This document shows positions 1 through 64,000 of a DNA stretch of 64,000 nucleotides, one piece after another. A program made the position numbers and the translations under genes. Below the pieces are notes generated by a model. That model was given only the letters and a program-made list of their open reading frames with translations. It had not been told where the DNA came from and ran no database searches. Location: assembly GCF_036507355.1 (NCBI RefSeq), contig NZ_AP027877.1; one strand, written 5' to 3'. Source of the stretch: Escherichia coli (lineage in GTDB: Bacteria; Pseudomonadota; Gammaproteobacteria; Enterobacterales; Enterobacteriaceae). How positions within the stretch are numbered: the stretch's first letter is position 1; the number at the start of each line of letters is the position of its first letter.

Positions 1-561
1 TACCAGCGTGATATCAGCCGCAAGGGCTATCAGGGGGTTAAAGTTGCGGGCGCTAAGTTGATAGGTCAGGTTGCCAAGTGTGTTGCAACGATGAGCGCGA
101 ATTAGCGCCAGGTCGGCGCGCAGCGGGCGTTCGAGCAGCCAGGTTTTACCGTCGAGTGTTAGTGTCTGTTTGCCTTCCTCTACGACGGTGCCGACACCCG
201 TTGGGGTGAGAAAACCTCCAAGTCCAGCTCCACCACAGCGAATTTGCTCGATTAGAGTACCTTGCGGCACCAGAACGACGTCCATCTCACCAGATATCAT
301 GCGCCGACCTGTTTCCGGGTTGGTGCCGATATGTGAAGCAATCACTTTGCGGACTCGACCATTGACGATGAGCGGACCGATGCCGGTATCAACAAACGCG
401 GTATCATTGGCTATCAATGTCAGGTCGCGAACACCAGATTCCAGTAATGCTTCAACCAGGCGGGATGGAGTGCCAATCCCCATAAATCCGCCCACCATGA
501 TGGTCATGCCGTCACGAAAGAAGCCGGTGGCGTCTTGTAATGTCATCAATTTTGTTTTCAT
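1..561 (-). CDS. atoD: acetate CoA-transferase alpha subunit AtoD, 3' end cut by window edge (first 187 codons present)
   Basis: Minus-strand ATG at 559-561 translates MKTKLMT...; lies just downstream of a sigma54 -24/-12 element; the plus-strand ORF 170..628 in the track is its antisense shadow. Confidence 0.8.
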
Positions 562-606
562 TTTTTATCCCTCTTGCATACACCGTTGTGGGTACAGTCA
601 GGGAAT

Positions 607-623
607 AGCAAGGGGAGTGCCAG
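607..623 (-). promoter_or_regulatory. sigma54 (RpoN) promoter of atoDAEB; minus strand reads CTGGCAC-N5-TTGCT
   Basis: Canonical TGGCAC-N5-TTGC spacing read directly; positioned between atoC stop (757) and atoD start (561). Confidence 0.8.
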
Positions 624-704
624 AATGAGATTATTGGGTGTTTTTATTTAAATAATTGAATGGAAAAGGATAAATTAGAAGGGGATTCATAAGGAGAATA
701 AGCG

Positions 705-745
705 GCTATGCAGAAAATTGCGCACTGTGCAAATTTCTGCATAGC
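705..745. promoter_or_regulatory. AtoC upstream activating site: 41-bp palindrome GCTATGCAGAAAATTGCGCAC/TGTGCAAATTTCTGCATAGC
   Basis: Two ~20-bp arms in inverted orientation about 90 bp upstream of the sigma54 element, the usual enhancer position for a bacterial enhancer-binding protein. Confidence 0.75.
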
Positions 746-756
746 AAGTTTTGGCG

Positions 757-2142
757 TTATACATCCGCCGGATCGATACCGTATTCCTGGAGTTTATACA
801 TCAATGCACGGCGACTGATGCCCAGCATTAAAGCAGTGCGGGTTCGGTTTCCTTCTTGTTGTTCCAGCACTTCCATAATGATGCGTTTTTCGACGCGTTT
901 AATTTCCTCTTTTAAATTACGCTCTCCGACAGGGGCTGTTTTTACCTCGCCAGCATTACAGACTGGCTGACGAATCTGCGGCGGAAGATCCTCAGAAAAA
1001 ATGATCGGGCCTGAATTCATCACGACGGCGCGTTCAATAACGTTGGAAAGCTCTCGAATATTTCCCGGCCATGACCAGGCGGTAAGCAGTGACATTGCCA
1101 TCGGATCGATGTCGATAATATCGCGCTGATTCTCACTACTGAATTTTTGCAAAAAGTGATTAGCTAACAGGGAAATATCTTCCCGGCGATCGCGCAGAGG
1201 CGGCAGTATTAAATGAATAACGTTAAGGCGATAAAAGAGATCTTCACGGAAGGTGCCTTCTTTTACCATTGCCTGCAAGTCGCGGTTGGTGGCAGCAATG
1301 ATGCGGATATCAACTTTTATGGTCTGATGGCCGCCAATCCGTTCAAATTCCCGTTCCTGCAGAATGCGTAGTAATTTGGCTTGCAGTACGAGCGGCATTT
1401 CGCCAATTTCGTCGAGGAGCAGAGTACCTTCGTTGGCACGTTCAAATAATCCCTGACGCAAGGTTTGTGCACCAGTAAATGCACCTTTTTCATGACCAAA
1501 CAGTTCACTTTCGAGCAACGATTCCGGCAGCGCCGCGCAGTTGACTTTAATGAACGGCCCCTTTGCCCGCCGCGAATTGTAGTGAATCGCTCTGGCAATC
1601 AACTCTTTCCCGGTGCCGCTTTCACCGCTAATCAAGACGCTGGCCTGAGAAAGGGCAATTTTGGCGGTGTCTTTGCAGATATCCATCATCGCCGGGCTGT
1701 TGGTGAGAATGTGCCCCCATTGCCAGCTGGTGCTCAGTGCCTGGTGCAGATGACGGATCTCTTTTTTCATTGACTGGAGTTGTAAAGCGCGCTGAACGAT
1801 TAAATTCAACTCATCGAGATCAAACGGTTTAATAACATAGTCGAAGGCCCCGCAGCGTAGCGCTTCGACGGCGGTTTCCACTTCAGCATAGGCCGTCATC
1901 AGAATAACGGGTGTCCGGGTCTCATGGCTGCGCATCTCCTTTAGTGCCTTGATGCCGTCCATCTCTGGCATGCGGATATCCATCAACACCACGTCAGGGT
2001 GAATATCAGCAAACAGGTGTAATGCTGTGCGTCCGTTGTTCGCACAATGTGTTTCGAATCCTTGTAGTGCAAAAGCGGTGCTCAGCATACGGCGAACATT
2101 ATCTTCATCATCCACAATAAGGATGCGATTAATAGCAGTCAT
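757..2142 (-). CDS. atoC: sigma54-dependent response regulator AtoC (461 aa)
   Basis: ORF track; N-terminal receiver domain, central AAA+ sigma54-activator motif GESGTGKE, C-terminal HTH; start overlaps atoS stop (ATGA). Confidence 0.93.
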   Translation of the reverse strand: MTAINRILIVDDEDNVRRMLSTAFALQGFETHCANNGRTALHLFADIHPDVVLMDIRMPEMDGIKALKEMRSHETRTPVILMTAYAEVETAVEALRCGAFDYVIKPFDLDELNLIVQRALQLQSMKKEIRHLHQALSTSWQWGHILTNSPAMMDICKDTAKIALSQASVLISGESGTGKELIARAIHYNSRRAKGPFIKVNCAALPESLLESELFGHEKGAFTGAQTLRQGLFERANEGTLLLDEIGEMPLVLQAKLLRILQEREFERIGGHQTIKVDIRIIAATNRDLQAMVKEGTFREDLFYRLNVIHLILPPLRDRREDISLLANHFLQKFSSENQRDIIDIDPMAMSLLTAWSWPGNIRELSNVIERAVVMNSGPIIFSEDLPPQIRQPVCNAGEVKTAPVGERNLKEEIKRVEKRIIMEVLEQQEGNRTRTALMLGISRRALMYKLQEYGIDPADV

Positions 2143-3965
2143 ACAGTCTGATTTCCCTGCGGGTTGATCGGTAAAATAAGCGTGAAGGTTGCGCCGTAGC
2201 CCGGCAAACTGGCGACGCGAATATCACCCTGATGGGCATTAATGATGCGTTGACTTAACGCCAGACCAAGCCCGGTTCCTGAGGCTTTGGTGGTGAAAAA
2301 GGGATCGAAGATCTTTTTTTGCAGCGAGAGATCAATGCCACAGCCGTTGTCCTCTATCGAAATGGCCTGTTGTGAGTCGCTGTACTGCCAGGTTCGAATG
2401 CGAATTTTCCCTCGTGCGCTGATAGCCTGGACGGCATTGATCAGGATATTCAGTAGTACCTGTTTGAGCAGTTCACGATCGGCGTTAATCGGGCTTAATT
2501 CATTATCCAGTTCGCTTATGAAGTCGATCCGCGCTTGTACGCCGGCGGTTTGTACCAGTACCAGAGTTTCTTCAACCAATGCATTGAGGCTGACTTGTTG
2601 CCATTGACTGTGGCGTGGACGTGAAAATTCGAGCAATTGCTGAATAACTTTGTTAATTGAATCGATTTCTTTGAGTACTACGGACAGATATTCCTGATGT
2701 ATTAGGTCGCTGGTTTGTTGGCGCAAGATCTGTACATAACCACGAATAGCCGTTAGCGGATTACGTACTTCATGCGCGACGCCAGCCATCAGCTCACCCA
2801 GTGTGGCGAGGCGTTCTGCTTGCGCCATGCGGCGCTGGGTTTCTTTGCGGGCAGTTAAATCAGAGAAAATCACCAAAGCACCTATCATTTCACCGTGCGT
2901 GTTATGAATACGACTGGTAGTGACACTGAGTTCAATGGTGCGGTCACGGCCTGGAAAACTGATCTCCAGCGCCACATGTTCGGTGCCATGTTCCAGCGTA
3001 TCCAGTACTGGACTGTAGAACTGAGTATTGTCGAACAACATGGAGTAAGGCTGCCCTACCAGTTCATGACGTTGATAGCCAGTGATAACTTCTGCTGCCG
3101 GGTTCATGGTGGTTACATCACCCTGGCGGTCAATGGCAATGACGCCATCGGCAGCGTTTTCAATAATCAGATCGTTAAGTGTCCGCGTTTCACGCAGTGC
3201 CTAGGCGAGGTTGTTAACACTCTGACTGATTTGCCCCATTTCACCGGGCAATTGTGGTAATCGAGTGGGAATATTTTGTGCCAGAGTCGAGAGGCCATCG
3301 GTGATGATATCAATATTGGCGCTCAGGCGACGGGAGAAAAGGACAATCAACAGCAGGCTTATCAGCAAACCGGCGGAGAGCACAATGATAATCCTCACAT
3401 CCATTTTCCAGGCCTGGCGGCGAATATCTTCGGTTAATTCATTGGCCCAGATATAGCCGAGGATTTCACCATTACGCTCAATGGGGATCATTGAATTCAA
3501 AATATCGCCGCGCACCTGCCTGCCTGAATACACCAAAGGGGTATTTGCACGCATGACTTCGCGACCAGGGTGATCTGCGGCAATGGTAACGCCGACATTA
3601 TTCTGATATAGCGCTGAAGGCGCGTAGGTGATTATCGCATCCAGCGTTTTGTTGTAATAACCAGCGCCGATGCCAGGGAAGGCGTGAGTGATATTCTCGG
3701 TAATGGGGGCAAGTTCTGCATTTAATGCGCGGATACGCTCCTCACGCGGTAAGTCGATGTAGAGATCGTAGCGATCGCCTAGCGCCTGATTAAGCAGGTT
3801 GACCACGGCAGAAAGTTTTTTCTCTTTTTCAGATAAGACTGCTGAACGTCCTTCTGTTTCTACGATATAACCAATAGTAAGCGTTGGGACAATGACCATC
3901 AGGATTGCCATCAGAATCATTTGATTGCGTAAGCGGCGTGGATAAATCCACTTCATATAATGCAT
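2139..3965 (-). pseudogene. atoS: sensor histidine kinase AtoS interrupted by one in-frame TAG at codon 255 (plus coordinates 3201-3203)
   Basis: Track ORFs 3201..3977 and 2139..3107 are in the same frame and together span exactly 609 codons; translation across the junction reads ...VNNLA*ALRETRTL...; ATG for MHYMKW at 3963-3965. Confidence 0.85.
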
Positions 3966-4131
3966 GCTGAAATCCACTAGTCTTGTCCGGTATATGACGA
4001 TTATCAGAGGTTAAGGTGATGATTTCTCGGCGGTGTATCATATTCCAGAGAAGAGAGAACATTGCGGTAACACGCTTTTACCGCTACCTTAACCACACTC
4101 CATCGGTCACCTGAGGCGGAGCTTCGCCCCT

Positions 4132-6981
4132 TTGAAATACCTTGCTTCTTTTCGTACAACCCTGAAAGCCTCGCGCTACATGTTCAGAGCATTGGCGTTA
4201 GTGCTCTGGCTGTTGATTGCTTTTTCATCCGTTTTTTACATCGTTAATGCGTTACATCAGCGAGAATCGGAAATTCGTCAGGAATTTAATCTGAGTTCCG
4301 ATCAGGCTCAGCGCTTTATTCAACGCACCTCTGATGTGATGAAAGAGCTGAAGTACATCGCCGAAAATCGCTTATCGGCAGAAAACGGTGTGCTTTCCCC
4401 GCGTGGACGAGAAACGCAGGCGGATGTGCCTGCGTTTGAACCGCTGTTTGCCGACTCTGATTGTTCCGCAATGAGTAACACCTGGCGAGGTTCTCTGGAG
4501 TCATTGGCGTGGTTTATGCGCTACTGGCGCGATAATTTTTCTGCGGCTTACGATCTCAACCGGGTATTTTTAATCGGCAGCGATAACCTCTGCATGGCCA
4601 ATTTCGGTCTGCGTGATATGCCAGTGGAACGCGATACCGCGTTGAAAGCGTTGCATGAACGCATCAATAAATATCGAAATGCACCACAAGATGATAGCGG
4701 CAGTAACCTCTACTGGATCAGCGAAGGTCCGCGCCCTGGCGTCGGGTATTTTTACGCGTTGACGCCAGTTTATCTGGCGAACCGGTTGCAGGCGCTTTTG
4801 GGTGTCGAGCAGACCATCCGGATGGAGAATTTTTTCTTACCTGGTACGTTGCCGATGGGGGTTACCATTCTTGATGAAAATGGTCATACCCTGATTTCGC
4901 TTACCGGACCAGAAAGTAAAATTAAGGGCGATCCTCGCTGGATGCAGGAACGCTCCTGGTTTGGCTATACGGAAGGGTTCCGGGAGCTGGTGCTGAAGAA
5001 AAATCTGCCACCCTCATCGCTAAGCATCGTGTATTCGGTGCCGGTTGATAAGGTGCTGGAACGCATTCGCATGTTGATCCTTAACGCAATTTTGCTGAAT
5101 GTGCTTGCCGGAGCTGCATTGTTTACTCTCGCGCGGATGTACGAGCGACGTATTTTCATTCCGGCGGAAAGCGACGCCCTGCGACTGGAAGAACATGAGC
5201 AGTTCAATCGCAAGATTGTCGCCTCCGCGCCAGTGGGTATCTGCATTTTGCGTACCGCTGATGGCGTCAATATTTTAAGTAACGAACTGGCGCATACCTA
5301 TCTCAATATGCTTACGCATGAGGACCGCCAACGACTGACACAAATTATCTGTGGGCAGCAGGTCAATTTTGTTGATGTCCTGACCAGCAACAATACCAAT
5401 CTGCAAATCAGCTTCGTCCATTCGCGCTATCGTAATGAAAACGTGGCCATTTGTGTGCTGGTGGATGTTTCTTCGCGCGTGAAGATGGAAGAGTCGTTGC
5501 AGGAGATGGCACAAGCAGCGGAACAGGCGAGCCAGTCAAAATCGATGTTCCTTGCCACCGTCAGTCATGAGCTGCGAACGCCGCTGTATGGCATTATCGG
5601 TAACCTGGATCTTTTGCAAACCAAAGAGTTACCGAAAGGCGTCGATCGTCTGGTGACGGCAATGAACAACTCTTCCAGCCTGTTGTTGAAAATTATCAGC
5701 GATATTCTCGATTTCTCGAAGATTGAATCGGAACAGTTGAAGATCGAACCGCGTGAGTTTTCACCGCGTGAAGTGATGAACCACATCACCGCCAACTATT
5801 TACCGCTGGTGGTACGCAAGCAGTTAGGCTTGTACTGCTTTATTGAACCGGATGTGCCAGTGGCCTTAAATGGCGACCCGATGCGTTTACAGCAGGTCAT
5901 CTCCAACCTGTTGAGTAACGCCATAAAATTCACCGATACCGGCTGTATAGTTTTGCATGTCCGCGCTGATGGCGATTATCTCTCTATCCGTGTTCGCGAT
6001 ACCGGCGTGGGGATTCCGGCGAAAGAAGTGGTGCGCTTGTTTGATCCCTTCTTCCAGGTCGGAACGGGCGTACAGCGAAACTTCCAGGGGACCGGTCTGG
6101 GTCTGGCGATTTGTGAAAAACTGATCAGCATGATGGACGGCGATATCTCGGTAGATTCAGAACCGGGAATGGGCAGCCAGTTTACCGTGCGTATTCCGTT
6201 GTACGGCGCTCAGTACCCGCAGAAAAAAGGCGTGGAAGGGTTGAGTGGTAAACGCTGCTGGCTGGCGGTCCGCAATGCGTCGCTCTGTCAGTTCCTGGAA
6301 AACAGTTTGCAGCGCAGCGGCATCGTCGTAACAACATACGAAGGGCAGGAACCGACTCCCGAAGATGTGTTAATCACTGACGAGGTAGTGAGTAAAAAAT
6401 GGCAGGGCAGAGCGGTAGTGACCTTCTGTCGTCGACATATTGGTATTCCGCTGGAGAAAGCGCCAGGGGAGTGGGTACACAGTGTGGCTGCCCCGCATGA
6501 GCTACCGGCATTGTTGGCGCGTATTTATTTGATCGAGATGGAGAGCGACGATCCTGCTAACGCTCTGCCGTCGACGGACAAAGCGGTCAGCGATAATGAC
6601 GATATGATGATTCTGGTCGTGGATGATCATCCGATTAACCGACGTCTGCTGGCAGATCAGTTGGGATCGTTGGGCTATCAATGTAAAACCGCGAATGATG
6701 GCGTCGATGCGCTTAATGTACTTAGCAAGAATCATATTGATATCGTGCTTAGCGACGTCAACATGCCAAATATGGATGGTTACCGCTTGACGCAACGCAT
6801 TCGTCAGTTGGGACTGACGTTGCCGGTAATCGGAGTAACTGCTAATGCGTTGGCTGAAGAGAAGCAGCGGTGTCTGGAGTCCGGTATGGACAGCTGCCTC
6901 TCGAAGCCGGTAACGCTGGATGTGATAAAACAGACGCTGACGGTATATGCCGAGAGGGTCAGGAAATCGCGGGAATCGTAG
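4132..6981 (+). CDS. rcsC: hybrid sensor histidine kinase RcsC (949 aa)
   Basis: ORF track; HisKA H-box (SHELRTPL), HATPase and C-terminal receiver domain; convergent with rcsB. Confidence 0.93.
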   Translation: MKYLASFRTTLKASRYMFRALALVLWLLIAFSSVFYIVNALHQRESEIRQEFNLSSDQAQRFIQRTSDVMKELKYIAENRLSAENGVLSPRGRETQADVPAFEPLFADSDCSAMSNTWRGSLESLAWFMRYWRDNFSAAYDLNRVFLIGSDNLCMANFGLRDMPVERDTALKALHERINKYRNAPQDDSGSNLYWISEGPRPGVGYFYALTPVYLANRLQALLGVEQTIRMENFFLPGTLPMGVTILDENGHTLISLTGPESKIKGDPRWMQERSWFGYTEGFRELVLKKNLPPSSLSIVYSVPVDKVLERIRMLILNAILLNVLAGAALFTLARMYERRIFIPAESDALRLEEHEQFNRKIVASAPVGICILRTADGVNILSNELAHTYLNMLTHEDRQRLTQIICGQQVNFVDVLTSNNTNLQISFVHSRYRNENVAICVLVDVSSRVKMEESLQEMAQAAEQASQSKSMFLATVSHELRTPLYGIIGNLDLLQTKELPKGVDRLVTAMNNSSSLLLKIISDILDFSKIESEQLKIEPREFSPREVMNHITANYLPLVVRKQLGLYCFIEPDVPVALNGDPMRLQQVISNLLSNAIKFTDTGCIVLHVRADGDYLSIRVRDTGVGIPAKEVVRLFDPFFQVGTGVQRNFQGTGLGLAICEKLISMMDGDISVDSEPGMGSQFTVRIPLYGAQYPQKKGVEGLSGKRCWLAVRNASLCQFLENSLQRSGIVVTTYEGQEPTPEDVLITDEVVSKKWQGRAVVTFCRRHIGIPLEKAPGEWVHSVAAPHELPALLARIYLIEMESDDPANALPSTDKAVSDNDDMMILVVDDHPINRRLLADQLGSLGYQCKTANDGVDALNVLSKNHIDIVLSDVNMPNMDGYRLTQRIRQLGLTLPVIGVTANALAEEKQRCLESGMDSCLSKPVTLDVIKQTLTVYAERVRKSRES

Positions 6982-7174
6982 GACGGATAAGGTGTTTATG
7001 CCGCATCTGGCATTCAGTGCAAATGCCAGATGCGACGCTGACGCGTCTTATCTGGCCTACTTTAATGTAATCTGTTGAAATAATGGGAATCGTAGGACGG
7101 ATAAGGCGTTTACGCCGCATCCGGCAATCGGTGCAAATGCCAGATAAGACACAAACGCGTCTTATCTGGCCTAC
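6971..7174. repeat. REP/BIME cluster: two ~90-bp units in tandem (6971-7060 and 7085-7174), each carrying REP palindromes (GCCGGATGCGGCGTAAACGCCTTATCCGGCCTAC-like)
   Basis: Direct reading; units about 88 percent identical; first unit overlaps the last codons and TAG stop of rcsC. Confidence 0.8.
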
Positions 7175-7180
7175 AGATGA

Positions 7181-7831
7181 TTAGTCTTTATCTGCCGGAC
7201 TTAAGGTCACAGAAGAGAGATAATTCAGCAGGGCGATATCGTTCTCGACACCCAGCTTCATCATCGCAGATTTCTTCTGGCTACTGATGGTTTTAATACT
7301 GCGGTTCAGCTTTTTAGCGATCTCGGTCACCAGGAAGCCTTCCGCAAACAGGCGCAGAACTTCACTCTCTTTTGGCGAGAGACGCTTGTCACCGTAACCA
7401 CCAGCACTGATTTTTTCCAACAGGCGAGAAACGCTTTCTGGGGTAAATTTCTTCCCTTTCTGCAGCGCGGCGAGAGCTTTCGGCAGATCGGTCGGTGCAC
7501 CTTGTTTCAGCACGATCCCTTCGATATCCAGATCCAATACCGCACTAAGAATCGCCGGGTTGTTGTTCATGGTCAGAACAATAATCGACAGGCTTGGGAA
7601 ATGGCGCTTGATGTACTTAATTAAGGTAATGCCATCGCCGTACTTATCGCCAGGCATGGAGAGATCGGTAATCAACACATGCGCATCCAGTTTCGGCAGG
7701 TTGTTGATCAGTGCTGTAGAGTCTTCAAATTCGCCGACAACATTCACCCACTCAATTTGCTCAAGTGATTTGCGAATACCGAACAAGACTATCGGATGGT
7801 CATCGGCAATAATTACGTTCATATTGTTCAT
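7181..7831 (-). CDS. rcsB: response regulator RcsB (216 aa)
   Basis: ATG at 7829-7831 gives MNNMNVIIADDHP...; receiver plus LuxR-type HTH; the track's 231-aa ORF is an upstream extension. Confidence 0.93.
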   Translation of the reverse strand: MNNMNVIIADDHPIVLFGIRKSLEQIEWVNVVGEFEDSTALINNLPKLDAHVLITDLSMPGDKYGDGITLIKYIKRHFPSLSIIVLTMNNNPAILSAVLDLDIEGIVLKQGAPTDLPKALAALQKGKKFTPESVSRLLEKISAGGYGDKRLSPKESEVLRLFAEGFLVTEIAKKLNRSIKTISSQKKSAMMKLGVENDIALLNYLSSVTLSPADKD

Positions 7832-7847
7832 GTAATAGGCTACCTTG

Positions 7848-10520
7848 CTACAGCAAGCTCTTGACATAACTGTCAATGTCGCTGATGTATTTTTCTATTC
7901 CTGGAACATCCTTCTCACGAATCAGATGTTCCAGCGTTTCACATAACTGCTTGCCGGGTACCAGATTTAGCATGGCAAATACGCCTTTAAGACGATGAGC
8001 CGTTTGGGCTAACGCAGCAAAGTCACTGGTTGCTGCTTCAGTATACAGCCTCTTAACATCATCCGGTACTGTGTCTACAAAGAGCGCATAATAGCCGCTG
8101 GCATGGAGTTGCGCATTTTCATCTCCGCCCAGAGGCGATTCTGTCACCTCTTCCTGCGCCAGTTGCACTTCAATTAATTGTAAGACCGCTTCCTGCATAG
8201 CGTTGCTCATATTGAAGTTGACGCACAATTGACCAGGCCCAATTTCCCGTACGCCAGACTCATCATCGCTTAAAAGCAAGCCAGAGGCAGTAAGATTAGA
8301 CGGATTATCCGTTAAAAAGATATCATAATCTTGACTAATTAATCTTTCATCGGGTGTGATACAGGTTGCACCCCAATTTTCTAACTGGCGAGTGACAATA
8401 TTCCGAATTTCTGCCGAAGTAACATCCACCATTACGCAGACATCATCCAGTAAACGCTCTTCTTCCTCTTCAACTTCCGGGTCAGCTGCGAGCATTTTGA
8501 TATGCACAGAGTAGCGTGTACCAAGCCCATCCCGCGTTTTGATGTTTAAATGACCGCCCAGTTTACGTGCCAGTTGATCGCTCAGCCAGAATGCCAGCGG
8601 GTCCGCCTTGCCATAGCGATCGTTTTGGGTCTGGTTGATAAACGGGAAGTGCAAATTATCCATTTCATGAATGCTTACGCCTTCTCCGGTGTCCAGAATG
8701 CGGAACGTCAGGCGGTCTTCGGAGGACTCATCCTGATCAACCTCAAGGGTGATTTTTCCCAATTGCGTTGAGGTCACGGCATATTGCATCAGTAGCAGCA
8801 AAATACGTCGTAAGGCATCGCGATCGCCGCGGCGCATATCGTGTGCTTTCAGATGATTGTTAATCAGCAGTTGCAGACCTTTACGCTTGATGGCAGGCAA
8901 CACTGAAGGCACAACTTCATCAATTAAATCCTGCACGGAGAACAGCACCGTCTCACTTTTCCAGCTATCGTCCGCAAGCATGTTCGCTAACTGTATTTCA
9001 TCGGCCAGCCGCACCAGCACATCTGCCTGATTCGCCAGTTGTTTGCTTTCCGGGGCGTTGAGTTTAGCCGCGCTCTCCGCCAGGGACTGTGCAGGTTCTT
9101 TCAGCGCATCGCCAATGTTTTTCATAAAGGTCATCCGCCCCTGCTGGTTTTTCTCATACAGACGCTGCGCCTGCTTGAGTTTCTTGTTTACCAGCACTTC
9201 CCGATCCTGATCGCGAATAATGAAAATTTGTGTGCGCGGCGCGACCTGGCTGCGGAACATGCGGATCTCATACAGCTCGTTATTGATCGTCGCCTGAATA
9301 ATCCCCTGATGCTGTTCCGCCATGGTGGTGATGTTTTGCAGATTCAAATGCGGCAGCAAATGATCGGCAATTTTGTTACTTATGACTGTGCGGTTCGATT
9401 CCTGATCGTGAACCAGCAGGCCGAGCGGCAGCAGTGAGACTATCTCTTCATTGATTGCCCGTAAAATGCGCAATTCGTTATTGACCGCCGTGTTGGGTAG
9501 ACTTTCTGTACTGCGACTGGAGAAATGGCGGAATGTGGTATAGCCAAATAACGCCAGCGCCAGCAAACCGATGTTCAGCAGCAGTGGCAGCAGAATGTTT
9601 TGCAACGTATCCAGCAATAAGGTGCCATAAGGAACCTGCCAGACCAGTCGCATATCGGTAGAGTTGAGTGCCGAGGAGATTTCAATCTTCGTACTGTTAA
9701 AGTGGATACTGACGCTATCCGTCCCTTCTTTCTCATTATCATTGTCTCCCGTTGCCGTCGCGTCAGGCTCAAGGCGGAAACTGTCCAGCGGCATACCCGG
9801 TGGGATCAAATCATTAATCGGCAGATCAAAAGCCACGACCGTTGCCAGATGTCCCGGCTGGTTAAAGGTGGTACGCAAGGTAAAGTAATGACCGTTCTGC
9901 CAGGCCAGGCGGCGCATGTTAGAAAAGCTTTCGCGTTCATCGAGGGCGTTGGCCTGTTGCAACATCTCTGCACGACGTGAATCAACAATGTCGCTGACGG
10001 TCGATTCTTTAAATCCGGAGGTGAGATCTTTGAGGGGCAGGGTTGAGATCAGCACCAGACTGTTATCCTGACCATTCAGGTAATACATCGACCACGGTAC
10101 ATTTTCTGCACCCCACAATGTATCCAGATAAGTGGACATCCGCTGAGTCATCTCAAGCGTTGAGTTGTCGTGAGAGCCAAAGATTAACGCTTCCGTTTTG
10201 CGGCGTGGTTTCTCCAGATAGTAGACATCCTGTTTCAGGCGCGTCTCTTGTAAACCTTCGCCGGAGGAGGGGGAGGTCGTCGCGGCAATGTTGTCGTAGA
10301 TCTGCCAGGTCACGTAACGCCAGGTATCGACGCGCTTTTGGATTGCGTGGGTAATGTCGACAATCTGGTAACTTTTATCTTTCAGCCAGGCGTTAACGGC
10401 GCTTTGTACCATTACACCCATCGTCACCAGTAACACAATGATCAACAGTAAAAAGAAGCGGGTAATGCTCCCCGGTAGGAGTGAAAAGCGGGTCGTGGCC
10501 GTTGTCTCTTTCTGACGCAT
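7848..10520 (-). CDS. rcsD: phosphotransfer intermediate protein RcsD (890 aa)
   Basis: ORF track; large membrane-anchored HK-like protein with C-terminal HPt domain, 16 bp upstream of rcsB. Confidence 0.9.
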   Translation of the reverse strand: MRQKETTATTRFSLLPGSITRFFLLLIIVLLVTMGVMVQSAVNAWLKDKSYQIVDITHAIQKRVDTWRYVTWQIYDNIAATTSPSSGEGLQETRLKQDVYYLEKPRRKTEALIFGSHDNSTLEMTQRMSTYLDTLWGAENVPWSMYYLNGQDNSLVLISTLPLKDLTSGFKESTVSDIVDSRRAEMLQQANALDERESFSNMRRLAWQNGHYFTLRTTFNQPGHLATVVAFDLPINDLIPPGMPLDSFRLEPDATATGDNDNEKEGTDSVSIHFNSTKIEISSALNSTDMRLVWQVPYGTLLLDTLQNILLPLLLNIGLLALALFGYTTFRHFSSRSTESLPNTAVNNELRILRAINEEIVSLLPLGLLVHDQESNRTVISNKIADHLLPHLNLQNITTMAEQHQGIIQATINNELYEIRMFRSQVAPRTQIFIIRDQDREVLVNKKLKQAQRLYEKNQQGRMTFMKNIGDALKEPAQSLAESAAKLNAPESKQLANQADVLVRLADEIQLANMLADDSWKSETVLFSVQDLIDEVVPSVLPAIKRKGLQLLINNHLKAHDMRRGDRDALRRILLLLMQYAVTSTQLGKITLEVDQDESSEDRLTFRILDTGEGVSIHEMDNLHFPFINQTQNDRYGKADPLAFWLSDQLARKLGGHLNIKTRDGLGTRYSVHIKMLAADPEVEEEEERLLDDVCVMVDVTSAEIRNIVTRQLENWGATCITPDERLISQDYDIFLTDNPSNLTASGLLLSDDESGVREIGPGQLCVNFNMSNAMQEAVLQLIEVQLAQEEVTESPLGGDENAQLHASGYYALFVDTVPDDVKRLYTEAATSDFAALAQTAHRLKGVFAMLNLVPGKQLCETLEHLIREKDVPGIEKYISDIDSYVKSLL

Positions 10521-10831
10521 TCGTGTTTATGACCTGTTAAAACTTCGCGAAGTGATAGGGCAGTATAAAGGGTACAGTGTGAAATTCCAGACTCTTACCT
10601 GATTGATGATTCTCTATTCTCCTGTGATATTTATCATCCTGTATGGGGGGAAATAGATGTACAAGCGCCATTTTGCTGTACAAATAACCTACGAAAAGCC
10701 CAACGAAATTAATTGCAAATAAACGAAAATTGCTGGAAATTATGCTGATGTTAATTATTTGTGAAATAGTTAACAAGCGTTATAGTTTTTCTCTGGTAGC
10801 ACAGAATAATGAAAAGTGTGTAAAGAAGGGT

Positions 10832-10924
10832 AAAAAAAACCGGATGCGAGGCATCCGGTTGAAATAGGGGTAAACAGACATTCAGAAATGAATGACGGTA
10901 ATAAATAAAGTTAATGATGATAGC
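10832..10924 (-). ncRNA. micF: MicF antisense sRNA
   Basis: Minus strand reads GCTATCATCATTAACTTTATTTATTACCGTCATTCATTTCTGAATGTCTGTTTACCCCTATTTCAACCGGATGCCTCGCATCCGGTTTTTTTT with terminal hairpin and U-run; divergent from ompC. Confidence 0.85.
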
Positions 10925-11243
10925 GGGAGTTATTCTAGTTGCGAGTGAAGGTTTTGTTTTGACATTCAGTGCTGTCAAATACTTAAGAATAAGTTATTGA
11001 TTTTAACCTTGAATTATTATTGCTTGATGTTAGGTGCTTATTTCGCCATTCCGCAATAATCTTAAAAAGTTCCCTTGCATTTACATTTTGAAACATCTAT
11101 AGCGATAAATGAAACATCTTAAAAGTTTTAGTATCATATTCGTGTTGGATTATTCTGCATTTTTGGGGAGAATGGACTTGCCGACTGATTAATGAGGGTT
11201 AATCAGTATGCAGTGGCATAAAAAAGCAAATAAAGGCATATAA

Positions 11244-12362
<1,119 letters not shown>

Positions 12363-12380
12363 TCTCGATGGATATCGAAC

Positions 12381-12403
12381 AAAGGGCCTGCGGGCCCTTT
12401 TTT
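12381..12403 (+). terminator. rho-independent terminator of ompC (GGGCC-TGCG-GGCCC then TTTTTT)
   Basis: GC hairpin followed by T-run 19 nt after the ompC stop. Confidence 0.8.
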
Positions 12404-12473
12404 CATTGTTTTCAGCGTACAAACTCAGTTTTTTGGTGTACTCTTGCGACCGTTCGCATGAGGATAATCACGT

Positions 12474-13529
12474 ATGGAAATAAGCTTTACCCGCGTGGCA
12501 CTGCTGGCTGCCGCGCTCTTCTTTGTTGGTTGCGATCAAAAACCACAACCCGCCAAAACCCACGCTACTGAAGTTACCGTTCTTGAAGGCAAAACCATGG
12601 GTACCTTCTGGCGTGCCAGCATCCCGGGCATTGATGCCAAACGCAGTGCCGAACTTAAAGAAAAGATTCAGACCCAGCTGGACGCCGACGATCAGCTGCT
12701 TTCGACCTATAAAAAAGATTCCGCGCTGATGCGCTTTAACGACTCGCAAAGTTTGTCGCCGTGGCCGGTAAGTGAAGCGATGGCCGATATCGTCACCACC
12801 TCGCTGCGCATTGGCGCAAGGACCGATGGTGCGATGGATATAACCGTCGGGCCGCTGGTGAATCTGTGGGGCTTTGGCCCGGAACAACAGCCGGTTCAAA
12901 TTCCGAGCCAGGAACAGATCGATGCGATGAAAGCCAAAACCGGCTTACAGCACCTGACGGTCATTAATCAGTCGCATCAGCAATATCTGCAAAAAGACCT
13001 GCCGGATTTATATGTCGATCTCTCCACCGTCGGTGAAGGTTATGCGGCGGATCACCTGGCACGCTTGATGGAGCAGGAAGGGATTTCCCGCTATCTGGTG
13101 TCGGTGGGCGGCGCGCTGAACAGCCGTGGTATGAACGGTGAAGGCCTGCCGTGGCGGGTAGCGATTCAAAAACCAACCGATAAAGAAAACGCGGTTCAGG
13201 CTGTGGTGGATATCAACGGTCATGGGATTAGCACCTCTGGCAGCTACCGTAACTATTACGAACTGGACGGCAAACGTCTTTCCCATGTTATCGATCCGCA
13301 AACCGGGCGTCCCATCGAACACAATCTGGTATCCGTGACGGTGATTGCTCCGACGGCGCTGGAAGCCGATGCCTGGGATACTGGCTTGATGGTACTCGGG
13401 CCGGAGAAAGCCAAAGAGGTTGTTCGCCGGGAAGGGCTGGCGGTTTATATGATCACCAAAGAAGGCGATAGCTTTAAAACCTGGATGTCACCACAGTTTA
13501 AAAGCTTCCTTGTCAGCGAAAAAAATTAA
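12474..13529 (+). CDS. apbE: FAD:protein FMN transferase ApbE/Ftp lipoprotein (351 aa)
   Basis: ORF track; lipobox LFFVGC near N-terminus; synteny ompC-apbE-ada. Confidence 0.9.
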   Translation: MEISFTRVALLAAALFFVGCDQKPQPAKTHATEVTVLEGKTMGTFWRASIPGIDAKRSAELKEKIQTQLDADDQLLSTYKKDSALMRFNDSQSLSPWPVSEAMADIVTTSLRIGARTDGAMDITVGPLVNLWGFGPEQQPVQIPSQEQIDAMKAKTGLQHLTVINQSHQQYLQKDLPDLYVDLSTVGEGYAADHLARLMEQEGISRYLVSVGGALNSRGMNGEGLPWRVAIQKPTDKENAVQAVVDINGHGISTSGSYRNYYELDGKRLSHVIDPQTGRPIEHNLVSVTVIAPTALEADAWDTGLMVLGPEKAKEVVRREGLAVYMITKEGDSFKTWMSPQFKSFLVSEKN

Positions 13530-13535
13530 AGCGCA
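13523..13535 (+). promoter_or_regulatory. Ada box (AAT-N6-GCAA; AATTAAAGCGCAA) in the ada promoter
   Basis: AAAGCGCA motif read at 13528-13535, about 70 bp upstream of the ada start codon. Confidence 0.6.
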
Positions 13536-13602
13536 AGATTGTTGGTTTTTGCGTGATGGTGACCGGGCAGACTAAAGGCTATCCTTAACCAGGGAGCTGA
13601 TT

Positions 13603-14667
13603 ATGAAAAACGCCACATGCTTAACTGACGATCAACGCTGGCAATCTGTCTTAGCCCGCGACCCGAATGCCGACGGCGAATTCGTTTTCGCCGTGCGCAC
13701 CACAGGCATCTTTTGCCGTCCGTCTTGCCGCGCCAGACATGCCTTGCGGGAAAATGTCTCCTTCTACGCAAATGCCAGCGAGGCACTCGCCGCTGGATTT
13801 CGCCCCTGCAAACGCTGCCAACCTGATAAAGCCAATGCCCAGCAACATCGGTTGGATAAAATCACCCACGCGTGTCGACTGCTGGAACAGGAAACGCCTG
13901 TAACGTTGGAAGCCTTAGCCGACCAGGTGGCGATGAGTCCATTTCATCTACATCGGTTGTTTAAAGCGACTACCGGAATGACGCCTAAAGCCTGGCAACA
14001 GGCCTGGCGCGCTCGCCGTTTGCGCGAATCGCTGGCGAAAGGGGAGAGCGTGACGACGTCTATTCTTAACGCCGGATTCCCCGACAGCAGCAGTTACTAC
14101 CGCAAAGCCGATGAAACGCTGGGCATGACGGCTAAACAATTCCGTCACGGTGGCGAAAATCTGGCGGTGCGTTACGCGCTGGCTGATTGTGCGCTGGGGC
14201 GTTGCCTGGTGGCAGAAAGCGAGCGGGGGATTTGCGCGATATTGCTGGGCGATGATGACGCGACACTAATCAGCGAGTTGCAGCAGATGTTTCCCGCTGC
14301 CGACAACGCGCCTGCCGATCTGACGTTTCAGCAACATGTGCGTGAAGTGATCGCCAGCCTCAATCAACGCGATACGCCGCTGACGTTACCGCTGGATATT
14401 CGCGGCACTGCTTTTCAGCAACAAGTCTGGCAGGCACTGCGCACGATACCTTGCGGTGAAACCGTCAGTTATCAGCAACTGGCTAACGCCATCGGCAAAC
14501 CGAAAGCGGTACGGGCCGTTGCCAGCGCCTGTGCCGCCAACAAGCTGGCTATCGTAATTCCCTGTCATCGAGTGGTCCGTGGTGATGGCACACTTTCCGG
14601 TTACCGCTGGGGCGTGTCGCGTAAAGCGCAACTGCTGCGCCGCGAAGCTGAAAATGAGGAGAGGTAA
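13603..14667 (+). CDS. ada: Ada bifunctional regulator / O6-methylguanine-DNA methyltransferase (354 aa)
   Basis: ORF track; N-terminal Cys4 zinc site (FCRPSCRAR), AraC-type HTH, C-terminal PCHRV active site. Confidence 0.93.
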   Translation: MKNATCLTDDQRWQSVLARDPNADGEFVFAVRTTGIFCRPSCRARHALRENVSFYANASEALAAGFRPCKRCQPDKANAQQHRLDKITHACRLLEQETPVTLEALADQVAMSPFHLHRLFKATTGMTPKAWQQAWRARRLRESLAKGESVTTSILNAGFPDSSSYYRKADETLGMTAKQFRHGGENLAVRYALADCALGRCLVAESERGICAILLGDDDATLISELQQMFPAADNAPADLTFQQHVREVIASLNQRDTPLTLPLDIRGTAFQQQVWQALRTIPCGETVSYQQLANAIGKPKAVRAVASACAANKLAIVIPCHRVVRGDGTLSGYRWGVSRKAQLLRREAENEER

Positions 14668-15317
14668 TGTTGGATCTGTTTGCCGATGCTGAACCGTGGC
14701 AAGAGCCACTGGCGGCTGGTGCGGTAATTTTACGGCGTTTTGCTTTTAACGCTGCAGAGCAACTAATCCGCGATATTAATGACGTTGCCAGCCAGTCGCC
14801 GTTTCGCCAGATGGTCACCCCCGGGGGATATACCATGTCGGTGGCGATGACCAACTGTGGGCATCTGGGCTGGACGACCCATCGGCAAGGTTATCTCTAT
14901 TCGCCCATTGATCCGCAAACAAATAAACCGTGGCCCGCCATGCCGCAGAGTTTTCATAATTTATGTCAACGTGCGGCTACGGCGGCGGGCTATCCAGATT
15001 TCCAGCCAGATGCTTGTCTTATCAACCGCTACGCTCCTGGCGCGAAACTGTCGCTGCATCAGGATAAAGACGAACCGGATCTGCGCGCGCCAATTGTTTC
15101 TGTTTCTCTGGGCTTACCCGCGATTTTTCAATTTGGCGGCCTGAAACGAAATGATCCGCTAAAAAGATTGTTGTTGGAACATGGCGATGTGGTGGTATGG
15201 GGCGGTGAATCGCGGCTGTTTTATCACGGTATTCAACCGTTGAAAGCGGGGTTTCATCCACTCACCACCGACTGCCGCTACAACCTGACATTCCGTCAGG
15301 CAGGTAAAAAAGAATAA
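14667..15317 (+). CDS. alkB: alpha-ketoglutarate-dependent dioxygenase AlkB (216 aa)
   Basis: ORF track; start overlaps ada stop (TAATG). Confidence 0.93.
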   Translation: MLDLFADAEPWQEPLAAGAVILRRFAFNAAEQLIRDINDVASQSPFRQMVTPGGYTMSVAMTNCGHLGWTTHRQGYLYSPIDPQTNKPWPAMPQSFHNLCQRAATAAGYPDFQPDACLINRYAPGAKLSLHQDKDEPDLRAPIVSVSLGLPAIFQFGGLKRNDPLKRLLLEHGDVVVWGGESRLFYHGIQPLKAGFHPLTTDCRYNLTFRQAGKKE

Positions 15318-15392
15318 AAATAAGAATTATTATTGCTGTGCGCGCGAAGATGTTTAAACTGCGGGCTGTAATTCATTGTCCGGGTTTTCTGC

Positions 15393-17036
15393 ATGGAACT
15401 TCTTGTACTTGTCTGGCGGCAGTATCGCTGGCCATTTATCAGTGTGATGGCGCTAAGCCTCGCCAGTGCGGCATTAGGCATTGGCTTAATTGCTTTTATC
15501 AATCAGCGCCTTATCGAAACGGCGGATACCAGTCTGCTGGTGTTGCCGGAGTTTCTGGGATTATTGCTGCTGTTGATGGCAGTCACTCTCGGATCGCAAC
15601 TGGCGCTCACCACTTTGGGGCATCACTTCGTTTACCGACTGCGTAGTGAATTTATCAAGCGGATTCTGGATACCCACGTCGAGCGCATTGAACAACTCGG
15701 TAGCGCCTCGTTGCTGGCGGGATTAACCAGCGATGTGCGCAATATCACCATTGCTTTTGTGCGTCTGCCGGAACTTGTGCAGGGGATCATTCTCACTATC
15801 GGTTCCGCGGCGTATCTGTGGATGCTGTCGGGCAAAATGCTGCTGGTAACGGCTATCTGGATGGCGATCACCATCTGGGGCGGTTTTTTGCTGGTGGCGC
15901 GGGTGTACAAACATATGGCGACCCTGCGTGAAACCGAAGACAAGCTGTATACGGATTTTCAAACTGTACTTGAAGGGCGCAAAGAGCTGACTCTGAACCG
16001 GGAACGCGCCGAGTATGTGTTTAACAACCTCTACATTCCTGATGCGCAAGAGTATCGCCATCATATTATTCGCGCAGACACCTTCCATCTTAGTGCCGTG
16101 AACTGGTCAAACATCATGATGCTGGGCGCAATCGGCCTGGTGTTCTGGATGGCGAACAGTCTCGGTTGGGCTGATACCAACGTTGCCGCGACCTATTCGT
16201 TGACGCTGTTATTCCTGCGTACGCCGCTGCTTTCGGCGGTTGGCGCATTACCGACGCTGTTGACGGCGCAGGTGGCGTTTAACAAGCTGAACAAATTCGC
16301 ACTCGCGCCTTTCAAAGCGGAATTTCCGCGTCCGCAGGCGTTTCCCAACTGGCAAACGCTGGAGTTGCGTAACGTTACGTTTGCTTATCAGGATAACGCA
16401 TTTTCCGTTGGGCCGATTAACCTCACTATCAAACGTGGCGAACTGCTGTTTCTTATTGGCGGCAACGGTAGCGGAAAATCTACGCTGGCGATGTTGCTGA
16501 CGGGGTTGTATCAGCCGCAAAGCGGCGAAATCTTGCTGGATGGCAAACCTGTCAGCGGCGAACAACCGGAAGATTATCGCAAACTGTTTTCGGCAGTATT
16601 TACCGATGCCTGGCTGTTTGATCAGTTGCTGGGGCCAGAGGGAAAACCGGCTAACCCGCAACTGGTTGAGAAGTGGCTGACGCAGTTGAAAATGGCTCAT
16701 AAACTTGAGTTAAATAACGGGCGTATTCTTAACCTCAGGTTATCGAAAGGCCAGAAAAAACGCGTAGCGCTGTTGCTGGCTTTAGCAGAAGAACGAGATA
16801 TTATTCTGCTTGATGAATGGGCGGCGGACCAGGACCCGCATTTCCGTCGTGAGTTTTATCAGGTACTGTTGCCGCTGATGCAGGAGATGGGTAAAACCAT
16901 ATTCGCCATTAGTCATGACGATCATTACTTTATCCACGCTGACCGCCTGCTGGAGATGCGCAGTGGGCAACTGAGTGAACTGACTGGTGCGGAGCGTGAC
17001 GCAGCTTCCCGCGACGCAGTTGCACGTACTGCGTGA
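15393..17036 (+). CDS. yojI: ABC transporter YojI, fused permease/ATPase (547 aa)
   Basis: ORF track; TM domain then Walker [10 protein letters not shown] and ABC signature. Confidence 0.9.
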
Positions 17037-17175
17037 TGTTCTGTTCCAGCCTGGCGGCGTTCTGCCGCCAGGTAAATATCCTGAAAATCCCGCCTTTGCA
17101 ATGCCCTTATAATTTATCAACGAAATTATAATGTTTCTAAAATTAGAATATAATTTATAAACATTATTTAAATGT

Positions 17176-17191
17176 TGTTACTTAAGTGTTA
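17176..17191 (+). promoter_or_regulatory. candidate ArcA-type direct repeat (TGTTA ... TGTTA, 11-bp spacing) in the mqo upstream region
   Basis: TGTTA at 17176-17180 and 17187-17191, about 60-75 bp upstream of the mqo ATG, inside an AT-rich stretch. Confidence 0.4.
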
Positions 17192-17239
17192 CCGTTGATG
17201 CCGCGCAAATCTCACCTGCAATAAAGCGACTAAAAGTAA

Positions 17240-18898
<1,659 letters not shown>

Positions 18899-18899
18899 T

Positions 18900-19035
18900 G
18901 ATGTGCCACATCCGGCATGGTATGCCGGATGTGGCGTATGCTGATAAGACGCGCCAGCGTCGCATCAGGCAACCGGCTCGGGCGTTAGATGCGGCGTAAC
19001 CGCCTTATCCAACCTATGGGGTGCCGCACTTCACG
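18900..19035. repeat. REP element cluster between mqo and eco
   Basis: Imperfect palindromes of the GCCGGATG...CATCCGGC / CGCCTTATCC type read directly. Confidence 0.7.
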
Positions 19036-19040
19036 GCAGT

Positions 19041-19529
19041 TTAGCGAACTACCGCGTTGTCAATTTTCTCTTCCGCCTTCCAGACGCGGTACTTCACATC
19101 TACATTGTCTGGCGTATACACCACGATCGGCAGCTTGCTGTTGTAACGCAGCATTCCAGCATCGCCCAGATACGCGGTGACAAATTTCTTCTCTTTCTTG
19201 CCATCCGGGCAGGCCATCATCGTGGAAACCGGCGAGCTAACTTTATCAAAGACATAATAATCATAGCCCCAGCCTTCCAGCGTTTTGTTTTCCAGCTTCC
19301 CGCCGAGACGATGCAAATTGCAATCGACTTCCAGCGTCTGACCGATTAACAGTTCTACTTTCAGGGTAGATTCATCTTCTTGCGGGGTTAACTGAATCAC
19401 CTGACGCTTCATGCCTTTTTCAGCTTGTGGATAAGGCGCGATTTTTTCCAGTGGCTGGACGCTCTCTGCCGCCCAGGCGGAAGTGGTGGCGAAAGCGGCA
19501 AACAATACTGCAGGTAGAATGGTCTTCAT
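19041..19529 (-). CDS. eco: ecotin, periplasmic serine protease inhibitor (162 aa)
   Basis: ORF track; signal peptide and characteristic ecotin sequence. Confidence 0.93.
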
Positions 19530-19787
19530 TTTTTGCTTTCCTTCTTCATTTATAGGTTTGCACCGATGATGTCGCTGAAGGTTAACATATTCATCAGATT
19601 TATTAATTTGCTTTATGAATAACTTAAAGAATATTCAGACAATTTTACCTGCTCTTTTAGTGTTAAATTCTGATGAGAGAACAAACCAGCAGAAATATCT
19701 CTGGTGAATTAATCGCTATATAAATATATTTATAACCATTTGAAATGTGAGCAAAAGCCCGTTTTTGCCACGCTTCCCGCCACTCTT

Positions 19788-19822
19788 TTGATCCTGCTAC
19801 AGGTTTTACCTCGATCGGGGTA
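19788..19822 (+). promoter_or_regulatory. napF promoter control region: degenerate FNR-like site (TTGAT-N4-CTACA, 19788-19801) and NarP/NarL 7-2-7 heptamer pair (TACCTCG-AT-CGGGGTA, 19807-19822)
   Basis: Motifs read directly; the two centres are 20 bp apart, as expected for the known -64.5/-44.5 napF architecture. Confidence 0.55.
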
Positions 19823-19935
19823 TGCATCTTTGACACATCCTTTAATATCTTAGCGGCTATAAAAATGGCTTATTAATTATGCGGTTTATTTGGTCGCTCT
19901 CAATTTTCAGAGCGCGTTAATGATGGAAGGTCAAT

Positions 19936-20430
19936 GTGAAGATTGATGCATCCCGTCGGGGCATACTCACTGGTCGCTGGCGCAAAGCCAGTAACGGTAT
20001 CCGTCCGCCCTGGTCCGGTGATGAATCTCATTTTCTGACCCATTGCACCCGCTGCGACGCCTGTATTAATGCTTGTGAAAACAACATTCTGCAACGCGGC
20101 GCGGGCGGCTATCCGAGCGTTAATTTCAAAAATAACGAGTGCAGCTTCTGTTACGCCTGCGCGCAGGCTTGCCCCGAATCGCTATTTTCTCCGCGCCACA
20201 CCAGGGCCTGGGATTTGCAGTTCACCATTGGGGACGCGTGCCTGGCGTATCAGTCAGTTGAATGCCGCCGCTGTCAGGATAGCTGTGAGCCAATGGCAAT
20301 TATCTTTCGCCCGACGCTCTCCGGGATCTACCAGCCGCAACTTAATAGCCAACTTTGCAACGGATGTGGAGCATGTGCAGCCAGCTGTCCGGTATCAGCC
20401 ATAACTGCGGAGTATCTCCATGCACACTAA
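19936..20430 (+). CDS. napF: ferredoxin-type protein NapF (164 aa)
   Basis: ORF track; multiple CxxCxxCxxxCP 4Fe-4S motifs. Confidence 0.92.
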   Translation: MKIDASRRGILTGRWRKASNGIRPPWSGDESHFLTHCTRCDACINACENNILQRGAGGYPSVNFKNNECSFCYACAQACPESLFSPRHTRAWDLQFTIGDACLAYQSVECRRCQDSCEPMAIIFRPTLSGIYQPQLNSQLCNGCGACAASCPVSAITAEYLHAH

Positions 20431-20683
20431 CTGGCAAGTTTGCAGCCTGGTCGTGCAGGCCAAAAGCGAACGAATTTCAGACATCAGCACCCAACTGAAC
20501 GCCTTTCCCGGCTGTGAAGTTGCTGCCAGCGACGCGCCGAGCGGTCAGTTGATTGTGGTGGTGGAAGCAGAAGACAGCGAAACGCTGATCCAAACCATTG
20601 AGTCAGTACGCAACGTAGAGGGCGTGCTGGCGGTGTCGCTGGTTTATCACCAGCAGGAAGAGCAAGGTGAGGAAACACCATGA
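20420..20683 (+). CDS. napD: NapA chaperone NapD (87 aa)
   Basis: ORF track; overlaps napF end and napA start. Confidence 0.9.
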
Positions 20684-23166
20684 AACTCAGTCGTCGTAGC
20701 TTTATGAAAGCTAACGCCGTTGCGGCCGCTGCGGCGGCTGCCGGTCTCAGCGTGCCGGGCGTTGCCCGCGCCGTTGTTGGTCAGCAGGAAGCCATCAAAT
20801 GGGATAAAGCGCCGTGCCGTTTCTGCGGTACTGGTTGCGGCGTTCTGGTCGGAACGCAGCAGGGGCGTGTGGTGGCCTGTCAGGGCGACCCGGACGCACC
20901 GGTTAACCGTGGCCTGAACTGCATTAAGGGCTATTTCCTGCCCAAGATCATGTACGGTAAAGACCGTTTGACGCAGCCGCTGCTGCGTATGAAAAACGGT
21001 AAATATGACAAAGAAGGCGAATTTACCCCAATCACCTGGGATCAGGCCTTCGATGTGATGGAAGAGAAATTCAAAACCGCCCTGAAAGAAAAAGGGCCGG
21101 AATCGATCGGTATGTTCGGTTCTGGTCAGTGGACTATCTGGGAAGGTTATGCCGCGTCCAAGCTGTTTAAAGCGGGCTTCCGTTCGAACAACATCGACCC
21201 GAACGCGCGTCACTGTATGGCGTCGGCAGTAGTTGGCTTTATGCGTACCTTTGGTATGGATGAGCCGATGGGCTGCTATGACGACATCGAGCAGGCTGAC
21301 GCGTTTGTGCTGTGGGGCGCAAACATGGCGGAGATGCACCCGATCCTCTGGTCACGCATCACTAACCGTCGTCTCTCTAACCAGGACGTCACCGTGGCGG
21401 TGCTTTCAACCTACCAGCATCGTAGCTTCGAGCTGGCGGATAACGGCATCATCTTTACGCCGCAATCTGACCTGGTGATCCTGAACTACATCGCCAACTA
21501 TATCATTCAAAACAATGCGATAAATCAGGACTTCTTCAGCAAGCACGTTAACCTGCGCAAAGGGGCGACGGACATCGGCTACGGTTTACGTCCGACCCAT
21601 CCGCTGGAAAAAGCAGCGAAGAATCCGGGTTCTGACGCCTCCGAACCGATGAGCTTCGAAGATTACAAAGCCTTCGTTGCTGAGTATACGCTGGAAAAAA
21701 CCGCTGAAATGACCGGCGTGCCGAAAGACCAGTTAGAACAACTGGCGCAGCTGTATGCCGATCCGAACAAGAAAGTCATCTCCTACTGGACGATGGGCTT
21801 CAACCAGCATACTCGTGGCGTGTGGGCCAACAACCTGGTCTACAACCTGCACCTGCTGACCGGCAAAATTTCCCAGCCGGGTTGCGGTCCGTTCTCCCTG
21901 ACCGGGCAGCCTTCCGCGTGTGGTACTGCGCGTGAAGTGGGCACCTTTGCCCACCGTCTGCCTGCGGACATGGTGGTGACTAACGAGAAACATCGTGATA
22001 TCTGCGAGAAGAAGTGGAATATCCCGAGCGGCACCATTCCGGCGAAAATCGGTCTGCATGCTGTAGCACAAGACCGTGCGCTGAAAGACGGCAAGCTGAA
22101 TGTTTACTGGACCATGTGTACCAACAACATGCAGGCCGGGCCGAACATCAATGAAGAGCGTATGCCGGGCTGGCGCGATCCGCGCAACTTCATCATCGTC
22201 TCCGATCCGTATCCGACAGTCAGTGCGCTGGCCGCCGACTTGATCCTGCCGACCGCAATGTGGGTAGAGAAAGAGGGCGCTTACGGTAACGCCGAACGCC
22301 GTACTCAGTTCTGGCGTCAGCAGGTACAGGCGCCAGGCGAAGCGAAATCGGACCTCTGGCAGTTAGTCCAGTTCTCCCGCCGCTTCAAAACTGAAGAAGT
22401 ATGGCCGGAAGAGCTGCTGGCGAAGAAACCGGAACTGCGTGGCAAAACGCTGTACGAAGTTCTGTATGCCACCCCCGAAGTGAGCAAATTCCCGGTATCC
22501 GAACTGGCGGAAGATCAGCTGAACGATGAATCCCGCGAGCTGGGCTTCTATCTGCAAAAAGGGCTGTTCGAAGAGTACGCATGGTTTGGTCGCGGTCACG
22601 GTCACGATCTCGCGCCGTTCGATGACTACCACAAAGCGCGCGGTCTGCGCTGGCCGGTGGTGAACGGTAAAGAAACGCAGTGGCGTTACAGCGAAGGTAA
22701 CGACCCGTACGTGAAAGCGGGCGAAGGCTATAAGTTCTACGGTAAACCGGATGGCAAAGCGGTGATCTTCGCACTGCCGTTCGAACCGGCGGCGGAAGCA
22801 CCGGATGAAGAGTACGACCTGTGGCTCTCTACCGGACGCGTTCTGGAGCACTGGCACACCGGCAGTATGACTCGCCGTGTGCCGGAACTGCACCGCGCCT
22901 TCCCGGAAGCGGTCTTGTTTATTCACCCGCTGGATGCGAAAGCGCGCGATCTGCGTCGTGGCGACAAAGTGAAAGTGGTTTCTCGCCGTGGCGAAGTGAT
23001 CTCGATTGTCGAAACGCGCGGTCGTAACCGCCCGCCGCAGGGCCTGGTGTACATGCCGTTCTTCGACGCCGCACAGCTGGTTAACAAACTGACGCTGGAC
23101 GCGACCGATCCGCTCTCGAAAGAGACGGACTTCAAGAAGTGCGCGGTCAAACTGGAGAAGGTGTAA
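20680..23166 (+). CDS. napA: periplasmic nitrate reductase catalytic subunit NapA (828 aa)
   Basis: ORF track; twin-arginine signal (SRRSFMK), molybdopterin oxidoreductase. Confidence 0.95.
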
Positions 23167-23172
23167 GCCATT

Positions 23173-23868
23173 ATGTCCCGGTCAGCGAAACCTCAAAATG
23201 GTCGCCGCCGCTTTCTGCGCGATGTTGTTCGCACAGCAGGCGGGCTGGCTGCCGTGGGTGTGGCGCTGGGGTTACAACAGCAAACCGCACGCGCATCTGG
23301 CGTGCGGTTGCGCCCGCCCGGAGCCATAAACGAGAACGCCTTTGCCAGTGCCTGTGTGCGTTGTGGTCAGTGTGTTCAGGCTTGCCCTTACGACACCTTA
23401 AAACTGGCGACGCTGGCCTCTGGTCTGTCGGCGGGCACGCCATATTTTGTCGCACGGGATATTCCTTGCGAAATGTGTGAGGACATTACGTGCGCCAAAG
23501 TGTGCCCGAGCGGTGCGCTGGATCGTGAGATCGAATCGATCGACGACGCGCGGATGGGGCTGGCGGTGCTGGTGGACCAGGAAAACTGTCTCAACTTTCA
23601 GGGGCTGCGCTGCGATGTTTGTTATCGCGAATGCCCGAAAATTGATGAGGCTATCACCCTGGAGCTGGAGCGCAATACGCGTACCGGTAAGCACGCCCGC
23701 TTTCTGCCGACGGTTCACAGCGACGCCTGTACCGGTTGCGGTAAGTGCGAAAAAGTGTGCGTGCTGGAACAACCGGCAATCAAGGTGTTACCGCTGTCAC
23801 TGGCGAAAGGGGAGTTAGGTCACCATTACCGCTTCGGCTGGCTGGAGGGGAACAATGGCAAATCGTAA
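23173..23868 (+). CDS. napG: ferredoxin-type protein NapG (231 aa)
   Basis: ORF track; Tat signal and 4Fe-4S cysteine clusters. Confidence 0.92.
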
Positions 23869-24718
23869 ACGTGACGCCGGGCGCGAGGCGCTGGAGAAAA
23901 AAGGCTGGTGGCGCAGTCACCGTTGGCTGGTGTTACGTCGCCTTTGTCAGTTCTTCGTGCTGGGGATGTTTTTGAGCGGTCCGTGGTTTGGTGTGTGGAT
24001 CTTGCACGGCAACTACAGCAGTAGCCTGTTATTCGACACCGTTCCGCTGACCGATCCGCTGATGACGCTGCAAAGTCTTGCCAGTGGTCATCTGCCTGCC
24101 ACGGTGGCGTTGACCGGTGCGGTGATTATCACCGTGCTCTACGCCCTGGCAGGAAAGCGATTATTTTGCAGCTGGGTCTGCCCGCTGAACCCGATTACCG
24201 ACTTAGCGAACTGGTTACGCAGGCGCTTTGACCTCAATCAGTCTGCGACGATCCCTCGCCACATTCGCTACGTACTGTTGGTGGTCATTCTGCTGGGATC
24301 GGCCTTAACTGGCACGCTCATCTGGGAATGGATCAACCCCGTTTCTCTGATGGGGCGTAGCCTGGTAATGGGCTTCGGCAGCGGCGCGCTGCTTATTCTC
24401 GCGCTGTTTTTATTTGATCTACTGGTCGTTGAACACGGCTGGTGCGGGCACATTTGTCCGGTTGGCGCGCTGTATGGCGTGCTGGGTAGCAAAGGTGTGA
24501 TTACCGTTGCGGCCAGCGATCGGCAGAAATGTAACCGCTGTATGGATTGTTTTCATGTTTGCCCGGAACCGCATGTGCTACGTGCCCCGGTGCTGGATGA
24601 ACAAAGCCCGGTGCAGGTCACCAGCCGCGATTGCATGACGTGCGGTCGCTGCGTGGATGTCTGTTCTGAGGATGTATTTACAATAACTACACGATGGAGT
24701 TCGGGAGCGAAATCATGA
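23855..24718 (+). CDS. napH: membrane ferredoxin NapH (287 aa)
   Basis: ORF track; TM helices and C-terminal Fe-S motifs; 14-nt overlap with napG. Confidence 0.92.
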
Positions 24719-25164
24719 AAAGCCATGACCTGAAGAAAGCGCTGTATCAATGGACGGCGATGCTGGCCCTGGTGGTAAGCGGCGCGGTTTGGGCGGCTAA
24801 TGGCGTCGATTTTAGCCAGTCGCCGGAAGTATCCGGGACGCAGGAAGGGGCCATTCGGATGCCAAAAGAGCAGGATCGGATGCCGCTGAACTATGTGAAT
24901 CAGCCGCCAATGATCCCGCATAGCGTTGAAGGTTATCAGGTAACGACCAATACCAACCGCTGCTTGCAGTGCCACGGTGTCGAAAGCTATCGCACCACTG
25001 GCGCGCCGCGTATCAGTCCTACTCACTTTATGGACAGCGACGGCAAAGTGGGCGCGGAAGTGGCTCCGCGTCGTTATTTCTGTCTGCAATGTCACGTACC
25101 GCAGGCCGATACCGCGCCAATCGTGGGGAATACCTTTACCCCATCAAAAGGTTACGGGAAATAA
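24715..25164 (+). CDS. napB: dihaem cytochrome c NapB (149 aa)
   Basis: ATG at 24715 gives MKSHDLKK...; two CxxCH haem motifs; the track ORF begins 7 codons earlier; overlaps napH stop (ATGA). Confidence 0.9.
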   Translation: MKSHDLKKALYQWTAMLALVVSGAVWAANGVDFSQSPEVSGTQEGAIRMPKEQDRMPLNYVNQPPMIPHSVEGYQVTTNTNRCLQCHGVESYRTTGAPRISPTHFMDSDGKVGAEVAPRRYFCLQCHVPQADTAPIVGNTFTPSKGYGK

Positions 25165-25173
25165 GAGGTTATT

Positions 25174-25776
25174 ATGGGAAATTCTGACCGTAAGCCTGGT
25201 CTGATTAAGCGCCTGTGGAAATGGTGGCGTACCCCCAGCCGTCTGGCGCTGGGGACGCTGCTGTTGATCGGTTTTGTCGGCGGCATCGTCTTCTGGGGCG
25301 GCTTTAACACTGGGATGGAAAAAGCCAATACCGAAGAGTTCTGCATTAGCTGCCACGAAATGCGTAACACGGTGTATCAGGAATACATGGATTCCGTGCA
25401 CTACAACAACCGTAGCGGCGTCCGTGCGACCTGTCCGGATTGTCACGTTCCGCACGAGTTTGTGCCGAAGATGATACGCAAGCTCAAAGCAAGTAAAGAG
25501 CTGTATGGTAAAATTTTTGGCGTTATTGACACGCCGCAGAAATTTGAAGCTCATCGTCTGACGATGGCACAGAATGAGTGGCGGCGCATGAAGGACAATA
25601 ACTCGCAGGAGTGCCGTAACTGTCACAACTTCGAGTATATGGATACAACCGCCCAGAAATCGGTTGCCGCGAAGATGCATGACCAGGCGGTGAAAGATGG
25701 GCAAACCTGTATTGATTGCCATAAAGGGATAGCGCACAAGCTGCCCGATATGCGTGAAGTCGAGCCAGGTTTTTAA
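25174..25776 (+). CDS. napC: tetrahaem cytochrome c NapC (200 aa)
   Basis: ORF track; four CxxCH motifs, N-terminal membrane anchor. Confidence 0.93.
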   Translation: MGNSDRKPGLIKRLWKWWRTPSRLALGTLLLIGFVGGIVFWGGFNTGMEKANTEEFCISCHEMRNTVYQEYMDSVHYNNRSGVRATCPDCHVPHEFVPKMIRKLKASKELYGKIFGVIDTPQKFEAHRLTMAQNEWRRMKDNNSQECRNCHNFEYMDTTAQKSVAAKMHDQAVKDGQTCIDCHKGIAHKLPDMREVEPGF

Positions 25777-25788
25777 CAGGGTTATTGC

Positions 25789-26412
25789 GTGGGTATGCTT
25801 GAAGCCAGAGAGTTACTTTGTGAGCGGGATGAACGAACCTTATTTAGTGGCTTGTCATTTACGCTGAACGCAGGAGAGTGGATACAAATCACCGGTAGCA
25901 ACGGCGCGGGGAAGACAACGCTTCTCCGTTTGCTGACGGGGTTGTCTCGCCCTGACGCAGGCGAGGTTCTCTGGCAAGGGCAGCCCTTGCATCAGGTACG
26001 CGATAGCTACCATCAAAACCTGTTATGGATAGGCCATCAGCCGGGGATCAAAACCCGGCTGACGGCGTTAGAAAATCTGCACTTTTATCATCGCGATGGC
26101 GATACCGCACAATGTCTGGAAGCCCTGGCGCAGGCCGGGCTTGCCGGATTCGAAGATATTCCGGTAAATCAACTTTCTGCCGGGCAACAACGCCGCGTCG
26201 CTTTAGCACGTCTGTGGCTGACCCGTGCCACGTTATGGATCCTCGACGAGCCTTTTACCGCGATTGACGTTAACGGCGTCGATCGTCTGACCCAGCGTAT
26301 GGCGCAGCATACGGAGCAGGGGGGGATTGTGATTCTGACTACCCACCAGCCGCTCAACGTTGCTGAAAGTAAAATTCGCCGCATTTCACTGACGCAAACG
26401 AGGGCCGTATGA
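25789..26412 (+). CDS. ccmA: haem exporter ATPase CcmA (207 aa)
   Basis: ORF track; Walker [13 protein letters not shown] signature. Confidence 0.93.
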
Positions 26413-27071
26413 TGTTCTGGCGCATTTTCCGTCTTGAGCTGCGCGTAGCGTTTCGCCATAGCGCCGAAATCGCCAACCCGCTGTGGTTCTTCCTGATTGT
26501 AATTACCCTTTTTCCGCTCAGTATCGGTCCGGAGCCGCAACTGCTGGCGCGTATTGCACCGGGCATTATCTGGGTTGCTGCGCTGCTTTCATCCTTGCTG
26601 GCGCTGGAACGACTGTTCCGTGACGATTTGCAGGACGGCAGTCTTGAACAATTGATGTTGTTGCCGTTACCCTTGCCCGCCGTTGTGCTGGCGAAGGTGA
26701 TGGCGCACTGGATGGTAACCGGTCTGCCGTTACTCATCCTTTCGCCCCTGGTAGCAATGCTACTGGGAATGGATGTTTATGGCTGGCAAGTGATGGCGTT
26801 AACGCTACTGCTGGGAACGCCTACGCTTGGCTTTCTTGGTGCACCGGGCGTGGCGCTGACAGTGGGACTTAAGCGCGGTGGTGTGCTGCTCAGCATACTG
26901 GTGTTACCGCTGACTATCCCATTACTCATCTTTGCCACCGCCGCGATGGACGCGGCTTCCATGCATTTGCCCGTTGACGGGTATCTGGCAATTTTAGGCG
27001 CGTTGCTGGCAGGCACCGCGACATTAAGTCCTTTTGCGACGGCGGCAGCGTTACGAATCAGCATTCAATAA
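26409..27071 (+). CDS. ccmB: haem exporter membrane protein CcmB (220 aa)
   Basis: ORF track; 4-nt overlap with ccmA. Confidence 0.92.
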
Positions 27072-27112
27072 CGCTGGATTACTGATTTTTGTTCGAGTCT
27101 GGTATCGAAACT

Positions 27113-27850
27113 ATGTGGAAAACACTGCATCAACTGGCGATCCCACCACGGCTGTATCAAATCTGTGGCTGGTTTATACCGTGGCTGGCAATTGCCAGTG
27201 TGGTCGTGCTTACCGTCGGCTGGATCTGGGGATTCGGCTTTGCTCCGGCTGATTATCAGCAGGGAAATAGCTACCGCATTATCTACCTGCATGTGCCTGC
27301 GGCGATCTGGTCGATGGGCATTTATGCATCAATGGCGGTGGCGGCGTTTATTGGCCTTGTCTGGCAGATGAAAATGGCCAACCTGGCGGTGGCAGCGATG
27401 GCCCCCATTGGTGCCGTGTTTACCTTTATTGCCCTGGTTACCGGCTCTGCATGGGGAAAACCGATGTGGGGCACCTGGTGGGTATGGGATGCACGTCTGA
27501 CTTCTGAACTGGTGCTGCTGTTTTTGTATGTGGGTGTGATTGCCCTGTGGCACGCCTTCGACGACCGCCGTCTGGCGGGCCGTGCGGCAGGTATCCTGGT
27601 GCTGATTGGCGTGGTGAATCTGCCGATTATTCATTACTCCGTTGAGTGGTGGAACACCCTGCATCAGGGATCAACGCGAATGCAGCAAAGTATCGATCCT
27701 GCGATGCGTTCGCCGCTGCGCTGGTCGATTTTTGGCTTCTTGCTGCTGTCTGCCACGCTGACGCTGATGCGGATGCGTAATTTAATTTTACTGATGGAAA
27801 AACGCCGTCCGTGGGTGAGTGAACTGATACTGAAAAGAGGCCGTAAATGA
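27113..27850 (+). CDS. ccmC: haem exporter protein CcmC (245 aa)
   Basis: ATG at 27113 gives MWKTLHQLAIP...; WxxxxW-type tryptophan-rich motif (WGTWWVWD); the track ORF begins 8 codons upstream. Confidence 0.92.
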   Translation: MWKTLHQLAIPPRLYQICGWFIPWLAIASVVVLTVGWIWGFGFAPADYQQGNSYRIIYLHVPAAIWSMGIYASMAVAAFIGLVWQMKMANLAVAAMAPIGAVFTFIALVTGSAWGKPMWGTWWVWDARLTSELVLLFLYVGVIALWHAFDDRRLAGRAAGILVLIGVVNLPIIHYSVEWWNTLHQGSTRMQQSIDPAMRSPLRWSIFGFLLLSATLTLMRMRNLILLMEKRRPWVSELILKRGRK

Positions 27851-28056
27851 CCCCTGCATTTGCTTCCTGGAATGAATTTTTCGCAATGGGCGGTTACGCC
27901 TTTTTTGTCTGGCTGGCGGTGGTGATGACCGTTATTCCGCTGGTGGTTTTGGTCGTGCACTCGGTGATGCAGCATCGCGCAATTCTGCGTGGTGTGGCGC
28001 AACAGCGGGCGCGTGAGGCGCGTTTACGTGCTGCGCAACAGCAGGAGGCTGCATGA
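27847..28056 (+). CDS. ccmD: haem exporter protein CcmD (69 aa)
   Basis: ORF track; small single-TM protein; overlapping start/stop. Confidence 0.9.
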
Positions 28057-28532
28057 ATATTCGCCGTAAAAACCGCTTGTGGATTGCCTGTGCCGTGTTG
28101 GCAGGGCTGGCGCTGACTATCGGTCTGGTGCTATATGCGCTGCGCTCGAATATCGATCTCTTTTATACGCCGGGGGAAATTCTCTACGGCAAGCGTGAAA
28201 CTCAGCAGATGCCGGAAGTCGGTCAGCGTCTGCGCGTTGGCGGGATGGTGATGCCGGGTAGTGTGCAGCGCGATCCCAATTCGCTGAAAGTGACCTTCAC
28301 CATTTACGACGCTGAAGGCTCAGTGGATGTCTCTTACGAAGGCATTTTGCCGGATCTGTTCCGTGAAGGGCAGGGCGTTGTGGTGCAGGGCGAGCTGGAA
28401 AAAGGCAATCATATCCTCGCGAAAGAAGTGCTGGCGAAACATGATGAAAATTATACGCCGCCAGAAGTTGAGAAAGCGATGGAAGCTAACCATCGTCGCC
28501 CGGCGAGTGTTTATAAGGACCCAGCATCATGA
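28053..28532 (+). CDS. ccmE: haem chaperone CcmE (159 aa)
   Basis: ORF track; conserved haem-binding His region. Confidence 0.92.
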
Positions 28533-30472
28533 TGCCGGAAATTGGAAACGGGCTGCTGTGCCTGGCGTTAGGGATTGCGCTGCTGCTGTCCGTGTATCCG
28601 CTATGGGGCGTGGCGCGCGGAGATGCGCGCATGATGGCGTCTTCCCGCTTGTTTGCCTGGCTGCTGTTTATGTCTGTGGCTGGCGCATTTCTGGTGCTGG
28701 TCAATGCTTTCGTGGTCAACGACTTTACCGTCACCTATGTTGCCAGCAACTCCAATACCCAGCTTCCGGTGTGGTATCGCGTGGCGGCTACCTGGGGCGC
28801 GCATGAAGGCTCGCTACTGCTGTGGGTGCTGCTGATGAGCGGCTGGACCTTTGCGGTGGCGATTTTTAGTCAGCGTATTCCGCTGGATATTGTGGCCCGC
28901 GTATTGGCGATAATGGGGATGGTCAGTGTCGGCTTTTTGCTGTTCATTCTCTTTACCTCTAACCCATTCTCACGCACGCTGCCGAACTTCCCGATTGAAG
29001 GGCGCGATCTTAACCCGCTGTTACAGGATCCGGGGCTGATCTTCCATCCGCCTCTGCTTTATATGGGGTACGTGGGTTTCTCGGTGGCGTTTGCTTTTGC
29101 CATTGCTTCTTTGTTGAGCGGGCGTCTGGACAGCACTTATGCGCGTTTTACTCGTCCGTGGACACTGGCAGCGTGGATCTTTCTGACGCTCGGCATTGTG
29201 CTCGGTTCCGCATGGGCCTATTACGAACTCGGCTGGGGCGGCTGGTGGTTCTGGGATCCGGTAGAAAACGCCTCATTTATGCCGTGGTTGGTGGGGACTG
29301 CGCTGATGCACTCACTGGCGGTCACTGAACAACGCGCCAGCTTCAAAGCGTGGACATTATTGCTGGCAATCAGTGCCTTCTCGTTGTGTCTGTTGGGGAC
29401 TTTCCTCGTGCGTTCCGGCGTGCTGGTATCGGTACACGCGTTTGCGTCTGATCCGGCGCGCGGTATGTTTATCCTCGCCTTTATGGTGCTGGTGATTGGC
29501 GGTTCGTTGCTGCTGTTTGCCGCGCGTGGACACAAAGTTCGCTCACGCGTAAACAATGCGCTGTGGTCGCGGGAATCTCTGCTGTTAGCGAACAACGTTT
29601 TGCTGGTCGCCGCGATGCTGGTGGTGTTACTGGGGACGCTGCTGCCGCTGGTGCACAAGCAACTGGGACTGGGCAGCATTTCGATTGGCGAACCGTTCTT
29701 CAACACCATGTTTACCTGGCTGATGGTGCCGTTTGCGCTACTGCTTGGTGTCGGTCCTCTGGTGCGCTGGGGACGCGATCGACCGCGTAAAATCCGCAAT
29801 TTATTGATTATCGCCTTCATCTCTACGCTGGTGCTGTCGCTGCTGTTGCCGTGGCTGTTCGAAAGCAAAGTTGTGGCGATGACGGTGCTCGGCCTGGCAA
29901 TGGCCTGCTGGATTGCGGTGCTGGCAATTGCAGAAGCGGCGCTGCGTATTTCACGCGGCACGAAAACCACCTTCAGCTATTGGGGGATGGTGGCGGCTCA
30001 CCTGGGGCTGGCAGTGACAATTGTTGGTATTGCTTTCAGTCAGAACTACAGCGTTGAGCGTGATGTGCGCATGAAGTCCGGCGATAGCGTCGATATTCAT
30101 GAATATCGCTTCACCTTCCGTGATGTTAAAGAGGTGACTGGTCCGAACTGGCGCGGCGGTGTGGCGACTATCGGCGTAACGCGAGATGGCAAGCCGGAAA
30201 CGGTGCTGTATGCGGAAAAACGTTATTACAACACTGCCGGGTCGATGATGACCGAAGCGGCGATTGACGGCGGCATCACCCGTGACCTGTACGCGGCACT
30301 CGGTGAAGAACTGGAAAACGGTGCCTGGGCTGTTCGTCTTTACTACAAACCGTTTGTTCGCTGGATCTGGGCGGGCGGGCTGATGATGGCGCTGGGCGGG
30401 CTGCTGTGCCTGTTTGATCCTCGCTATCGTAAGCGCGTGAACCCGCAGAAAACTGCGCCGGAGGCTGTATGA
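28529..30472 (+). CDS. ccmF: cytochrome c haem lyase subunit CcmF (647 aa)
   Basis: ORF track; polytopic membrane protein. Confidence 0.93.
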
Positions 30473-31026
30473 AGCGCAAAGTATTGTTAATTCCTTTGAT
30501 TATCTTCCTGGCGATTGCCGCGGCGCTGCTGTGGCAGTTGGCGCGTAATGCCGAAGGGGATGATCCGACCAATCTGGAATCGGCGCTCATTGGCAAGCCT
30601 GTGCCGAAGTTTCGTCTCGAATCACTGGACAATCCGGGGCAGTTTTATCAGGCGGATGTGCTGACTCAGGGCAAACCAGTGCTGCTTAACGTCTGGGCGA
30701 CCTGGTGTCCGACCTGCCGTGCGGAACATCAATATCTGAATCAGCTTTCTGCGCAGGGCATCCGCGTGGTCGGCATGAACTATAAAGACGATCGCCAGAA
30801 GGCAATCAGCTGGCTGAAAGAGCTGGGCAATCCTTACGCGCTAAGCCTGTTTGATGGCGATGGCATGTTAGGGCTGGATCTCGGTGTCTATGGCGCGCCA
30901 GAAACGTTTCTTATTGACGGCAACGGCATCATTCGCTATCGCCATGCGGGCGATCTGAATCCTCGCGTCTGGGAAGAAGAGATCAAGCCGCTGTGGGAGA
31001 AATACAGTAAGGAGGCCGCACAATGA
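30469..31026 (+). CDS. ccmG: thiol:disulfide interchange protein CcmG/DsbE (185 aa)
   Basis: ORF track; thioredoxin motif WCPTC. Confidence 0.93.
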   Translation: MKRKVLLIPLIIFLAIAAALLWQLARNAEGDDPTNLESALIGKPVPKFRLESLDNPGQFYQADVLTQGKPVLLNVWATWCPTCRAEHQYLNQLSAQGIRVVGMNYKDDRQKAISWLKELGNPYALSLFDGDGMLGLDLGVYGAPETFLIDGNGIIRYRHAGDLNPRVWEEEIKPLWEKYSKEAAQ

Positions 31027-32075
31027 GGTTTTTATTGGGCGTGCTGATGCTGATGATCTCCGGCTCAGCGCTGGCGACCATCGACGTGTTGCAGTTTAAA
31101 GATGAAGCACAGGAACAACAGTTCCGTCAGCTCACTGAAGAACTGCGCTGCCCGAAATGCCAGAACAACAGCATTGCCGATTCCAACTCGATGATTGCCA
31201 CCGACCTGCGCCAGAAAGTGTATGAACTGATGCAGGAAGGTAAAAGTAAAAAAGAGATTGTCGATTATATGGTGGCGCGTTACGGCAACTTCGTCACTTA
31301 CGATCCGCCGTTAACGCCGCTGACCGTGCTGCTGTGGGTGCTTCCGGTAGTGGCTATTGGCATTGGCGGTTGGGTCATATACGCCCGCTCGCGGCGTCGG
31401 GTACGCGTGGTGCTGGAAGCGTTTCCTGAACAAAGCGTGCCGGAAGGTAAGCGTGCCGGATATGTTGTTTATCTGCCGGGTATTGTGGTGGCGTTAATTG
31501 TGGCTGGCGTCAGCTACTACCAGACTGGCAATTATCAGCAGGTGAAAATCTGGCAGCAGGCCACGGCACAGGTTCCGGCGTTGCTGGACAGGGCGCTGGA
31601 TCCGAAAGCCGATCCGCTCAACGAAGAAGAGATGTCGCGCCTTGCGCTGGGGATGCGTACTCAACTGCAAAAAAATCCGGGAGATATAGAAGGTTGGATT
31701 ATGTTGGGCCGCGTTGGCATGGCGCTGGGTAACGCCAGTATCGCCACCGATGCATACGCTACTGCGTATCGCCTCGATCCGAAAAACAGCGATGCCGCAC
31801 TGGGTTATGCTGAAGCGTTGACACGTTCATCTGATCCCAACGACAACCGCCTCGGCGGCGAACTGCTGCGCCAGTTGGTGAGAACGGACCATAGCAATAT
31901 TCGTGTGTTAAGCATGTATGCGTTTAATGCCTTTGAGCAGCAGCGATTTGGCGAAGCCGTTGCCGCGTGGGAGATGATGTTGAAACTCTTACCTGCCAAC
32001 GATACTCGCCGTGCGGTGATTGAACGTAGTATCGCGCAGGCGATGCAACATTTGTCGCCGCAGGAGAGTAAATAA
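31023..32075 (+). CDS. ccmH: cytochrome c maturation protein CcmH, fused CcmH/CcmI type (350 aa)
   Basis: ORF track; RCPKC motif and C-terminal TPR-like region. Confidence 0.92.
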   Translation: MRFLLGVLMLMISGSALATIDVLQFKDEAQEQQFRQLTEELRCPKCQNNSIADSNSMIATDLRQKVYELMQEGKSKKEIVDYMVARYGNFVTYDPPLTPLTVLLWVLPVVAIGIGGWVIYARSRRRVRVVLEAFPEQSVPEGKRAGYVVYLPGIVVALIVAGVSYYQTGNYQQVKIWQQATAQVPALLDRALDPKADPLNEEEMSRLALGMRTQLQKNPGDIEGWIMLGRVGMALGNASIATDAYATAYRLDPKNSDAALGYAEALTRSSDPNDNRLGGELLRQLVRTDHSNIRVLSMYAFNAFEQQRFGEAVAAWEMMLKLLPANDTRRAVIERSIAQAMQHLSPQESK

Positions 32076-32124
32076 AAAGTGGCCCGATGGTGATTCCATC
32101 AGGCCAGACTGATGACAAAGTGCG

Positions 32125-32245
32125 CTTAGTTTATGCCGGATGCGGCGTGAACGCCTTATCCGGCCTACACAATCGTGTGAATTCAATAAATTGATCGATC
32201 CGCGTAGGCCTGATAAGCGTAGCGCATCAGGCAGTTTTGCGTTTG
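32125..32245. repeat. REP element pair between ccmH and narP
   Basis: GCCGGATGCGGCGTGAACGCCTTATCCGGCCTAC and inverted partner read directly. Confidence 0.75.
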
Positions 32246-32285
32246 TCATAAATCTCAGCCCGATGATAAATCCATCGGGCTATTT

Positions 32286-32933
32286 TTATTGTGCCCCGCG
32301 TTGTTGCAGGAACAGAATGGTGGCTGCCACGCGTGAGCGGACATTGAGTTTGCGCAGCAGATTGCGAATATGTACTTTTACTGTCTGCTCGGAAATATTC
32401 AACACCGAGGCAATCTGTTTATTTGACAGCCCCTGTGCCAGCTCGTGCAGAACATCCAGCTCGCGCTCCGTCAGCACGCTGAAGGGATCTTCTTCCGCGC
32501 CAAACATTTCACGTTCATGTAAGTACTGATTGACGCGTTCGCTAAAGACTTTGCTGCCTTTCGCTCCGGCACGAATCGCTTCCAGCAACACTTCCGGGTC
32601 GCTGTCTTTCAACAGATAACCGTCTGCGCCTGCGTCTATCAGCGCAAAGACATCGCTGGAGGCATCTGATACGGTCAGGATAATAATTTGCGCGGTAACG
32701 CCATCCCTGCGCAAGGCATTGAGGGTATCCAGGCCACTCATACCTTTCATATTGAGATCCAGCAAGATCACGTCGATATCCAGTCTATTCGCCAGATCGA
32801 TAGCACTCGCGCCGTCGCCCGCTTCGGCGACCACTTCAAAGCCAGGATCAAGCTCCAGTAACTGACGAACACCGCGTCGCATAAGTGGATGATCATCCAC
32901 AATCATCACCTGAAAAGGCGTTGCTTCAGGCAT
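32286..32933 (-). CDS. narP: nitrate/nitrite response regulator NarP (215 aa)
   Basis: ATG at 32931-32933 gives MPEATPFQVMIVDDHP...; receiver plus LuxR HTH; the track ORF extends 10 codons upstream. Confidence 0.93.
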   Translation of the reverse strand: MPEATPFQVMIVDDHPLMRRGVRQLLELDPGFEVVAEAGDGASAIDLANRLDIDVILLDLNMKGMSGLDTLNALRRDGVTAQIIILTVSDASSDVFALIDAGADGYLLKDSDPEVLLEAIRAGAKGSKVFSERVNQYLHEREMFGAEEDPFSVLTERELDVLHELAQGLSNKQIASVLNISEQTVKVHIRNLLRKLNVRSRVAATILFLQQRGAQ

Positions 32934-33503
32934 AGTAGTCTCCTGAGGTTTTATTAGAATCATTATGTTTGAGCGTAGCGTTGGTAACGCTACCAGGCGC
33001 GTGAATGTTACCCCATTTTATGTATGGACATGTAGCGAAAACTACAACCTTGTCGTTCGCTTTGGCATCATTTTCATTATAAAGACGGAATTTTGCATCA
33101 GCTTCTCATCAAGAAAAACAACTAAAAAATCAATCACAATACTTGTGCATTTCTTTAAACAGTTTTTAAAAACTGACTCCGGGTATGGAGCTATGGGTAT
33201 TTTCTGTACCCAATGCTTTTAACTGCAATTAATTTCATAGGATGAAAGCTCAATGCATCAATCTGGTTCTGTTTCTCTTTGTCGTTCCGCAATATCTGTT
33301 CTGGTAGCTACAGCGTTATATTCACCCATAGCATTGGCATCAACAGTTGAGTATGGTGAGACAGTTGATGGTGTTGTCCTGGAAAAAGATATCCAGCTGG
33401 TTTATGGGACCGCCAATAATACGAAAATCAATCCTGGCGGAGAACAGCATATTAAAGAATTTGGTATAAGTAGTAATACTGAAATTAAGGTAATGACTCC
33501 AAC

Positions 33504-34007
33504 TTATTGATAGTGTTTTATGTTCAGATAATGCCCGATGACTTTGTCATGCAGCTCCACCGATTTTGAGAACGACAGCGACTTCCGTCCCAGCCGTGCC
33601 AGGTGCTGCCTCAGATTCAGGTTATGCCGCTCAATTCGCTGCGTATATCGCTTGCTGATTACGTGCAGCTTTCCCTTCAGGCGGGATTCATACAGCGGCC
33701 AGCCATCCGTCATCCATATCACCACGTCAAAGGGTGACAGCAGGCTCATAAGACGCCCCAGCGTCGCCATCGTGCGTTCACCGAATACGTGCGCAACAAC
33801 CGTCTTCCGGAGCCTGTCATACGCGTAAAACAGCCAGCGCTGGCGCGATTTAGCCCCGACATAGCCCCACTGTTCGTCCATTTCCGCGCAGACGATGACG
33901 TCACTGCCCGGCTGTATGCGCGAGGTTACCGACTGCGGCCTGAGTTTTTTAAGTGACGTAAAATCGTGTTGAGGCCAACGCCCATAATGCGGGCTGTTGC
34001 CCGGCAT
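33504..34007 (-). CDS. insB: IS1 transposase InsB (167 aa; expressed as InsAB' by -1 frameshift)
   Basis: ORF track; recognised IS1 InsB sequence. Confidence 0.9.
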
Positions 34008-34201
34008 CCAACGCCATTCATGGCCATATCAATGATTTTCTGGTGCGTACCGGGTTGAGAAGCGGTGTAAGTGAACTGCAGTTGCCATGTTTTACGGCAG
34101 TGAGAGCAGAGATAGCGCTGATGTCCGGCGGTGCTTTTGCCGTTACGCACCACCCCGTCAGTAGCTGAACAGGAGGGACAGCTGATAGAAACAGAAGCCA
34201 C
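33926..34201 (-). CDS. insA: IS1 protein InsA (91 aa)
   Basis: ORF track; zinc-finger CPSC...CSHC and HTH; overlaps insB as in IS1. Confidence 0.9.
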
Positions 34202-36682
34202 TGGAGCACCTCAAAAACACCATCATACACTAAATCAGTAAGTTGGCAGCATCACCGAAATTAACGGCGGGTATCAGTACATTGAAATGAATGGCACCGC
34301 AGAATACTCCGTATTAAATGATGGTTATCAAATTGTTCAAATGGGTGGCGCGGCAAACCAGACTACCCTCAATAATGGTGTGCTACAGGTTTATGGCGCA
34401 GCGAATGATCCCACGATTAAAGGCGGGCGCTTAATCGTTGAAAAAGATGGGATTACCGTCCTTGCCGCTATCGAAAAGGGAGGATTACTGGAGGTTAAAG
34501 AGGGGGGATTAGCGATTGCGGTAGATCAGAAAGCAGGCGGTGCTATTAAAGCAAGCACGCGGGTCATGGAGGTATTCGGAACAAACCGTCTCGGTCAGTT
34601 CGAAATCAAGAATGGTATTGCTAACAATATGCTGTTGGAAAACGGCGGAAGTTTGCGAGTTGAAGAAAATGACTTCGCTTATAATACTACTGTAGATAGT
34701 GGCGGCTTACTGGAGGTTATGGATGGCGGGACTGCAACTGGCGTTGATAAAAAAGCAGGCGGAAAATTAATTGTCTCAACGAATGCGCTGGAAGTGAGTG
34801 GTACAAACAGTAAAGGCCAATTTAGTATAAAAGATGGTGTGTCAAAAAATTATGAACTGGATGATGGTTCCGGGCTTATTGTTATGGAGGACACGCAGGT
34901 CATTGACACTATCCTCGATGAGCATGCCACTATGCAATCGCTGGGAAAGGATACTGGTACGAGAGTGCAGGCAAATGCGGTATATGATCTCGGTCGATCA
35001 GATCAGAATGGAAGTATAACGTATTCCTCTAAAGCCATCTCTGAAAATATGGTTATCAACAATGGCCGCGCTAATGTCTGGGCTGGCACAATGGTTAACG
35101 TTTCAGTCAGAGGGAATGATGGCATTCTTGAGGTCATGAAGCCGCAAATAAATTATGCACCCGCTATGTTGGTGGGTAAGGTCGTGGTTTCTGAGGGCGC
35201 TTCTTTAAGAACGCATGGTGTCGTGGATACCAGCAAAGCGGATGTTTCGCTCGAAAATAGCGCATGGACCATCATTGCCGATATCACTACGACGAACCAA
35301 AACACCCTCCTCAACTTAGCCAACCTTGCGATGTCTGACGCAAATGTGATTATGATGGATGAGCCAGTGACTCGTTCATCAGTGACGGCAAGTGCGGAAA
35401 ATTTCATTACGTTGACCACCAATACCCTGTCGGGAAACGGCAATTTTTATATGCGTGCCGATATGGCTAATCATCAGAGCGATCAGCTCAACGTCACCGG
35501 TCAGGCAACAGGTGATTTCAAAATATTCGTGACGGACACCGGTGCCAGCCCGGCAGCAGGAGATAGCCTTACACTGGTAACAACGGGCGGCAGTGATGCT
35601 GCATTTACGTTGGGCAATGCCGGAGGCGTTGTTGATATCGGTACGTATGAATATACCTTGCTGGATAATGGCAACCATAGCTGGAGTCTGGCAGAGAATC
35701 GCGCGCAAATTACCCCTTCAACCACTGATGTGCTGAATATGGCGGCCGCACAACCGCTGGTATTTGATGCAGAACTGGACACCGTGCGTGAGCGTCTTGG
35801 TAGCGTAAAAGGCGTTAGTTACGATACGGCGATGTGGAGTTCGGCAATTAACACCCGCAACAACGTGACCACTGATGCGGGAGCTGGTTTTGAGCAAACA
35901 TTGACGGGCCTGACGCTCGGTATCGATAGCCGTTTCTCCCGTGAAGAAAGCAGTACAATTCGCGGCTTGTTCTTTGGTTACTCTCATTCTGATATTGGTT
36001 TTGATCGCGGCGGAAAAGGTAATATCGATAGCTATACCCTGGGGGCTTATGCCGGTTGGGAGCATCAGAACGGTGCCTATGTTGATGGGGTGGTGAAAGT
36101 TGACCGTTTTGCCAACACCATCCATGGCAAGATGAGTAATGGGGCAACAGCGTTTGGCGATTACAATAGTAACGGCGCGGGTGCTCATGTTGAGAGCGGG
36201 TTCCGTTGGGTTGACGGATTGTGGAGTGTTAGACCCTATCTGGCCTTTACCGGCTTTACCACAGATGGTCAGGACTACACGTTATCAAACGGCATGCGCG
36301 CGGACGTGGGAAATACCCGGATATTACGCGCTGAAGCGGGAACGGCGGTAAGCTATCACATGGACCTGCAAAACGGTACGGCGCTGGAACCCTGGCTGAA
36401 AGCCGCCGTGCGTCAGGAATACGCCGATTCTAACCAGGTGAAAGTTAATGACGATGGCAAATTTAATAATGATGTGGCTGGAACCAGTGGCGTTTATCAG
36501 GCTGGGATAAGGTCATCGTTTACCCCGACGTTAAGCGGTCATTTGTCAGTCAGCTATGGCAATGGCGCAGGGGTAGAATCGCCGTGGAATACCCAGGCGG
36601 GTGTGGTCTGGACGTTCTGATAACAGACAATAAACAGGCCGTGATGTGTCGCGGTCTGTTTATCGAATTAAATGCAGATATA

Positions 36683-36712
36683 AAAAAACCAACCTTTACG
36701 GTTGGTTTTTTT
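36683..36712. terminator. bidirectional rho-independent terminator between yejO (+) and proL (-)
   Basis: Hairpin AACCAACC-TTTACG-GTTGGTT flanked by an A-run on one side and a T-run on the other. Confidence 0.7.
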
Positions 36713-36720
36713 GGGATTTT

Positions 36721-36797
36721 TGGTCGGCACGAGAGGATTTGAACCTCCGACCCCCGACACCCCATGACGGTGCGCTACCAGGCTGCGCTACGTGCCG
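36721..36797 (-). tRNA. proL: tRNA-Pro (anticodon GGG)
   Basis: Minus strand reads CGGCACGTAGCGCAGCCTGGTAGCGCACCGTCATGGGGTGTCGGGGGTCGGAGGTTCAAATCCTCTCGTGCCGACCA (77 nt, cloverleaf, TPsiC-loop GGTTCAAATCC, 3' CCA). Confidence 0.9.
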
Positions 36798-36871
36798 ACT
36801 CGTGGCTGTTAATACTACCGTTTTCCACACCGATTGCAAGTAAGATATTTCGCTAACTGATTTATAATTAA

Positions 36872-38632
36872 TCAGTTAGCGATAAAACGCTTCTCGTCTG
36901 TCAGTACTTGCAATAACAAACTTAACTGTGGTTTTTCATCTTTCACTCTTTCACCACGTAAGTTGTAAGTGCGGTATTTACCGTTATTGTTCAGCACCAG
37001 CGTCTTTTTCGGGGTGGTAATTGCCAGCGTATCGTTATCCGCTGCGGTAACCCAGTAATGACGGCGTTGAGCGTTGAACAAATCCTGACCTTGCGAATAT
37101 TCGCTGGCAGGTGTGCTGACATGTAGCAGGCGTTGCATCAGCGTCGTCATCAGATCGGTATGATCAGTCAGAGCATTAATACGCTGCGCCGGCGTGCCTG
37201 GCCAGTGAATCACTAATGGCACCTGCAGATGACCGTGGGACCAGTCAAAGGTTTCTTCCTCTTCGCTCAGTGGAATACCCCGACCGGCAGTGATAATCAC
37301 TACCGTATTGTCCAGTTTGCCAGAATCACGCAGTGCATTGAGCACGCGGTTGATCTGGTCATCGACATTGCCTGCCGCCCGGCTATATTTCCGTGCAAAT
37401 GCCTGCTGATTGCTGTCGTCAATGTTAGTACCATTGAAAGAAACCCACGAGAACCAGCGGTTATCTTCTTGTGCGTAGCGTCCCAGCCAGTTGATCCACT
37501 GCGTGGCGGTCTGCTCGTCGGATTGGGTGCGTACGCTCGGCATCGAGAAATCTGACAACAATGCCTGGCGATACAGCGGGCTGGTAAAGCCATCTGATGA
37601 GAATAACCCCAGCTGATAGCCTTGCTGATTAAGCGCAGTAATTAATGCCGCAGGCGTACGGGTCGACAGAATGCCGTCCATATAGCTCGGCGAGATGCCA
37701 TAGAACAGGCCAAAGATGCCGTTGTCTGTAGTGTTGCCGGAGCTCATATGGCGCGTGAACGAAATATTTTGCTCAGCAAAACCTGCCAGCGCAGGCATCT
37801 GCTTCTCGAAGCGTGAGTAGTTCAGGCCATCGACAGTAATCAACAAGACATTCTGCCCGGTGCCCATATCGCGATAGCGCAGTTCGCTTAACGGATACTG
37901 AACGGAAACGGCGTCTGGATTACCTTGCTCAATAAGACGGCGTTGATACTCCTGCGCATCAAGCAGGCCATGCTTCTCAAGAAAACGTCGCGCCGTCATC
38001 GGGTACGAAAGCGGCAGGTTAGCGCGCTGCATGGTGATCGGGCGATAGAAGTTGGCATCGGCCCAGATATACACCACATGCGAGGCGATAAAGGCGATAA
38101 ATAAGAATGCGGCAAGCGGGCGCGCGAAGCGCCGACGACGCGTCAGGCTGCGCAGCTTTTGCCAGCTCCACGTCGCAAACACCAGTTCAAGCAATAAAAT
38201 AACCGGCACGCTGATGAACATCAGCTGCCAGTCGCGCGCCATCTCATTTTCGTCTGGGTTGATAACCAGTTGCCAGACGATGGGATTAAGATGGAGATGG
38301 AAACGAGTAAAGACTTCGCTATCGATCAGTAATAGCGTCATTCCCGCCGTTGCCAGAATGACGGACAAAAACCTCATCAGCCTCTGGGAGCCGACGATAA
38401 AGGTCAGCGGGAAGAGGATCAGCAAGTAGGTGGCGAACACCAGGAAGCTGAAATGGCCGATAATGCTTACGTAGGAATAAATGCGACCAGCAAGCGTGGT
38501 CGGCCAGTCGGCGATAAACAGGTAACGGCTGCCAATGACGAGCGAAAGCAGAATATTGAACAGTGCAAACCAGTGCCCCCAACTGACCATCTGGGAGACT
38601 TTTTCACGGTAGCGCTGACGATGAGTTACCAT
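36872..38632 (-). CDS. yejM: inner membrane protein YejM (PbgA/LapC), sulfatase-like domain (586 aa)
   Basis: ORF track; N-terminal TM helices, periplasmic sulfatase fold. Confidence 0.92.
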   Translation of the reverse strand: MVTHRQRYREKVSQMVSWGHWFALFNILLSLVIGSRYLFIADWPTTLAGRIYSYVSIIGHFSFLVFATYLLILFPLTFIVGSQRLMRFLSVILATAGMTLLLIDSEVFTRFHLHLNPIVWQLVINPDENEMARDWQLMFISVPVILLLELVFATWSWQKLRSLTRRRRFARPLAAFLFIAFIASHVVYIWADANFYRPITMQRANLPLSYPMTARRFLEKHGLLDAQEYQRRLIEQGNPDAVSVQYPLSELRYRDMGTGQNVLLITVDGLNYSRFEKQMPALAGFAEQNISFTRHMSSGNTTDNGIFGLFYGISPSYMDGILSTRTPAALITALNQQGYQLGLFSSDGFTSPLYRQALLSDFSMPSVRTQSDEQTATQWINWLGRYAQEDNRWFSWVSFNGTNIDDSNQQAFARKYSRAAGNVDDQINRVLNALRDSGKLDNTVVIITAGRGIPLSEEEETFDWSHGHLQVPLVIHWPGTPAQRINALTDHTDLMTTLMQRLLHVSTPASEYSQGQDLFNAQRRHYWVTAADNDTLAITTPKKTLVLNNNGKYRTYNLRGERVKDEKPQLSLLLQVLTDEKRFIAN

Positions 38633-38651
38633 AACCTGTTATCTGTTTCCC

Positions 38652-38879
38652 TTAGTGCGCTTTGTCTTCGTTGATAGAGGACTGTAAGGCGCGGGCAAAA
38701 GAGTTGGCAATTGCCTGGCGTTGGGCCGGGGCAATGCTGGTGTTGATAAGGTTAGTGACCATGTTGCCTAACACCATCAGGGAAAGGTCGGTCGGAGCCT
38801 TATGTTTTTCCAGTACGTTGAGCAACTCTGCGAGCAATTGTTCAACCTGTTCATCACTGTAGCGGGAAATTTGTGGCAT
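38652..38879 (-). CDS. yejL: small protein YejL, UPF0352 family (75 aa)
   Basis: ORF track; synteny. Confidence 0.88.
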
Positions 38880-39060
38880 AAATCGAAATCAGTTAGTTGA
38901 TGAAAGGGCAACATATTACCGTAGCAACGGTTTTTTTTCTGCTTTTTTATGCGTTAAATCATTCTCGTTACGCCGCCTTCTGTAAAATGACCGCCATCTT
39001 TTATTGCGTCGCTTAACCGGCGGTGGTTGAATACCGCCCGGTCTTAAAGGAGAGTTTATC

Positions 39061-40068
39061 ATGAGTCTGGATATCAACCAGATTGCTCTGCACCAGCTTA
39101 TCAAGCGTGATGAGCAGAACCTTGAGCTGGTGTTGCGCGATTCATTGCTGGAACCGACAGAAACCGTCGTTGAGATGGTAGCAGAACTGCATCGGGTCTA
39201 TAGCGCCAAAAATAAAGCTTACGGCTTGTTTAGCGAAGAGAGTGAACTGGCGCAGACGCTGCGCTTACAGCGTCAGGGTGAAGAGGACTTTCTGGCATTT
39301 AGCCGCGCGGCAACCGGTCGCCTGCGTGACGAATTAGCGAAATATCCTTTTGCTGACGGTGGATTCGTGCTGTTTTGCCACTATCGCTATCTGGCGGTGG
39401 AGTATTTGCTGGTGGCAGTTCTGAGCAACCTGAGCAGTATGCGCGTTAACGAAAATCTCGACATCAACCCAACCCATTATCTTGATATCAATCATGCGGA
39501 TATTGTTGCGCGTATCGATTTAACCGAATGGGAAACCAATCCAGAGTCCACCCGCTATCTCACTTTCCTGAAAGGGAGAGTAGGGCGCAAAGTGGCGGAT
39601 TTCTTTATGGATTTCCTCGGGGCCAGCGAAGGGTTAAACGCGAAAGCGCAAAACCGTGGGCTGTTGCAAGCGGTTGATGATTTCACTGCCGAAGCACAAC
39701 TGGATAAAGCAGAGCGACAGAACGTGCGCCAGCAGGTTTATAGCTACTGTAATGAGCAGCTGCAGGCAGGCGAAGAGATCGAACTGGAGTCGCTGTCGAA
39801 AGAGCTGGCAGGCGTCAGCGAAGTGAGCTTCACGGAGTTTGCGGCTGAAAAAGGCTACGAACTGGAAGAGAGCTTCCCGGCAGACCGTAGCACACTGCGT
39901 CAGTTGACGAAGTTTGCCGGTAGCGGCGGTGGCTTGACTATTAACTTTGATGCGATGCTGTTAGGTGAACGCATCTTCTGGGATCCAGCAACCGATACCT
40001 TGACCATTAAAGGCACGCCGCCGAATTTGCGCGACCAATTGCAGCGCCGGACGTCTGGCGGCAATTAA
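39061..40068 (+). CDS. yejK: nucleoid-associated protein YejK/NdpA (335 aa)
   Basis: ORF track; synteny. Confidence 0.92.
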
Positions 40069-40085
40069 TCGGCTTTGTGTTCTGA

Positions 40086-40121
40086 ATGCCAGATGCGGCG
40101 TGAACGCCTTATCTGGCCTGC
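40086..40121. repeat. single REP element
   Basis: ATGCCAGATGCGGCGTGAACGCCTTATCTGGCCTGC palindrome. Confidence 0.7.
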
Positions 40122-40161
40122 AAAAAATAGCAATACCGTAATCAGGCATAATCTGCAGATA

Positions 40162-40190
40162 CAAAAAACCCCGCCGGAGCGGGGTTTTTT
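40162..40190. terminator. bidirectional rho-independent terminator for yejK (+) and rplY (-)
   Basis: AAAAAA-CCCCGC-CGGA-GCGGGG-TTTTTT. Confidence 0.85.
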
Positions 40191-40206
40191 ACAACTTATT
40201 CAGCAA

Positions 40207-40599
<393 letters not shown>

Positions 40600-40615
40600 T
40601 CAATCAAAACTACCA

Positions 40616-42376
40616 TTAACCGCGTAATTCGTGCGCCCGACGAAAACGACCTTCGTAATCGAACACTTTTTCACGCACTTGCCAGTACTGACCTTTCATG
40701 CGGGCAACGACAAAATCCGGGTGTCGCAATAAGGCTTGCTGGGCGAGGATATCGGCGGCGGTGATCCAGCGCAGAGGGATGCCCGGTGTGCGCGTATGCG
40801 GGCGGATAAAAAGCTGCTCGAAGGCAGTTCGCTGGGCGGGCGTTTGCAGACGGAAACGCTCACTCACATCCGCGCCGTCTTCATCGTAATAGGTGATTTT
40901 CAACCATTCGCCTTTCTCGTCGTGCCCATGCTGCAAAGACATGCCGCTACAGCGTAATACCAGCGCGTCTTTCAGTCGTAGCGCCGCTTTTAACATATCG
41001 TCAGGATCAACCAGTACCGTGTCACATTCGCGGCAGCGGCGAGCGGCAATATCATTTTCTGCGTTACATTGCGGGCAATTTTTAAAACGGAAACGGAAGT
41101 CACACTGTTCGCGATGACCGTCGTCATCTTCAAACCATCCCTGACAGCGGCGACCAAAGTGTTCAATCAATGTCCCGTCGGCGGTCGTTTTCCCCCAAAA
41201 GGTGTTGGCAAAACCGCAGGCAGGGCAGAAAACCTGTACCGGAACGTTGTCACTTTTGCCTTTCGGTGTACCAACTTCCGGCGCGTAGAGATCGTGAGGA
41301 TTACCCGCATAATCAAGAATTAAGCAATCAGTCTTGCCAGGAGCGAGACGCAGACCGCGCCCGACAATTTGTTGGTAAAGACTCACTGATTCGGTAGGGC
41401 GCAGAATGGCGATAAGATCGACGTGCGGGGCGTCAAATCCGGTGGTCAGTACCGCGACGTTGACCAGATAGCGAAAACGCTGGGCTTTAAAATCTTCAAT
41501 TAACACATCGCGCTCAGCGCCGGGGGTGTCGCCAGTAATCAGTGCAGCATCTTCGGCGGGTAGTAATCCCACAATCTCTTTTGCGTGTTCAACGGTGGCG
41601 GCGAAAATCATCACCCCTTTGCGCGTTGCAGCAAACTCCATAATCTGGCTGATGATGTGCGGGGTAATACGTTGTTGTTTTTTTAGCTCGCGGTTGAGAT
41701 CGGCTTCGCTGAATAGCCCGTTACTCTGTGCCTGCAAGCGGCTGAAATCGTATTGCACTACTGGCATATCCAGTCGTTCTGGCGGCGTCAGATAGCCGTG
41801 TTTAATCATATAACGCAGCGGCAGTTCATAAATGCAGTCACGGAAAAGGGCTTTCTCATCGCCGCGTACCATGCCGTGATAATGGAACTGGTAGATCCAG
41901 CCTTTGCCCAGTCGAAAAGGCGTGGCAGTCAGCCCCAGCAGGCGTAAGTGGGGATTCACTTTTGTCAGGTGAGTGAGGATTTGCTGATACTGGCTCTCTT
42001 CATCGTCACCAATACGGTGGCATTCATCGACAATCAACAGCGAAAATTCACCCTGAAAGGCATCAAGATTACGGGCGACCGACTGCACGCTGCCAAATAC
42101 CACTTTACCGTGGCTCTCTTTGCGCTTTAGCCCGGCGGCAAAAATATCGGCTTCCAGCCCCAGCGCCTGATACTTTGCATGGTTTTGCGCCACCAGTTCT
42201 TTAACGTGTGCCAGCACCAGCACGCGACCACGAGCCAGCCGCGCAAGTTCCGCTATCACCAGGCTTTTACCTGCACCGGTGGGCAGCACGATAACGGCAG
42301 GGGTTTTATGACGACGAAAATGGTTGAGCGTGGCATCCACGGCTTCTTGCTGATATGGGCGGAGTGTAAAAATCAT
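40616..42376 (-). CDS. radD: ATP-dependent DNA repair helicase RadD (YejH) (586 aa)
   Basis: ORF track; SF2 helicase motifs (Walker A PTGAGKS, DECH) and C-terminal zinc-finger cysteines. Confidence 0.9.
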
Positions 42377-42524
42377 GGTCTCGCGTAGGTAGATTATTCT
42401 GCTAATAGTATGCCACGGTTCTTTTTCCCTTGAGGGAAGTTATTAGACCGCTATACTGGGCAGACAACAGTTCAGATTTTCGGGTCAATGCCCGACCTCC
42501 GTTTTTACAGGCAAAATCACACAC

Positions 42525-43220
42525 ATGCGACTTGATAAATTTATCGCACAGCAACTCGGCGTTAGCCGTGCTATTGCCGGGCGTGAAATCCGCGGCAATC
42601 GTGTTACCGTCGATGGCGAAATCGTCCGTAATGCAGCGTTCAAACTGCTTCCTGAACATGATGTCGCTTACGATGGCAACCCGCTGGCGCAGCAACACGG
42701 TCCACGTTACTTCATGCTCAATAAGCCTCAGGGCTATGTTTGCTCCACGGACGACCCTGATCACCCAACGGTGCTCTATTTTCTTGATGAACCAGTGGCG
42801 TGGAAACTGCACGCAGCAGGGCGGCTGGATATCGATACCACCGGTCTGGTGCTAATGACTGATGATGGTCAGTGGTCGCACCGCATTACTTCTCCGCGCC
42901 ATCATTGCGAGAAGACCTATCTGGTGACGCTGGAATCACCCGTAGCTGACGATACGGCAGAGCAATTTGCTAAAGGCGTGCAGCTGCATAACGAAAAAGA
43001 TCTCACTAAGCCGGCGGTGCTGGAAGTGATTACCCCAACGCAGGTTCGTCTGACCATCAGCGAAGGGCGTTATCATCAGGTGAAACGCATGTTCGCCGCT
43101 GTGGGTAACCATGTGGTTGAGCTGCATCGTGAACGTATTGGCGGCATTACGCTGGATGCTGATTTAGCCCCCGGTGAATATCGTCCGTTAACTGAAGAAG
43201 AAATTGCCAGCGTCGTCTAA
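42525..43220 (+). CDS. rsuA: 16S rRNA pseudouridine(516) synthase RsuA (231 aa)
   Basis: ORF track; S4 domain then RluA/RsuA catalytic GRLD motif. Confidence 0.92.
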
Positions 43221-43247
43221 CTTTTCAATGACTTTCAGGAGCCCGTT

Positions 43248-44438
43248 GTGACCACCCGACAGCATTCATCGTTTGCTATTGTTTTTATCCTTGGCCTGCT
43301 GGCCATGTTGATGCCGCTGTCGATTGATATGTATCTGCCCGCGCTACCGGTAATTTCAGCGCAGTTTGGCGTACCGGCGGGCAGTACGCAGATGACCCTC
43401 AGTACTTATATTCTGGGCTTTGCGTTGGGGCAGTTAATCTACGGGCCGATGGCAGACAGCTTCGGGCGTAAGCCGGTGGTTCTTGGCGGTACGCTGGTGT
43501 TTGCCGCCGCCGCGGTGGCGTGTGCGTTGGCACAAACCATCGATCAGCTGATTGTGATGCGTTTCTTCCACGGGCTGGCGGCGGCTGCGGCCAGCGTGGT
43601 TATCAACGCTTTGATGCGTGATATCTACCCGAAAGAAGAGTTCTCGCGGATGATGTCGTTTGTCATGCTGGTGACAACCATTGCACCGCTGATGGCACCG
43701 ATAGTTGGCGGCTGGGTGCTGGTGTGGCTGAGCTGGCATTACATCTTCTGGATCCTCGCCGTGGCGGCGATTCTGGCTTCGGCAATGATCTTCTTTCTGA
43801 TCAAAGAAACCTTACCACCGGAGCGTCGCCAGCCTTTTCACATTCGTACCACTATTGGTAACTTTGCGGCGCTGTTCCGTCATAAGCGTGTCCTGAGTTA
43901 TATGCTGGCCAGTGGTTTCAGCTTTGCCGGGATGTTCTCGTTCTTAAGCGCCGGACCGTTTGTCTACATTGAAATTAACCACGTCGCGCCGGAAAACTTT
44001 GGTTATTACTTTGCACTAAACATTGTTTTCCTGTTCGTGATGACCATCTTTAATAGCCGCTTCGTCCGCCGTATTGGCGCGTTAAATATGTTCCGCTCGG
44101 GGTTGTGGATACAATTTATTATGGCAGCGTGGATGGTCATCAGTGCGCTGCTGGGGCTGGGATTTTGGTCGCTGGTGGTTGGCGTTGCGGCGTTTGTGGG
44201 CTGCGTGTCGATGGTGTCATCCAATGCGATGGCGGTCATTCTTGATGAGTTTCCCCATATGGCGGGAACGGCATCTTCGCTGGCAGGAACCTTCCGTTTT
44301 GGCATAGGGGCAATTGTTGGCGCATTGCTTTCTCTTGCGACCTTTAACTCTGCATGGCCGATGATTTGGTCAATTGCATTCTGCGCAACCAGCTCCATTC
44401 TCTTCTGTCTGTACGCCAGTCGGCCGAAAAAACGGTGA
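43248..44438 (+). CDS. bcr: MFS efflux transporter Bcr (bicyclomycin/multidrug) (396 aa)
   Basis: ORF track; 12-TM MFS profile. Confidence 0.92.
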
Positions 44439-44451
44439 TCTATTGCACAAC

Positions 44452-44477
44452 GAGGAAGCTAAAAGGCTTCCTTTGTT
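44452..44477 (+). terminator. rho-independent terminator of bcr (GGAAGC-TAAAAG-GCTTCC then TTTGTT)
   Basis: Hairpin plus T-rich tail 14 nt after the stop. Confidence 0.7.
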
Positions 44478-44772
44478 GATGCATGTCAACCACAAATCTA
44501 TCATTCCCCCCCGATATATGTTTATTTTATGTAAAATCAATTTATGTAAAAAGTCACATCATTGTAGTTAAAAAGGTTGAGTTAGATCGCAGAAACGGGT
44601 ACATATAGCCCCGCAAACGTGACCACGCCCGCAGATATTACTTAAATCAGAGCCATAGAGGCCACGCAGGCGAGGCATCAATCTTTACGATCTGTATAAA
44701 GACGGATTGTTGATGATGTGTTAAAATTGATGTAAATAAATTGTGAAGTAAATGTGCTTCCGGGGAAAATAA

Positions 44773-45117
44773 GTGACTTCATTACAACTCTCAATCGTCC
44801 ATCGACTGCCGCAGAACTATCGCTGGTCTGCTGGTTTCGCAGGTTCGAAGGTTGAACCGATTCCGCAAAATGGACCGTGCGGTGACAACAGCCTGGTGGC
44901 GCTTAAATTGCTTAGCCCGGATGGTGATAATGCATGGTCGGTGATGTATAAACTAAGCCAGGCGTTAAGCGACATCGAAGTTCCATGTTCGGTGCTGGAG
45001 TGTGAAGGTGAGCCGTGCCTGTTTGTAAATCGCCAGGACGAGTTTGCTGCAACATGCCGATTGAAAAATTTTGGTGTGGCAATTGCCGAACCCTTTTCAA
45101 ACTACAATCCTTTTTAA
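44773..45117 (+). CDS. yejG: uncharacterized protein YejG (114 aa)
   Basis: ORF track; synteny between bcr and yejF. Confidence 0.85.
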
Positions 45118-45120
45118 GCG

Positions 45121-46710
45121 TCAGCTCAACGCCAGTAGCTGACGCGTATACTCCTGCTGCGGTGTGGCAAACACGCGCGCGCACGGTCCTTGTTCCACTA
45201 CTTCCCCTTGTCGCAGTACGATAACCTGATGACATAACGCGCGGACAACGTGCAAATCGTGGCTGATAAACAAATAGGCCAGTTGATGCTTTTGTTGCAA
45301 TGATTTCAATAGCGTCAATATTTGCGCCTGTACCGTTTTGTCGAGTGATGATGTCGGTTCATCAAGTATGATCAGCGAGGGCTTAAGAATTAATGCCCTG
45401 GCAATCGCAATACGTTGTCGCTGACCACCAGAGAACTCCGCCGGATAACGCTGGCGTGTTTCAGGATCTAATCCCACTTCATGCATCACGGCTATCACTT
45501 GTTGTTCGCGTTGTGCGGCAGAAAGCGTCGGCTGGTGAACCCGTAAGCCTTCCTCAATAATCTGCAAAACGTTGAGTCGTGGGTTGAGCGAGGAGTTTGG
45601 ATCCTGAAATACCACCTGAATGCGATGACGAATAGGTAACAGCTGGCGGCGATTTAAATTTTGCAGTGGCTGACCGTCAAAGACGATGCTGCCCTGAGAG
45701 TTAATCAGTCGCAGCAGCGCCAGTCCCGTCGTGCTTTTCCCGGAACCAGACTCGCCCACTAAACCCAGTGTTTCACCCGCTCGTAGCGTAAAACTGATGT
45801 TTTTCACCACCACATTATGATCCACAATGCGCTTCAAAATCCCTTTGCGAATGGGGAAGGCAACCTGAAGCTGTTCAACATCCAGCAACGTTGAGGCAGG
45901 TTCTGGCAACGGCACTGGATCGCCTGACGGTTCACTGTTGAGTAGCTTTTGTGTGTAAGGATGAGTGGGTGAGGCAAATAGCGTAGCGGCGTTATTTTGC
46001 TCGACACAGCGACCGTTTTGCATTACCGCCACGCGGTGGGCCAGTTTTCTGACAATGCTGAGGTTATGAGTAATAAACAGCATGCCCATATTCAGCTCGC
46101 CTTGCAGTTCGCGCAACAGCTGTAAAATCTGCGCCTGGACAGAGACGTCCAGTGCGGTGGTCGGTTCATCGGCAATTAATAATTCCGGTCGCGTTAACAG
46201 CGCCATCGCAATCATCACCCGCTGGCGTTCGCCGCCGGAGAGCTGATGCGGATAATCTGTCAGCCGTTTTGCCGCCTGGCGGATACCAACGCGATCAAGG
46301 CAGTTAAGAATTTCGCCACGAGCCGCTTCCCGACGCATCCCGCGGTGGAGTGAAAGCACTTCATAAAGCTGTTTTTCCAGGGTATGCAATGGATTTAACG
46401 ACACCATCGGCTCCTGAAAAATCATGGCGATCTTATTACCGCGTACACCGCGCAACGTTTGATCGCTGGCATGAAGCAGCGATTCGCCATGAAAACGAAT
46501 ATCGCCGGAGAGATATTCAACCGGCGGGGAAGGGAGCAGGCGTAAAATTGACAGCGCGGTAACGCTTTTGCCTGAACCTGACTCACCCACCAGCGCCAGC
46601 GTTTCGCCAGCCTCAATCTGTAGTGAAACATCATTGACTACTGTACGTACGGTTTGCTGATGGCGAAAACCCACCGATAAATCTTCAATCGCTAACAGAG
46701 TTTGCGTCAT
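45121..46710 (-). CDS. yejF: ABC transporter ATPase YejF, duplicated ATP-binding domains (529 aa)
   Basis: ATG at 46708-46710 gives [11 protein letters not shown]...; two Walker A motifs (GESGSGKS twice); the track ORF extends 16 codons upstream. Confidence 0.9.
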
Positions 46711-46711
46711 G

Positions 46712-47737
46712 CTACACCGCCTTATTAGGATCAAATGCGTCGCGGACGGCTTCACCAATAAAGATCAGCAAAGACAATAATATCGCCACCGACAAGAAGG
46801 CGGTGATCCCAAGCCACGGAGCCTGAAGGTTATTTTTCCCTTGTAACAGCAGTTCACCGAGTGACGGTGAACCGAGCGGCAGACCGAAGCCGAGGAAATC
46901 GAGTGAGGTCAGGGTGGTAATCGAACTACATAAAATAAACGGTAAAAAGGTGAGGGTCGCGACCATGGCATTTGGCAACATATGACGCAGGATGATACTG
47001 CGATCGCTGACGCCAAGCGCCTGCGCCGCACGAATGTAGTCGAAATTACGGGTACGTAAAAACTCCGCCCGCACCACGCCGACCAGGCTCATCCAGCCAA
47101 ACAAGACAGTAATTGCCAGCAGCCACCAGAAGTTAGGCTGTACGACGCTGGAAAGTAAAATAATCAAAAACAGCGTCGGCATCCCCGACCATACTTCAAT
47201 AAAGCGTTGCCCCCAGAGATCGACTTTACCGCCGTAATAGCCTTGTAGCGCCCCCGCCAGCACGCCCATCACGCTGGAACAGAGAGTCAGCATCAGGCCA
47301 AACAGAACCGAGATCCGCGTGCCATAGAGAATACGTGCCAGCACATCGCCGCCGTTGGCATCCGTTCCCAGCCAGTTTTGCCGGGAAGGTGGGGAAGGGA
47401 AGGGCTTATCGGTAGCAAAGTTGATACTGGTAGCACCAAAGCGAATCGGTGCCCACAGTACCCAGCCGTTATTTTCCAGCCGCTCTTTCAGCCACGGGTC
47501 CTGATAATCAGCCTTACTTGCCAACGGGCCGCCAAAATCGCTTTCGCTGTAGTTTTTCAACAACGGGAAATACCAACTGCCGTCATAACGCACCAGCAAC
47601 GGTTTATCGTTGGCGATAAGTTCAGAACATAAACTCAAACCAAACAAGACGAGGAAAATCCATAACGACCAGTAGCCGCGACGGTTATGACGAAAACGCG
47701 CCCAACGGGCCTGGTTGACGGGGCTGAGTCGCGACAT
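46712..47737 (-). CDS. yejE: oligopeptide/microcin C ABC transporter permease YejE (341 aa)
   Basis: ORF track. Confidence 0.92.
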   Translation of the reverse strand: MSRLSPVNQARWARFRHNRRGYWSLWIFLVLFGLSLCSELIANDKPLLVRYDGSWYFPLLKNYSESDFGGPLASKADYQDPWLKERLENNGWVLWAPIRFGATSINFATDKPFPSPPSRQNWLGTDANGGDVLARILYGTRISVLFGLMLTLCSSVMGVLAGALQGYYGGKVDLWGQRFIEVWSGMPTLFLIILLSSVVQPNFWWLLAITVLFGWMSLVGVVRAEFLRTRNFDYIRAAQALGVSDRSIILRHMLPNAMVATLTFLPFILCSSITTLTSLDFLGFGLPLGSPSLGELLLQGKNNLQAPWLGITAFLSVAILLSLLIFIGEAVRDAFDPNKAV

Positions 47738-48831
47738 TAACGTCCCTCAAAATCTATACGCGGATCGACCAGCGTATAGCTGATATCACTGACAATATTC
47801 AGCAGCAGGCCAATCAGGGTGAAAATATACAAGGTACCAAACATTACAGGATAATCGCGCGAGACGGTCGCTTCGTAGCCCAGTAAGCCAAGACCATTGA
47901 GTGAAAACATCACCTCAATCAGCAGCGAGCCGGTAAAAAACATGCTGATAAACGTCGCCGGAAAACCGGCAATCACCAGCAGCATGGCGTTGCGGAACAC
48001 ATGTTTCCAGAGAATATTTTTTTCACTTACCCCTTTCGCACGCGCAGTCACCACGTATTGCTTGCGCACTTCATCAAGGAATGAGTTTTTGGTCAGCATG
48101 GTCAGCGCCGCAAAGCCACCAATCACTGTCGCCAGCACCGGCAGCGTGATATGACACAGATAATCGGTGATTTTCTGATACCACGGCAGCGAATCAAAGT
48201 TAGCGGAAACCAGGCCGCGTAGAGGGAACAGGTCGAAATAGCTGCCGCCTGCGAAGAAGACAATCAGCAGGATGGCAAACAAAAAGGCCGGAATAGCGTA
48301 GCCGATGATGATAAATGCGCTACTCCAGACGTCAAAGCGGCTCCCATTATAAACAGCTTTGCGAATGCCTAACGGAATCGACACCAGATAGATAATCAGC
48401 GTGCTCCACAATCCGAGGATGATGGAAACCGGCAGACTGTCTTTAATCAGCGTCAGCACCGAGGCGCTGCGAAACAGGCTATCGCCAAAATCAAAGCGGA
48501 TATAGTCCCAGAGCATTTTGAAGTAACGTTCGTGGATCGGCTTATCGAAACCGTAGCGATGAGTGATCTCGGCGATCACTTCTGGATCTAATCCGCGTCC
48601 GCCACGGTAATTACTGTCGCTGATATTACCGACGCCCGTTTGCGCATGGCTGGCGCGAACGCCTTCACCGCCTGCGCCGGGTAATACTCCGGCATTACCA
48701 AACTCAATGGCGGCGATGGCCTGGTCGACCGGACCGCCAGGCGCAATTTGCACGATGAAAAAGTTGATAGTGATAATCGCCCATAACGTTGGGATCACCA
48801 GCAACAGACGGCGAATCAGATAAGCGCCCAT
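47737..48831 (-). CDS. yejB: oligopeptide/microcin C ABC transporter permease YejB (364 aa)
   Basis: ORF track; 1-nt overlap with yejE. Confidence 0.92.
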
Positions 48832-50646
48832 CTACTCTCCCTGTTGTCTGGCTGACGGCAGTTTGGCCGCTTTATTAACATCATACCACCAGGTATCGAT
48901 ACCCAGACTGTAAACAGGGCGCACAGCGGGTTGGGAGAATTTATCCCACCAGGCGAGACGGTCTTCCGCCATGTACCACATTGGCAGCATGTAATAATTC
49001 CACGTTAATACGCGATCCAGTGCTCGCCCTAACGGTAGTAATTTTTCTTTATTTCCCTGCGCGGCAATAATTTGGTTGATCAGCGAGTCGATAACCGGGC
49101 TTTGCACGCCGGGGGCATTATAAGTGGAATTGATATATTCCGATGACCAGGAAATCTGTAAATCGGAACTGGGCCACGGCATCGCCCGCCATAGGCGCGG
49201 CATCATGTCATAGTCGCGACTGCGCATGCGGTTGGTGATTTGCGAGTTATCCACCTTGTGAATGTCCATGTTGATACCCAGCCGTTGCAGGCTGTGCTGG
49301 AACGGCAATACCCACTGACTATTGCTGCTTGCGGGAAGCAATAATTCAAAGCTGAGCGGCTGACCCGTTGTGGCATTAACGCGTTGCTGACCCTTCAGCA
49401 CCCAGCCCGCTTCGTTGAGAAGTTTGTCGGCTTTTAACAGGTTGTCACGATCGTAGCCATCGCCTTTGGATACCGGCGGCTGGTAGATTTGTGTGAAGAC
49501 TTCTGGCGGTAGATCTTTTTTCATTGGTGCCAGAAGCACCAGCTCCGCGGCGTCGGGGTAATTTCTGGCCGCGTATTCGGTATTCTGAAAATAACTGTTC
49601 GTGCGACTCCAGGCATTGTAAAACAACGCCTTGTTCATCCATTCAAAGTCAAAGGCGAGAGTGATTGCTTCCCGCACCCGGCGATCGCTGAATACTGGAC
49701 GTTGGATATTAAACGCCAGCCAGCGCGTATCCTGGGCTGATTCGTTCTTTTGCTCATCTTTGATGATGTATTTTTTATCGAAATTTTTACCGGTATAACG
49801 CGTGGCCCAGTTTTTAGCGTCGTTTTCCATACGCAAATCAAAAGCACCTGCTTTAAACGCTTCAAAGGCGACATTATCATCGAGGTAATAATCGTAGCGA
49901 ATGGTGTCGAAATTCCAGCGTCCACGGTTTACCGGTAAGTTTGCTGCCCAGTAATCTTTCACGCGGGAATAGACAATATTTTGCCCCATTTTCCAGGACG
50001 TAATTCGGTACGGACCACTGGCAAGCGGAGGCGTGGCGAGTGGATCGCTAAGTTTGTGATCCTTCCAGTACTTTTCTGGAAATACCGGCAGCGAAAACAG
50101 ACTTAACATATCTTCTTTGCCGGGTTTAGCTAACTCAATGCGCACGGTTAACGGCGCAATGGCTTTGACGGTGGTGCCTTTGTAGACCAGACGAAATTGC
50201 GGCACGCCTTCGGTCATAAATTTTTGAAAAGTAAACTCTACATCGCGGGCAGTAATGGGCGAACCATCATGAAAACGGGCGCGCGGATTAATAGCGACCT
50301 CCACCCAGGAATAATCGTCAGCATAGCGTGCACTTTCAGCAATCAGCGGGTAATAACTGCCTGGTTCGTCATCGGAAGTCGTAAATAGCGTGTCGTACAG
50401 CTGCTCGGTGCGTGCGCCCGGGTTGCCGCGCAGTGCATAGCGGTTGAAATTATCGAAGGTGCCGAGGGCTGACAACGTTATCTGCCCACCTTTTGGCGCG
50501 GCGGGGTTCACATAATCAAAATGGTTGAAATTAAACGCGTACCGGGGTTCGCCCAGCACGGCAAAGGCATAGCTTTCCTTGATAGCCTGCGCCTGCGCAT
50601 CAAAGGTGAACAGAGCGATAAACAGCAGCAGTATGCGCACAATCAT
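48832..50646 (-). CDS. yejA: periplasmic substrate-binding protein YejA (about 604 aa)
   Basis: Track ORF starts at a TTG (50652); first ATG two codons in (50646) gives MIVRILLLF... signal peptide. Confidence 0.88.
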   Translation of the reverse strand: MIVRILLLFIALFTFDAQAQAIKESYAFAVLGEPRYAFNFNHFDYVNPAAPKGGQITLSALGTFDNFNRYALRGNPGARTEQLYDTLFTTSDDEPGSYYPLIAESARYADDYSWVEVAINPRARFHDGSPITARDVEFTFQKFMTEGVPQFRLVYKGTTVKAIAPLTVRIELAKPGKEDMLSLFSLPVFPEKYWKDHKLSDPLATPPLASGPYRITSWKMGQNIVYSRVKDYWAANLPVNRGRWNFDTIRYDYYLDDNVAFEAFKAGAFDLRMENDAKNWATRYTGKNFDKKYIIKDEQKNESAQDTRWLAFNIQRPVFSDRRVREAITLAFDFEWMNKALFYNAWSRTNSYFQNTEYAARNYPDAAELVLLAPMKKDLPPEVFTQIYQPPVSKGDGYDRDNLLKADKLLNEAGWVLKGQQRVNATTGQPLSFELLLPASSNSQWVLPFQHSLQRLGINMDIHKVDNSQITNRMRSRDYDMMPRLWRAMPWPSSDLQISWSSEYINSTYNAPGVQSPVIDSLINQIIAAQGNKEKLLPLGRALDRVLTWNYYMLPMWYMAEDRLAWWDKFSQPAVRPVYSLGIDTWWYDVNKAAKLPSARQQGE

Positions 50647-50727
50647 CTGCAACGGATTTCCTTTTACTCATCATTAGCCGCAATCCGGCATGCTTTCACT
50701 ATGAATAATAAGGGACGTAAGCACACC

Positions 50728-52284
50728 TTACCACTGCGGCGTATACGGTTTCTTCAGCCAGCGGACAAAATCGTCCAGCGGTAACGGGCGACTAATCCAG
50801 TAGCCTTGCATGAAATTAACGCCGCGTTCGCTTAGCCATCGCGCCTGTTCCGGCGTTTCGACCCCTTCAGCAACCGTCAGCATATTGAGGCGTTTCGCCA
50901 GCGTCAGCACCGCGTCAAGTACGGGTGAAGTGATCGTTTCCGTACCGATGGCGTTGATAAATCCACGGTCAATTTTCAGATAATCGAGCGTAAAACGCTC
51001 AAGATAGATAAGCGCGCTGTGCCCGGTGCCGAAGTCATCAATAGCAATTTCTATGCCGACCGAGTGCAGCCAGGCGAAGAGTTGTGTGGCTTCTTGCTCT
51101 TTCAGCATATCGCGCTCGGTAATTTCCAGCACAATCTGGAAATGGTGTGCGGGCAGGGAAGTGAGCAGTTTCTGGATATCTGCTTTAAAGCTTTCGCTGT
51201 GCAGATGGTCCGGCGCAATGTTAATACCAAATTTGACGCCTACCGGCAGCACTTTTTCTAATTCTGCGGCATCGCGGGCAATTAACTCAAACAGGTGCTG
51301 AGTCAGCGGCACAATCATCTTTTGCGATTCGGCAAAGTTAATGAAGGCATCCGGGGGAATTTCTCCCGCGACAGGATGCCGCCAGCGTAGCAGTACTTCC
51401 AGGCCCGTTACTCGCAAAGCTTGTGTATCCACCACCGGTTGATACGCCACGTAAAATTGTTCGCGCTTGATGGCGGTCATGATTTCTCTGCCGGGGCGCA
51501 TACGTACGCTCATCAGGTAATAGCAGAGCAGGCCAACGACAGTTCCACTCATGCCGCCCAGTAAAAATGCGTACCACACATCGTTCCATGTCCAGTCATC
51601 TGCATAAAGCCGAACGGTCAGAGGAATGCCCGCAATTTTAGTTTCACGGACTGGCATGTCGGTTAATTCGTTAACGTTCATCAAACGTGAAGAAAAGGTA
51701 GATAGAGCAGTATTGCCAATAATGAGGGCGACGCCATCGTAATCTTCCTGCCGTGAACTATAAAAGAGTGAGGGCGTCAGGTTGAGATTCAGAGCGGCAA
51801 AGACGCCGCTGTTTTTCAGCAAAGGGTTGCGATACCAGATGACGATTGCGGGTTTGTTCGGCACCATCGGCGTGCCGGGTAAGATCGCCATATCGACATT
51901 TTTATTAATGTCGAGCGCCGGAATCAATTCATTGAGTGGAATGTCCATCTCACCGGTCGCAGATGAACAGAATGTTTTTTTATCTTTCACCAGCACAAAC
52001 GTACGGACATTCATGCTAAACGCCGCTCGGGCGGTCAGTTCGGGGTTAGCCTGCTGGCAGGTATCTAAGGTCAGCGGCTGAAGCCGGTCAGTAGTGGATT
52101 TCAGGTCGGCAAAATAGGTATCGAGATACTTTTGTACGTCGGTAATCAGTGTGTCGTATTTGACTTCGTGCTTATGCCAGGCCACCAAAAACTGAAGGCA
52201 GCTCACCAGTATCGCAATCATCACGCCTGCAACAATGCAGGTAAGCAGGAGCTTACGTCCAGAATTGGGAGCGCGTATGAACAT
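50728..52284 (-). CDS. pdeN: c-di-GMP phosphodiesterase PdeN (Rtn), CSS-EAL type (518 aa)
   Basis: ORF track; N-terminal TM/periplasmic domain, C-terminal EAL domain. Confidence 0.9.
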   Translation of the reverse strand: MFIRAPNSGRKLLLTCIVAGVMIAILVSCLQFLVAWHKHEVKYDTLITDVQKYLDTYFADLKSTTDRLQPLTLDTCQQANPELTARAAFSMNVRTFVLVKDKKTFCSSATGEMDIPLNELIPALDINKNVDMAILPGTPMVPNKPAIVIWYRNPLLKNSGVFAALNLNLTPSLFYSSRQEDYDGVALIIGNTALSTFSSRLMNVNELTDMPVRETKIAGIPLTVRLYADDWTWNDVWYAFLLGGMSGTVVGLLCYYLMSVRMRPGREIMTAIKREQFYVAYQPVVDTQALRVTGLEVLLRWRHPVAGEIPPDAFINFAESQKMIVPLTQHLFELIARDAAELEKVLPVGVKFGINIAPDHLHSESFKADIQKLLTSLPAHHFQIVLEITERDMLKEQEATQLFAWLHSVGIEIAIDDFGTGHSALIYLERFTLDYLKIDRGFINAIGTETITSPVLDAVLTLAKRLNMLTVAEGVETPEQARWLSERGVNFMQGYWISRPLPLDDFVRWLKKPYTPQW

Positions 52285-52385
52285 GATTCCGTTAATTTCC
52301 TGAAATTACGACAACATTTAAAAGATAACAATGACCGGACTATAGCCTGGATCAAGACGCGGAAACATCATTTTCTCTGATGAAT

Positions 52386-52420
52386 GAAAACAAAAAAGCA
52401 CTGCCTAAGCAGTGCTTTTA
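52386..52420 (-). terminator. rho-independent terminator downstream of mepS
   Basis: Minus strand: hairpin AGCACTGC-TTAG-GCAGTGCT followed by TTTTTTGTTTT. Confidence 0.8.
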
Positions 52421-52464
52421 GTTAACTCGTCAGGATAGCCAAGGGATTGCATCCAAACGGTTTA

Positions 52465-53031
52465 TTAGCTGCGGCTGAGAACCCGGCGTGCTTCGTTGTA
52501 ACGCTTCTTCCAGTACGGTTCATTCATGCTGGAAATAATAACACCACTGCTGGTGGAAGCATGGACAAACTGATTGTTGCCGATATAAATACCGACATGG
52601 CGTCCCGTTGAACCGGCACGGAACAGAACTAAATCACCCGTACGCAAATTACTGCGAGAAACAGATTTACCCATTTCCTGCTGTTCGTAAGTCGAACGCG
52701 GAAGTTCTAAGCCAAATTGCTCACGGAATGTACGCTGTACGAAACCAGAACAATCGATACCTTTTTTAGTGCTGCCGCCCAGACGATAACGTACGCCTTT
52801 CCAGTCAGCATACTGATCCATAATTCGCGATTTTACGTCGACATTACGAACCAGGTTTTCAAATTCATCCTGAGAAGCTTGCAGTGATGATGTTTCACTA
52901 CCCACTGCACGTGTCTCAGGATGCATATTCTTTGCGGTGTTATTTGCACTACATGCAGAAAGCAGAACCGCTACTGCAATCGCGGGAATCCCGCGCAAGA
53001 TATATCTCAAAATCGGTTGAGATTTGACCAT
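52465..53031 (-). CDS. mepS: murein DD-endopeptidase MepS (Spr), NlpC/P60 lipoprotein (188 aa)
   Basis: ORF track; lipobox LLSAC, catalytic Cys in DCSGFV. Confidence 0.93.
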
Positions 53032-53442
53032 GTTGTTTGTTTTCCCTTGAAGTCCTTAACGACAAATATCGTTATAAAAAAATGCCAAGCGACACGAGAC
53101 TAATTACCTGGGCATGTTGAAACAATTCCTTAAGGCCAAATCTGTGGACTAACGCACAAAATTATATGCTGTGAGGATAATCTACCGCCGAGGCAAAACG
53201 AGTTCGAGATTACCCGATTGGTGCGGTCTTGGCGAGCGGTTTTACATGATTTTTTATAAGAAAAAGTGATACAGAAAGTTAATAAGCGGGATTGGTCAAT
53301 TAAAGTACGATTGAGTGAAACGCATGCAATCCATTCATTTACTTAGAGAATGATTTTTGCTTTCGATGGATGAAAGCACGGTGCGCATCATCAGGATTAT
53401 CCTCACTATAAAAATAAACCTGATGATGTTAATTACTGTGAG

Positions 53443-54156
53443 TTATTTGTTTTGGAAATGTTTGTTTTTTCCCGGTAGTGATTTGTCAAAAAAGGTGATT
53501 AATCGATCACTTAATGGCGTCAGCAACACCCAGGGCAAACCGATCAATATCACGGTCATCGAACCGACAATGATGTCAGTAAACCAGTGTGCGCCAATCA
53601 TTACTCTGGGAAACGCAAAAACCACAAAAATAATAAGGGCGATAAGACCTGCAACTTTGCCGAAATAACGCCACATGAATGCCGAAAAAATAAGCAGCAT
53701 CATGCCGTGATCGCCGGGAAAGCTATCTCGTGAGGCATCTTTCGTGGGGACAGAGAGCAGTTCGCTGACGCGGTTAATATCGGTAAAAGTCAATGTTGGG
53801 CTGGCCCGTTTTACAGGAATTAATGCCTGACCCAGCTGGTTTAATACCACTGCAGTTAATAGCATGACCAGACCAATAATCACGATACGTCGTCTGCCTG
53901 GGGCGTTTTCTTTCAGCCAGAAACTCAGCATCAACATTCCCATCGCCAGCAGTGAACAACCGTCGAAAGCGCGATTGTTGGTCAATGCAACCAGCCACAA
54001 AAAGGCCTTACTTTCGACCAGTTTCTGATTAAAGAAATAAAAAATATCCGCATCAATCGGCAACCAGAATCCATGATTAACGGGAATATACCAGGAAAGA
54101 AACAGCGCGAGGCCGACAATATTCAACAACACTATTTGCGGCAAATTTTTAATCAT
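53443..54156 (-). CDS. lpxT: lipid A 1-diphosphate synthase LpxT (YeiU), PAP2 family (237 aa)
   Basis: ATG at 54154-54156 gives MIKNLPQIVLL...; the track ORF extends 12 codons upstream. Confidence 0.9.
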   Translation of the reverse strand: MIKNLPQIVLLNIVGLALFLSWYIPVNHGFWLPIDADIFYFFNQKLVESKAFLWLVALTNNRAFDGCSLLAMGMLMLSFWLKENAPGRRRIVIIGLVMLLTAVVLNQLGQALIPVKRASPTLTFTDINRVSELLSVPTKDASRDSFPGDHGMMLLIFSAFMWRYFGKVAGLIALIIFVVFAFPRVMIGAHWFTDIIVGSMTVILIGLPWVLLTPLSDRLITFFDKSLPGKNKHFQNK

Positions 54157-54194
54157 ATTTTCTCTAATTATCTTACTGAAAAACGCAGGCAACC

Positions 54195-55181
54195 TTACGC
54201 GGTTGTCGCTAAACGAAGCTTCAACAGCGCGCTCTGCAAGGCATTCCAGTCAGCTTCGCTGCTGGAAATCAGCTCAATACGGCTGTCCGGTGGCGCAACG
54301 TTTTGCGTTTCAATGTGCAGGTCATCGCCCTGACGGTTGATTCGCACCAGCCCTTCGGGAATACGCAGCACGCCTTTGACGCGTTCCACCGGTGCAAGTC
54401 GCGCCCATTCCAGAATGCCAATGGTGTCGAATACCGTATCAGCGTCGAATATCCAGCCGCAGGCCTGATATCCTTGCCCGCTGTTCAGACTGCGACGCCA
54501 GCGTTGATGCTCTGGCAGGCTTAACGCTGCTAACCCTTTTTTCACGACATGCTGATGAGAATGCGCGGCGCTGACGGGCAACTCGGCTAAATTGCGACGC
54601 GGCAAATCCAGAAGATGACCGTCAACTTTCCCATGCTCACTGTGAATTAATTGCCGATCGCCACCATTTTGCTGCCACCAGCGCTGTAGCGCTTGCTCGC
54701 TTTCAGGTGTCGCACGGTCGGATTTATTGGCGACAATGATGTCTGCGGCAGCCAGCTGGTCACGGAAGTTTTCATTGCTGGCGCTTTTTTCGTCCAGCAG
54801 CAGGCGTGGATCGAGAATGCACAAGGTGGCGCGCAGATCTATCCACGGTTCATAGACTGGTGCGGTTAACAGATCGAGGATCTGTTTCGGATGGCCCAGC
54901 CCAGTCGGCTCTATCAACAAGCGGTCTGGTTTTCCCTGACGCAGTAAGGTATTCAACCCTACCTGCATGGGTAAACCATTAACGCAGCACATGCAGCCGC
55001 CGGGGATCTCTTTCAGCAGTGCGCCGCTATCGGCGAGCAAAGCACCATCAATTCCGACTTCCCCAAATTCATTAACCAGTACCGCCCATTTTTCGTTGGG
55101 ATCTTTATGGGCTAACAGATGAAGAATCGACGTGGTTTTCCCGCTGCCGAGAAAACCGGTGATGAGGTTGGTCCTGGTCAC
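54195..55181 (-). CDS. yeiR: zinc-binding GTPase YeiR, COG0523/G3E family (328 aa)
   Basis: ORF track; Walker A GFLGSGKTT and GCMCC metal motif. Confidence 0.9.
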   Translation of the reverse strand: MTRTNLITGFLGSGKTTSILHLLAHKDPNEKWAVLVNEFGEVGIDGALLADSGALLKEIPGGCMCCVNGLPMQVGLNTLLRQGKPDRLLIEPTGLGHPKQILDLLTAPVYEPWIDLRATLCILDPRLLLDEKSASNENFRDQLAAADIIVANKSDRATPESEQALQRWWQQNGGDRQLIHSEHGKVDGHLLDLPRRNLAELPVSAAHSHQHVVKKGLAALSLPEHQRWRRSLNSGQGYQACGWIFDADTVFDTIGILEWARLAPVERVKGVLRIPEGLVRINRQGDDLHIETQNVAPPDSRIELISSSEADWNALQSALLKLRLATTA

Positions 55182-55298
55182 AACGGCTCCGCAATACTCT
55201 GGTAAGTTAACTGAGCGTTAATCCTGGCTAAAAACGGCAGAAAAGAGAAGGGGAGAGCGGACGAAGGCGAGCTTCATCCGCTTTAACCGCAGAAATCG

Positions 55299-56765
55299 TT
55301 AAATTTTGAGGGTGTTTAATAGCGCCTGATGCGCGCCGAATTGTACGATTTGTTGCCAGGCTTGTTCGATGGCCTGCACAAAATGCGGGTTATCTGGCAG
55401 ATCATCACCGAAAACTTCACGCAGGGAAAGCAGGGCGGTGACGCGTTGTTCACTGCTGCTGCCCGCAACAAGTTCGCGAATTTTATCGCTAAGCGGATCG
55501 CGAACATCAATGGCATTTCCGGCATCATCAACGCCGCTGACGTAACGCATCCAGCCAGCAACGCCTAATGCCAGCAACGACCAGTCCGTTTCACGCCCCA
55601 GATGTATGCGAATACCTGCCAGCATACGTTGCGGTAATTTCTGGCTGCCATCCATCGCGATTTGCCAGGTCTTATGTTTCAGCGACGGATTAGCAAAACG
55701 TGCAATTAACTTATCCGCATATTGTGTTAAATCGACATCTTTAATTTGCAGTGTCGGCGCTTGCTCATCCAGCATTAATGTTCTGGCGGCATGGCGAAAT
55801 GCGCGATCCTGCATGCAATCACTGATGTGGGCGAATCCTGAGAGGTAACCCAGATAAGCGAGAAAAGAGTGGCTGCCATTAAGCATCCGCAGTTTCATCT
55901 CTTCCCATGGCAGGACATCATTCACCATTTGTACACCTGCGACTTCCCAGGCAGGACGCCCAGCGACGAAGTTATCTTCAACCACCCACTGGATAAACGG
56001 TTCGCAGCTAATCGCGCAGGGATCATTTACCCCCAGATGCTGGCTGATTTCTGCCAGTGATTCGTCGGTTGCAGCCGGAACAATGCGGTCGACCATGGTT
56101 CCCGGAAAACTGACGTGTTCTTTTATCCACCCGGCGAGTTCTGGCGAACGTTTTTCTGCCATTCCCAGCACCGCGTTTTTCACCACATGGCCATTGTCGG
56201 GAATATTGTCGCAGGAGAGCACGGTAAACGGTGTAAGGCCGCGCTCACGGCGGCGTTTCAGTGCTTCGACTAGAATACCTGGCGCGGAGTGAGGTTCTTC
56301 AGGGTTTTGTAGATCGTGAATAATCCGCGGATTGCTGGTGTCGAGTGCACCGGTGGCCGGGTCAATACAATAGCCTTTTTCGGTAATCGTCAGGGAAACA
56401 ATTGCCACCTGTGGCTCGCAAAACTTCTCAATAATTGCCGCTAAGGAATCCAGTTTTGCATTCAGGCATTCGTGAACGGCACCGACAATTATCGCCTGAT
56501 TGCCGTCCGCCCCTTTCTCCAGCACGGTGTATAAATGGTTCTGTGCGCGGAGCTGGCTCATCAGTTGATCACCGCTGAACAAGCTGATTTCACAGATCCC
56601 CCAGTCACCGCCCTGGGCATTCAGCACACGATCGGTCAGTAACGCCTGATGTGCGCGGTGAAAGGCTCCAAAGCCAAAATGAACGATACGTGATTGCAAC
56701 TGCTGGCGATCGTAGCGTGGAGCGTGTACATGATGCGGGAGCGTAACGGAGGCGATTGTATTCAT
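55299..56765 (-). CDS. yeiQ: mannitol dehydrogenase-family oxidoreductase YeiQ (488 aa)
   Basis: ATG at 56763-56765 gives MNTIASVTLP...; the track ORF begins 3 codons earlier. Confidence 0.9.
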   Translation of the reverse strand: MNTIASVTLPHHVHAPRYDRQQLQSRIVHFGFGAFHRAHQALLTDRVLNAQGGDWGICEISLFSGDQLMSQLRAQNHLYTVLEKGADGNQAIIVGAVHECLNAKLDSLAAIIEKFCEPQVAIVSLTITEKGYCIDPATGALDTSNPRIIHDLQNPEEPHSAPGILVEALKRRRERGLTPFTVLSCDNIPDNGHVVKNAVLGMAEKRSPELAGWIKEHVSFPGTMVDRIVPAATDESLAEISQHLGVNDPCAISCEPFIQWVVEDNFVAGRPAWEVAGVQMVNDVLPWEEMKLRMLNGSHSFLAYLGYLSGFAHISDCMQDRAFRHAARTLMLDEQAPTLQIKDVDLTQYADKLIARFANPSLKHKTWQIAMDGSQKLPQRMLAGIRIHLGRETDWSLLALGVAGWMRYVSGVDDAGNAIDVRDPLSDKIRELVAGSSSEQRVTALLSLREVFGDDLPDNPHFVQAIEQAWQQIVQFGAHQALLNTLKI

Positions 56766-56935
56766 AGGAGTCACGTCTTAGTAACGATTAATTAACAATG
56801 ACAGTGTAAAGTTATATGACAGCAATTGAAATTGGTCTGGATTGTTAATGCGATGAAGTGTGAGGGCGATCAATCAACGAGTGAAAATTGCGGGCATAAG
56901 GTGTTCAGGAAGCGCAAAATAGAAGATTGGTATAA

Positions 56936-56970
56936 TAAATTAAAAAAGGGACAGCCTGAGCTATCCCTTT
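56936..56970 (-). terminator. rho-independent terminator of yeiP
   Basis: Minus strand: hairpin AAGGGATAGC-TCAG-GCTGTCCCTT then TTTTTTAATTT. Confidence 0.75.
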
Positions 56971-56987
56971 TCTGCATGCGGCTGAAG

Positions 56988-57560
56988 TTAGTCAGCACGC
57001 CCCATATAACGGCGTTCTTCGATATGGATACGAATTTTTTCGCCCGGGCTTAAGTATTCTGGTACCTGAATCACCAGACCAGTGCTCAATGTCGCCGGTT
57101 TGTTACGGGCGCTGGCAGATGCCCCTTTGATGCCTGGTGCGGTTTCAACGATTTCCAGATCAACGGTCTGCGGCAGCTCAAGCGCCAGCAGTTGACCGTC
57201 CCAGGTCAGCACCTGCATGTCCGGCATGCCGCCTTCTGGCATAAACAGCAACTCTTCTTCAATCTGATCTTTGGTGAAGGTATACGGGGTATAGTCTTCT
57301 TTATCCATAAAGACATATTCGTTACCATCGACATAGGAGAAGTCAACGTAACGGCGGGTCAGCGTCACGGTGTCAACGATATCATCACCTTTGAAACGCT
57401 CTTCTACTTTCAGCCCGGTACGGACATCAGAAAAACGCATTTTGTACAGCGTAGCGGCACCGCGGGCAGTGGGCGACTGAATATCAATGTCCTTAACCAG
57501 CAGCAGTTTGCCGTTGTAATTCAGTACCATACCTTTTTTAATTTCGTTCGCTCTTGGCAT
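56988..57560 (-). CDS. yeiP: elongation factor P-like protein YeiP (190 aa)
   Basis: ATG at 57558-57560 gives [15 protein letters not shown]...; the track's 275-aa ORF is an upstream extension. Confidence 0.92.
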
Positions 57561-57714
57561 CGAAAAATTCCTGTAGTCGAAAATGTCAAAAATATCGCGA
57601 CAAAGTACTCGCGACGGGCCTTTCGGGCAAGTGGTATTCGCACTTTTGCTGGTGCAAAAAAGGTGGTACTGTGCGCGCTCATCAATCCGGTGGTTAACCT
57701 TAAGAGAACAACGT

Positions 57715-57969
57715 ATGGAATGCCGTCCGGGTTGCGGGGCGTGTTGCACTGCCCCTTCAATTTCCAGCCCTATTCCCGGTATGCCAGATGGCAAGCCCGC
57801 CAATACGCCCTGCATTCAGCTTGATGAACAGCAACGCTGTAAAATTTTCACCTCGCCACTGCGGCCGAAAGTCTGTGCAGGCTTACAAGCCAGCGCTGAA
57901 ATGTGCGGTAACTCGCGTCAGCAGGCAATGACCTGGCTTATCGATCTGGAAATGCTGACCGCGCCTTAA
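57715..57969 (+). CDS. yeiW: small cysteine-rich protein YeiW, KCU-star family (84 aa)
   Basis: ATG at 57715 gives [14 protein letters not shown]...; the track ORF 57583..57969 is an upstream extension. Confidence 0.85.
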
Positions 57970-59147
57970 ACATCTTTAATCCGCAGTAAGCAAAACAGAG
58001 TGGCGATAATCATCACCATCGCAAACCAGAACACAGCGTGATAATTCCAGATCTCGGCGACGATGCCCGCTACAGATCCTGCGATGATCCAGCCCACGCG
58101 CGACGTGTTGGTATAGAGCGTGGTGGCTGAACCTGCCTGACCGGGCATCAAATCCTGAAAATAGAGCATCCCGATGCCGCCCAGAATGCCAATAAAAATA
58201 GCATTTAGCAGTTGCAAGCCCAACAGAATGGCAGGTGAATGCGCCATCAGCATTCCTGCGTAAAAACAGACGCCACCCACGGCAGCAACGCGCATTAAGA
58301 AACGCTTACCCAGACGTTTGGCAAAATATCCGGCAATCAACATGGTCGGGATTTCCAGCCCGGCGGCGGTCCCCATCATTACGCCTGCCAGTTTCTCGGG
58401 AAGATGCAGTTCGTTGATTATAAATAGCGGCATGTTGATGATGTACAGACTGTTCGAGCCCCACATCAATGTACAAATGACAAACAGCAGCAGCGTATCG
58501 CGACGGTTACGGCGCGGCGCTTCAAGCGTGCCGGTCGCCAGCGGAAGCTCTTTTTGCATCGACGGTAAAAACAGCCACACCATCACGCCGCAAACAATAA
58601 ATGCTACCGCTGCGCTCAGATACATTACCGTAAAGCTGAACCCCATCGCTAAGGCATAAGCCAGCGGTGGGCCAATGACCCATGCCAGTGAAACCTGAGC
58701 GCGTAAAAAAGAGCTGAACATCACCGCCTCACGTCCGGTTTTGTCGGCATGTTCACGGGCAAGGGCAAACATTTGCGGGTTAGCGGTCGAGCCAAAGCTG
58801 CTAAGAAAGACGCCAACGAATAGCAAAACAAAGTAGTTGCGATTCCAGGCAAAAAGGGTGCAGGCCAGCACGCCTAACAGGCAGCAAAAGACAATCAGCG
58901 ATTTGCGATCGCCGCGCTTATCAGAGCGCCCGGCGAGAAACTGACTCACCAGAATCCCAATGACAGCGCTGCCGGTAAAGAAGAATCCCACCATCGCCGG
59001 ACGGGCATGTACTTCATCGGTAAGAAAAATACTGAGTGTCGGGGTTTGCAGAGCGCCCGCAATACCGGTGAGAAAGGCAACGATTAAAAACGCCGTCGAG
59101 GTCAGGTCAAACGATTTCGCGCTGGAGACTGCGGGGGAGTTATGCAT
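57966..59147 (-). CDS. setB: sugar efflux transporter SetB, MFS (393 aa)
   Basis: ORF track; 12-TM MFS; stop overlaps yeiW stop (TTAA). Confidence 0.92.
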
Positions 59148-59412
59148 GCTGGTCGATCACTGGAAGAGGAAGACGCGGAGTTTACGCTGCTTGTCAGAAA
59201 ATAAACAGACAGCGAAATCAAAAGCGCCACGAATAATCAAAATGCCATTTCACTGTTGCTGATTGGCTGCTGACGCTGCTGAAATGAAATTGCTGATAAC
59301 GGATTTTCCCATCAGCAATTAGGAAAAATGACAAAAAATTGTGCAGCACATCAAACTTTTGCTCATAACTTTACGGCTTTCCTTGCGTGCTGAAACAGAA
59401 GTATTATGCTTT

Positions 59413-59500
59413 CTTGAAACGTTTCAGCGCGATCTTGTCTTTAACCCTAAGCCAGGTTGGCGCTTTTTTTCTCATAGAAGCTGAATCGTTTCAATTCAGC
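59413..59500 (+). promoter_or_regulatory. fruB control region with two Cra/FruR-type operators: CTTGAAACGTTTCAGCG (59413-59429) and GCTGAATCGTTTCAATTCAGC (59480-59500)
   Basis: Palindromic TGAAWCGTTTCA cores read directly; second site lies in the leader 15 bp upstream of the fruB ATG. Confidence 0.7.
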
Positions 59501-59514
59501 AAGAGAGGAGAACT

Positions 59515-60645
59515 ATGTTCCAGTTATCCGTACAGGACATCCATCCGGGCGAAAAGGCCGGAGACAAAGAAGAGGCGATTCGCCAGGTCGCTGCGGCGCT
59601 GGTGCAGGCCGGTAATGTAGCAGAAGGCTACGTCAATGGCATGCTGGCGCGCGAACAGCAAACCTCAACGTTCCTCGGCAATGGTATTGCTATTCCACAC
59701 GGCACTACCGACACCCGCGATCAGGTGCTGAAAACCGGCGTTCAGGTATTTCAGTTCCCGGAAGGCGTCACCTGGGGTGACGGTCAGGTAGCGTACGTAG
59801 CGATCGGTATTGCTGCCAGCTCGGATGAGCATCTGGGCCTGCTACGCCAGCTGACCCACGTACTGAGCGATGATTCCGTTGCTGAACAACTGAAGTCAGC
59901 AACAACAGCAGAAGAACTTCGCGCATTGCTGATGGGCGAAAAGCAGAGTGAGCAGTTGAAGCTCGACAACGAAATGCTGACGCTGGATATCGTCGCCAGC
60001 GATCTGCTGACTCTTCAGGCGCTGAACGCTGCGCGTCTGAAAGAAGCGGGGGCAGTTGACGCCACTTTCGTCACCAAAGCCATCAATGAACAACCGCTGA
60101 ACCTCGGACAGGGCATCTGGCTGAGCGATAGCGCCGAAGGCAATCTGCGTAGCGCGATTGCGGTAAGCCGTGCGGCAAATGCTTTTGATGTGGACGGCGA
60201 AACGGCAGCCATGCTGGTGAGTGTGGCGATGAATGACGATCAGCCCATTGCGGTTCTTAAGCGTCTCGCTGATTTGTTGCTCGACAATAAAGCTGACCGC
60301 TTGCTGAAAGCGGATGCGGCAACGTTGCTGGCGCTGCTGACCAGCGATGATGCGCCGACCGACGACGTGTTAAGCGCGGAGTTTGTGGTGCGCAATGAAC
60401 ACGGCCTGCATGCTCGTCCAGGTACCATGCTGGTCAACACCATTAAACAATTTAACAGTGATATTACCGTGACAAACCTTGATGGCACCGGCAAACCGGC
60501 AAACGGACGTAGTCTGATGAAAGTTGTGGCACTTGGCGTTAAGAAAGGTCATCGCCTACGCTTTACCGCCCAGGGTGCAGATGCTGAACAGGCGCTGAAA
60601 GCAATCGGCGACGCTATCGCTGCTGGTCTTGGGGAGGGCGCATAA
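59515..60645 (+). CDS. fruB: fructose PTS multiphosphoryl transfer protein FruB (IIA-FPr) (376 aa)
   Basis: ORF track; IIA-Fru domain and C-terminal HPr-like domain (GLHARP). Confidence 0.93.
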
Positions 60646-61583
60646 TGAGCAGACGTGTTGCTACTATCACCCTTAATCCGGCTTATGACCTTGTTGGTTT
60701 CTGTCCGGAAATTGAACGCGGCGAAGTGAACCTGGTGAAAACCACCGGTCTGCATGCGGCGGGTAAAGGCATCAACGTGGCCAAAGTATTAAAAGACTTG
60801 GGAATTGATGTCACCGTTGGCGGCTTCCTCGGTAAAGACAATCAGGATGGTTTTCAGCAACTGTTCAGCGAGCTGGGCATTGCCAACCGTTTCCAGGTTG
60901 TACAGGGGCGCACCCGAATTAACGTTAAGCTGACGGAAAAAGACGGCGAAGTGACCGACTTCAACTTCTCGGGTTTTGAAGTCACCCCCGCCGACTGGGA
61001 ACGCTTTGTGACTGATTCTCTGAGCTGGCTCGGTCAGTTCGATATGGTCTGTGTCAGCGGAAGCTTACCGTCAGGCGTCAGCCCGGAAGCGTTCACCGAC
61101 TGGATGACTCGCCTGCGTAGTCAGTGTCCTTGCATTATCTTTGATAGTAGCCGTGAAGCGTTAGTAGCAGGTTTGAAAGCGGCACCGTGGCTGGTGAAAC
61201 CTAACCGCCGCGAGCTGGAAATCTGGGCAGGCCGTAAACTGCCTGAAATGAAAGATGTGATTGAAGCTGCGCATGCGCTGCGTGAACAAGGTATTGCGCA
61301 TGTCGTTATTTCACTGGGTGCCGAAGGCGCGCTTTGGGTTAATGCCTCCGGCGAATGGATCGCCAAACCACCGTCAGTCGATGTCGTAAGCACCGTTGGC
61401 GCAGGGGATTCTATGGTTGGTGGCCTGATTTATGGCTTGCTAATGCGTGAATCCAGTGAACACACACTGCGTCTGGCGACTGCTGTTGCAGCCCTGGCGG
61501 TAAGTCAAAGCAATGTGGGTATTACCGATCGTCCGCAGTTGGCCGCAATGATGGCGCGCGTCGACTTACAACCTTTTAACTGA
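60645..61583 (+). CDS. fruK: 1-phosphofructokinase FruK (312 aa)
   Basis: ORF track; PfkB ribokinase family GAGD motif; start overlaps fruB stop (TAATG). Confidence 0.93.
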   Translation: MSRRVATITLNPAYDLVGFCPEIERGEVNLVKTTGLHAAGKGINVAKVLKDLGIDVTVGGFLGKDNQDGFQQLFSELGIANRFQVVQGRTRINVKLTEKDGEVTDFNFSGFEVTPADWERFVTDSLSWLGQFDMVCVSGSLPSGVSPEAFTDWMTRLRSQCPCIIFDSSREALVAGLKAAPWLVKPNRRELEIWAGRKLPEMKDVIEAAHALREQGIAHVVISLGAEGALWVNASGEWIAKPPSVDVVSTVGAGDSMVGGLIYGLLMRESSEHTLRLATAVAALAVSQSNVGITDRPQLAAMMARVDLQPFN

Positions 61584-61599
61584 CAGCAGGAGAGGCATA

Positions 61600-63291
61600 A
61601 TGAAAACGCTGCTGATTATTGACGCTAATCTCGGTCAGGCACGCGCCTATATGGCGAAGACCCTGCTGGGCGCGGCGGCGCGAAAAGCAAAACTGGAAAT
61701 CATCGACAATCCGAACGACGCAGAAATGGCGATTGTTCTCGGTGATTCCATCCCGAATGACAGCGCGCTGAACGGTAAAAATGTCTGGCTGGGCGATATT
61801 TCCCGGGCAGTTGCGCACCCTGAGCTGTTCCTGAGTGAAGCCAAAGGCCATGCGAAACCTTACACTGCGCCGGTCGCTGCGACAGCACCGGTTGCCGCCA
61901 GCGGTCCGAAACGCGTAGTTGCGGTGACTGCTTGCCCGACTGGCGTAGCACACACCTTTATGGCGGCTGAAGCCATTGAAACCGAAGCGAAAAAACGTGG
62001 CTGGTGGGTGAAAGTTGAAACCCGTGGTTCTGTTGGTGCGGGTAATGCAATCACCCCCGAAGAAGTAGCCGCAGCGGATCTGGTGATTGTGGCGGCAGAT
62101 ATCGAAGTGGATCTGGCGAAATTTGCTGGTAAACCGATGTATCGTACCTCTACCGGTCTGGCGCTGAAGAAAACCGCGCAGGAACTGGATAAAGCGGTTG
62201 CTGAAGCAACGCCGTATGAACCGGCGGGCAAAGCTCAAACGGCGACCTCTGAAGGTAAGAAAGAGAGTGCAGGCGCATACCGTCACTTGCTGACGGGCGT
62301 CTCTTACATGCTGCCGATGGTCGTTGCAGGTGGTCTGTGTATCGCGCTTTCTTTTGCTTTTGGTATCGAAGCGTTTAAAGAGCCGGGTACGTTGGCAGCG
62401 GCGCTGATGCAGATTGGTGGTGGTTCAGCCTTTGCGCTGATGGTGCCGGTACTGGCAGGTTACATTGCCTTCTCCATTGCCGATCGTCCGGGTCTCACGC
62501 CGGGTCTGATTGGCGGTATGCTGGCGGTCAGCACCGGTTCTGGCTTCATTGGCGGTATTATTGCGGGCTTCCTGGCTGGTTACATTGCGAAGTTAATCAG
62601 TACGCAACTGAAACTGCCACAGAGTATGGAGGCGCTGAAACCGATCCTGATCATTCCGCTAATTTCCAGTCTGGTGGTCGGTCTGGCGATGATCTACCTG
62701 ATCGGTAAACCGGTTGCTGGCATTCTCGAAGGGTTGACTCACTGGCTGCAGACCATGGGGACTGCGAATGCGGTTCTGCTGGGGGCGATCCTCGGTGGCA
62801 TGATGTGTACTGACATGGGCGGTCCGGTAAATAAAGCAGCGTACGCATTCGGTGTGGGTCTGCTGAGTACTCAAACCTATGGCCCGATGGCGGCGATTAT
62901 GGCGGCAGGTATGGTGCCACCGCTGGCAATGGGTCTGGCAACAATGGTGGCGCGTCGCAAATTCGACAAAGCGCAGCAGGAAGGTGGCAAAGCCGCTCTG
63001 GTTCTTGGTCTGTGCTTTATTTCGGAAGGTGCAATTCCGTTTGCTGCTCGTGATCCGATGCGTGTGCTGCCGTGCTGTATCGTGGGTGGGGCGCTGACTG
63101 GCGCAATCTCAATGGCGATTGGTGCGAAACTGATGGCACCGCACGGTGGTCTGTTTGTTCTGCTGATCCCTGGCGCTATTACGCCGGTACTGGGTTACCT
63201 GGTAGCAATTATTGCCGGTACGCTGGTGGCGGGTTTGGCCTATGCCTTCCTGAAACGTCCGGAAGTGGACGCAGTAGCGAAAGCCGCGTAA
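61600..63291 (+). CDS. fruA: fructose PTS IIB'BC component FruA (563 aa)
   Basis: ORF track; duplicated IIB domains with CPTG, then IIC membrane domain. Confidence 0.93.
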   Translation: MKTLLIIDANLGQARAYMAKTLLGAAARKAKLEIIDNPNDAEMAIVLGDSIPNDSALNGKNVWLGDISRAVAHPELFLSEAKGHAKPYTAPVAATAPVAASGPKRVVAVTACPTGVAHTFMAAEAIETEAKKRGWWVKVETRGSVGAGNAITPEEVAAADLVIVAADIEVDLAKFAGKPMYRTSTGLALKKTAQELDKAVAEATPYEPAGKAQTATSEGKKESAGAYRHLLTGVSYMLPMVVAGGLCIALSFAFGIEAFKEPGTLAAALMQIGGGSAFALMVPVLAGYIAFSIADRPGLTPGLIGGMLAVSTGSGFIGGIIAGFLAGYIAKLISTQLKLPQSMEALKPILIIPLISSLVVGLAMIYLIGKPVAGILEGLTHWLQTMGTANAVLLGAILGGMMCTDMGGPVNKAAYAFGVGLLSTQTYGPMAAIMAAGMVPPLAMGLATMVARRKFDKAQQEGGKAALVLGLCFISEGAIPFAARDPMRVLPCCIVGGALTGAISMAIGAKLMAPHGGLFVLLIPGAITPVLGYLVAIIAGTLVAGLAYAFLKRPEVDAVAKAA

Positions 63292-63447
63292 TAAAAGGTG
63301 TGTTACAGGGCAGAATTTTACTGCCCTGTATCATTGGATGAGCGCAAAGAGAATGACCGGTTTGTGAATGTAATTTTATGAATTTAAATGGTTTTATCTT
63401 TCAGTAGAAACCTGAAACGTTCATCAAACACTAAGGTTATTTCCTCA

Positions 63448-63475
63448 AGGGCAGATTCTTTTCTGCCCTTTTTTA
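63448..63475 (+). terminator. rho-independent terminator after fruA (AAGGGCAG-ATTCTTTT-CTGCCCTT then TTTTT)
   Basis: Direct reading; preceded by a second hairpin with the same GGGCAG/CTGCCC core at 63306-63328. Confidence 0.75.
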
Positions 63476-63714
63476 GTGTTCATGTTCTGTGCATCCCGTC
63501 ACAAATTCCTCGCTTTTGTAATTCTGGCATTTAATCGCATTTTGTGAGCCTGCTCAAATCTGCCCGCTTTGCCTCTCTGGCGGCAATTTACTTTACGTAA
63601 AACATGCATACTATGAGCACATGTTTAAATATGAACACATGTTTAAACTGTCTTTGCAGTATCTATATTCTTGTGGATTGACAGGGTTGGTAATTTTTTA
63701 CCAGAGGACGTGCT

Positions 63715-64000
63715 ATGCGCGAAAAGGATTATGTCGTAATTATAGGCTCGGCGAATATTGATGTCGCCGGATATTCACATGAATCATTAAATTATGCGGA
63801 TTCAAATCCAGGTAAAATAAAATTTACGCCTGGTGGGGTAGGGCGCAATATTGCACAAAACCTGGCGTTGCTGGGTAATAAAGCCTGGCTACTGAGCGCC
63901 GTAGGCAGTGATTTTTATGGCCAATCGCTGCTAACGCAAACCAATCAATCTGGCGTTTATGTCGATAAATGCCTGATTGTGCCGGGAGAAAATACGTCGA
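63715..64000 (+). CDS. psuK: pseudouridine kinase PsuK (YeiC), 3' end cut by window edge
   Basis: ATG at 63715; translation MREKDYVVIIGSANIDVAGY... with PfkB-family GG motif (TPGGVGRN). Confidence 0.85.
   Translation, partial: MREKDYVVIIGSANIDVAGYSHESLNYADSNPGKIKFTPGGVGRNIAQNLALLGNKAWLLSAVGSDFYGQSLLTQTNQSGVYVDKCLIVPGENTS

Follow-up and report, generated by a model that had tools for sequence, protein, structure and literature searches.

The atoDAEB control region of an Escherichia coli strain that carries a nonsense codon in atoS

The stretch of DNA analyzed here, hereafter the window, comprises 64,000 nucleotides of an E. coli chromosome (NZ_AP027877.1). Its first 48 kb are colinear with positions 2,275,000 to 2,324,007 of the K-12 genome at approximately 98% identity, and the order rcsC / atoS-atoC-atoD is the same in both. 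Positions 561-745 are the intergenic control region between atoC and atoD. The window holds only the first 561 nt of atoD, while atoA, atoE, atoB and rpoN lie outside it. Over positions 1-25000 no complete genome comes closer than 98.6% identity, a level reached by environmental and freshwater isolates, so that the source lineage is not closely represented among the 5426 complete E. coli genomes. Neither the ato promoter nor atoS had a match in about 1500 of these genomes (28%); pathway loss is thus common and unsurprising. One copy of the ato region found in these searches is plasmid-borne. The features of the locus are as follows.

1..561, minus strand: first 187 codons of atoD, the rest of which lies past the window edge, with the ATG at 561..559
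562..606, minus strand: stretch that separates the -12 element from the ATG, with a transcription start predicted near 596 and a leader of about 35 nt
590..597, minus strand: CTGTACCC, an 8-nt perfect complement to nucleotides 4-11 of Spot 42, a lead only
623..607, minus strand: sigma-54 (-24/-12) element CTGGCAC-TCCCC-TTGCT, its GG being 621-620 and its GC 609-608
624..704, minus strand: AT-rich spacer of 81 bp, proposed to form a loop, hypervariable in sequence and constrained in length
648..661, minus strand: IHF-like core ATTCAAnnAnnTAA, conserved inside the otherwise unalignable spacer
745..705, both strands: AtoC enhancer (upstream activating sequence), an imperfect 41-bp palindrome made of two inverted 20-bp half-sites around base 725
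757..2142 (stop included), minus strand: atoC, sigma-54 enhancer-binding response regulator, intact, 461 aa
2139..3965, minus strand: atoS, sensor kinase gene with a nonsense codon, overlapping the start of atoC by 4 nt (2139-2142)
3201..3203, minus strand: TAG replacing CAG (Gln255) of atoS, from the alignment to K-12

The palindrome starts 11 nt past the TAA stop codon of atoC. Its arms (705-724 and 726-745) are 20 nt long, stand 1 nt apart and pair at 18 of 20 positions (90%), which confirms the 41-bp palindrome described earlier from the sequence alone, though it is imperfect. That sequence-only reading had also placed it about 90 bp upstream of the promoter; the upstream placement holds, but the measured distance is 81 bp between its promoter-proximal edge and the C at 623, and its centre lies 104 bp upstream of the GG of the -24 element. 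The two half-sites, 745..726 on the minus strand and 705..724 on the plus strand, have exactly the sequences and the offsets from the atoD ATG that were published for the experimentally verified AtoC sites GCTATGCAGAAATTTGCACA (-184..-165) and GCTATGCAGAAAATTGCGCA (-163..-144 from the ATG; Pilalis et al. 2011, PMC3118216, Table 5). In the alignment to K-12 the whole palindrome is identical.

Given its place directly behind the atoC stop codon, the palindrome might function mainly, or also, at the RNA level, as a hairpin in the 3'-terminal part of the atoSC transcript - that is, a terminator or stabiliser, with a role beyond protein binding. Folded as RNA it reaches -23.3 kcal/mol (z = -4.0 compared to shuffles), and the changes between the E. 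coli and Citrobacter arms preserve the symmetry. A change that keeps symmetry is, however, equally expected of a dimer-binding site, and the conserved asymmetry between the arms (GCACA/GCGCA) amounts to a mismatch in the hairpin. Moreover, the stem is not followed by a T-run (CCGCTTATTCTCC), and AtoC binding to precisely these half-sites is published (PMC3118216). We therefore consider a hairpin role very unlikely. The narrower proposal of an intrinsic terminator was rejected despite the stable hairpin, as a terminator scan predicted none at the palindrome and the T-run is missing.

The promoter element, reported as TGGCAC-N5-TTGCT at 607-623 of the minus strand some 45 nt before the atoD ATG, can be read directly. 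TGGCAC occupies 622..617, the N5 stretch (TCCCC) 616..612 and TTGCT 611..607; the 16-nt TGGCACTCCCCTTGCT thus spans 622..607, and the interval 623..607 includes the preceding C. Between TTGCT and the ATG there are exactly 45 nt (606..562), and the coordinates obtained earlier from sequence alone were right to within one base. The exact match at 622..607 has the GG/GC spacing of a sigma-54 promoter and is oriented toward the gene. In the 64-kb window the exact consensus TGGCACNNNNNTTGCW has this single perfect match, compared to 0.11 expected. Allowing one mismatch gives 2 matches for 3.8 expected, a number indistinguishable from that of shuffled sequences, so that the motif is meaningful here only as an exact match in context. 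A second sigma-54-like site (44897-44912, one mismatch) lies inside yejG and was discarded as being within chance expectation. A promoter scan found no sigma-70 promoter in 450-900.

The -24/-12 element is identical to that of K-12 in the alignment. In K-12, CTGGCACTCCCCTTGCT is OS21, a site upstream of atoD that was mapped by ChIP-seq of sigma-54 (Bonocora et al. 2015, PMC4591121); EcoCyc lists OS21 as a promoter with experimental confirmation, and its predicted transcription start is 35 bp before the start of atoD (PMC4591121). The same rule predicts a start near 596 in the window. In addition, an RpoN holoenzyme gSELEX peak was found in the atoC>atoD spacer (PMC8743547). The sigma-54/AtoC architecture proposed for the atoDAEB promoter is thus borne out, all the elements named having their documented counterparts in K-12 (PMC3118216, PMC4591121, PMC8743547): compared with the published promoter, the half-sites, their offsets, the -24/-12 element and the leader are all identical.

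Downstream of the promoter, AtoD matches K-12 at 186 of 187 residues (D160N) and is open to the window edge, and the annotation of atoD in matching genomes agrees. Its leader holds a conserved block, GTACCCAmAAyGG..ATGCAAnAGGGA, which includes the Shine-Dalgarno sequence AGGGA. Only one site (603) is polymorphic between 562 and 606 among seven E. coli haplotypes, and identity between Escherichia and Citrobacter reaches 0.78 in this region, versus 0.32 to 0.40 in the spacer. atoD has been cited as a Spot 42 target (bioRxiv 10.1101/035972), and the GTACCC of the Spot 42-complementary stretch is kept in Citrobacter. The energy of the full-length duplex between Spot 42 and the atoD leader was no better than that of shuffles, 371 of 500 doing as well; pairing was therefore not retained on whole-duplex energy, and the 8-nt seed complement stays as a lead. 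A natural deletion allele of the atoDAEB promoter exists in E. coli CUVM53 (NZ_CP116976.1, 151-487). There the sequence is retained from the palindrome as far as CTGGCACTCC, where it skips to a point midway along atoD. Lost with the deleted stretch are the -12 element, the leader and the N-terminus of AtoD, and the gene is annotated as a pseudogene.

Every functional site of the control region is base-identical to K-12 in the alignment. Across the whole region the window differs from K-12 at 15 positions: 13 in the spacer, one at 755, just past the atoC stop codon, and one at 603. Such a concentration of 13 of 15 differences inside the spacer is unexpected (binomial P = 5e-6); it corresponds to 13 of 81 spacer positions (16%), compared to about 1% in the flanking atoC, atoD and atoS. 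The same contrast is seen within the species. Among seven full-length E. coli haplotypes the spacer has 19 polymorphic sites, its length and the IHF-like core being constant, and there are none in the palindrome (41 bp) or in the promoter (17 bp). On a larger scale, 3539 of 3918 genomes have a match to a 51-mer covering the palindrome that is 100% identical along its aligned part (at least 80% of the query), and 3789 of 3851 have one, by the same measure, to a 34-mer covering the promoter. The exact 281-bp promoter haplotype of the window is itself rare, with at least 99% identity in 31 of 3923 E. coli genomes, and is the most distant from K-12 among the sampled haplotypes. The closest promoter haplotype, in ECNB21-M121, is 100% identical over the 281 bp and lies beside an intact atoS. 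Relative to this nearest promoter haplotype, the 5' end of atoS looks mosaic in the window.

Within the spacer, ATTCAATTATTTA (661..649) differs from WATCAANNNNTTR by a single mismatch, a degree of likeness that is common by chance, occurring about once per 900 bp. IHF is reportedly required at the atoDAEB promoter. AtoC is said to protect positions -146 to -107 from the mapped start in footprints, which would put the start at about 598-599 of the window, within 3 nt of the predicted 596. The variability of the spacer could also be read as meaning that lineage-specific loop alleles, owing to recombination or diversifying selection, tune ato output, a further possibility being that this strain uses the promoter independently of AtoS; we regard this as a rather unlikely account.

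Conservation was also examined between species, with a scan of one genome per species using the outer 10+10 bp of the palindrome as query, so that conservation of these outer positions in Citrobacter is by construction. The scan returned an E. coli record and seven Citrobacter species, in all seven of which a sigma-54 element lies downstream. Nine sequences, from Escherichia and six Citrobacter species, were aligned; the seventh Citrobacter showed the same layout and was left unaligned. The shared order is atoC stop, palindrome, spacer of 81 to 85 bp, CTGGCAY-N5-TTGC, leader and atoD, and the conserved islands among Escherichia and the six Citrobacter species are exactly the palindrome, the IHF-like core, the -24/-12 element and the leader. 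Counts of invariant columns are as follows.

Inner palindrome, lying outside the query: 16 of 21
IHF-like core ATTCAAnnAnnTAA: 9 of 14
-24/-12 element: 11 of 16
Stretch from the -12 element to the Shine-Dalgarno sequence: 20 of 34
Remainder of the spacer: 2 of 70

Distances are maintained as well. The centre of the palindrome lies 103 to 107 bp from the GG across species - that is, about ten helical turns - the IHF-like core 39 to 41 bp from the GG, and the GC 46 to 47 nt from the ATG. That the sigma-54 motif and the palindrome could be functionless chance matches is practically inconceivable. One-mismatch versions of the sigma-54 consensus are indeed no commoner than in shuffles, but the exact match is unique in the window, and both elements coincide with experimentally verified sites, are invariant in E. 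coli next to a hypervariable spacer, and are conserved in Citrobacter. A chance origin is refuted by this conservation and by the match to the literature.

The genes of the two regulators differ in their state. AtoC is 100% identical to the K-12 protein, with 11 silent nucleotide differences in its gene. It carries D55, I129 and GAFTGA (220), and its Pfam domains (Response_reg, Sigma54_activat, AAA_lid_14 and HTH_8) are those of an intact activator. The gene atoS is colinear with that of K-12, with 26 nucleotide differences and no indels, one of the differences turning CAG into TAG at codon 255 (3203..3201). The stop reported earlier is thus real in the sequence. Since Pfam places all three of PAS, HisKA and HATPase_c beyond this codon, the open frame before the stop does not encode an intact kinase. 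Of the 3901 complete E. coli genomes with an atoS gene, none contains the exact 61-mer around the stop, and atoS is the only gene broken by a stop among the 39 K-12 coding sequences compared in the window.

These observations might be taken to mean that the stop is a sequencing or assembly error and that the AtoSC-atoDAEB circuit is wild type in this strain. The change affects a single base, occurs in no other complete E. coli genome, and stands among 38 other compared K-12 genes that are all intact. It is, however, a clean C-to-T substitution, unlike the homopolymer indels typical of assembly errors, and we find an error improbable. A pseudogene-rich, Shigella-like source was considered and rejected, as the window has no internal repeats or insertion sequence (IS) elements and 38 of the 39 K-12 genes are intact.

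The sequence-only reading was correct in stating that the regulatory DNA is intact, the palindrome, promoter and leader being identical to K-12. Its further suggestion, that intact regulatory DNA beside a broken kinase gene is worthy of note, carries little weight. The stop is a single private substitution that none of the other complete E. coli genomes shares, so that promoter decay would have had no time to set in, and intact cis-acting DNA next to such a one-base mutation needs no special explanation.

We conclude that positions 561-745 are very probably the known atoDAEB promoter, which depends on sigma-54, together with the AtoC enhancer, in a strain where AtoS is truncated and induction by acetoacetate is most likely lost. 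The mechanism has been established for K-12 and is carried over here by sequence identity; for this strain the sequence shows the identities, the conservation and the stop codon, from which we infer that AtoC binds, that the spacer loops, where transcription starts and that induction is lost. Sigma-54 RNA polymerase would wait as a closed complex on CTGGCAC-N5-TTGCT (623..607), and phosphorylated AtoC would assemble on both inverted 20-bp half-sites (745..705), centred 104 bp upstream of the GG. The AT-rich spacer, bent at the IHF-like site (661..648), would loop AtoC onto the polymerase, and the promoter would be opened through ATP hydrolysis by the AAA+ domain of AtoC, transcription beginning near 596 with a leader of about 35 nt ahead of atoD. 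With the kinase truncated, the promoter of this strain is probably sound but not inducible by acetoacetate. As atoS and atoC overlap and the stop lies about 1 kb before the start of atoC, the premature stop may in addition lower atoC expression by polarity.

It is also conceivable, if unlikely, that the promoter is still in use because AtoC is activated without full-length AtoS, through a product restarted at Met287, through cross-phosphorylation by another kinase, or through acetyl phosphate. In this case the ato operon would be expressed, perhaps without acetoacetate control. An in-frame ATG at atoS codon 287 opens an ORF of 322 aa after the stop (3107..2142, minus strand), which retains most of PAS together with HisKA and HATPase_c and, if translated, would yield a soluble kinase fragment; a cytoplasmic AtoS construct (232-608) has been used as an active partner of AtoC (PMC10963238). 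However, no obvious ribosome-binding site is present in the 20 nt before Met287 (GCCAGGGTGATGTAACCACC), and the restart fragment would begin within the PAS domain. The window also has the wild-type I129 of AtoC, the known constitutive allele being I129S (PMC5699524), and the stop ahead of the overlapping atoC start is expected to lower, not raise, atoC expression. We thus keep the loss of acetoacetate induction as the preferred reading.

Compared to its closest counterpart, the K-12 atoDAEB promoter, the region has the same gene order, the same AtoC protein and the same distances throughout to the atoD ATG, and its leader, 41-bp palindrome and 17-bp CTGGCACTCCCCTTGCT are unchanged; it differs by the 13 spacer substitutions, the changes at 755 and 603, and the Q255stop of atoS. 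The Citrobacter atoC-atoD regions (C. werkmanii, C. youngae, C. gillenii, C. sedlakii, C. amalonaticus and two more) have the same order and spacing of elements, but their spacer sequences cannot be aligned (0.32 to 0.40 identity), their -24 element is often TGGCAT, and their inner palindrome reads AATTTT, not AAATTT. Among IHF-assisted sigma-54 promoters, prpBCDE, glnHp2 and pspA are served by the NtrC-family activators PrpR, NtrC and PspF, respectively. They have in common with the atoDAEB promoter a dyad-symmetric site for the activator some 100 bp upstream, an AT-rich spacer that holds an IHF-type site (a putative one in the window), GG and GC separated with an N5 stretch, and an activator that combines a receiver, an AAA+ domain (GAFTGA) and a Fis-type HTH. 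They differ in the activator, in the signal (acetoacetate via AtoS in the ato system) and in the pathway, and in that the enhancer in the window lies directly behind the gene for the activator itself, past its stop codon.

Elsewhere in the window, Rfam families comprise MicF, three naRNA4 repeats, a tRNA and the L25 leader, none of the matches overlapping 1-5000. The naRNA4 repeats, of REP/BIME type, lie at 6981-7171 (two, between rcsC and rcsB) and at 18939-19014 (one, between mqo and eco), and the K-12 eco-mqo site has a longer naRNA4 array than the window. OmpC (11259-12359) is the most divergent protein of the window compared to K-12, with 92.7% identity and 8 gap positions, the others being 98.5 to 100% identical. 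The yejO region (33316-36620) is unlike that of K-12: the IS5 that interrupts yejO in K-12 is absent, about 770 bp (33488-34257) have no megablast match to K-12, and an open 777-aa ORF is present on the plus strand (34287-36620).

Overall, the atoDAEB control region of this strain is already known and ordinary, and its sole oddity is the strain-private stop in atoS. It is a textbook-type pair of sigma-54 enhancer and promoter, which has previously been footprinted, mutated, mapped by ChIP and used in biosensors. For the bacterium itself, the predicted consequence is that acetoacetate would not induce atoDAEB, and that the strain would not grow on acetoacetate, or on butyrate (with fadR mutations), unless atoS were supplied.

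Follow-up and report, generated by a model that had tools for sequence, protein, structure and literature searches.

The question raised by this locus is whether the sensor kinase gene atoS, which is interrupted by a stop codon in the Escherichia coli DNA analysed here, is truly inactive, how the stop arose, and what follows for the acetoacetate-inducible atoDAEB operon. The analysed stretch (the window) is 64,000 nucleotides long and belongs to contig NZ_AP027877.1 of the assembly GCF_036507355.1. The explanation that we hold with good confidence is that it comes from a natural E. coli in which atoS was inactivated by a C-to-T change at a Dcm site, that this change would have originated by deamination, and that atoDAEB would be uninducible in the strain.

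In the window, the 608 codons of atoS run along the minus strand from 3965 to 2139. The gene order, rcsC (divergent), atoS, atoC (with an overlapping start) and atoD, matches that of K-12, and atoS is in the orthologous position. Translation of 3980..2139 yields one AtoS-like frame, broken by the stop at codon 255 alone. In a TBLASTN search, residues 1-608 of K-12 AtoS aligned to 3965..2142 with 98.7% identity, no gaps and one stop. An earlier note on this DNA, made from the letters alone, had proposed that a single in-frame TAG splits a 608-codon kinase into the open reading frames 3201..3977 and 2139..3107 of one frame, and the gapless alignment bears this out. The TAG is located at 3203..3201 on the minus strand (CTA at 3201-3203 when the plus strand is read), in the context GTT AAC AAC CTC GCC TAG GCA CTG CGT, where the note had correctly read the part from the first AAC to CTG. 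Counted from the true atoS start, an ATG at 3965, the N-terminal product has a length of 254 aa. The 258-aa open reading frame at 3201..3977 begins at a GTG upstream of the real ATG.

The domains of an intact orthologue (Pfam: HAMP 209-259, PAS 265-369, HisKA 389-451, HATPase_c 496-600) locate the break within the protein. The 5' fragment (codons 1-254; 3204..3965, minus strand) encodes TM1, the extracytoplasmic region, TM2 and most of HAMP. The upstream piece had been described as keeping the TM/HAMP region. This holds for the transmembrane part, but HAMP is not whole, as the stop cuts off its last five residues. The 3' remainder (codons 256-608 and the stop codon; 2139..3200, minus strand) contains PAS, HisKA with the H-box (AHEVRNPL) and HATPase_c, so that the H-box and both kinase domains all lie beyond the stop. 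The first start codon past the stop is M287, an ATG located 93 nt after it and within PAS. It opens the sole ORF with a start codon in this remainder (3107..2139, 322 aa). The downstream piece was said to keep PAS, the H-box and the ATPase domain: the latter two are indeed present in the 322-aa ORF, but PAS is incomplete, lacking its first 22 residues. No Shine-Dalgarno sequence stands at a suitable distance from M287, the end of AGGGTGA being more than 10 nt away on the upstream side. Both pieces have exact sequence matches in GenBank, where they are entered as hypothetical proteins: BED21693.1 (VEE46_14610) for the 5' fragment and BED21692.1 (VEE46_14600) for the 322-aa ORF. The TAG at codon 255 leaves the window atoS without an uninterrupted reading frame across sensor and kinase, and judged from its sequence the gene is a pseudogene or null allele, not a functional AtoS member.

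Two substitutions in the N-terminal fragment, T140A and T197S (window 3546-3548 and 3375-3377), are private to the window lineage in a comparison with six other genomes. They could reflect relaxed constraint or be unrelated to the stop. A promoter and terminator scan of 2000-4200 detected sites no more numerous than in shuffled sequence.

The codon that preceded the stop was CAG, encoding Gln255. It is found in the closest complete genome (L001), in the GTDB representative of E. coli (L002) and in the orthologues L053-L056. The earlier note had suggested an origin by one C-to-T change in a CAG codon, to be checked by alignment with AtoS from other E. coli; in all those examined here the ancestral codon is CAG. 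Over 102 aligned bases around codon 255, this C/T difference is the only one between the window and L001. A scan of the GTDB species representatives with codon 255 left free returned a single locus, in E. coli E69, which carries CAG, and no outgroup.

The Dcm context of the mutated C was overlooked in the earlier note. The ancestral GCC-CAG-GCA includes the Dcm site CCAGG, whose inner C is the base that mutated. What remains is CTAGG (3200..3204, minus strand, with the changed base at 3203), an inner C-to-T change from a CCWGG ancestor. The mutation also creates CCTAGG at 3200-3205, including the tetranucleotide CTAG. We take CCTAGG to be the AvrII/BlnI site, and it could provide an easy PCR-RFLP marker of the atoS Q255* allele. 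The CCAGG that was lost is a BstNI/MvaI site. Dcm methylates the inner C of CCAGG, and Vsr repairs the T:G mismatch produced when the methylated C deaminates (PMC4924334; PMC9520237). The amber spectrum of lacI is dominated by hotspots at the second C of CCAGG (Coulondre et al. 1978, to the extent reviewed in PMC12606429). For genomes of natural E. coli and Salmonella, the C-to-T rate at the inner C of CCWGG is about 8-fold that at other Cs, according to the account of Cherry 2018 given in PMC9520237. The atoS stop would most likely have originated when the inner C of CCAGG, as 5-methylcytosine, deaminated spontaneously to thymine and the change escaped very-short-patch (Vsr) repair.

The allele also occurs outside the window. 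Codon 255 is a real TAG in 11 contigs besides the window's own, three from the window lineage (L003-L005) and eight from other lineages. The same-lineage carriers (GCA_905398635.1, ERR3330519 and SRR32181686) differ from the window by at most 3 SNPs over 7 kb. Taken together, the 11 contigs form five haplotype groups (at least four or five divergent haplotypes), which are 72-110 SNPs apart over 7 kb and show different SNPs at positions -10 and +20 relative to the TAG. By exact look-up, the 254-aa product is present on three protein haplotypes. Three carriers (L008, L012 and L011) are identical over 4,301 bp, save for the codon-255 base, to the wild-type genomes SK1144, FDAARGOS_1284 and FDAARGOS_497, respectively, and the haplotypes of these wild-type genomes are 32-47 sites apart from one another. 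This pattern indicates that atoS Q255* arose by recurrent mutation and not by common descent or recombination. The independent appearance of the identical allele in several unrelated lineages would be explained by the mutated C being a methylation hotspot.

Q255* is a rare allele, found at the tips of the tree. Three TAG-bearing 61-mers, representing three local haplotypes, had no exact match among 5,426 complete RefSeq genomes. Raw contig counts from the exact look-ups were dropped as a measure of allele frequency because many of the matches are genes cut by a contig end (L014, L015, all listed matches for Q150 and Q248, and most of those for Q60 and R235), and the DNA was checked at every site. 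Neither the allele nor its recurrence was found in the searchable literature. In one of the Q255* carriers (L009, 7154-7804) atoA is present as two ORFs of 111 and 99 aa, not as one of 216 aa, which suggests that its ato operon was decaying further after atoS inactivation.

Codon 255 is one of several such positions in atoS. The gene has 9 Dcm sites, and a transition at a Dcm site gives an in-frame TAG at Q184, W186, Q255, Q281, Q513 and W526. The exact truncated products expected from individual sites were looked up on one common protein haplotype and the matching DNA was inspected. Real stops were detected at all four Dcm sites tested: at least 3 TAG at Q184, 6 TAG and 1 TGA at W186, the 11 TAG at Q255, and 5 TAG at Q281. 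Among the non-Dcm CAG codons, Q60 has 3 real TAG, the products for Q121, Q305 and Q315 are absent from the collection, and Q150 and Q248 gave contig-end truncations only. At R235, a CGA codon, there is 1 real stop. The loci with nonsense alleles other than Q255* come from public assemblies (L016-L018, L026-L028, L030-L036, L040-L044 and L068). Stop alleles are present at 4/4 Dcm sites and at 1/6 non-Dcm CAG codons (Fisher one-sided p = 0.024) in what is a small control of 10 sites, one protein haplotype and exact-match look-ups, in which the non-Dcm codon Q60 also has TAG. The difference is suggestive of a mutation bias, as far as so small a sample can support one.

The partners of AtoS are intact. 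The 461-aa product of atoC (757..2142, minus strand) shows 100% identity to AtoC of K-12, and the ATG of the gene shares bases with the stop codon of atoS (ATGA, within GTATGA). A constitutive atoC(Con) allele is ruled out, AtoC being the K-12 wild type. Both promoter elements of atoDAEB are located between atoC and atoD. The predicted AtoC-binding inverted repeat (705..745, minus strand, 41 nt: GCTATGCAGAAATTTGCACAGTGCGCAATTTTCTGCATAGC) and the sigma-54 -24/-12 element (607..622, minus strand: TGGCACTCCCCTTGCT) are base-for-base those of K-12. By sequence, the form TGGCAC-N5-TTGCW is present at 622..607, with the upstream 20-bp inverted repeat for AtoC at 745..705. The earlier note's reading of atoC, the sigma-54 element and the AtoC palindrome as intact was therefore sound. 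Of the atoDAEB operon, the window holds codons 1-187 of atoD (1..561, minus strand), which have no stops, show 99.5% identity to K-12 and are ended by the window edge; atoAEB lie beyond it. The near-identical relative L003 has intact atoD and atoA genes and an intact beginning of atoE.

The surroundings are those of a normal E. coli chromosome segment, of which this is the rcsDB / rcsC / atoSC-atoD end. When 52 K-12 proteins were compared with the 64-kb window, atoS was the sole gene with a stop, and there was no frameshift in any of the 52. Full-length alignments without stops were obtained for 49 of the other genes, while atoD and psuK, also free of stops, are ended by the window edges. A single tRNA, proL (GGG anticodon), is encoded in the window. 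The best identity of the window to a complete RefSeq genome is 98.6% over 25 kb. Given this value, Shigella-like reductive evolution was considered, and it was rejected because no damage was seen in the 51 other genes and the window contains only a single IS element.

A few other features of the window were recorded. The autotransporter gene yejO (about 33250-36620) is broken by an IS1 at about 33490-34260 (InsA 33926..34201 and InsB 33504..34007, both on the minus strand), and its remains are ORFs of 85 aa (N-terminal) and 777 aa (C-terminal). In K-12 yejO is also a pseudogene, but it is broken there by an IS5 at another site. OmpC (11259-12362) has 92.7% identity to K-12 OmpC, with indels, while neighbouring proteins are at 98.5-100%, and this divergence fits the usual hypervariability of the porin. 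Three matches to Rfam naRNA4 (REP/BIME-type repeats) were detected at 6981-7171 and 18939-19014, namely a tandem pair in the rcsC-rcsB interval and a single copy that separates mqo from eco. As expected, the window also contains MicF (10832-10925) and the L25 leader (40513-40538).

Other explanations of the stop and its distribution have to be weighed against these results. The TAG could be an artefact of sequencing or assembly, namely a nanopore miscall at a Dcm-methylated CCWGG in an atoS that is really intact. The change falls exactly within a Dcm motif, the single 4.64-Mb contig means that long reads were probably used, and CCAGG/CCTGG motifs accounted for about 70% of the consensus errors made with default ONT models (PMC6591954). 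A consensus error of this kind should, however, affect many Dcm motifs of the assembly and be missing from independent data. Of 161 Dcm sites of K-12, 151 are conserved in the window, so that 6% are changed, compared to about 8% expected at a background divergence of 1.6% (the window's own Dcm sites number 169). The 51 other compared genes have neither frameshift nor stop. The same TAG is present in L003-L005, independent datasets made up of one NCBI draft and two assemblies from public read runs, as well as in the eight contigs of other lineages. A consensus error is rejected on these grounds, and we regard an intact atoS as extremely improbable. It is also very improbable that the allele has a single ancestral origin and was spread among lineages by homologous recombination. 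E. coli does recombine, and every carrier has exactly the same base change. Against this, carriers already differ at SNPs 10 nt before the TAG and 20 nt after it, and three carriers match three different wild-type genomes on both sides over 4.3 kb, so the imported tract would have to be shorter than about 30 bp and to have been transferred independently several times.

Selection is a further candidate: recurrence might stem mainly from an advantage of having AtoSC off in some niches, with the Dcm context being incidental. This is rather unlikely as the main cause. In its favour, atoS is often lost: at least 80% of the atoS query (window 2100-4100) is found in one place in 3,922 of 5,422 matching complete genomes, leaving about 28% that carry less than 80% of this 2-kb query. 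Alleles with IS1 or IS3 inside atoS exist (H13 and H14, among the matches listed), and real stops also occur at the non-Dcm codon Q60 and at R235. Selection would however take any nonsense site, yet stops were seen at 4/4 Dcm sites and at 1/6 non-Dcm CAG sites. Q255* is very rare (0/5,426 complete genomes), and its carriers sit one base away from wild-type relatives with no sign of sweeps. Recurrence could still be due in part to selection for atoS loss acting beside the mutation bias. The last alternative concerns the outcome and not the origin, and holds that the allele is leaky or split, with AtoC being phosphorylated thanks to an amber suppressor tRNA, basal UAG read-through or a soluble kinase initiated at M287. 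Read-through with Gln insertion would give wild-type AtoS, the frame after codon 255 is fully open and has no private amino-acid changes, atoC and the promoter are perfectly conserved, and an ATG is available 93 nt past the stop. On the other side, suppressor tRNAs are rare among natural isolates and the window's only tRNA is proL. Basal read-through is typically well below 1%. M287 lies inside PAS and is poorly placed for initiation, as described above, and a fragment that lacks the sensor, the transmembrane segments and HAMP could not answer acetoacetate. The split atoA of L009 also suggests regulon decay after atoS was hit. A leaky allele is hence considered unlikely, although some residual AtoS activity could come from read-through, M287 re-initiation or a suppressor. 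A more elaborate version, in which Q184, W186, Q255 and Q281 form a mutation-prone off-switch, methylation-driven amber mutations repeatedly and preferentially silence AtoSC since its loss pays in some hosts, and low-level Gln read-through makes the allele a selected, leaky regulatory state and not a dead gene, is highly improbable.

Inactivation of atoS by a point mutation at a methylated cytosine is thus the reading that is preferred here, and its expected consequences can be stated. Translation would end after AtoS residue 254. The product would be a membrane-anchored sensor/HAMP stub devoid of PAS, the phospho-acceptor histidine and the ATPase domain, and would be incapable of autophosphorylation or phosphotransfer. 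Wild-type AtoC would then not be phosphorylated in response to acetoacetate, and the sigma-54 promoter of atoDAEB, though intact, would stay uninduced. In K-12, a Pato-GFP reporter is silent to acetoacetate in the atoS knockout JW2213, and no other two-component system replaces AtoS (PMC7618054). By analogy with unresponsive K-12 knockouts of atoS, induction of atoDAEB by acetoacetate has likely been lost in the window strain as well, and the strain is predicted to be unable to induce short-chain fatty acid (acetoacetate) catabolism. Some polarity of the stop on atoC is plausible, because about 1 kb of untranslated message separates the premature stop from the overlapped atoC start. The effect on atoC expression is nevertheless uncertain, since an atoC promoter separate from the atoS promoter has been used as a reporter (PMC1784093).

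For the window strain, this amounts to a testable metabolic defect: acetoacetate-induced short-chain fatty acid catabolism is predicted to be absent in spite of an intact regulator, promoter and operon, the operon being seen here as atoD codons 1-187. At the level of the species, the ato system is often lost or broken in E. coli. The case also has bearing on how variants are interpreted. The same nonsense allele in different strains need not mean common descent or recombination, and variants in CCWGG motifs need checking against nanopore artefacts. By the sequence comparisons presented above, the null allele atoS Q255* is real and inherited, lies at a classic hotspot of 5-methylcytosine mutation and has recurred across lineages. 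It is an ordinary gene knockout and a known kind of event, and involves no new mechanism or system.

Several known systems resemble this one. Other losses of ato in E. coli, by deletion of the locus or by IS1 or IS3 insertion into atoS, have the same outcome, with the AtoSC sensor inactive or absent. The atoS case differs from them in being a point mutation that leaves the rest of the locus intact. The engineered K-12 knockouts (Keio JW2213 and the delta-atoSC strain BW28878) likewise lack the AtoS kinase while the atoDAEB promoter is present. Unlike them, Q255* leaves a 254-aa membrane stub, and its polarity and leakiness may differ from those of a clean deletion. Hypermutation at the inner C of CCWGG was described from public assemblies by Cherry 2018 (J Bacteriol), and atoS Q255* would be a gene-inactivating example of it; that work estimates a rate for the whole genome, whereas the present case concerns one locus and a small control at the level of sites. 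The closest likeness is to the CCAGG amber hotspots of lacI (Coulondre, Miller, Farabaugh and Gilbert 1978), with which atoS shares the motif, the inner C, the CAG-to-TAG change and the recurrence at one site. The lacI mutants were a laboratory collection, while the atoS alleles are found in a chromosomal regulator gene of natural isolates, where methylation of the site is putative. The atoS locus thereby shows in clean form, and in wild populations, the kind of CCAGG amber hotspot known from lacI.

Follow-up and report, generated by a model that had tools for sequence, protein, structure and literature searches.

A BIME-2 repeat cluster between the convergent rcsC and rcsB genes of Escherichia coli, with a duplicated unit that includes the copied 3' end of rcsC

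In E. coli the genes rcsC and rcsB are convergent, and the gap between them is filled by a cluster of REP sequences. In the 64,000-nt stretch of E. coli DNA analysed here (the window), this cluster is a BIME-2 element of two units, catalogued in E. coli K-12 as REP162, and as such it is an ordinary element of an already known kind. We hypothesize, with a probability of about 80%, that it is a BIME-2 cluster that underwent a local duplication together with the end of rcsC, that the resulting array has turned over since, and that its Z2 hairpins stand at the 3' ends of the neighbouring transcripts. This history would have begun with a Y and a Z2 REP, inverted relative to each other and joined by a short linker, that lay right against rcsC, the conserved GTAG of the Y REP supplying the TAG stop codon; a segment of about 114 bp, which took in at least 7 and probably 15 nt of rcsC, would then have been duplicated locally; and the array would have grown and shrunk by unequal homologous recombination or replication slippage between near-identical units, as the existence of hybrid units suggests. 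Judging from published data on the locus and on the family, the Z2 hairpins would fold in each of the two convergent transcripts, where they would delimit or shield the 3' ends and hold off 3' exonucleases and read-through from either side, rather than act as a classical U-tract terminator.

The rcsC coding sequence (4132..6981, + strand) is an open reading frame of 949 codons, and that of rcsB (7181..7831, - strand) has 216 codons and a stop (7183-7181); both are supported by the list of open reading frames, by their translations and by RefSeq annotation, for rcsC that of matching E. coli loci. The intergenic gap is 199 bp, as it is in K-12 MG1655, and the K-12 RefSeq annotation of the region contains the two genes only and no repeat feature. 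RcsC ends in ...RVRKSRES* in the window strain versus ...RDS* in K-12. The rcsC stop codon TAG (6979..6981, +) is located within the GTAG of the first Y REP, a tetranucleotide that is a conserved feature of REPs (PMC3333891), and the initial annotation was thus correct in describing the first repeat unit as overlapping the end of rcsC.

Each unit consists of a leader, a Y-type REP, a short head-to-head linker and an inverted Z2-type REP, all given here on the + strand. In unit 1 the leader (6963..6977) is made up of the last rcsC codons, G AAA TCG CGG GAA TC (K S R E S); the Y REP (6978..7012) has GTAG at its 5' end and forms part of an Rfam naRNA4 match (6981-7057); the linker (7013..7023) is 11 nt long (TTCAGTGCAAA); and the Z2 REP (7024..7060), which corresponds to inverted repeat I3 and folds, has CTAC at its 3' end. 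Positions 7025-7060 fit a Z2-type pattern with 2 mismatches, where 0 such fits are expected by chance. A locus-specific spacer of 16 nt (TTTAATGTAATCTGTT, 7061..7076) leads to unit 2, in which the leader (GAAATAATGGGAATC, 7077..7091) duplicates the 3' end of rcsC as non-coding sequence, identical to 6963-6977 at 12 of 15 positions; it is followed by the Y REP (7092..7126, part of the naRNA4 match at 7095-7171), a short linker of 11 nt (ATCGGTGCAAA, 7127..7137), and the Z2 REP (7138..7174), which again has CTAC at its 3' end, corresponds to inverted repeat I4, and folds. The four REPs agree with the definition of a REP as an imperfect palindrome of 30-40 nt with GTAG at its foot: all bear GTAG or CTAC, and three of them fold clearly better than shuffled sequences. 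The exception is the unit-1 Y REP, whose RNA hairpin (-8.3 kcal/mol, z -0.4) is no better than shuffles and is weakened in the window strain by three C-to-T differences from K-12; the hairpin of the unit-2 Y REP reaches -14.4 kcal/mol. The Z2 hairpins are strong on both strands (-21.4 and -21.9 kcal/mol in unit 1, -20.4 and -24.5 kcal/mol in unit 2), with z values of -5.8 to -8.5 over the whole range of -20 to -24.5 kcal/mol, and their stem holds a compensatory change, CTG/CAG to CAG/CTG, by which pairing is kept. On the rcsB strand, the unit-2 Z2 stem begins 10 nt past the rcsB stop codon.

BIME-2 is family 2 of the bacterial interspersed mosaic elements of Gilson, Bachellier and Hofnung. It is defined by z2 and y REPs, a short linker termed S, and multiple tandem copies whose number varies between strains (PMC3333891). 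The rcsC-rcsB cluster, initially labelled only as BIME-type, can be assigned specifically to this family, with inverted Y and Z2 REPs joined by a short linker: the two REP types alternate, and both units align end to end with the Rfam model RF02564; the S linker measures 11 nt in each; and the tandem pairs, which occupy an intergenic 3' site as is usual for BIME-2, number two here and one to four across 5,426 genomes. Compared with BIME-2 in general, in which tail-to-tail flanking motifs are of type s, l or r, the cluster has a 31-nt tail-to-tail segment that is locus-specific and includes the captured 3' end of the neighbouring gene, and its Z2 stems carry CAG/CTG instead of CTG/CAG. REP162 of K-12, so named in Table 16 of bioRxiv 10.64898/2026.03.23.713779, is the identical locus and aligns base for base with the window save for a few substitutions, among them the three C-to-T differences noted above for the unit-1 Y REP and the change that gives the window strain Glu, not Asp, as the penultimate RcsC residue. 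A full-text literature search returned nothing specific on rcsC together with REP or BIME.

RF02564 (naRNA4) is a model of the Y+Z2 repeat of REP325, and on the + strand both units exceed its gathering threshold of 59.5 bits, with 66.7 bits at 6981-7057 and 71.6 bits at 7095-7171; the minus strand scores 43.3 and 52.7 bits, below that threshold. REP325 is likewise a tandemly repeated Y-linker-Z2 unit, but it comprises six units inside the yjdM-yjdN operon, whose genes are in tandem, whereas the rcsC-rcsB cluster has two units between convergent genes; the linkers also differ, in sequence and in length (11 nt versus 13 nt in the naRNA4 consensus). Each unit could conceivably be transcribed as an naRNA4-like nucleoid-associated RNA that would condense DNA together with HU, as the Rfam scores allow and as a 2015 paper (PMC4550694), by which any RNA with the two hairpins works, would permit. 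However, the Rfam model in effect detects the Y+Z2 repeat itself, and the nucleoid condensation claimed for REP325 is disputed: a 2026 preprint with overlapping authors could measure no compaction of the chromosome by this element and recasts it as a 3' UTR regulator; such a role at rcsC-rcsB is very improbable.

Binding of IHF, which had also been proposed for the cluster, belongs to a different family, BIME-1, characterized by Z1 REPs, by an IHF site on its long L linker, and by occurrence in single copy (PMC3333891). As in BIME-1 (RIB/RIP) elements, an inverted REP pair is found here at the 3' ends of transcription units, but the REPs are of type Z2 and the linker is 11 nt. The IHF consensus WATCAANNNNTTR has no match within 6950-7200, its six matches in the window all lying elsewhere, and the BIME-1/IHF reading is therefore rejected.

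A repeat finder identified one direct-repeat family in this region, with copies at 6963-7060 and 7077-7174 (98 nt, 87% identical, start-to-start spacing of 114), and a MAFFT alignment likewise pairs the two units. The two 90-nt units described initially (6971-7060 and 7085-7174), both opening with the identical 22-mer GGGAATCGTAGGACGGATAAGG, are nested within this longer repeat, which upholds the duplication and extends the homology 8 nt further to the left. Their description as tandem holds for the duplication itself and not for a strict head-to-tail arrangement, as the 16-nt non-homologous spacer lies between them; Tandem Repeats Finder, run on 6500-7600, does not report the pair. The spacer does not match the sequence that follows unit 2, contrary to simple head-to-tail duplication. 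We also considered the spacer as a diverged rcsB-proximal tail, in which case the entire ancestral intergenic region would have been the unit, and rejected this for lack of similarity (3046 of 5000 shuffles reach the same score).

REPs are highly repeated (a 451-nt query matched a median of 27 places per genome), and two independent insertions might be alike only by virtue of all REPs being alike. A third Y+Z2 unit in the window (18939-19014, - strand) makes this extremely improbable: it has only the REP cores in common with units 1 and 2, and of the features shared by these two it shows neither the leader nor the 11-nt linker nor the stem variant GCCAGAT...ATCTGGC. In addition, the 15 nt upstream of GTAG match at 12 positions between the units, versus at most 9 at the 31 other GTAGG sites in the window. 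On these two comparisons we reject independent insertion. The resemblance exceeds shared membership of the REP family, so that an alignment does not dissolve the units into unrelated repeats, and the shared non-REP leader and linker together with the stem variant point to a local duplication.

Unit 2 was said to carry a copy of the 3' end of rcsC, and this is borne out by the 12 of 15 identical nucleotides upstream of its GTAG, with outgroups fixing the direction of copying. A coding end of the form K-x-R-E is kept by RcsC in many genera of Enterobacterales that are without a REP of the rcsC-rcsB type, which argues that the copying went from rcsC to the spacer. The opposite direction, in which the rcsC end would have been built from the repeat (the leader GGGAATC being part of a mobile BIME whose insertion replaced the original terminus), draws on the TAG, which certainly lies within the REP's own GTAG, and on the nearest genera, Salmonella and Citrobacter, in which RcsC is one residue shorter (KTRT* or KTRG*). 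It is nonetheless improbable, given that K-x-R-E(S/G) ends are widespread, that CGG GAA (R E) also precedes the stop in a Kluyvera-like genome whose REP is unrelated (AAA GCG CGG GAA TAA), and that leader and spacer occur together at no other locus of the 5,426 E. coli genomes, in which a 40-nt junction query matched the rcsC-rcsB locus only.

The distribution of the copied end beyond E. coli bears on its age. Two diverged Escherichia loci, L022 and L087 (rcsC 91% and 86% identical, respectively), both have the spacer and the pseudo-rcsC leader in a two-unit layout, each with its own internal deletions; the duplication is thus old, and predates the split of E. coli from other Escherichia lineages. 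When copies of the rcsC end were sought in the intergenic region of 112 outgroup loci, convincing ones were found in L022 and L119 only, and the remaining matches (12-13 of 18) seem to reflect a fortuitous likeness to REP sequence. L119, the Kluyvera-like genome mentioned above (Enterobacteriaceae bacterium MGYG-HGUT-00110), has at the same junction an array in which every tandem unit starts by repeating the last rcsC codons. Unlike the rcsC-rcsB units of E. coli, these contain another type of REP, one per unit, with a period of 79 nt and 3.2 copies; these differences in REP type and unit design indicate that the L119 array arose independently.

Copy number was surveyed in 5,426 complete E. 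coli genomes, and the expectation that it might vary between strains proved accurate: a single unit occurs in about 18%, two units in about 81%, and three or four in about 0.6%. Of these genomes, 4,436 contain the junction between units, and 32 match a query spanning two junctions in full. Natural alleles are available in CP074856, K-12, CP024147 and CP146665. Verified alleles with 1, 2, 3 and 4 units have intergenic lengths of 85, 199, 313 and 427 bp; one-unit alleles have at least three different crossover intervals, and in multi-unit alleles the middle units are hybrid. Among 59 evenly sampled genomes, nine have one unit and all keep at least one Y+Z2 pair. Such tolerance of copy-number change suggests that extra units probably add little.

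Transcript ends have been published for the K-12 locus. Table 16 of bioRxiv 10.64898/2026.03.23.713779, which re-tabulates an earlier study, gives two overlaps of transcript ends ("bidirectional terminators") for REP162, at K-12 2316832-2316874 and 2316942-2316985, each hairpin having 3 U in its 3' flank. In an overlap of this kind, 3' ends of transcripts on the two strands flank a single hairpin. The first of the two was detected in both log and stationary phase (bioRxiv 10.64898/2026.03.23.713779). They correspond to 7134-7176 (unit-2 Z2) and 7023-7066 (unit-1 Z2) of the window, respectively. Of the suggestion that the cluster acts as an mRNA stabiliser or a gyrase- or IHF-binding region, the 3'-end role is accordingly supported by the published convergent ends on both Z2 hairpins, and IHF binding is not; binding of gyrase is known as a property of BIME-2 in general. 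A consensus scan of 6700-7500 on both strands for promoters and intrinsic terminators returned none, and a G+C-rich stem followed by a run of U was not found; for this reason we do not call the hairpins classical terminators. With no consensus terminator and 3 U in the flanks, the mapped ends may be processing products and not termination sites. The effects of REPs show large, context-dependent variance (bioRxiv 10.64898/2026.03.23.713779).

The hairpin transcript ends could also be incidental, the cluster being a selfish or neutral repeat without host function that is kept by the REP-associated transposase and recombination; in vitro, BIMEs are substrates for cleavage and recombination by TnpA-REP, and their amplification has been modelled (PMC3333891). 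The drift of copy number from 1 to 4 with recurrent independent deletions, the decay of units in diverged Escherichia lineages, and the unit-1 Y hairpin of the window strain, no better than that of shuffled sequence, are all in keeping with this. Against it stand the retention of a Y+Z2 pair in 59 of 59 evenly sampled genomes, the presence of REPs of different types at the same junction in Salmonella, Citrobacter, Kluyvera and others, and the compensatory change in the Z2 stem; we regard the absence of any function as possible but on the unlikely side.

With a REP within 15 nt of each stop codon, terminating ribosomes might be stalled and the synthesis of RcsC and RcsB thereby lowered, a mechanism reportedly due to Liang, Rudd and Deutscher (2015). 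In the summary given in PMC12306157, the rule concerns REPs within 15 nt of the stop codon. The Y REP begins inside the rcsC stop codon, and the Z2 stem that follows the rcsB stop after 10 nt is very stable (-24.5 kcal/mol), but the hairpin by the rcsC stop is the weak one in the window strain, and stalling at this locus would be unlikely. Somewhat less unlikely, though still doubtful, is a role at the level of DNA, in which the cluster, like BIME-2 elements described elsewhere, would serve as a site of gyrase binding and cleavage or as a topological barrier between converging transcription units, where positive supercoils would be expected to build up. A subset of BIME-2 elements is enriched in gyrase cleavage sites, which favour the Y REPs (PMC6379681). 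However, cleavage is limited to that subset, and rcsC-rcsB is not among the BIME-2 sites highlighted in that study, whose searched supplements have no entry for rcsB or rcsC.

The capture of a gene end at this junction has occurred twice independently, in Escherichia and in the Kluyvera-like genome, and the leader copies show an A/T difference that parallels the Glu/Asp polymorphism of the penultimate RcsC codon. A far-reaching interpretation would be that REP amplification routinely drags the end of a gene along, that pseudo-3'-ends exchange with the real end, and that one to four units dial the levels of RcsB and RcsC. If true, unit number would tune the set point of the Rcs envelope-stress and capsule phosphorelay strain by strain, but we consider this quite improbable. 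The element is already known, as a textbook BIME-2 with a catalogue name, and copy-number variation of this sort has been described in general; its importance beyond annotation is accordingly small. Annotators should not mistake GGGAATCGTAG at 7085-7095 for another end of a gene. The locus illustrates how REP arrays evolve, combining a stop codon within GTAG, a captured gene end, measured allele frequencies, recurrent deletions, and a parallel array in another genus, and its alleles are a potential natural series for testing the effect of REP dosage on the expression of the Rcs regulators.

rcsC is a 949-codon open reading frame on the plus strand (4132-6981; product ending ...VYAERVRKSRES) that converges on the minus-strand rcsB frame (stop 7183-7181; product RcsB, ...LLNYLSSVTLSPADKD), with an intergenic length of 199 bp, as in K-12 MG1655. 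A megablast search with 6850-7300 recovered this locus, annotated rcsC and rcsB, from essentially all of 5,426 complete E. coli genomes. The sole direct-repeat family reported by the repeat finder, and then aligned, consists of 6963-7060 (unit 1) and 7077-7174 (unit 2), 98 nt long and 87% identical with a period of 114, separated by a 16-nt non-homologous spacer (7061-7076). The unit coordinates of the initial annotation (6971-7060 and 7085-7174), its identical 22-nt start and its figure of about 88 percent are therefore right, except that its left limit falls short: homology reaches 8 nt deeper into rcsC.

Each unit opens with a 15-nt leader; a Y-type REP follows (6978-7012 and 7092-7126), bearing GTAG at its 5' end, and an 11-nt linker joins it to a Z2-type REP in opposite orientation ending in CTAC (7024-7060 and 7138-7174). 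The rcsC stop TAG (6979-6981) is the TAG within the GTAG of the first REP, so that unit 1 does supply the stop codon, as had been claimed. Both units align end to end with RF02564 (naRNA4), the covariance model of the repeating Y+Z2 unit of REP325, at 66.7 and 71.6 bits (gathering score 59.5). BIME-2 elements combine z2 and y REPs with a short S linker in multiple tandem copies whose number is strain-dependent, while BIME-1 elements combine z1 and y with a long, IHF-binding L linker in single copy (Ton-Hoang et al., PMC3333891). The rcsC-rcsB cluster fits the former definition; unlike BIME-1, it contains no IHF consensus, and the proposed BIME-type cluster thus stands as BIME-2 by REP types and linker, whereas its proposed IHF binding region does not.

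Two separate insertions are ruled out by three features that units 1 and 2 share: the leader, the linker, and a GCCAGAT...ATCTGGC stem variant. A third unit (18939-19014, minus strand) has the same REP cores and lacks all three features, carrying the usual GCCTGAT...ATCAGGC stem. That unit is a single Y+Z2 copy (naRNA4, 68.9 bits) between convergent open reading frames at 17252-18898 (+) and 19041-19529 (-). In the 15 nt 5' of GTAG, units 1 and 2 agree at 12 positions; among 31 GTAGG sites elsewhere in the window the highest agreement is 9. Across all E. coli genomes a 40-nt junction query (7055-7094) matches only the rcsC-rcsB locus, so the tail-to-tail segment is not a dispersed BIME motif. 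Units 1 and 2 are a local duplication, and the alignment by which their relatedness was to be judged upholds it (98 nt at 87%; leader 12/15). The spacer, which resembles neither rcsC nor the sequence after unit 2, runs counter to a simple head-to-tail duplication.

The direction of copying is settled by RcsC C-termini elsewhere, collected by a protein search and from 112 usable Enterobacterales loci among 120 recovered with a degenerate DNA pattern. These termini are conserved through RVRK-x-R, followed usually by E or G and zero or one further residue; the KSRES end occurs also in Erwinia, KTRES and KARES precede unrelated hairpins in Pseudocitrobacter and Trabulsiella, and the Kluyvera-like Enterobacteriaceae bacterium MGYG-HGUT-00110 (L119) ends rcsC with AAA GCG CGG GAA TAA. 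By these ends, GAAAT-CG-CGGGAA is the ancestral coding sequence and the unit-2 leader (GAAATAATGGGAATC) a derived copy of it, in keeping with the claim that unit 2 carries the rcsC 3' end. What rcsC owes to the REP itself is its TAG and perhaps the Ser codon before it. Codon 948 (6975; copy position 7089) gives RES here and in many strains (GAA), and RDS in K-12 and several others (GAT); since the same A/T difference recurs in the leader copies of two diverged loci, L022 and L087, there is a hint of sequence exchange between the true rcsC terminus and the copied one.

L022 and L087, genome-collection loci labelled E. coli with rcsC 91% and 86% identical, each retain the spacer and a pseudo-rcsC leader (GAAGTAATGGGATTCGTAGG and GAAATATTGGGATTTGTAGG), and the duplication is therefore older than the splits of their lineages. 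Each has decayed in its own way, L022 by collapse of the unit-2 Y and Z2 into a single palindrome, L087 by an internal deletion in the Y REP of unit 1 and truncation of the Z2 of unit 2. At this junction, other REP types, in the form of genus-specific REP-like palindromes, occur in Salmonella, Citrobacter, Kluyvera and Enterobacter; REPs seem to have landed at the site repeatedly. Many other genera have a simple hairpin with a T-run behind it instead. In L119 (1784-2035) a tandem array of 3.2 copies (88% matches) begins inside the last rcsC codons, and each unit opens with their copy (AAAGCGCGGGAATAAGGG in the gene, GAAGCGCGGGAGTCAG in the copies); it resembles the window cluster in position and gene-end copies, but differs in REP type and in its 79-nt period. 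As the L119 array is an independent parallel, capture of a gene end by REP amplification happened twice.

Unit number varies between strains, as had been anticipated, from one to four by junction counts and retrieved alleles. About 18% of genomes have one unit (no inter-unit junction in ~980 of 5,418 locus-bearing genomes; 9 of 59 evenly sampled genomes span 341 rather than 455 bp), about 81% have two (junction in 4,436 of 5,426, less the multi-unit genomes), and about 0.6% have three or four (32 genomes fully matching a synthetic junction-unit-junction query); junction matches exceed genomes by 35, with a maximum of three per genome. Among retrieved alleles the rcsC-rcsB gap measures 85 bp with one unit, 199 bp with two, 313 bp with three (strain 14EC033) and 427 bp with four (strain MS 115-1). 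A 181-bp allele, carried by E. coli F9792 (L006) and three related records, has an 18-bp deletion in the unit-2 Z2 (GGTGCAAATGCCAGATAAGACACTAACGCG to GGTGCTAACGCG). The nine sequenced one-unit alleles place the crossover in at least three different intervals: inside the Z2 3' arm (L129, L133, L134), inside GTGCAAATGCCAGAT (L002, L130, L131, L135), and inside or ahead of the Y REP (L003, L132). Strains with an identical RcsC protein accession differ in class, and the four-unit allele has hybrid units in its middle. We infer that copy number changes by recurrent unequal homologous exchange or slippage; an alternative is change through the REP-associated transposase, after the model of Ton-Hoang et al. 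(PMC3333891).

In E. coli LB19b (L128:3330-3420) an IS1 lies 22 nt inside the rcsB 3' end, with the two-unit cluster intact and rcsB, rcsD and the 5' part of ompC missing. About 50 genomes show this arrangement, which resembles the known deletion of E. coli B strains.

A scan for consensus promoters and intrinsic terminators around the cluster found none. The Z2 hairpins of both units are strong on both strands (-20.4 to -24.5 kcal/mol; z -5.8 to -8.5) and the unit-2 Y hairpin intermediate (-14.4 (+) and -14.8 (-) kcal/mol; z about -2), while the unit-1 Y hairpin of the window strain is no better than shuffles (-8.3 (+) and -6.7 (-) kcal/mol; z -0.4 and -0.8), owing to three C-to-T differences from K-12 at 6990, 6996 and 7007. 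The 7007 change also creates a perfect 13-bp alternative pairing of the Y 3' arm with the Z2 5' arm (7002-7014 with 7022-7034). In K-12, the locus is named REP162 and has two convergent transcript-end overlaps, at 2316832-2316874 (log and stationary phase) and 2316942-2316985 (stationary phase), each with only 3 U in its 3' flank (Table 16, bioRxiv 10.64898/2026.03.23.713779). Converted with the K-12 annotation (window coordinate = 2324008 minus K-12 coordinate), they become 7134-7176 and 7023-7066 and so coincide exactly with the two Z2 hairpins. Given so few U, these ends may reflect exonuclease arrest, or Rho-dependent termination and trimming, rather than intrinsic termination. The preprint also reports that convergent gene pairs with a REP between them tend to show higher expression of both members, and that REP325 is a partial terminator and stabiliser (bioRxiv 10.64898/2026.03.23.713779). 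Gyrase cleaves at a subset of BIME-2 elements (PMC6379681) and could, by analogy, cleave here. REPs within 15 nt of a stop codon cause ribosome stalling (summarised in PMC12306157), which could likewise apply to both genes: the geometry is suitable, with a REP 0 nt from the rcsC stop and 10 nt from that of rcsB.

Elsewhere in the window, MicF RNA (10832-10925, minus strand; 116.8 bits), a tRNA (36724-36797, minus) and an L25 ribosomal-protein leader (40513-40538, minus) reach Rfam gathering level; these are unremarkable features for E. coli and agree with an ompC-micF-rcsDB context.

The rcsC-rcsB cluster is REP162, a BIME-2 element, and its class, tandem structure and transcript ends at the hairpins are already in the literature, as is the strain variability of such arrays. 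To these, the present analysis adds the detail of the locus: capture of a gene end and its direction, how old the duplication is, how frequent each allele is, the recurrence of crossovers, and the independent parallel in L119.

Follow-up and report, generated by a model that had tools for sequence, protein, structure and literature searches.

The direct repeat TGTTA-N6-TGTTA upstream of mqo in the Escherichia coli DNA analyzed in the present study (64,000 nucleotides, the whole of which is referred to as the window) is very probably the core ArcA box of the mqo promoter, at which ArcA-P bound to positions 17164-17195 would occlude the sigma-70 promoter. The in vivo occupancy of ArcA, ArcA-dependent repression, the transcription start site, and oxygen-dependent sigma-70 occupancy have been shown for the identical sequence in K-12. 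Since the site is a published operator, nothing new is added to the biology of E. coli, and an indel of one 11-bp repeat unit is the only element of possible novelty.

The gene order in the window, as taken from matching genomes, is ada-alkB-yojI-mqo-eco. The region was matched in 5421 of 5426 complete E. coli genomes, in which it is annotated as yojI followed by mqo, and an identity of at least 99% over 17119-17251 was found in 5350 of these 5421. The alignment with K-12 MG1655 showed 100% identity from 17118 to beyond the mqo ATG; the nearest difference upstream of 17118 is position 17115 (T here, A in K-12), which lies inside the first copy of the AT-rich motif TATAATTTAT. This identity of the promoter region, which extends from 17118 to the mqo ATG, should allow the data published for K-12 to be transferred to the present strain base for base, with a window position corresponding to 2322028 minus the U00096.2 coordinate. 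The gene and its ArcA site are located as follows.

17252-18898, plus strand: mqo coding sequence (malate:quinone oxidoreductase, 548 aa), from the open reading frame and the annotation of matching genomes.
17175-17192, plus strand: 18-bp ArcA box TTGTTACTTAAGTGTTAC with two TGTTA direct repeats, from the sequence, the match to Table S3 of Park et al. (2013), and the matrix score.
17164-17195, plus strand: complete ArcA site with three repeats, TTATTTAAATGTTGTTACTTAAGTGTTACCGT, -39 to -8 relative to the start site, from Tables S4 and S6 of Park et al. (2013), mapped via the K-12 alignment.

The TGTTA repeats occupy 17176-17180 and 17187-17191, with centers at 17178 and 17189, i.e., 11 bp apart, and are located 61-76 bp 5' of the mqo ATG (17252). 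An earlier note on this DNA had drawn attention to this repeat and to the two TATAATTTAT copies, and its coordinates for both motifs and their distance to the mqo ATG proved to be exact on sequence reading and in pattern searches. A search of both strands of the 64-kb window gave a single match to TGTTA-N6-TGTTA (0.08 expected), and when the local AT-rich region was shuffled by dinucleotides, the pattern arose in 0.1% of the shuffles; the pair is far beyond chance. An 18-bp ArcA matrix was built from the 114 other published boxes (Park et al. 2013, Table S3), with mqo being left out. On this leave-one-out matrix, the mqo box scored 20.7 bits, which placed it third among the 127,966 positions of the window and fifth among 115 known boxes; the published boxes span about 9-21 bits. 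The same score was reached in 0.05-0.1% of local shuffles (0.05% for shuffles of 17100-17195), and no position elsewhere in the mqo-yojI spacer was above 9.6 bits, a value at chance level. The site accordingly combines TGTTA-like direct repeats at an 11-bp center spacing with a score within the bona fide range for ArcA boxes.

The other top matches to the ArcA matrix in the window, at 18-21 bits, were 10748-10765, 56781-56798, 44707-44747, and 44518-44535. The sequences at 10748, 56781, and 44707 are those of the rcsD, yeiQ, and yejG1 ArcA boxes as published, which are in the training set of the matrix, while the matches at 44730 and 44518 adjoin the yejG1 box; the window contains several known ArcA operators. 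A search of 17037-17251 for a CRP site (TGTGA-N6-TCACA with 3 or fewer mismatches) gave no match, and a search of the spacer for Rfam families gave only a sub-threshold chance match.

The claim of the earlier note that the 11-bp TGTTA repeat corresponds to the ArcA-P pattern and to ArcA repression of mqo has been published for the identical sequence, and the ArcA reading of the repeat is supported and already known. The ArcA occupancy and the mqo expression in an arcA mutant, which had been proposed as checks, were both looked up in reports on K-12. ArcA ChIP peak calls were placed at U00096.2 2304831 and 2304821, which correspond to 17197 and 17207 in the window (Park et al. 2013, PMC3798270, Table S1) and are within about 25 bp of the TGTTA pair. 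The mqo ArcA box was assigned to the K-12 minus strand at 2304850, which corresponds to 17178, the center of the first TGTTA (Park et al. 2013, PMC3798270); its sequence, ttgttacttaagtgttac (20.5 bits), is exactly 17175-17192 (Table S3 of the same study). The published site with three repeats, TTATTTAAATGTTGTTACTTAAGTGTTACCGT, in which the individual repeats have 2.7, 11.4, and 5.7 bits, is exactly 17164-17195 (PMC3798270). In anaerobic growth, mqo was up 31.8-fold in the arcA deletion (p = 7e-8; Park et al. 2013, PMC3798270), which is the fifth largest effect among the leading rows of Table S5, a table that is apparently ordered by fold change (PMC3798270). Evidence from lacZ fusions in an arcA mutant for the repression of mqo by ArcA was reported earlier by van der Rest et al. 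(2000), as cited in Park et al. and Ernst et al. (2008). Regarding the binding of purified ArcA-P to mqo by footprinting or gel shift, the column for previous DNA binding is empty in Table S6 of Park et al. (2013), and none was found in the literature searched. The main text of Federowicz et al. (2014) has no mention of mqo, and in PMC6048880 ArcA and mqo appear only as deletions, not as regulation.

The start site of mqo and the promoter elements that may serve it are as follows.

17203, plus strand: transcription start site of mqo (G) with a 49-nt 5' UTR, from the supplement of Kim et al. (2012), with a sigma-70 ChIP-seq peak nearby.
17167-17172, plus strand: putative -35 hexamer TTTAAA (4/6 matches), our own reading relative to the mapped start site.
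17187-17195, plus strand: putative extended -10 element TGT-TACCGT, -16 to -8 of the start site, from its position and conservation.

A single mqo start was recorded at U00096.2 2304825, with 10 reads, a 49-nt leader, and the upstream sequence ...GTGTTACCGTTGATGCCG (Kim et al. 2012, PMC3415461); the position 17203 rests on this one data set and its 10 reads. The start is downstream of the TGTTA repeats, not upstream, while the earlier note had regarded an upstream start together with a lack of ArcA occupancy as a refutation; ArcA occupancy is reported. The sigma-70 ChIP-seq peak at 2304822, corresponding to 17206, had a value of 199.8 aerobically versus -17.6 anaerobically (Myers et al. 2013), and reduced anaerobic sigma-70 occupancy at mqo was also reported along with the position of the ArcA site from -39 to -8 (PMC3798270).

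The -10 hexamer would be TACCGT at 17190-17195, preceded by TGT at 17187-17189 in an arrangement of the TGnTAnnnT type, with a 17-nt spacer to TTTAAA. TTG(T/C)TACCGT is nearly invariant in 36 orthologous promoters (4 Escherichia, 13 Citrobacter, and 19 Enterobacter-group loci), and TTTAAA-N17-TACCGT is kept in the Enterobacter-group orthologues, which is consistent with this assignment of the two hexamers. The TGTTA nearer the start site provides the TG as well as the TA of the putative extended -10 element. Another promoter, TTGATG-16-TGCAAT (17195-17200 and 17217-17222), was predicted from in vitro holoenzyme binding, this spacer being reported to contain in vitro sites for RpoD holoenzyme and, by SELEX, for H-NS (Shimada et al. 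2014). Under that promoter, the ArcA site would touch the -35 edge only. Its -10 hexamer, TGCAAT, is without the usual A at the second position, and TTGATG is not kept in Enterobacter; it is less likely than TTTAAA-N17-TACCGT. A consensus promoter and terminator scan of 16900-17400, the threshold of which is above the TTTAAA-N17-TACCGT promoter, returned two weak 9/12 promoter-like sites, at 17114-17143 on the plus strand and 17192-17163 on the minus strand, and neither fits the mapped start.

Since the TTTAAA-N17-TGT-TACCGT promoter appears to sit inside the ArcA site, we infer that repression at mqo occurs by occlusion. The site at -39 to -8 overlaps the promoter of the mapped start, the hexamers being our own assignment, and the sigma-70 peak is lost anaerobically; promoter occlusion has been argued as a general mechanism of repression by ArcA (Park et al. 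2013, PMC3798270). In the proposed mechanism, the kinase ArcB would phosphorylate ArcA when oxygen is scarce, and ArcA-P would bind 17164-17195 as a head-to-tail dimer together with a weaker third repeat upstream. The whole sigma-70 promoter, with TTTAAA as the -35 hexamer, a 17-nt spacer, and TGT-TACCGT, firing at 17203, would be contained in this stretch, and bound ArcA-P would keep RNA polymerase off the promoter and thereby turn mqo off. Mqo is a membrane-bound enzyme that feeds the electrons of malate into the quinone pool, and its shut-off without oxygen is part of the ArcA program that closes down respiratory carbon oxidation.

The two copies of TATAATTTAT are located further upstream.

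17108-17117, plus strand: TATAATTTAT copy 1, -95 to -86, from the pattern search and the K-12 alignment.
17149-17158, plus strand: TATAATTTAT copy 2, -54 to -45, in an AT-rich stretch where an UP element would sit, from the pattern search.

The consensus of the UP element is reportedly AAAWWTWTTTTNNAAAA, at about -59 to -38. Copy 2 agrees with it at 12/15 positions at -57 to -41, a level equaled in 48% of local shuffles, and window-wide matches to the consensus were at expectation. A weak minus-strand ArcA-like box of 9.2-9.6 bits lies over each copy, and 9.6 bits was reached in 46% of shuffles of 85%-AT DNA. Both the ArcA-like boxes and the UP-consensus match are at chance level for this composition.

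TATAATTTAT itself was matched twice against 0.08 expected window-wide; when the local sequence, which is 80% AT, was shuffled by dinucleotides, 4-7% of the shuffles contained an exact direct repeat of at least 10 bases. The sequence of copy 1 is TATAATTAAT in K-12 and E. albertii as well as in FDAARGOS_943, the nearest genome, and the exact 10-mer repeat hinges on one strain-specific base, the T at 17115. The exact pair is real here, but is a marginal, strain-specific coincidence in AT-rich DNA. The sequence TATAATTTATAAACA, comprising copy 2 and its flank, is kept in Escherichia and most Citrobacter, not in Enterobacter, which has neither copy, and copy 1 shows no conservation.

It is unlikely that the two TATAATTTAT(n)AAC repeats, which lie at a distance of 41 bp, act as specific functional elements, whether as -10 elements of upstream promoters, as nucleation sites for H-NS, or as weak opposite-strand ArcA half-sites extending the repression complex. 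Three perfect TATAAT hexamers (17108, 17127, and 17149) are consistent with the first possibility; however, yojI directly follows mqo in the list of Kim et al. (2012), so that no start is recorded in the TATAAT-rich stretch between the two entries of that data set of limited depth. A mapped start about 7 nt downstream was not found for the TATAAT inside either copy (Kim et al. 2012), and these motifs do not serve the start site at 17203 as -10 elements. The repeat extends to 13/16 bases (TATAATTTATCAACGA versus TATAATTTATAAACAT), and the in vitro H-NS SELEX and RpoD-holoenzyme sites mentioned above fall in the spacer, but repeats of 10 or more bases are produced by the above fraction of shuffles, K-12, E. 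albertii, and the nearest genome have another base in copy 1, and neither copy is present in Enterobacter. The minus-strand ArcA-like box over each copy favors the third possibility, as does the region aligned to copy 1 in many Citrobacter, which has an opposite-strand ArcA-like box of 17-18 bits; however, 9.6 bits is attained by nearly half of the AT-rich shuffles. Of the two interpretations offered by the earlier note for these repeats, promoter elements or simply AT-rich sequence, the latter agrees with an unconserved repeat and the shuffle rate of 4-7%, and the former is less well supported, no start being recorded downstream of either copy in the list of Kim et al. (2012). The best supported view is that the TATAATTTAT copies are generic AT-rich DNA upstream of a promoter and not a specific repeated operator, and such DNA may provide generic UP-like help to polymerase or attract H-NS.

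Another structure precedes this stretch, just after the yojI stop codon, which ends at 17036.

17049-17073, plus strand: GC-rich hairpin of 10 bp between yojI and the mqo promoter, fold of -28.2 kcal/mol, z = -5.1.

The hairpin, CCTGGCGGC-GTTCT-GCCGCCAGG, starts 13 nt past the yojI stop and is partly kept in K-12, with changes on both arms; no U-run was found downstream of it. It belongs to a divergent patch, 16300-17107, which covers the 3' third of yojI and the hairpin region with 85-97% identity to K-12 per 100-bp bin, the lowest identity being 69% in 17000-17100. Around the patch, the identity to K-12 is 97-100% in alkB, in the 5' part of yojI, and in mqo, and the patch, which looks like a small recombination import, stops just 5' of the mqo promoter. 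Only 3 of 5421 E. coli genomes were at least 99% identical over 16900-17400, which takes in the last ~200 bp of the patch and the conserved promoter. The 100% identity of the promoter to K-12 versus ~69-90% just upstream was considered as a sign of strong selection and rejected; because an identity of 97-100% also holds for mqo and most of yojI, the stretch of low identity reflects local divergence and is not the baseline. On the other side of mqo, the mqo-eco spacer (18899-19040) is 142 bp here versus 488 bp in FDAARGOS_943 and about 714 bp in K-12, and the K-12 alignment collapses after about 18950; the mqo-eco intergenic content is variable.

A search with the Mqo protein returned 80 loci, among which the ArcA box was followed across genera. 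At the orthologous position, E. whittamii and Escherichia sp. E1V33 have the identical box (20.7 bits), E. albertii has TTGTTGCTTAAGTGTTAC (18.1 bits), and most Citrobacter have TTTTTACTTAAGTGTTAC (16.5 bits). The site is not strictly conserved because the G of the upstream repeat has been lost in Citrobacter (TTTTA). Only ...AAAGTTG(T/C)TACCGT..., a single repeat fused to the -10 element, is found in Enterobacter, Lelliottia, and Leclercia; TTGTTAC-TTAAG-TGTTAC-CGT in Escherichia and Citrobacter thus faces TTG(T/C)TAC-CGT in these three genera. The distance between the conserved anchors T(A/T)TAAACA and CACCTG was 49 nt in Escherichia (4/4 loci) and Citrobacter (11/13), and 38 nt in Enterobacter (12/14, with the other two at 39 nt), Lelliottia (2/2), Leclercia (2/2), and Enterobacteriaceae bacterium RIT714 (1/1). 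The difference between the lineages is exactly 11 bp, i.e., one ArcA repeat unit (17181-17191 in the window versus loci L015-L036). TTTAAA-like hexamers occur twice, 11 bp apart, and because of this doubling, the TTTAAA-N17-TACCGT geometry would survive the indel by a switch of the -35 copy.

By parsimony, neither an insertion nor a deletion between the two copies of TGTTAC is favored. We tentatively suggest, from these alignments, that an exact one-repeat indel of 11 bp may have made or removed the strong ArcA box with its two TGTTA copies, which would then be specific to certain lineages, a possibility with rather less than even support. If the indel is functional, the ArcA sensitivity of a respiratory gene would be tunable in one step with the promoter left intact, and the indel would be usable for the study of repeat gain and loss in response-regulator operators. 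As a separate observation, many Citrobacter (L011-L014, L017, L034, and L037) have a second, opposite-strand ArcA-like box, ATGTTATTAATACGTTGA, of 17-18 bits at about -145 from the mqo ATG, which is about 60 bp further upstream and aligns to 17117-17134. E. coli has ACATTATAATTTCGTTGA at 17117-17134, which is not in the 12 best-scoring boxes of the spacer, i.e., it is below about 5 bits.

These comparisons also bear on the view that the TGTTA pair is a by-product of the promoter, with the downstream copy being the TG-n-TA of an extended -10 element, the upstream copy a chance occurrence, and ArcA acting elsewhere or indirectly. The downstream TGTTA does overlap the putative TGT-TACCGT, and Enterobacter-group promoters keep that single TGTTA-type copy only; however, a pair found in 0.1% of local shuffles, a score of 20.7 bits on a matrix without mqo, ChIP peak calls within about 25 bp, and the lack of any other spacer position above 9.6 bits make this view very improbable. 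The PhoP box is (T/G)GTTTA-N5-(T/G)GTTTA, and TGTTAC-N5-TGTTAC matches this type of hexamer at 4/6 positions in each half. That the repeat is mainly bound by PhoP or another OmpR/PhoB-family regulator reading 11-bp-spaced repeats, the effect of ArcA being indirect, is hardly credible in spite of this match and of the empty column for in vitro ArcA binding at mqo (Park et al. 2013, Table S6), given the ArcA ChIP peak on the site, a box in the best five of 115 ArcA boxes, the 31.8-fold derepression in the arcA mutant, and no report of another regulator at the site in the literature searched.

The operator reading with ArcA does not account for all of the anaerobic control of mqo. A further element lies in the leader.

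17212-17219, plus strand: TCACCTGC in the mqo 5' UTR, +10 to +17, from leader conservation and complementarity to FnrS.

Of 44 Enterobacterales mqo leaders, 39 contain CACCTG(C); it lies between -38 and -51 relative to the ATG in all but one of them, which has it at -100, and was kept in Serratia and Winslowiella despite their diverged surroundings. TCACCTGC is the perfect complement of nucleotides 1-8 of FnrS (GCAGGUGA, from K-12), and the FnrS regulon of E. coli has been reported to include mqo; on these grounds, 17212-17219 is likely a pairing site for FnrS. The duplex energy of the whole FnrS molecule with the mqo leader was no better than that of shuffles, 48% of which do as well, and only the 8-nt seed and the conservation of the target are noteworthy. 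By RNA-seq, mqo was up 6.85-fold in an fnr mutant, and fnrS is activated by ArcA (Park et al. 2013, PMC3798270). Because of the derepression in the fnr mutant and its membership of the FnrS regulon, mqo is not under the sole anaerobic control of ArcA, and part of the 31.8-fold arcA effect could be indirect. We infer a feed-forward shut-off, in which the promoter is blocked by ArcA and a small RNA, induced by both ArcA and FNR, probably pairs with the leader.

Regarding FNR itself, a sequence resembling its site, TTGAT-GCCG-CGCAA at 17195-17208, overlaps the start site and matches TTGAT-N4-ATCAA at 8/10 positions. It is probably not bound or functional, because mqo is without an entry in the FNR ChIP peak lists searched and the sequence is not kept in Citrobacter; in Myers et al. 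(2013), mqo is in the expression and sigma-70 tables only and has no entry in the FNR peak lists searched.

Taken together, mqo is a fully mapped example with an operator, promoter hexamers, a start site, and a leader, and it suggests that an ArcA half-site and an extended -10 element can share the same bases, the hexamers being those assigned here. The closest known system is the mqo ArcA site of K-12 (Park et al. 2013, PLoS Genet 9:e1003839, Tables S1, S3, S4, and S6), to which the 18-mer, the 32-bp three-repeat site, the distance to the ATG, and the flank from 17118 are all identical. The present strain differs from K-12 in having T instead of A at 17115 and a divergent yojI 3' end upstream of 17107, while the site itself is the same.

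Among other ArcA operators, the three-repeat operators of icdA and acs, which were footprinted by Park et al., are similar to that of mqo in their 11-bp direct repeats with one weak outer repeat, in their overlap with the -35 and -10 elements, and in the anaerobic loss of sigma-70 occupancy. In contrast to icdA and acs, the mqo site is known from ChIP, without an in vitro footprint in Table S6 of Park et al. (2013); in mqo, it is the upstream repeat that is weak, and the promoter-proximal repeat appears to double as an extended -10 element. More distantly, the PhoB and OmpR boxes resemble that of ArcA in having tandem repeats spaced by about one helical turn, to which the regulator binds as a head-to-tail dimer (text of Park et al.). 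However, the repeat sequence of PhoB and OmpR is another one and these regulators usually activate through polymerase contact from upstream, whereas the ArcA site of mqo covers the core promoter and represses.

Follow-up and report, generated by a model that had tools for sequence, protein, structure and literature searches.

The DNA between eco and napF in this stretch is, with a probability of about 0.95, the control region of napF (napFDAGHBC, periplasmic nitrate reductase) from an O157:H7-type E. coli, and its architecture is that of the K-12 promoter. We met no evidence running counter to this reading. The feature is already known, and recognizing it is a correct but ordinary find: since the 1990s, napF has served as a textbook case of class I FNR activation combined with co-activation by NarP and antagonism from NarL, and its recovery carries little weight as a discovery. 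It does illustrate that real regulatory architecture can be recovered from sequence by a reader without tools. The analysis also contributes some small additions, namely that architecture and spacing are unchanged in three enterobacterial genera, that the NarP/NarL site of the O157 lineage is a variant compatible with the consensus, and that the annotated gene yojO, which overlaps the regulator sites, is probably no real gene.

The napF locus and its K-12 counterpart

Both the NarP/NarL site and the FNR site lie in the eco–napF intergenic region (406 bp), approximately 115–150 bp upstream of the napF start codon, with napF downstream according to both the open reading frame (ORF) list and the RefSeq annotation (Table 1). 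A megablast search of complete E. coli genomes with 19530–19940 of the window (the whole 64 kb stretch of DNA that was analysed) returns 100% identity to O157:H7 strain TR01 and a match in 5,421 of 5,426 genomes, where the segment is annotated as yojO and napF. Judged by its sequence, the window is E. coli O157:H7-like. The gene order napA–napD–napF, yojO, eco is the same in the K-12 MG1655 record, and alignment of the intergenic region with MG1655 gives 99% identity. Only one mismatch with K-12 falls between 19786 and 19940, that is, from the FNR site through to the napF start codon; the remaining differences are a few substitutions farther upstream, at 19560–19715. In NC_000913.3 coordinates, window position x becomes 2303497 + (19936 − x).

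For conservation, we used an alignment of nine sequences: the window, K-12 and seven orthologous loci taken from a NapF scan of species-representative genomes (a divergent E. coli, E. albertii, four Citrobacter and Leclercia adecarboxylata), a sample that covers Escherichia, Citrobacter and Leclercia.

Table 1. Features of the eco–napF region in window coordinates, with promoter positions counted from a putative +1 at 19859
Feature	Position	Strand	Remarks
eco (ecotin)	19041–19529	−	From the ORF list
yojO, annotated small ORF	19663–19827	−	Overlaps the ModE, Crp-like, FNR and NarP sites
ModE-type operator palindrome, CGCTATATAAATATATTTATAACC	19714–19737	+	Centre 19725.5 (−133.5 relative to 19859)
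Candidate Crp site, TGTGAgcaaaagCCCG	19746–19761	+	Centre about −105.5; left half perfect, right half poor
FNR site TTGAT-cctg-CTACA (TTGATCCTGCTACA; TTGATcctgCTACA)	19788–19801	+	Centre 19794.5 (−64.5); class I, right half degenerate
NarP/NarL 7-2-7 inverted heptamer pair TACCTCG-AT-CGGGGTA (TACCTCGATCGGGGTA)	19807–19822	+	Centre 19814.5 (−44.5)
Single-base difference, T here and C in K-12	19811	+	Position 5 of the left heptamer
TAATAT, putative P2 (minor, upstream) −10	19843–19848	+	Start about 19856; 3 bp upstream of TATCTT
TATCTT, putative P1 (major) −10	19846–19851	+	−13 to −8 relative to 19859; invariant in 9/9
Putative P1 start	19859	+	Calculated from sites at −44.5, −64.5 and −133.5; equals NC_000913.3 2303574, minus strand
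napF 5′ leader, 77 nt	19859–19935	+	Shine–Dalgarno GGAAGG; ATGGAAGG invariant
Alternative FNR match, TTGGTCGCTCTCAA	19890–19903		In the napF leader; 8/10, centre about +38.5 (about +32 to +45)
napF CDS	19936–20430	+	GTG start, 164 aa, ferredoxin-type ORF; napD and napA next
napD	20420–20683		Downstream of napF; 87 aa ORF match
napA	After napD		828 aa ORF match

The NarP/NarL and FNR sites

Scanning with the degenerate 7-2-7 pattern TACYYMKNNMKRRGTA returns one match in the 64 kb window, at 19807–19822, and none in 100 shuffles. The preliminary description, made from the letters and an ORF list, had taken these 16 bp for a NarL/NarP heptamer pair; the sequence is as it was read there, unique in the window and with no chance occurrence. 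Its placement of the pair at −44.5 agrees with the published napF site, given as −40 to −49 and so centred on −44.5 (PMC4549865). napF is one of the four classical 7-2-7 promoters, sites of this kind being present also at nirB, nrfA and fdnG (PMC2718512). Across the nine sequences and three genera of the alignment, 13 of the 16 columns are invariant (TACC.C.AT.GGGGTA).

The one base that separates the promoter core from K-12 lies inside this site, whose left heptamer reads TACCTCG in the window and TACCCCG in K-12. With C at the counterpart of 19811, the K-12 site is a perfect 16-bp palindrome, TACCCCGATCGGGGTA, which the T breaks. Queries with 75-bp core alleles (window 19786–19860, and the K-12 segment corresponding to window 19787–19861) divide the 5,421 matching genomes into 4,950 of the K-12 type, 441 of the window type and about 30 others, the listed examples of window-allele genomes being O157:H7 or VTEC strains. 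TACCTCG is therefore an O157-lineage allele of the left heptamer, a point that the preliminary description overlooked. A T occupies the same position in E. albertii and Leclercia.

Loss of the perfect palindrome in a minority allele could be read as a change of function, such that the O157 promoter behaves unlike that of K-12, for example with a shifted NarP/NarL balance. We regard this as quite improbable, given that the heptamer consensus TACYYMT (the pattern used in the window scan) has Y at this position and so allows C and T alike, that the T is found naturally in the two relatives just named, and that every promoter element other than 19811 is unchanged with respect to K-12. The preferred reading remains a K-12-type control region with a permitted variant base; the binding data brought to bear on it below are all for K-12, with C at the counterpart of 19811, and not for the O157 allele.

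The FNR site is centred exactly 20 bp upstream of the 7-2-7 centre (19794.5 and 19814.5), and the earlier reading of TTGAT-N4-CTACA at that distance is exact, as can be seen directly in the letters. Scored against the FNR consensus TTGAT-N4-ATCAA, it agrees at seven of ten positions, five of five in the left half and two of five in the right. As a motif alone, the site is statistically unremarkable: with up to three mismatches allowed, the window holds 342 matches where 251 are expected, and some 0.5% of positions match as well as this one. The call exceeds chance only because its position is fixed beforehand by the published layout and because conservation and ChIP data coincide with it. Darwin et al. 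in 1998, and Stewart and Bledsoe in 2005, reportedly placed the FNR site of napF at −64.5.

ChIP peaks given on U00096.2 were carried over to the window by way of U00096.3, using a shift that we take to be approximately 1,977 bp (about 1,975–1,979), and this conversion adds some ±2 bp of uncertainty to every mapped peak. Within that tolerance, the K-12 FNR ChIP-seq/ChIP-chip peak labelled ‘napF/yojO’ at 2301669 (Myers et al. 2013, Table S5, PMC3688515) falls at approximately 19787, about 7 bp from the centre of the FNR site; the same study counts napF among the FNR-bound promoters that NarP co-activates. Under this peak, PatSer scores reach ln p = −5.37 at best, compared with −16.5 for nirB and −13.3 for narG (PMC3688515, Table S5), a value near the weak end of bound sites and consistent with a degenerate FNR site. 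The site is neither a consensus FNR site, with both halves near consensus and the PatSer ln p ≤ −10 of strong bound sites, nor a class II site, with FNR near −41.5 and overlapping the −35: its centre lies 64.5 bp upstream of the putative start, and it is the 7-2-7 site that takes up the region around −41.5.

The preliminary description had singled out the weak right half as notable. The weakness itself is real and conserved, the right half in relatives reading CTACA, CAACA or CTACT (usually CAACA, weaker still), with three of five columns invariant and never near ATCAA; as an observation, it is an old and known feature of this promoter and not a notable one.

The degeneracy of the site raises the alternative that TTGAT at 19788 is a chance half-site and that FNR works through a better one. 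The match in the napF leader is indeed nearer the consensus, with two mismatches against three, and 7/10 matches often arise by chance. We give this alternative almost no credence. The FNR peak maps some 110 bp away from the leader match but within about 7 bp of the −64.5 site; the right half of the leader match is not conserved in the divergent E. coli and E. albertii (CTCTG) and is missing from Citrobacter, in contrast to the invariant TTGAT at 19788; and FNR at +38 would repress rather than activate. The match at 19890–19903 is likely a chance one, and we retain the site at −64.5 as the FNR site of the promoter.

Promoter elements and upstream regulators

The preliminary description had set sites at −64.5 and −44.5 against a +1 of 19859, and its arithmetic is correct. 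A P1 start at 19859 would fit three observations: the position of TATCTT, the centre of the ModE-type palindrome and an anaerobic sigma-70 ChIP-seq peak. The last of these, labelled ‘Anaerobic’ and given for K-12 at 2301577 on U00096.2 (Myers et al. 2013, PMC3688515), maps to approximately 19879, which is about +21, or some 20 bp downstream of 19859. A generic sigma-70 scan finds no plus-strand promoter at the napF region, a null result that is to be expected and is not counter-evidence, because the promoter is activator-dependent and has a poor −35 (TGCATC). We also considered the perfect TTGACA at 19830–19835 as a −35 and rejected it: the spacing is 7 bp to TAATAT and 10 bp to TATCTT, and the hexamer is unconserved outside Escherichia.

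TATCTT and TAATAT would serve as the −10 hexamers of P1 and P2, respectively; their 3-bp offset matches the roughly 3-nt distance between the P1 and P2 5′ ends of napF that Stewart et al. are said to have described in 2003. In the alignment, TATCTT is invariant, while Citrobacter and Leclercia have AAATAT in place of the P2 hexamer, which suggests that P1 alone is broadly conserved. Having two promoters may thus be a trait of Escherichia only. A literature search found no single-nucleotide start-site data for the napF locus, and the locus has no entry in the accessible portion of the Cappable-seq supplement text. A napF fusion spanning −85 to +19 is described in another report (PMC9262595).

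Farther upstream, the pattern CGNTATATA-N6-TATATANCG, with up to three mismatches allowed, has its sole window match at 19714–19737 (two mismatches; 0.12 matches expected), and this ModE-type palindrome is conserved in Escherichia and Citrobacter. McNicholas and Gunsalus reportedly placed the ModE site of napF at −133.5 in 2002; the palindrome is centred at exactly −133.5 when +1 is 19859, which supports the coordinate frame. Stewart et al. are likewise said to have reported, in 2009, a Crp site farther upstream than those of FNR and NarP, and we tentatively assign 19746–19761 to it. Compared with TGTGA-N6-TCACA, this candidate has three mismatches, a level at which the window holds 193 matches against 222 expected, not above chance; the block AAATGTGAGCAAAAGC, with its Crp-like half-site at 19746–19750, is conserved in Escherichia and Citrobacter. 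Together, the palindrome and AAATGTGAGCAAAAGC upstream of the FNR site are consistent with published ModE and Crp control of napF.

Activation of nap by ModE and its repression by IscR are on record (PMC8139620). Just downstream of the putative start, at 19864–19888 on the minus strand, there is an IscR type-2-like match with two mismatches. It is the sole such match nearby, the window as a whole holding 143 against 130 expected, which is not above chance, and it would be a lead at most for the reported IscR repression of napF.

An IHF ChIP-chip region is given for K-12 at 2301191–2301646 on U00096.2 (Myers et al. 2013, PMC3688515). It corresponds to 19810–20265 in the window, where it overlaps the 5′ portion of napF as well as the promoter and its NarP site. 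The regulators of napF in Table S9 of that study are listed without IHF (PMC3688515).

Conservation, regulatory scheme and napF leader

Conservation in the nine-sequence alignment follows the elements of the promoter. TTGAT is invariant at all five columns in all nine sequences of Escherichia, Citrobacter and Leclercia, and AATATCTTA is invariant as well. The mean major-allele frequency is 0.63 in the upstream flanks and 0.93–1.00 in the sites. No sequence has a gap anywhere from the FNR site to the −10 region, and thus three genera share both the 20-bp spacing and the distance to the −10. The stretch that separates the NarP site from the −10 (19823–19842) is unusually conserved, with 14 of 20 columns invariant, including ACACATCC.

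It is conceivable, if unlikely, that something besides recognition by FNR or sigma-70 maintains the FNR right half (C-ACAG) and the invariant ACACATCC, for example overlap with the site of a further regulator (IscR, say) or a DNA shape required for FNR–NarP synergy at the unusual 20-bp spacing. Separately, and in the same speculative vein, the C-to-T change at 19811 could retune NarP/NarL competition.

Conservation of the stretch might instead be ascribed to coding on the opposite strand, RefSeq annotating yojO over exactly these coordinates in K-12 and in most E. coli genomes. Such an origin is extremely improbable: the yojO frame has in-frame stops in each of the seven orthologous loci of the alignment, from the divergent E. 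coli to Leclercia, and yet the regulator sites are invariant in these same sequences; moreover, conservation is clustered in motif blocks and is not codon-like. Because the frame is broken by stops in the orthologues, we read the conservation as regulatory rather than coding, and yojO is probably not a genuine conserved gene.

In K-12, activation of napF by FNR and NarP and its antagonism by NarL are established. Carried over to the window, that knowledge would have an FNR dimer occupy the degenerate site at −64.5, in a class I position, under anaerobiosis, while nitrate or nitrite would bring phospho-NarP to the 7-2-7 heptamer pair at −44.5. Together, FNR and phospho-NarP would synergistically activate the major promoter P1, with its poor −35 and its −10 TATCTT; the minor promoter P2 would start approximately 3 nt upstream of P1. 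Phospho-NarL, by binding the same 7-2-7 site, would antagonise NarP, giving a peak of nap expression at low nitrate. Further control would come from ModE, probably Crp, and IscR. Activation by FNR with NarP-P, and competition from NarL-P, are also described in a published account of napF (PMC9262595). Which protein would bind which site in the window we infer or take from the literature.

The closest comparison is K-12 napF with its P1 and P2: locus, element order and spacing are the same, the 75-bp core is identical save for one base, and the K-12 FNR and sigma-70 ChIP peaks coincide with elements of the promoter in the window. The napF promoter of Haemophilus influenzae, as reportedly described by Stewart and Bledsoe in 2005, has FNR at −81.5 and NarP at −42.5, with NarL said not to antagonise. 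By that account, it likewise places a class I FNR site upstream of a NarP 7-2-7 site that overlaps the −35, with synergistic activation, but at a reported FNR–NarP spacing of 39 bp as against 20 bp here. nirB, nrfA and narG, which combine class II FNR with NarL/NarP, have anaerobic and nitrate/nitrite inputs in common with napF. They differ in that their FNR sites are near-consensus and at −41.5, with NarL/NarP upstream; napF has the two in the opposite order, and the best FNR PWM score under its ChIP peak is weak.

Two further points concern the napF transcript. A review records an interaction of the sRNA ArcZ with napF mRNA, detected by RIL-seq (PMC8139620). At 19881–19907, the leader contains GCGGTTTATTTGGTCGC and, after it, a T-rich run, together resembling a terminator hairpin whose stem is only partly conserved in Citrobacter.

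Follow-up and report, generated by a model that had tools for sequence, protein, structure and literature searches.

The nap-ccm genes of Escherichia coli K-12 (aeg-46.5 locus, b2208–b2194) are entered in published tables as one 15-gene operon, and their junction distances are in print (PMC10666635). Expression of the operon from the napF promoter is under Fnr control (PMC10937671), and control by Fnr and NarP has been described (PMC9262595). A related arrangement is found on pHG1 of Cupriavidus necator H16, where napEDABC is directly followed by ccmABCDEFGHI on one strand. At the level of gene pairs, genome-wide distances peak at −4 and −1 nt in nearly all prokaryotes, and short overlaps are enriched 4.5-fold among E. 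coli pairs encoding subunits of a complex. The published typical distances across genomes (median or commonest) are −4 for NapD–NapA and CcmD–CcmE and −1/−4 for CcmC–CcmD and CcmE–CcmF. A preference of NapD–NapA and the Ccm pairs for overlaps of 4 or 1 nt across species has already been reported in print. Experiments on other E. coli gene pairs with such geometry have demonstrated termination–reinitiation coupling (PMC6728339, PMC10666635). Four of the five native E. coli ATGA pairs tested were translationally coupled, the coupled pairs being hyfHI, astDB, ydbH/ynbE, as well as menDH (Huber et al., 2019, 2023). The genes of bioBF overlap, yet they are uncoupled, and junction geometry alone is therefore no proof of coupling.

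Gene content and comparison with K-12

The DNA analysed here (the window) is a 64,000-nt stretch of an E. coli genome. Positions 19936–32075 on its plus strand hold 15 genes in the order napF-D-A-G-H-B-C-ccmA-B-C-D-E-F-G-H, all on that strand and located between eco/yojO and narP. They occupy 12,140 nt, of which only 68 nt are non-coding. We are highly confident that the locus as a whole is best explained as the canonical napFDAGHBC-ccmABCDEFGH (aeg-46.5) operon of E. coli. K-12 has the same 15 genes, with the same order, lengths, start and stop codons, and flanking genes; the flanks (mqo-eco-yojO on one side and narP on the other) are also those of O157. The gap-free alignment with K-12 has 98.45% nucleotide identity, and the 15 proteins together carry 12 amino-acid substitutions, 0–2 each. 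A more divergent patch in ccmF is almost wholly synonymous, and no structural differences from the K-12 nap-ccm cluster were observed. Of 5426 complete E. coli genomes, 5417 contain 80% or more of the stretch, with nap/ccm annotation.

The first gene, napF (19936–20430), has a GTG start and encodes a 164-residue ferredoxin-type protein (TIGR00402 equivalog, 248 bits with a cut-off of 102) that contains three CxxCxxCxxxC motifs and shows no differences from K-12 over its 164 residues. It is followed by napD (20420–20683) for the NapA signal-peptide chaperone (NF007840 equivalog, 167.8 bits, cut-off 113) and napA (20680–23166) for the catalytic molybdoenzyme subunit (TIGR01706, 1655 bits, cut-off 931). 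NapA has a twin-arginine leader (SRRSFM) and the N-terminal [4Fe-4S] motif CRFCGTGC, a CxxCxxxC cluster motif. The next two genes encode the ferredoxin-type protein NapG (23173–23868; NF007012, 411 bits, cut-off 269) and the quinol dehydrogenase ferredoxin subunit NapH (23855–24718; NF007013, 470 bits, cut-off 234). The dihaem cytochrome c subunit NapB (24715–25164; NF008609, 326 bits, cut-off 230) and the tetrahaem quinol dehydrogenase NapC (25174–25776; NF007906, 463 bits, cut-off 349) have two and four CxxCH motifs, respectively.

The ccm genes form a complete system I set from CcmA to CcmH. The ABC ATPase gene ccmA (25789–26412; NF010061, 332 bits, cut-off 195) starts with GTG, and its product has the Walker A sequence GSNGAGKT. 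It is followed by ccmB (26409–27071; TIGR01190, 317 bits, cut-off 156) and by ccmC (27113–27850; TIGR01191, 282 bits, cut-off 186), which encodes a haem-handling permease with the motif WGTWWVWD; the ATG start of ccmC is backed by a tblastn alignment with Aeromonas that begins at residue 1. Downstream lie ccmD (27847–28056; TIGR03141, 67 bits, cut-off 26), the haem chaperone gene ccmE (28053–28532; NF009635, 322 bits, cut-off 264; HDENY with His130), and the haem lyase subunit gene ccmF (28529–30472; TIGR00353, 1016 bits, cut-off 569; WGGWWFWD), so that the WWD motif is present in both CcmC and CcmF. The thiol:disulfide oxidoreductase CcmG/DsbE (30469–31026; NF011941, 422 bits, cut-off 359) carries a CPTC motif. 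The last gene, ccmH (31023–32075), encodes a 350-residue protein of the fused CcmH–CcmI type with the CxxC motif LRCPKC. Its sole NCBIfam match is the related NrfF model, below the cut-off, and 348 of its 350 residues match K-12 CcmH.

The identities assigned to the genes from napF to ccmH by the first-pass annotation are right, and its reading of all genes as intact agrees with the lengths, which equal those of K-12, with the 0–2 substitutions per protein, and with the curated NCBIfam cut-offs, which 14 of the 15 proteins exceed. In this strain the periplasmic nitrate reductase and the system for cytochrome c maturation are thus both intact, a result whose value is mostly one of annotation.

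Gene junctions

From napF to ccmH, the junction distances are −11, −4, +6, −14, −4, +9, +12, −4, +41, −4, −4, −4, −4, and −4 nt. All 14 equal the K-12 values in the published supplement, and the cluster and its junction distances are in this sense already known (PMC10666635). Literal ATGA overlaps occur at eight junctions (napD/A, napH/B, ccmA/B, ccmC/D, ccmD/E, ccmE/F, ccmF/G, and ccmG/H), and those of ccmA/ccmB and ccmE/ccmF lie within ATGATG. Longer overlaps are present at napF/D (11 nt) and napG/H (14 nt), and short spacers at napA/napG (+6 nt), napB/napC (+9 nt), and napC/ccmA (+12 nt). The sole long gap of the cluster is the 41-nt ccmB–ccmC spacer (27072–27112, plus strand), which is also +41 in the published K-12 list. 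Every coordinate and junction given when the near-continuous overlaps from napF to ccmH were first described proved exact. The napF/D overlap and the ccmB/C gap were absent from that description.

Ten of the 14 junctions are within −8 to +10 nt, the range treated as predictive of coupling in published work; the −11 (napF/D) and −14 (napG/H) overlaps fall outside this range, as do napC/ccmA (+12) and ccmB/C (+41). Compared with all co-directional pairs in the published E. coli baseline (820 of 2987 within the range), the cluster is enriched (binomial P = 7.8e-4), but it does not stand out when set against closely spaced, operon-like pairs only (≤ +20 nt; 820 of 1357; P = 0.18). The junction pattern is thus the usual look of an operon encoding membrane complexes, and nap-ccm can be regarded as a textbook case of compact operon junctions. 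Neighbouring operons within the corresponding 64 kb in K-12, namely atoSC, atoDAE, ada-alkB, fruBK, yejABEF, and psuKG, have overlaps of −4 or −1 nt as well.

The −4 overlaps of the ccm genes recur in Citrobacter, Legionella, Xanthomonas, Cupriavidus, and Ruegeria. Citrobacter has the same junction pattern as E. coli, and the distances in Legionella, Xanthomonas, and Ruegeria are mostly −4, −8, or −1. On Cupriavidus pHG1, −4 occurs six times in succession (ccmA/B to ccmF/G), followed by −8 at ccmG/H and −4 at ccmH/ccmI. That cluster differs from the present one in having napE, in lacking napF, napG, and napH, in its loose nap junctions (+75, −20, +31, +21, and +75), and in its separate CcmH and CcmI proteins. 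The ccmB/ccmC distance varies, from +41 here to +76 in Citrobacter, +116 in Legionella, and −4 in Cupriavidus.

The overlaps could be a by-product of genome compaction and of start and stop drift, with ATGA/TGATG as the cheapest configuration and no role in coupling. This explanation would account for the prevalence of −4 and −1 in nearly all prokaryotes, for a cluster that is not significantly tighter than other close E. coli pairs (P = 0.18), and for a pair such as bioBF, which overlaps and is uncoupled. We consider it unlikely, in view of the retention of −4, −8, or −1 distances in alpha-, beta-, and gammaproteobacteria at approximately 40–50% CcmE identity, the strong enrichment of embedded Shine-Dalgarno sequences described below, the 4.5-fold excess of short overlaps in complex-subunit pairs, and the coupling of four of the five ATGA pairs tested in E. 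coli.

Initiation signals and translational coupling

The predicted anti-Shine-Dalgarno duplex is −5.8 kcal/mol or stronger at 13 of the 15 starts, while just 8% of background positions reach −6. At all ten overlapping junctions, the downstream Shine-Dalgarno sequence lies inside the upstream coding region, with duplexes of −5.8 to −12.1 kcal/mol. The two weak duplexes are those of ccmA (−3.3 kcal/mol, with its GTG start) and ccmC (−3.0 kcal/mol). The predicted accessibility of the downstream initiation regions exceeds, on average, that of randomly chosen positions within the cluster (8.6 versus 10.8 kcal/mol, P = 0.02). Those at napA/napG and napB/napC are unusually accessible, and the napC region is the most accessible of the set. 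With its own Shine-Dalgarno sequence at nearly every downstream gene and accessible starts, independent initiation is possible throughout the cluster.

By analogy with the pairs studied by Huber et al. (2019, 2023), termination–reinitiation coupling is likely at the nap-ccm overlaps. The ATGA junctions resemble those pairs in their co-directional arrangement, in the 4-nt overlap, and in the location of the Shine-Dalgarno sequence within the upstream gene; unlike them, the nap and ccm junctions stand outside the tested set. The first-pass annotation had proposed translational coupling along a 12-kb transcript. The part of this proposal that concerns the overlaps fits the geometry of the tested coupled pairs, but an unbroken run is unlikely, because the ccmB/ccmC spacer measures +41 nt and a spacing of approximately 20 nt almost abolishes reinitiation in published tests. 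Coupling is probably interrupted there, where the Shine-Dalgarno sequence is also weak, and at napC/ccmA, which combines a +12-nt spacer, a GTG start, and a weak Shine-Dalgarno sequence.

The operon has two functional modules arranged head to tail. One is the periplasmic nitrate reductase Nap, together with the proteins for its quinol oxidation and assembly; the other is the system I machinery for cytochrome c maturation, on which the haem proteins NapB and NapC depend. We infer the following mechanism and purpose of coupling. In both modules, the majority of downstream genes begin within the upstream stop codon or no more than about 10 nt from it, with the Shine-Dalgarno sequence in the upstream coding region. 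A terminating ribosome could in that case reinitiate on the next gene or, failing that, make its initiation region accessible to another ribosome. Such coupling would tie together the output of complex-forming subunits (NapD/A, NapG/H, CcmA/B, CcmC/D/E, and CcmF/G/H), and continuous ribosome cover would shield the long mRNA from Rho-dependent polarity. Translation would start afresh at the two probable breaks of the relay, napC/ccmA and ccmB/ccmC, and the accessible initiation regions at napA/napG (+6) and napB/napC (+9) would also permit independent initiation.

Control region, promoters, and terminators

Both modules lie behind the napF promoter, controlled by Fnr, NarP, and ModE. In the 300 nt upstream of napF, 296 positions agree with K-12. 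Site definitions for Fnr, NarP/NarL, and ModE follow the work of Darwin and Stewart and of Gunsalus, and three putative sites were read from the sequence on the plus strand. The ModE-type site (CGCTATATA...TATAACC; 19714–19737) has its centre approximately 133 bp upstream of the point where transcription from napF P1 is inferred to start, a position that fits the napF control region of K-12. The putative Fnr half-site region (TTGATcctgCTACA; 19788–19801) is identical in K-12, and its centre is 20 bp upstream of that of the putative NarP/NarL 7-2-7 site (TACCTCG-AT-CGGGGTA; 19807–19822); this spacing fits the K-12 napF arrangement at −64.5 and −44.5. The single substitution relative to K-12 in the NarP/NarL site, T for C at 19811, is still inside the TACYYMT consensus. 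The three candidate sites together would thus give a napF control region with the K-12 spacing.

The first-pass annotation had named internal terminators and independent promoters as features that would speak against a single coupled unit. As to the former, the cluster is without obvious internal terminators: no convincing intrinsic terminator was found inside it (20 terminator-like sites compared with 16.4 ± 4.0 in shuffled sequences), including between napC and ccmA, and strong hairpins with T-runs appeared only after ccmH. Promoter-like and terminator-like matches inside the cluster were at or under shuffle expectation. Along with spacers that never exceed 41 nt and the entry as one unit in published tables, the lack of a credible internal terminator is indirect evidence for co-transcription of all 15 genes. 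As to the latter, Tanapongpipat et al. reportedly mapped in 1998 a further promoter for ccm, besides that of napF, which lies within napC (the ccmA promoter). That promoter had no match in the consensus promoter scan of the cluster, and, if as reported, it is an independent promoter of the kind named.

There is about an even chance that nap and ccm are abutting modules expressed as two units, with ccm transcribed substantially from its own promoter in or near napC, ccmA and ccmC starting independently, and coupling limited to short blocks. In addition to the reported promoter, the weak starts after the +12-nt napC/ccmA and +41-nt ccmB/ccmC spacers point in this direction, as do the ccm clusters that occur without nap in Legionella (sohB upstream), Xanthomonas, Aeromonas, and Vibrio natriegens and the variable napC/ccmA spacer (+12 in E. 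coli, +20 in Citrobacter, and +75 in Cupriavidus). Against it stand the napC/ccmA junction itself, which has no terminator in the scan and whose 12 nt are too short for a terminator plus a promoter, the co-transcription of 194 of 201 E. coli pairs spaced by +9 to +12 nt in a published survey, and the recurrence of nap-ccm linkage in Citrobacter and on Cupriavidus pHG1. An arrangement in two units complements the canonical 15-gene operon more than it excludes it.

For the canonical operon, the downstream end can be placed beyond ccmH. A GC-rich hairpin right after the ccmH stop (32080–32106) has its T-run on the minus strand and is therefore a narP-side terminator. A second GC-rich hairpin, followed by ATTTTTATT (32257–32290, plus strand), adjoins the narP stop and is likely to be the intrinsic terminator of the nap-ccm transcript, approximately 200 nt past ccmH.

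Two further readings are speculative, and we regard the pair as very unlikely. The run of five ATGA junctions between ccmC and ccmH might constitute an obligatory ribosome relay. In that case, one initiation event at ccmC, whose start initiates poorly, would determine how much is made of all six downstream maturation proteins, and the conserved spacer between ccmB and ccmC would serve to uncouple, by design, the CcmAB ATPase from the haem-loading unit CcmCDE. In this long-spacer allele, the nap-ccm and narP transcripts might overlap convergently by approximately 200 nt, which could provide feedback on NarP, the operon's own activator.

Identity and integrity of the cluster

Fifteen ORFs lie back-to-back on the plus strand at 19936-32075 of the window, in the order napFDAGHBC-ccmABCDEFGH. 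The cluster is 98.45% identical to that of E. coli K-12 MG1655 (K-12) in a gap-free alignment, and the window, K-12 and E. coli O157 have the same neighbours, with mqo, eco and yojO upstream and the convergent narP downstream. Of 5426 complete E. coli genomes, 5425 gave a megablast match to the nap-ccm stretch, and 5417 contain 80% of it or more. The matched stretches are annotated as napF, napD, napA, napG, napH, napB, napC, ccmA-F, dsbE/ccmG and ccmH. These names and the K-12-like flanks confirm the gene assignment of the first-pass annotation, and the whole feature is the reference E. coli operon.

The highest identity to the cluster among the complete E. coli genomes in the collection is at most 99.1%. 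Differences are unevenly distributed: relative to the O157:H7 strain TR01 there are 3 in the first 3.5 kb (19936-23435) and 10-18 per 500 nt across ccmF (28436-30435), and the divergence from K-12 peaks at 26 per 500 nt at 29936-30435. The differences in the ccmF region are nearly all synonymous, with one amino-acid change in CcmF. This mosaic looks like an ordinary recombination patchwork. Among E. coli genomes sampled from the top to the bottom of the ranking, the match length was exactly 12,140 nt in nearly all. The alignments to NZ_CP027555.1 and NZ_OZ369348.1 span 12,139 nt, implying a 1-nt indel within nap-ccm that may reflect a frameshift in one of the genes or a mistake in the assembly.

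All 15 ORFs equal their K-12 counterparts in length, start codon and stop codon, and the proteins differ by 0-2 residues each (12 in total). Fourteen of the 15 proteins score above the curated cut-offs of their named NCBIfam families. The sole NCBIfam match of CcmH is the related NrfF model, under its cut-off, and CcmH is identical to K-12 CcmH at 348 of 350 residues. Sequence motifs are present throughout: the twin-arginine leader and Cys cluster of NapA, the ferredoxin Cys motifs of NapF, NapG and NapH, two CxxCH motifs in NapB and four in NapC, the Walker A motif of CcmA, the tryptophan-rich WWD motifs of CcmC and CcmF, His130 of CcmE, CPTC of CcmG, and CPKC of CcmH. The earlier statement that all genes are intact thus holds. 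Because the ORFs are intact, the family scores high and the motifs present, the prediction that both the Nap and Ccm systems are functional is well supported at the sequence level.

Alternative starts were considered for ccmC (TTG at 27089) and napB (ATG at 24694). Both were rejected since the annotated starts agree with K-12; for ccmC, an Aeromonas alignment also begins at residue 1. The five longest antisense ORFs in the cluster (180-249 aa) and a 129-aa ORF after ccmH were without a Pfam match and were treated as spurious.

Junction distances

When every junction was extracted (negative values, overlap; positive values, spacer; in nt), the first-pass description of overlaps and short gaps proved exact, although the napF/D overlap and the ccmB/C spacer were absent from its list. 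Within nap, the distances are -11 (napF/D), -4 (napD/A), +6 (napA/G), -14 (napG/H), -4 (napH/B) and +9 (napB/C), and napC/ccmA is +12. Within ccm, ccmA/B, ccmC/D, ccmD/E, ccmE/F, ccmF/G and ccmG/H are all -4. Each -4 junction, in nap and ccm alike, is an ATGA overlap. At ccmA/B and ccmE/F the sequence reads ATGATG (26409-26414 and 28529-28534), so a -1 start (TGATG) is also available. The one true spacer is ccmB/C (+41; 27072-27112), and non-coding sequence amounts to 68 of the 12,140 nt.

The K-12 nap-ccm pairs are tabulated singly in supplementary file 3 of PMC10666635. Its entries from napF/D to ccmB/C read -11, -4, +6, -14, -4, +9, +12, -4 and +41, and those for ccmC/D, D/E, E/F and F/G are each -4; from napF/D to ccmF/G these equal the window distances. 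The ccmG/H distance in the K-12 annotation is -4. The 1,695-genome tables of the same study list typical distances of -4 for NapD-NapA and CcmD-CcmE, -1/-4 for CcmC-CcmD, -1 for CcmE-CcmF and +11 for NapB-NapC (PMC10666635). For the pairs in these entries, the junction distances are already known from print.

K-12 has 2,987 co-directional gene pairs, of which 820 fall at -8 to +10 nt and 1,630 beyond +20 nt, the commonest distance being -4 (PMC10666635). In the cluster, 10 of 14 junctions fall within -8 to +10 nt. This tightness is significant against all co-directional pairs (P = 7.8e-4) and not against closely spaced pairs only (820/1,357; P = 0.18), so the cluster is tight through being an operon and not through being an unusual one. 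Similar values are found for other operons in the K-12 region that corresponds to the window: atoS/C -4, atoD/A -1, atoA/E -4, ada/alkB -1, fruB/K -1, yejB/E -1 and psuK/G -13.

Junctions were also read from annotated ccm loci that a tblastn search with CcmE located in plasmid and chromid records. Citrobacter freundii has the pattern of the window except for napC/ccmA (+20) and ccmB/C (+76). On Cupriavidus necator pHG1, napEDABC is directly followed by ccmA-I; the nap junctions are loose, and the ccm junctions comprise six successive -4 overlaps, then -8 and -4, so that ccmB/C is an overlap (-4) in contrast to the +41 spacer of the window. The ccm junctions are -4, +116, -4, -4, +1, -8, -8 and -4 in Legionella, -4, -4, +174, -4, -4 and +4 in Xanthomonas, and -4, -4 and -1 in Ruegeria. 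Since loci of several genera share short overlaps, the ccm overlap geometry is, judging from these records, conserved at CcmE identities as low as about 40%. Between ccmB and ccmC, all four readable gammaproteobacterial loci have a spacer (+41 in the window, +76 in Citrobacter, +116 in Legionella and, by tblastn, about 170 in Aeromonas).

Translation signals and probable coupling

At 13 of the 15 starts, the 20 nt upstream can pair with the anti-Shine-Dalgarno sequence at -5.8 to -12.1 kcal/mol; a value of -6 kcal/mol is reached at only 8% of background positions in the cluster. The exceptions are ccmA (GTG start; -3.3 kcal/mol) and ccmC (-3.0 kcal/mol, the weakest pairing), the genes after the two longest spacers. 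The predicted opening energy of the initiation regions averages 8.6 kcal/mol, compared with 10.8 kcal/mol at random positions (P = 0.02). Accessibility is predicted to be highest for napC, napG and ccmA, each behind a spacer, and the overlapping starts of napH, napB, ccmG and ccmH are predicted to be no more open than background. These modelled energies agree weakly with a scheme in which genes behind spacers initiate independently and those at overlaps are assisted by ribosomes.

Of five native E. coli ATGA pairs examined experimentally, four showed translational coupling by termination-reinitiation, in which the ribosome ending the upstream gene starts on the downstream one, and coupling drops steeply with distance to nearly nil by about 20 nt (PMC6728339, PMC10666635). 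By analogy with the tested pairs, coupling is likely inside napD-A, napH-B, ccmA-B and ccmC-D-E-F-G-H. Less certain, though plausible, is coupling at napF/D (-11), napG/H (-14) and the +6 and +9 spacers, and coupling at ccmB/C is unlikely. The first-pass suggestion of translational coupling is therefore reasonable, but an unbroken chain over 12 kb appears overstated, because the +41 spacer at ccmB/C exceeds the distance at which coupling fades. Short overlaps are 4.5-fold enriched among E. coli pairs encoding complex subunits (PMC10666635), which would fit NapGH, CcmAB, CcmCDE and CcmFGH.

Transcription

A ModE-type site, an Fnr half-site region and a NarP/NarL 7-2-7 site were read from the sequence upstream of napF, the centres of the latter two being 20 bp apart. 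The Fnr and NarP/NarL sites match the K-12 arrangement (-64.5/-44.5), and this spacing places the napF transcription start near 19859. The upstream region is identical to K-12 at 296 of 300 nt. The NarP/NarL site (19807-19822) reads TACCTCG-AT-CGGGGTA, compared with the perfectly palindromic TACCCCG-AT-CGGGGTA in K-12, and the heptamer with the single substitution (19811) still fits the consensus.

The genes napFDAGHBC-ccmABCDEFGH are given as one unit in published tables, and recent papers describe anaerobic nap-ccm expression as dependent on Fnr and NarP. Internal terminators had been named as evidence against one coupled transcript. Inside the cluster, 20 terminator-like sites were found (16.4 ± 4.0 in shuffles), none of which has both a strong stem and a good T-run. 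A consensus scan gave 7 promoter-like sites (9.6 ± 3.0 in shuffles), and the sole plus-strand consensus match lies at the ccmA/ccmB junction (9 of 12 positions). Because the total is below the shuffle expectation, the scan speaks neither for nor against internal promoters. Rfam gave no RNA family inside the cluster.

A ccmA promoter has reportedly been mapped within napC, by Tanapongpipat et al. in Biochem J in 1998. A literature text search for E. coli on a ccmA promoter, aeg-46.5 or an internal promoter returned nothing relevant, and neither nap nor ccm comes up in the SMRT-Cappable-seq supplements. If the reported promoter is right, one long transcript and a nested ccm transcript would coexist, and the cluster would in part be separated by an independent promoter, the other feature that the first-pass annotation had set against a single coupled unit.

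The ccmH-narP spacer (32076-32285) is 210 bp in both the window and K-12 and contains a REP/BIME pair between two near-identical GC-rich terminator hairpins. The T-run of the ccmH-side hairpin is on the minus strand and that of the narP-side hairpin on the plus strand; from these orientations, the nap-ccm transcript should end near 32290. In contrast, the spacer of TR01 is only 35 bp, with a single hairpin flanked on opposite sides by an A-run and a T-run. Of 5426 complete E. coli genomes, 1504 have the long form, and the short form is found in most of the rest. With the crossed T-runs of the long form, an overlap of about 200 nt would be expected between the nap-ccm transcript and the convergent one of narP.

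Rfam matches outside the cluster lie at 6981-7171, 10832-10925, 18939-19014, 36724-36797 and 40513-40538. They comprise three naRNA4 (REP-derived) copies, MicF (minus strand), a tRNA (proL position) and, ahead of rplY, the L25 ribosomal-protein leader; this region of the E. coli chromosome is expected to carry all of them.
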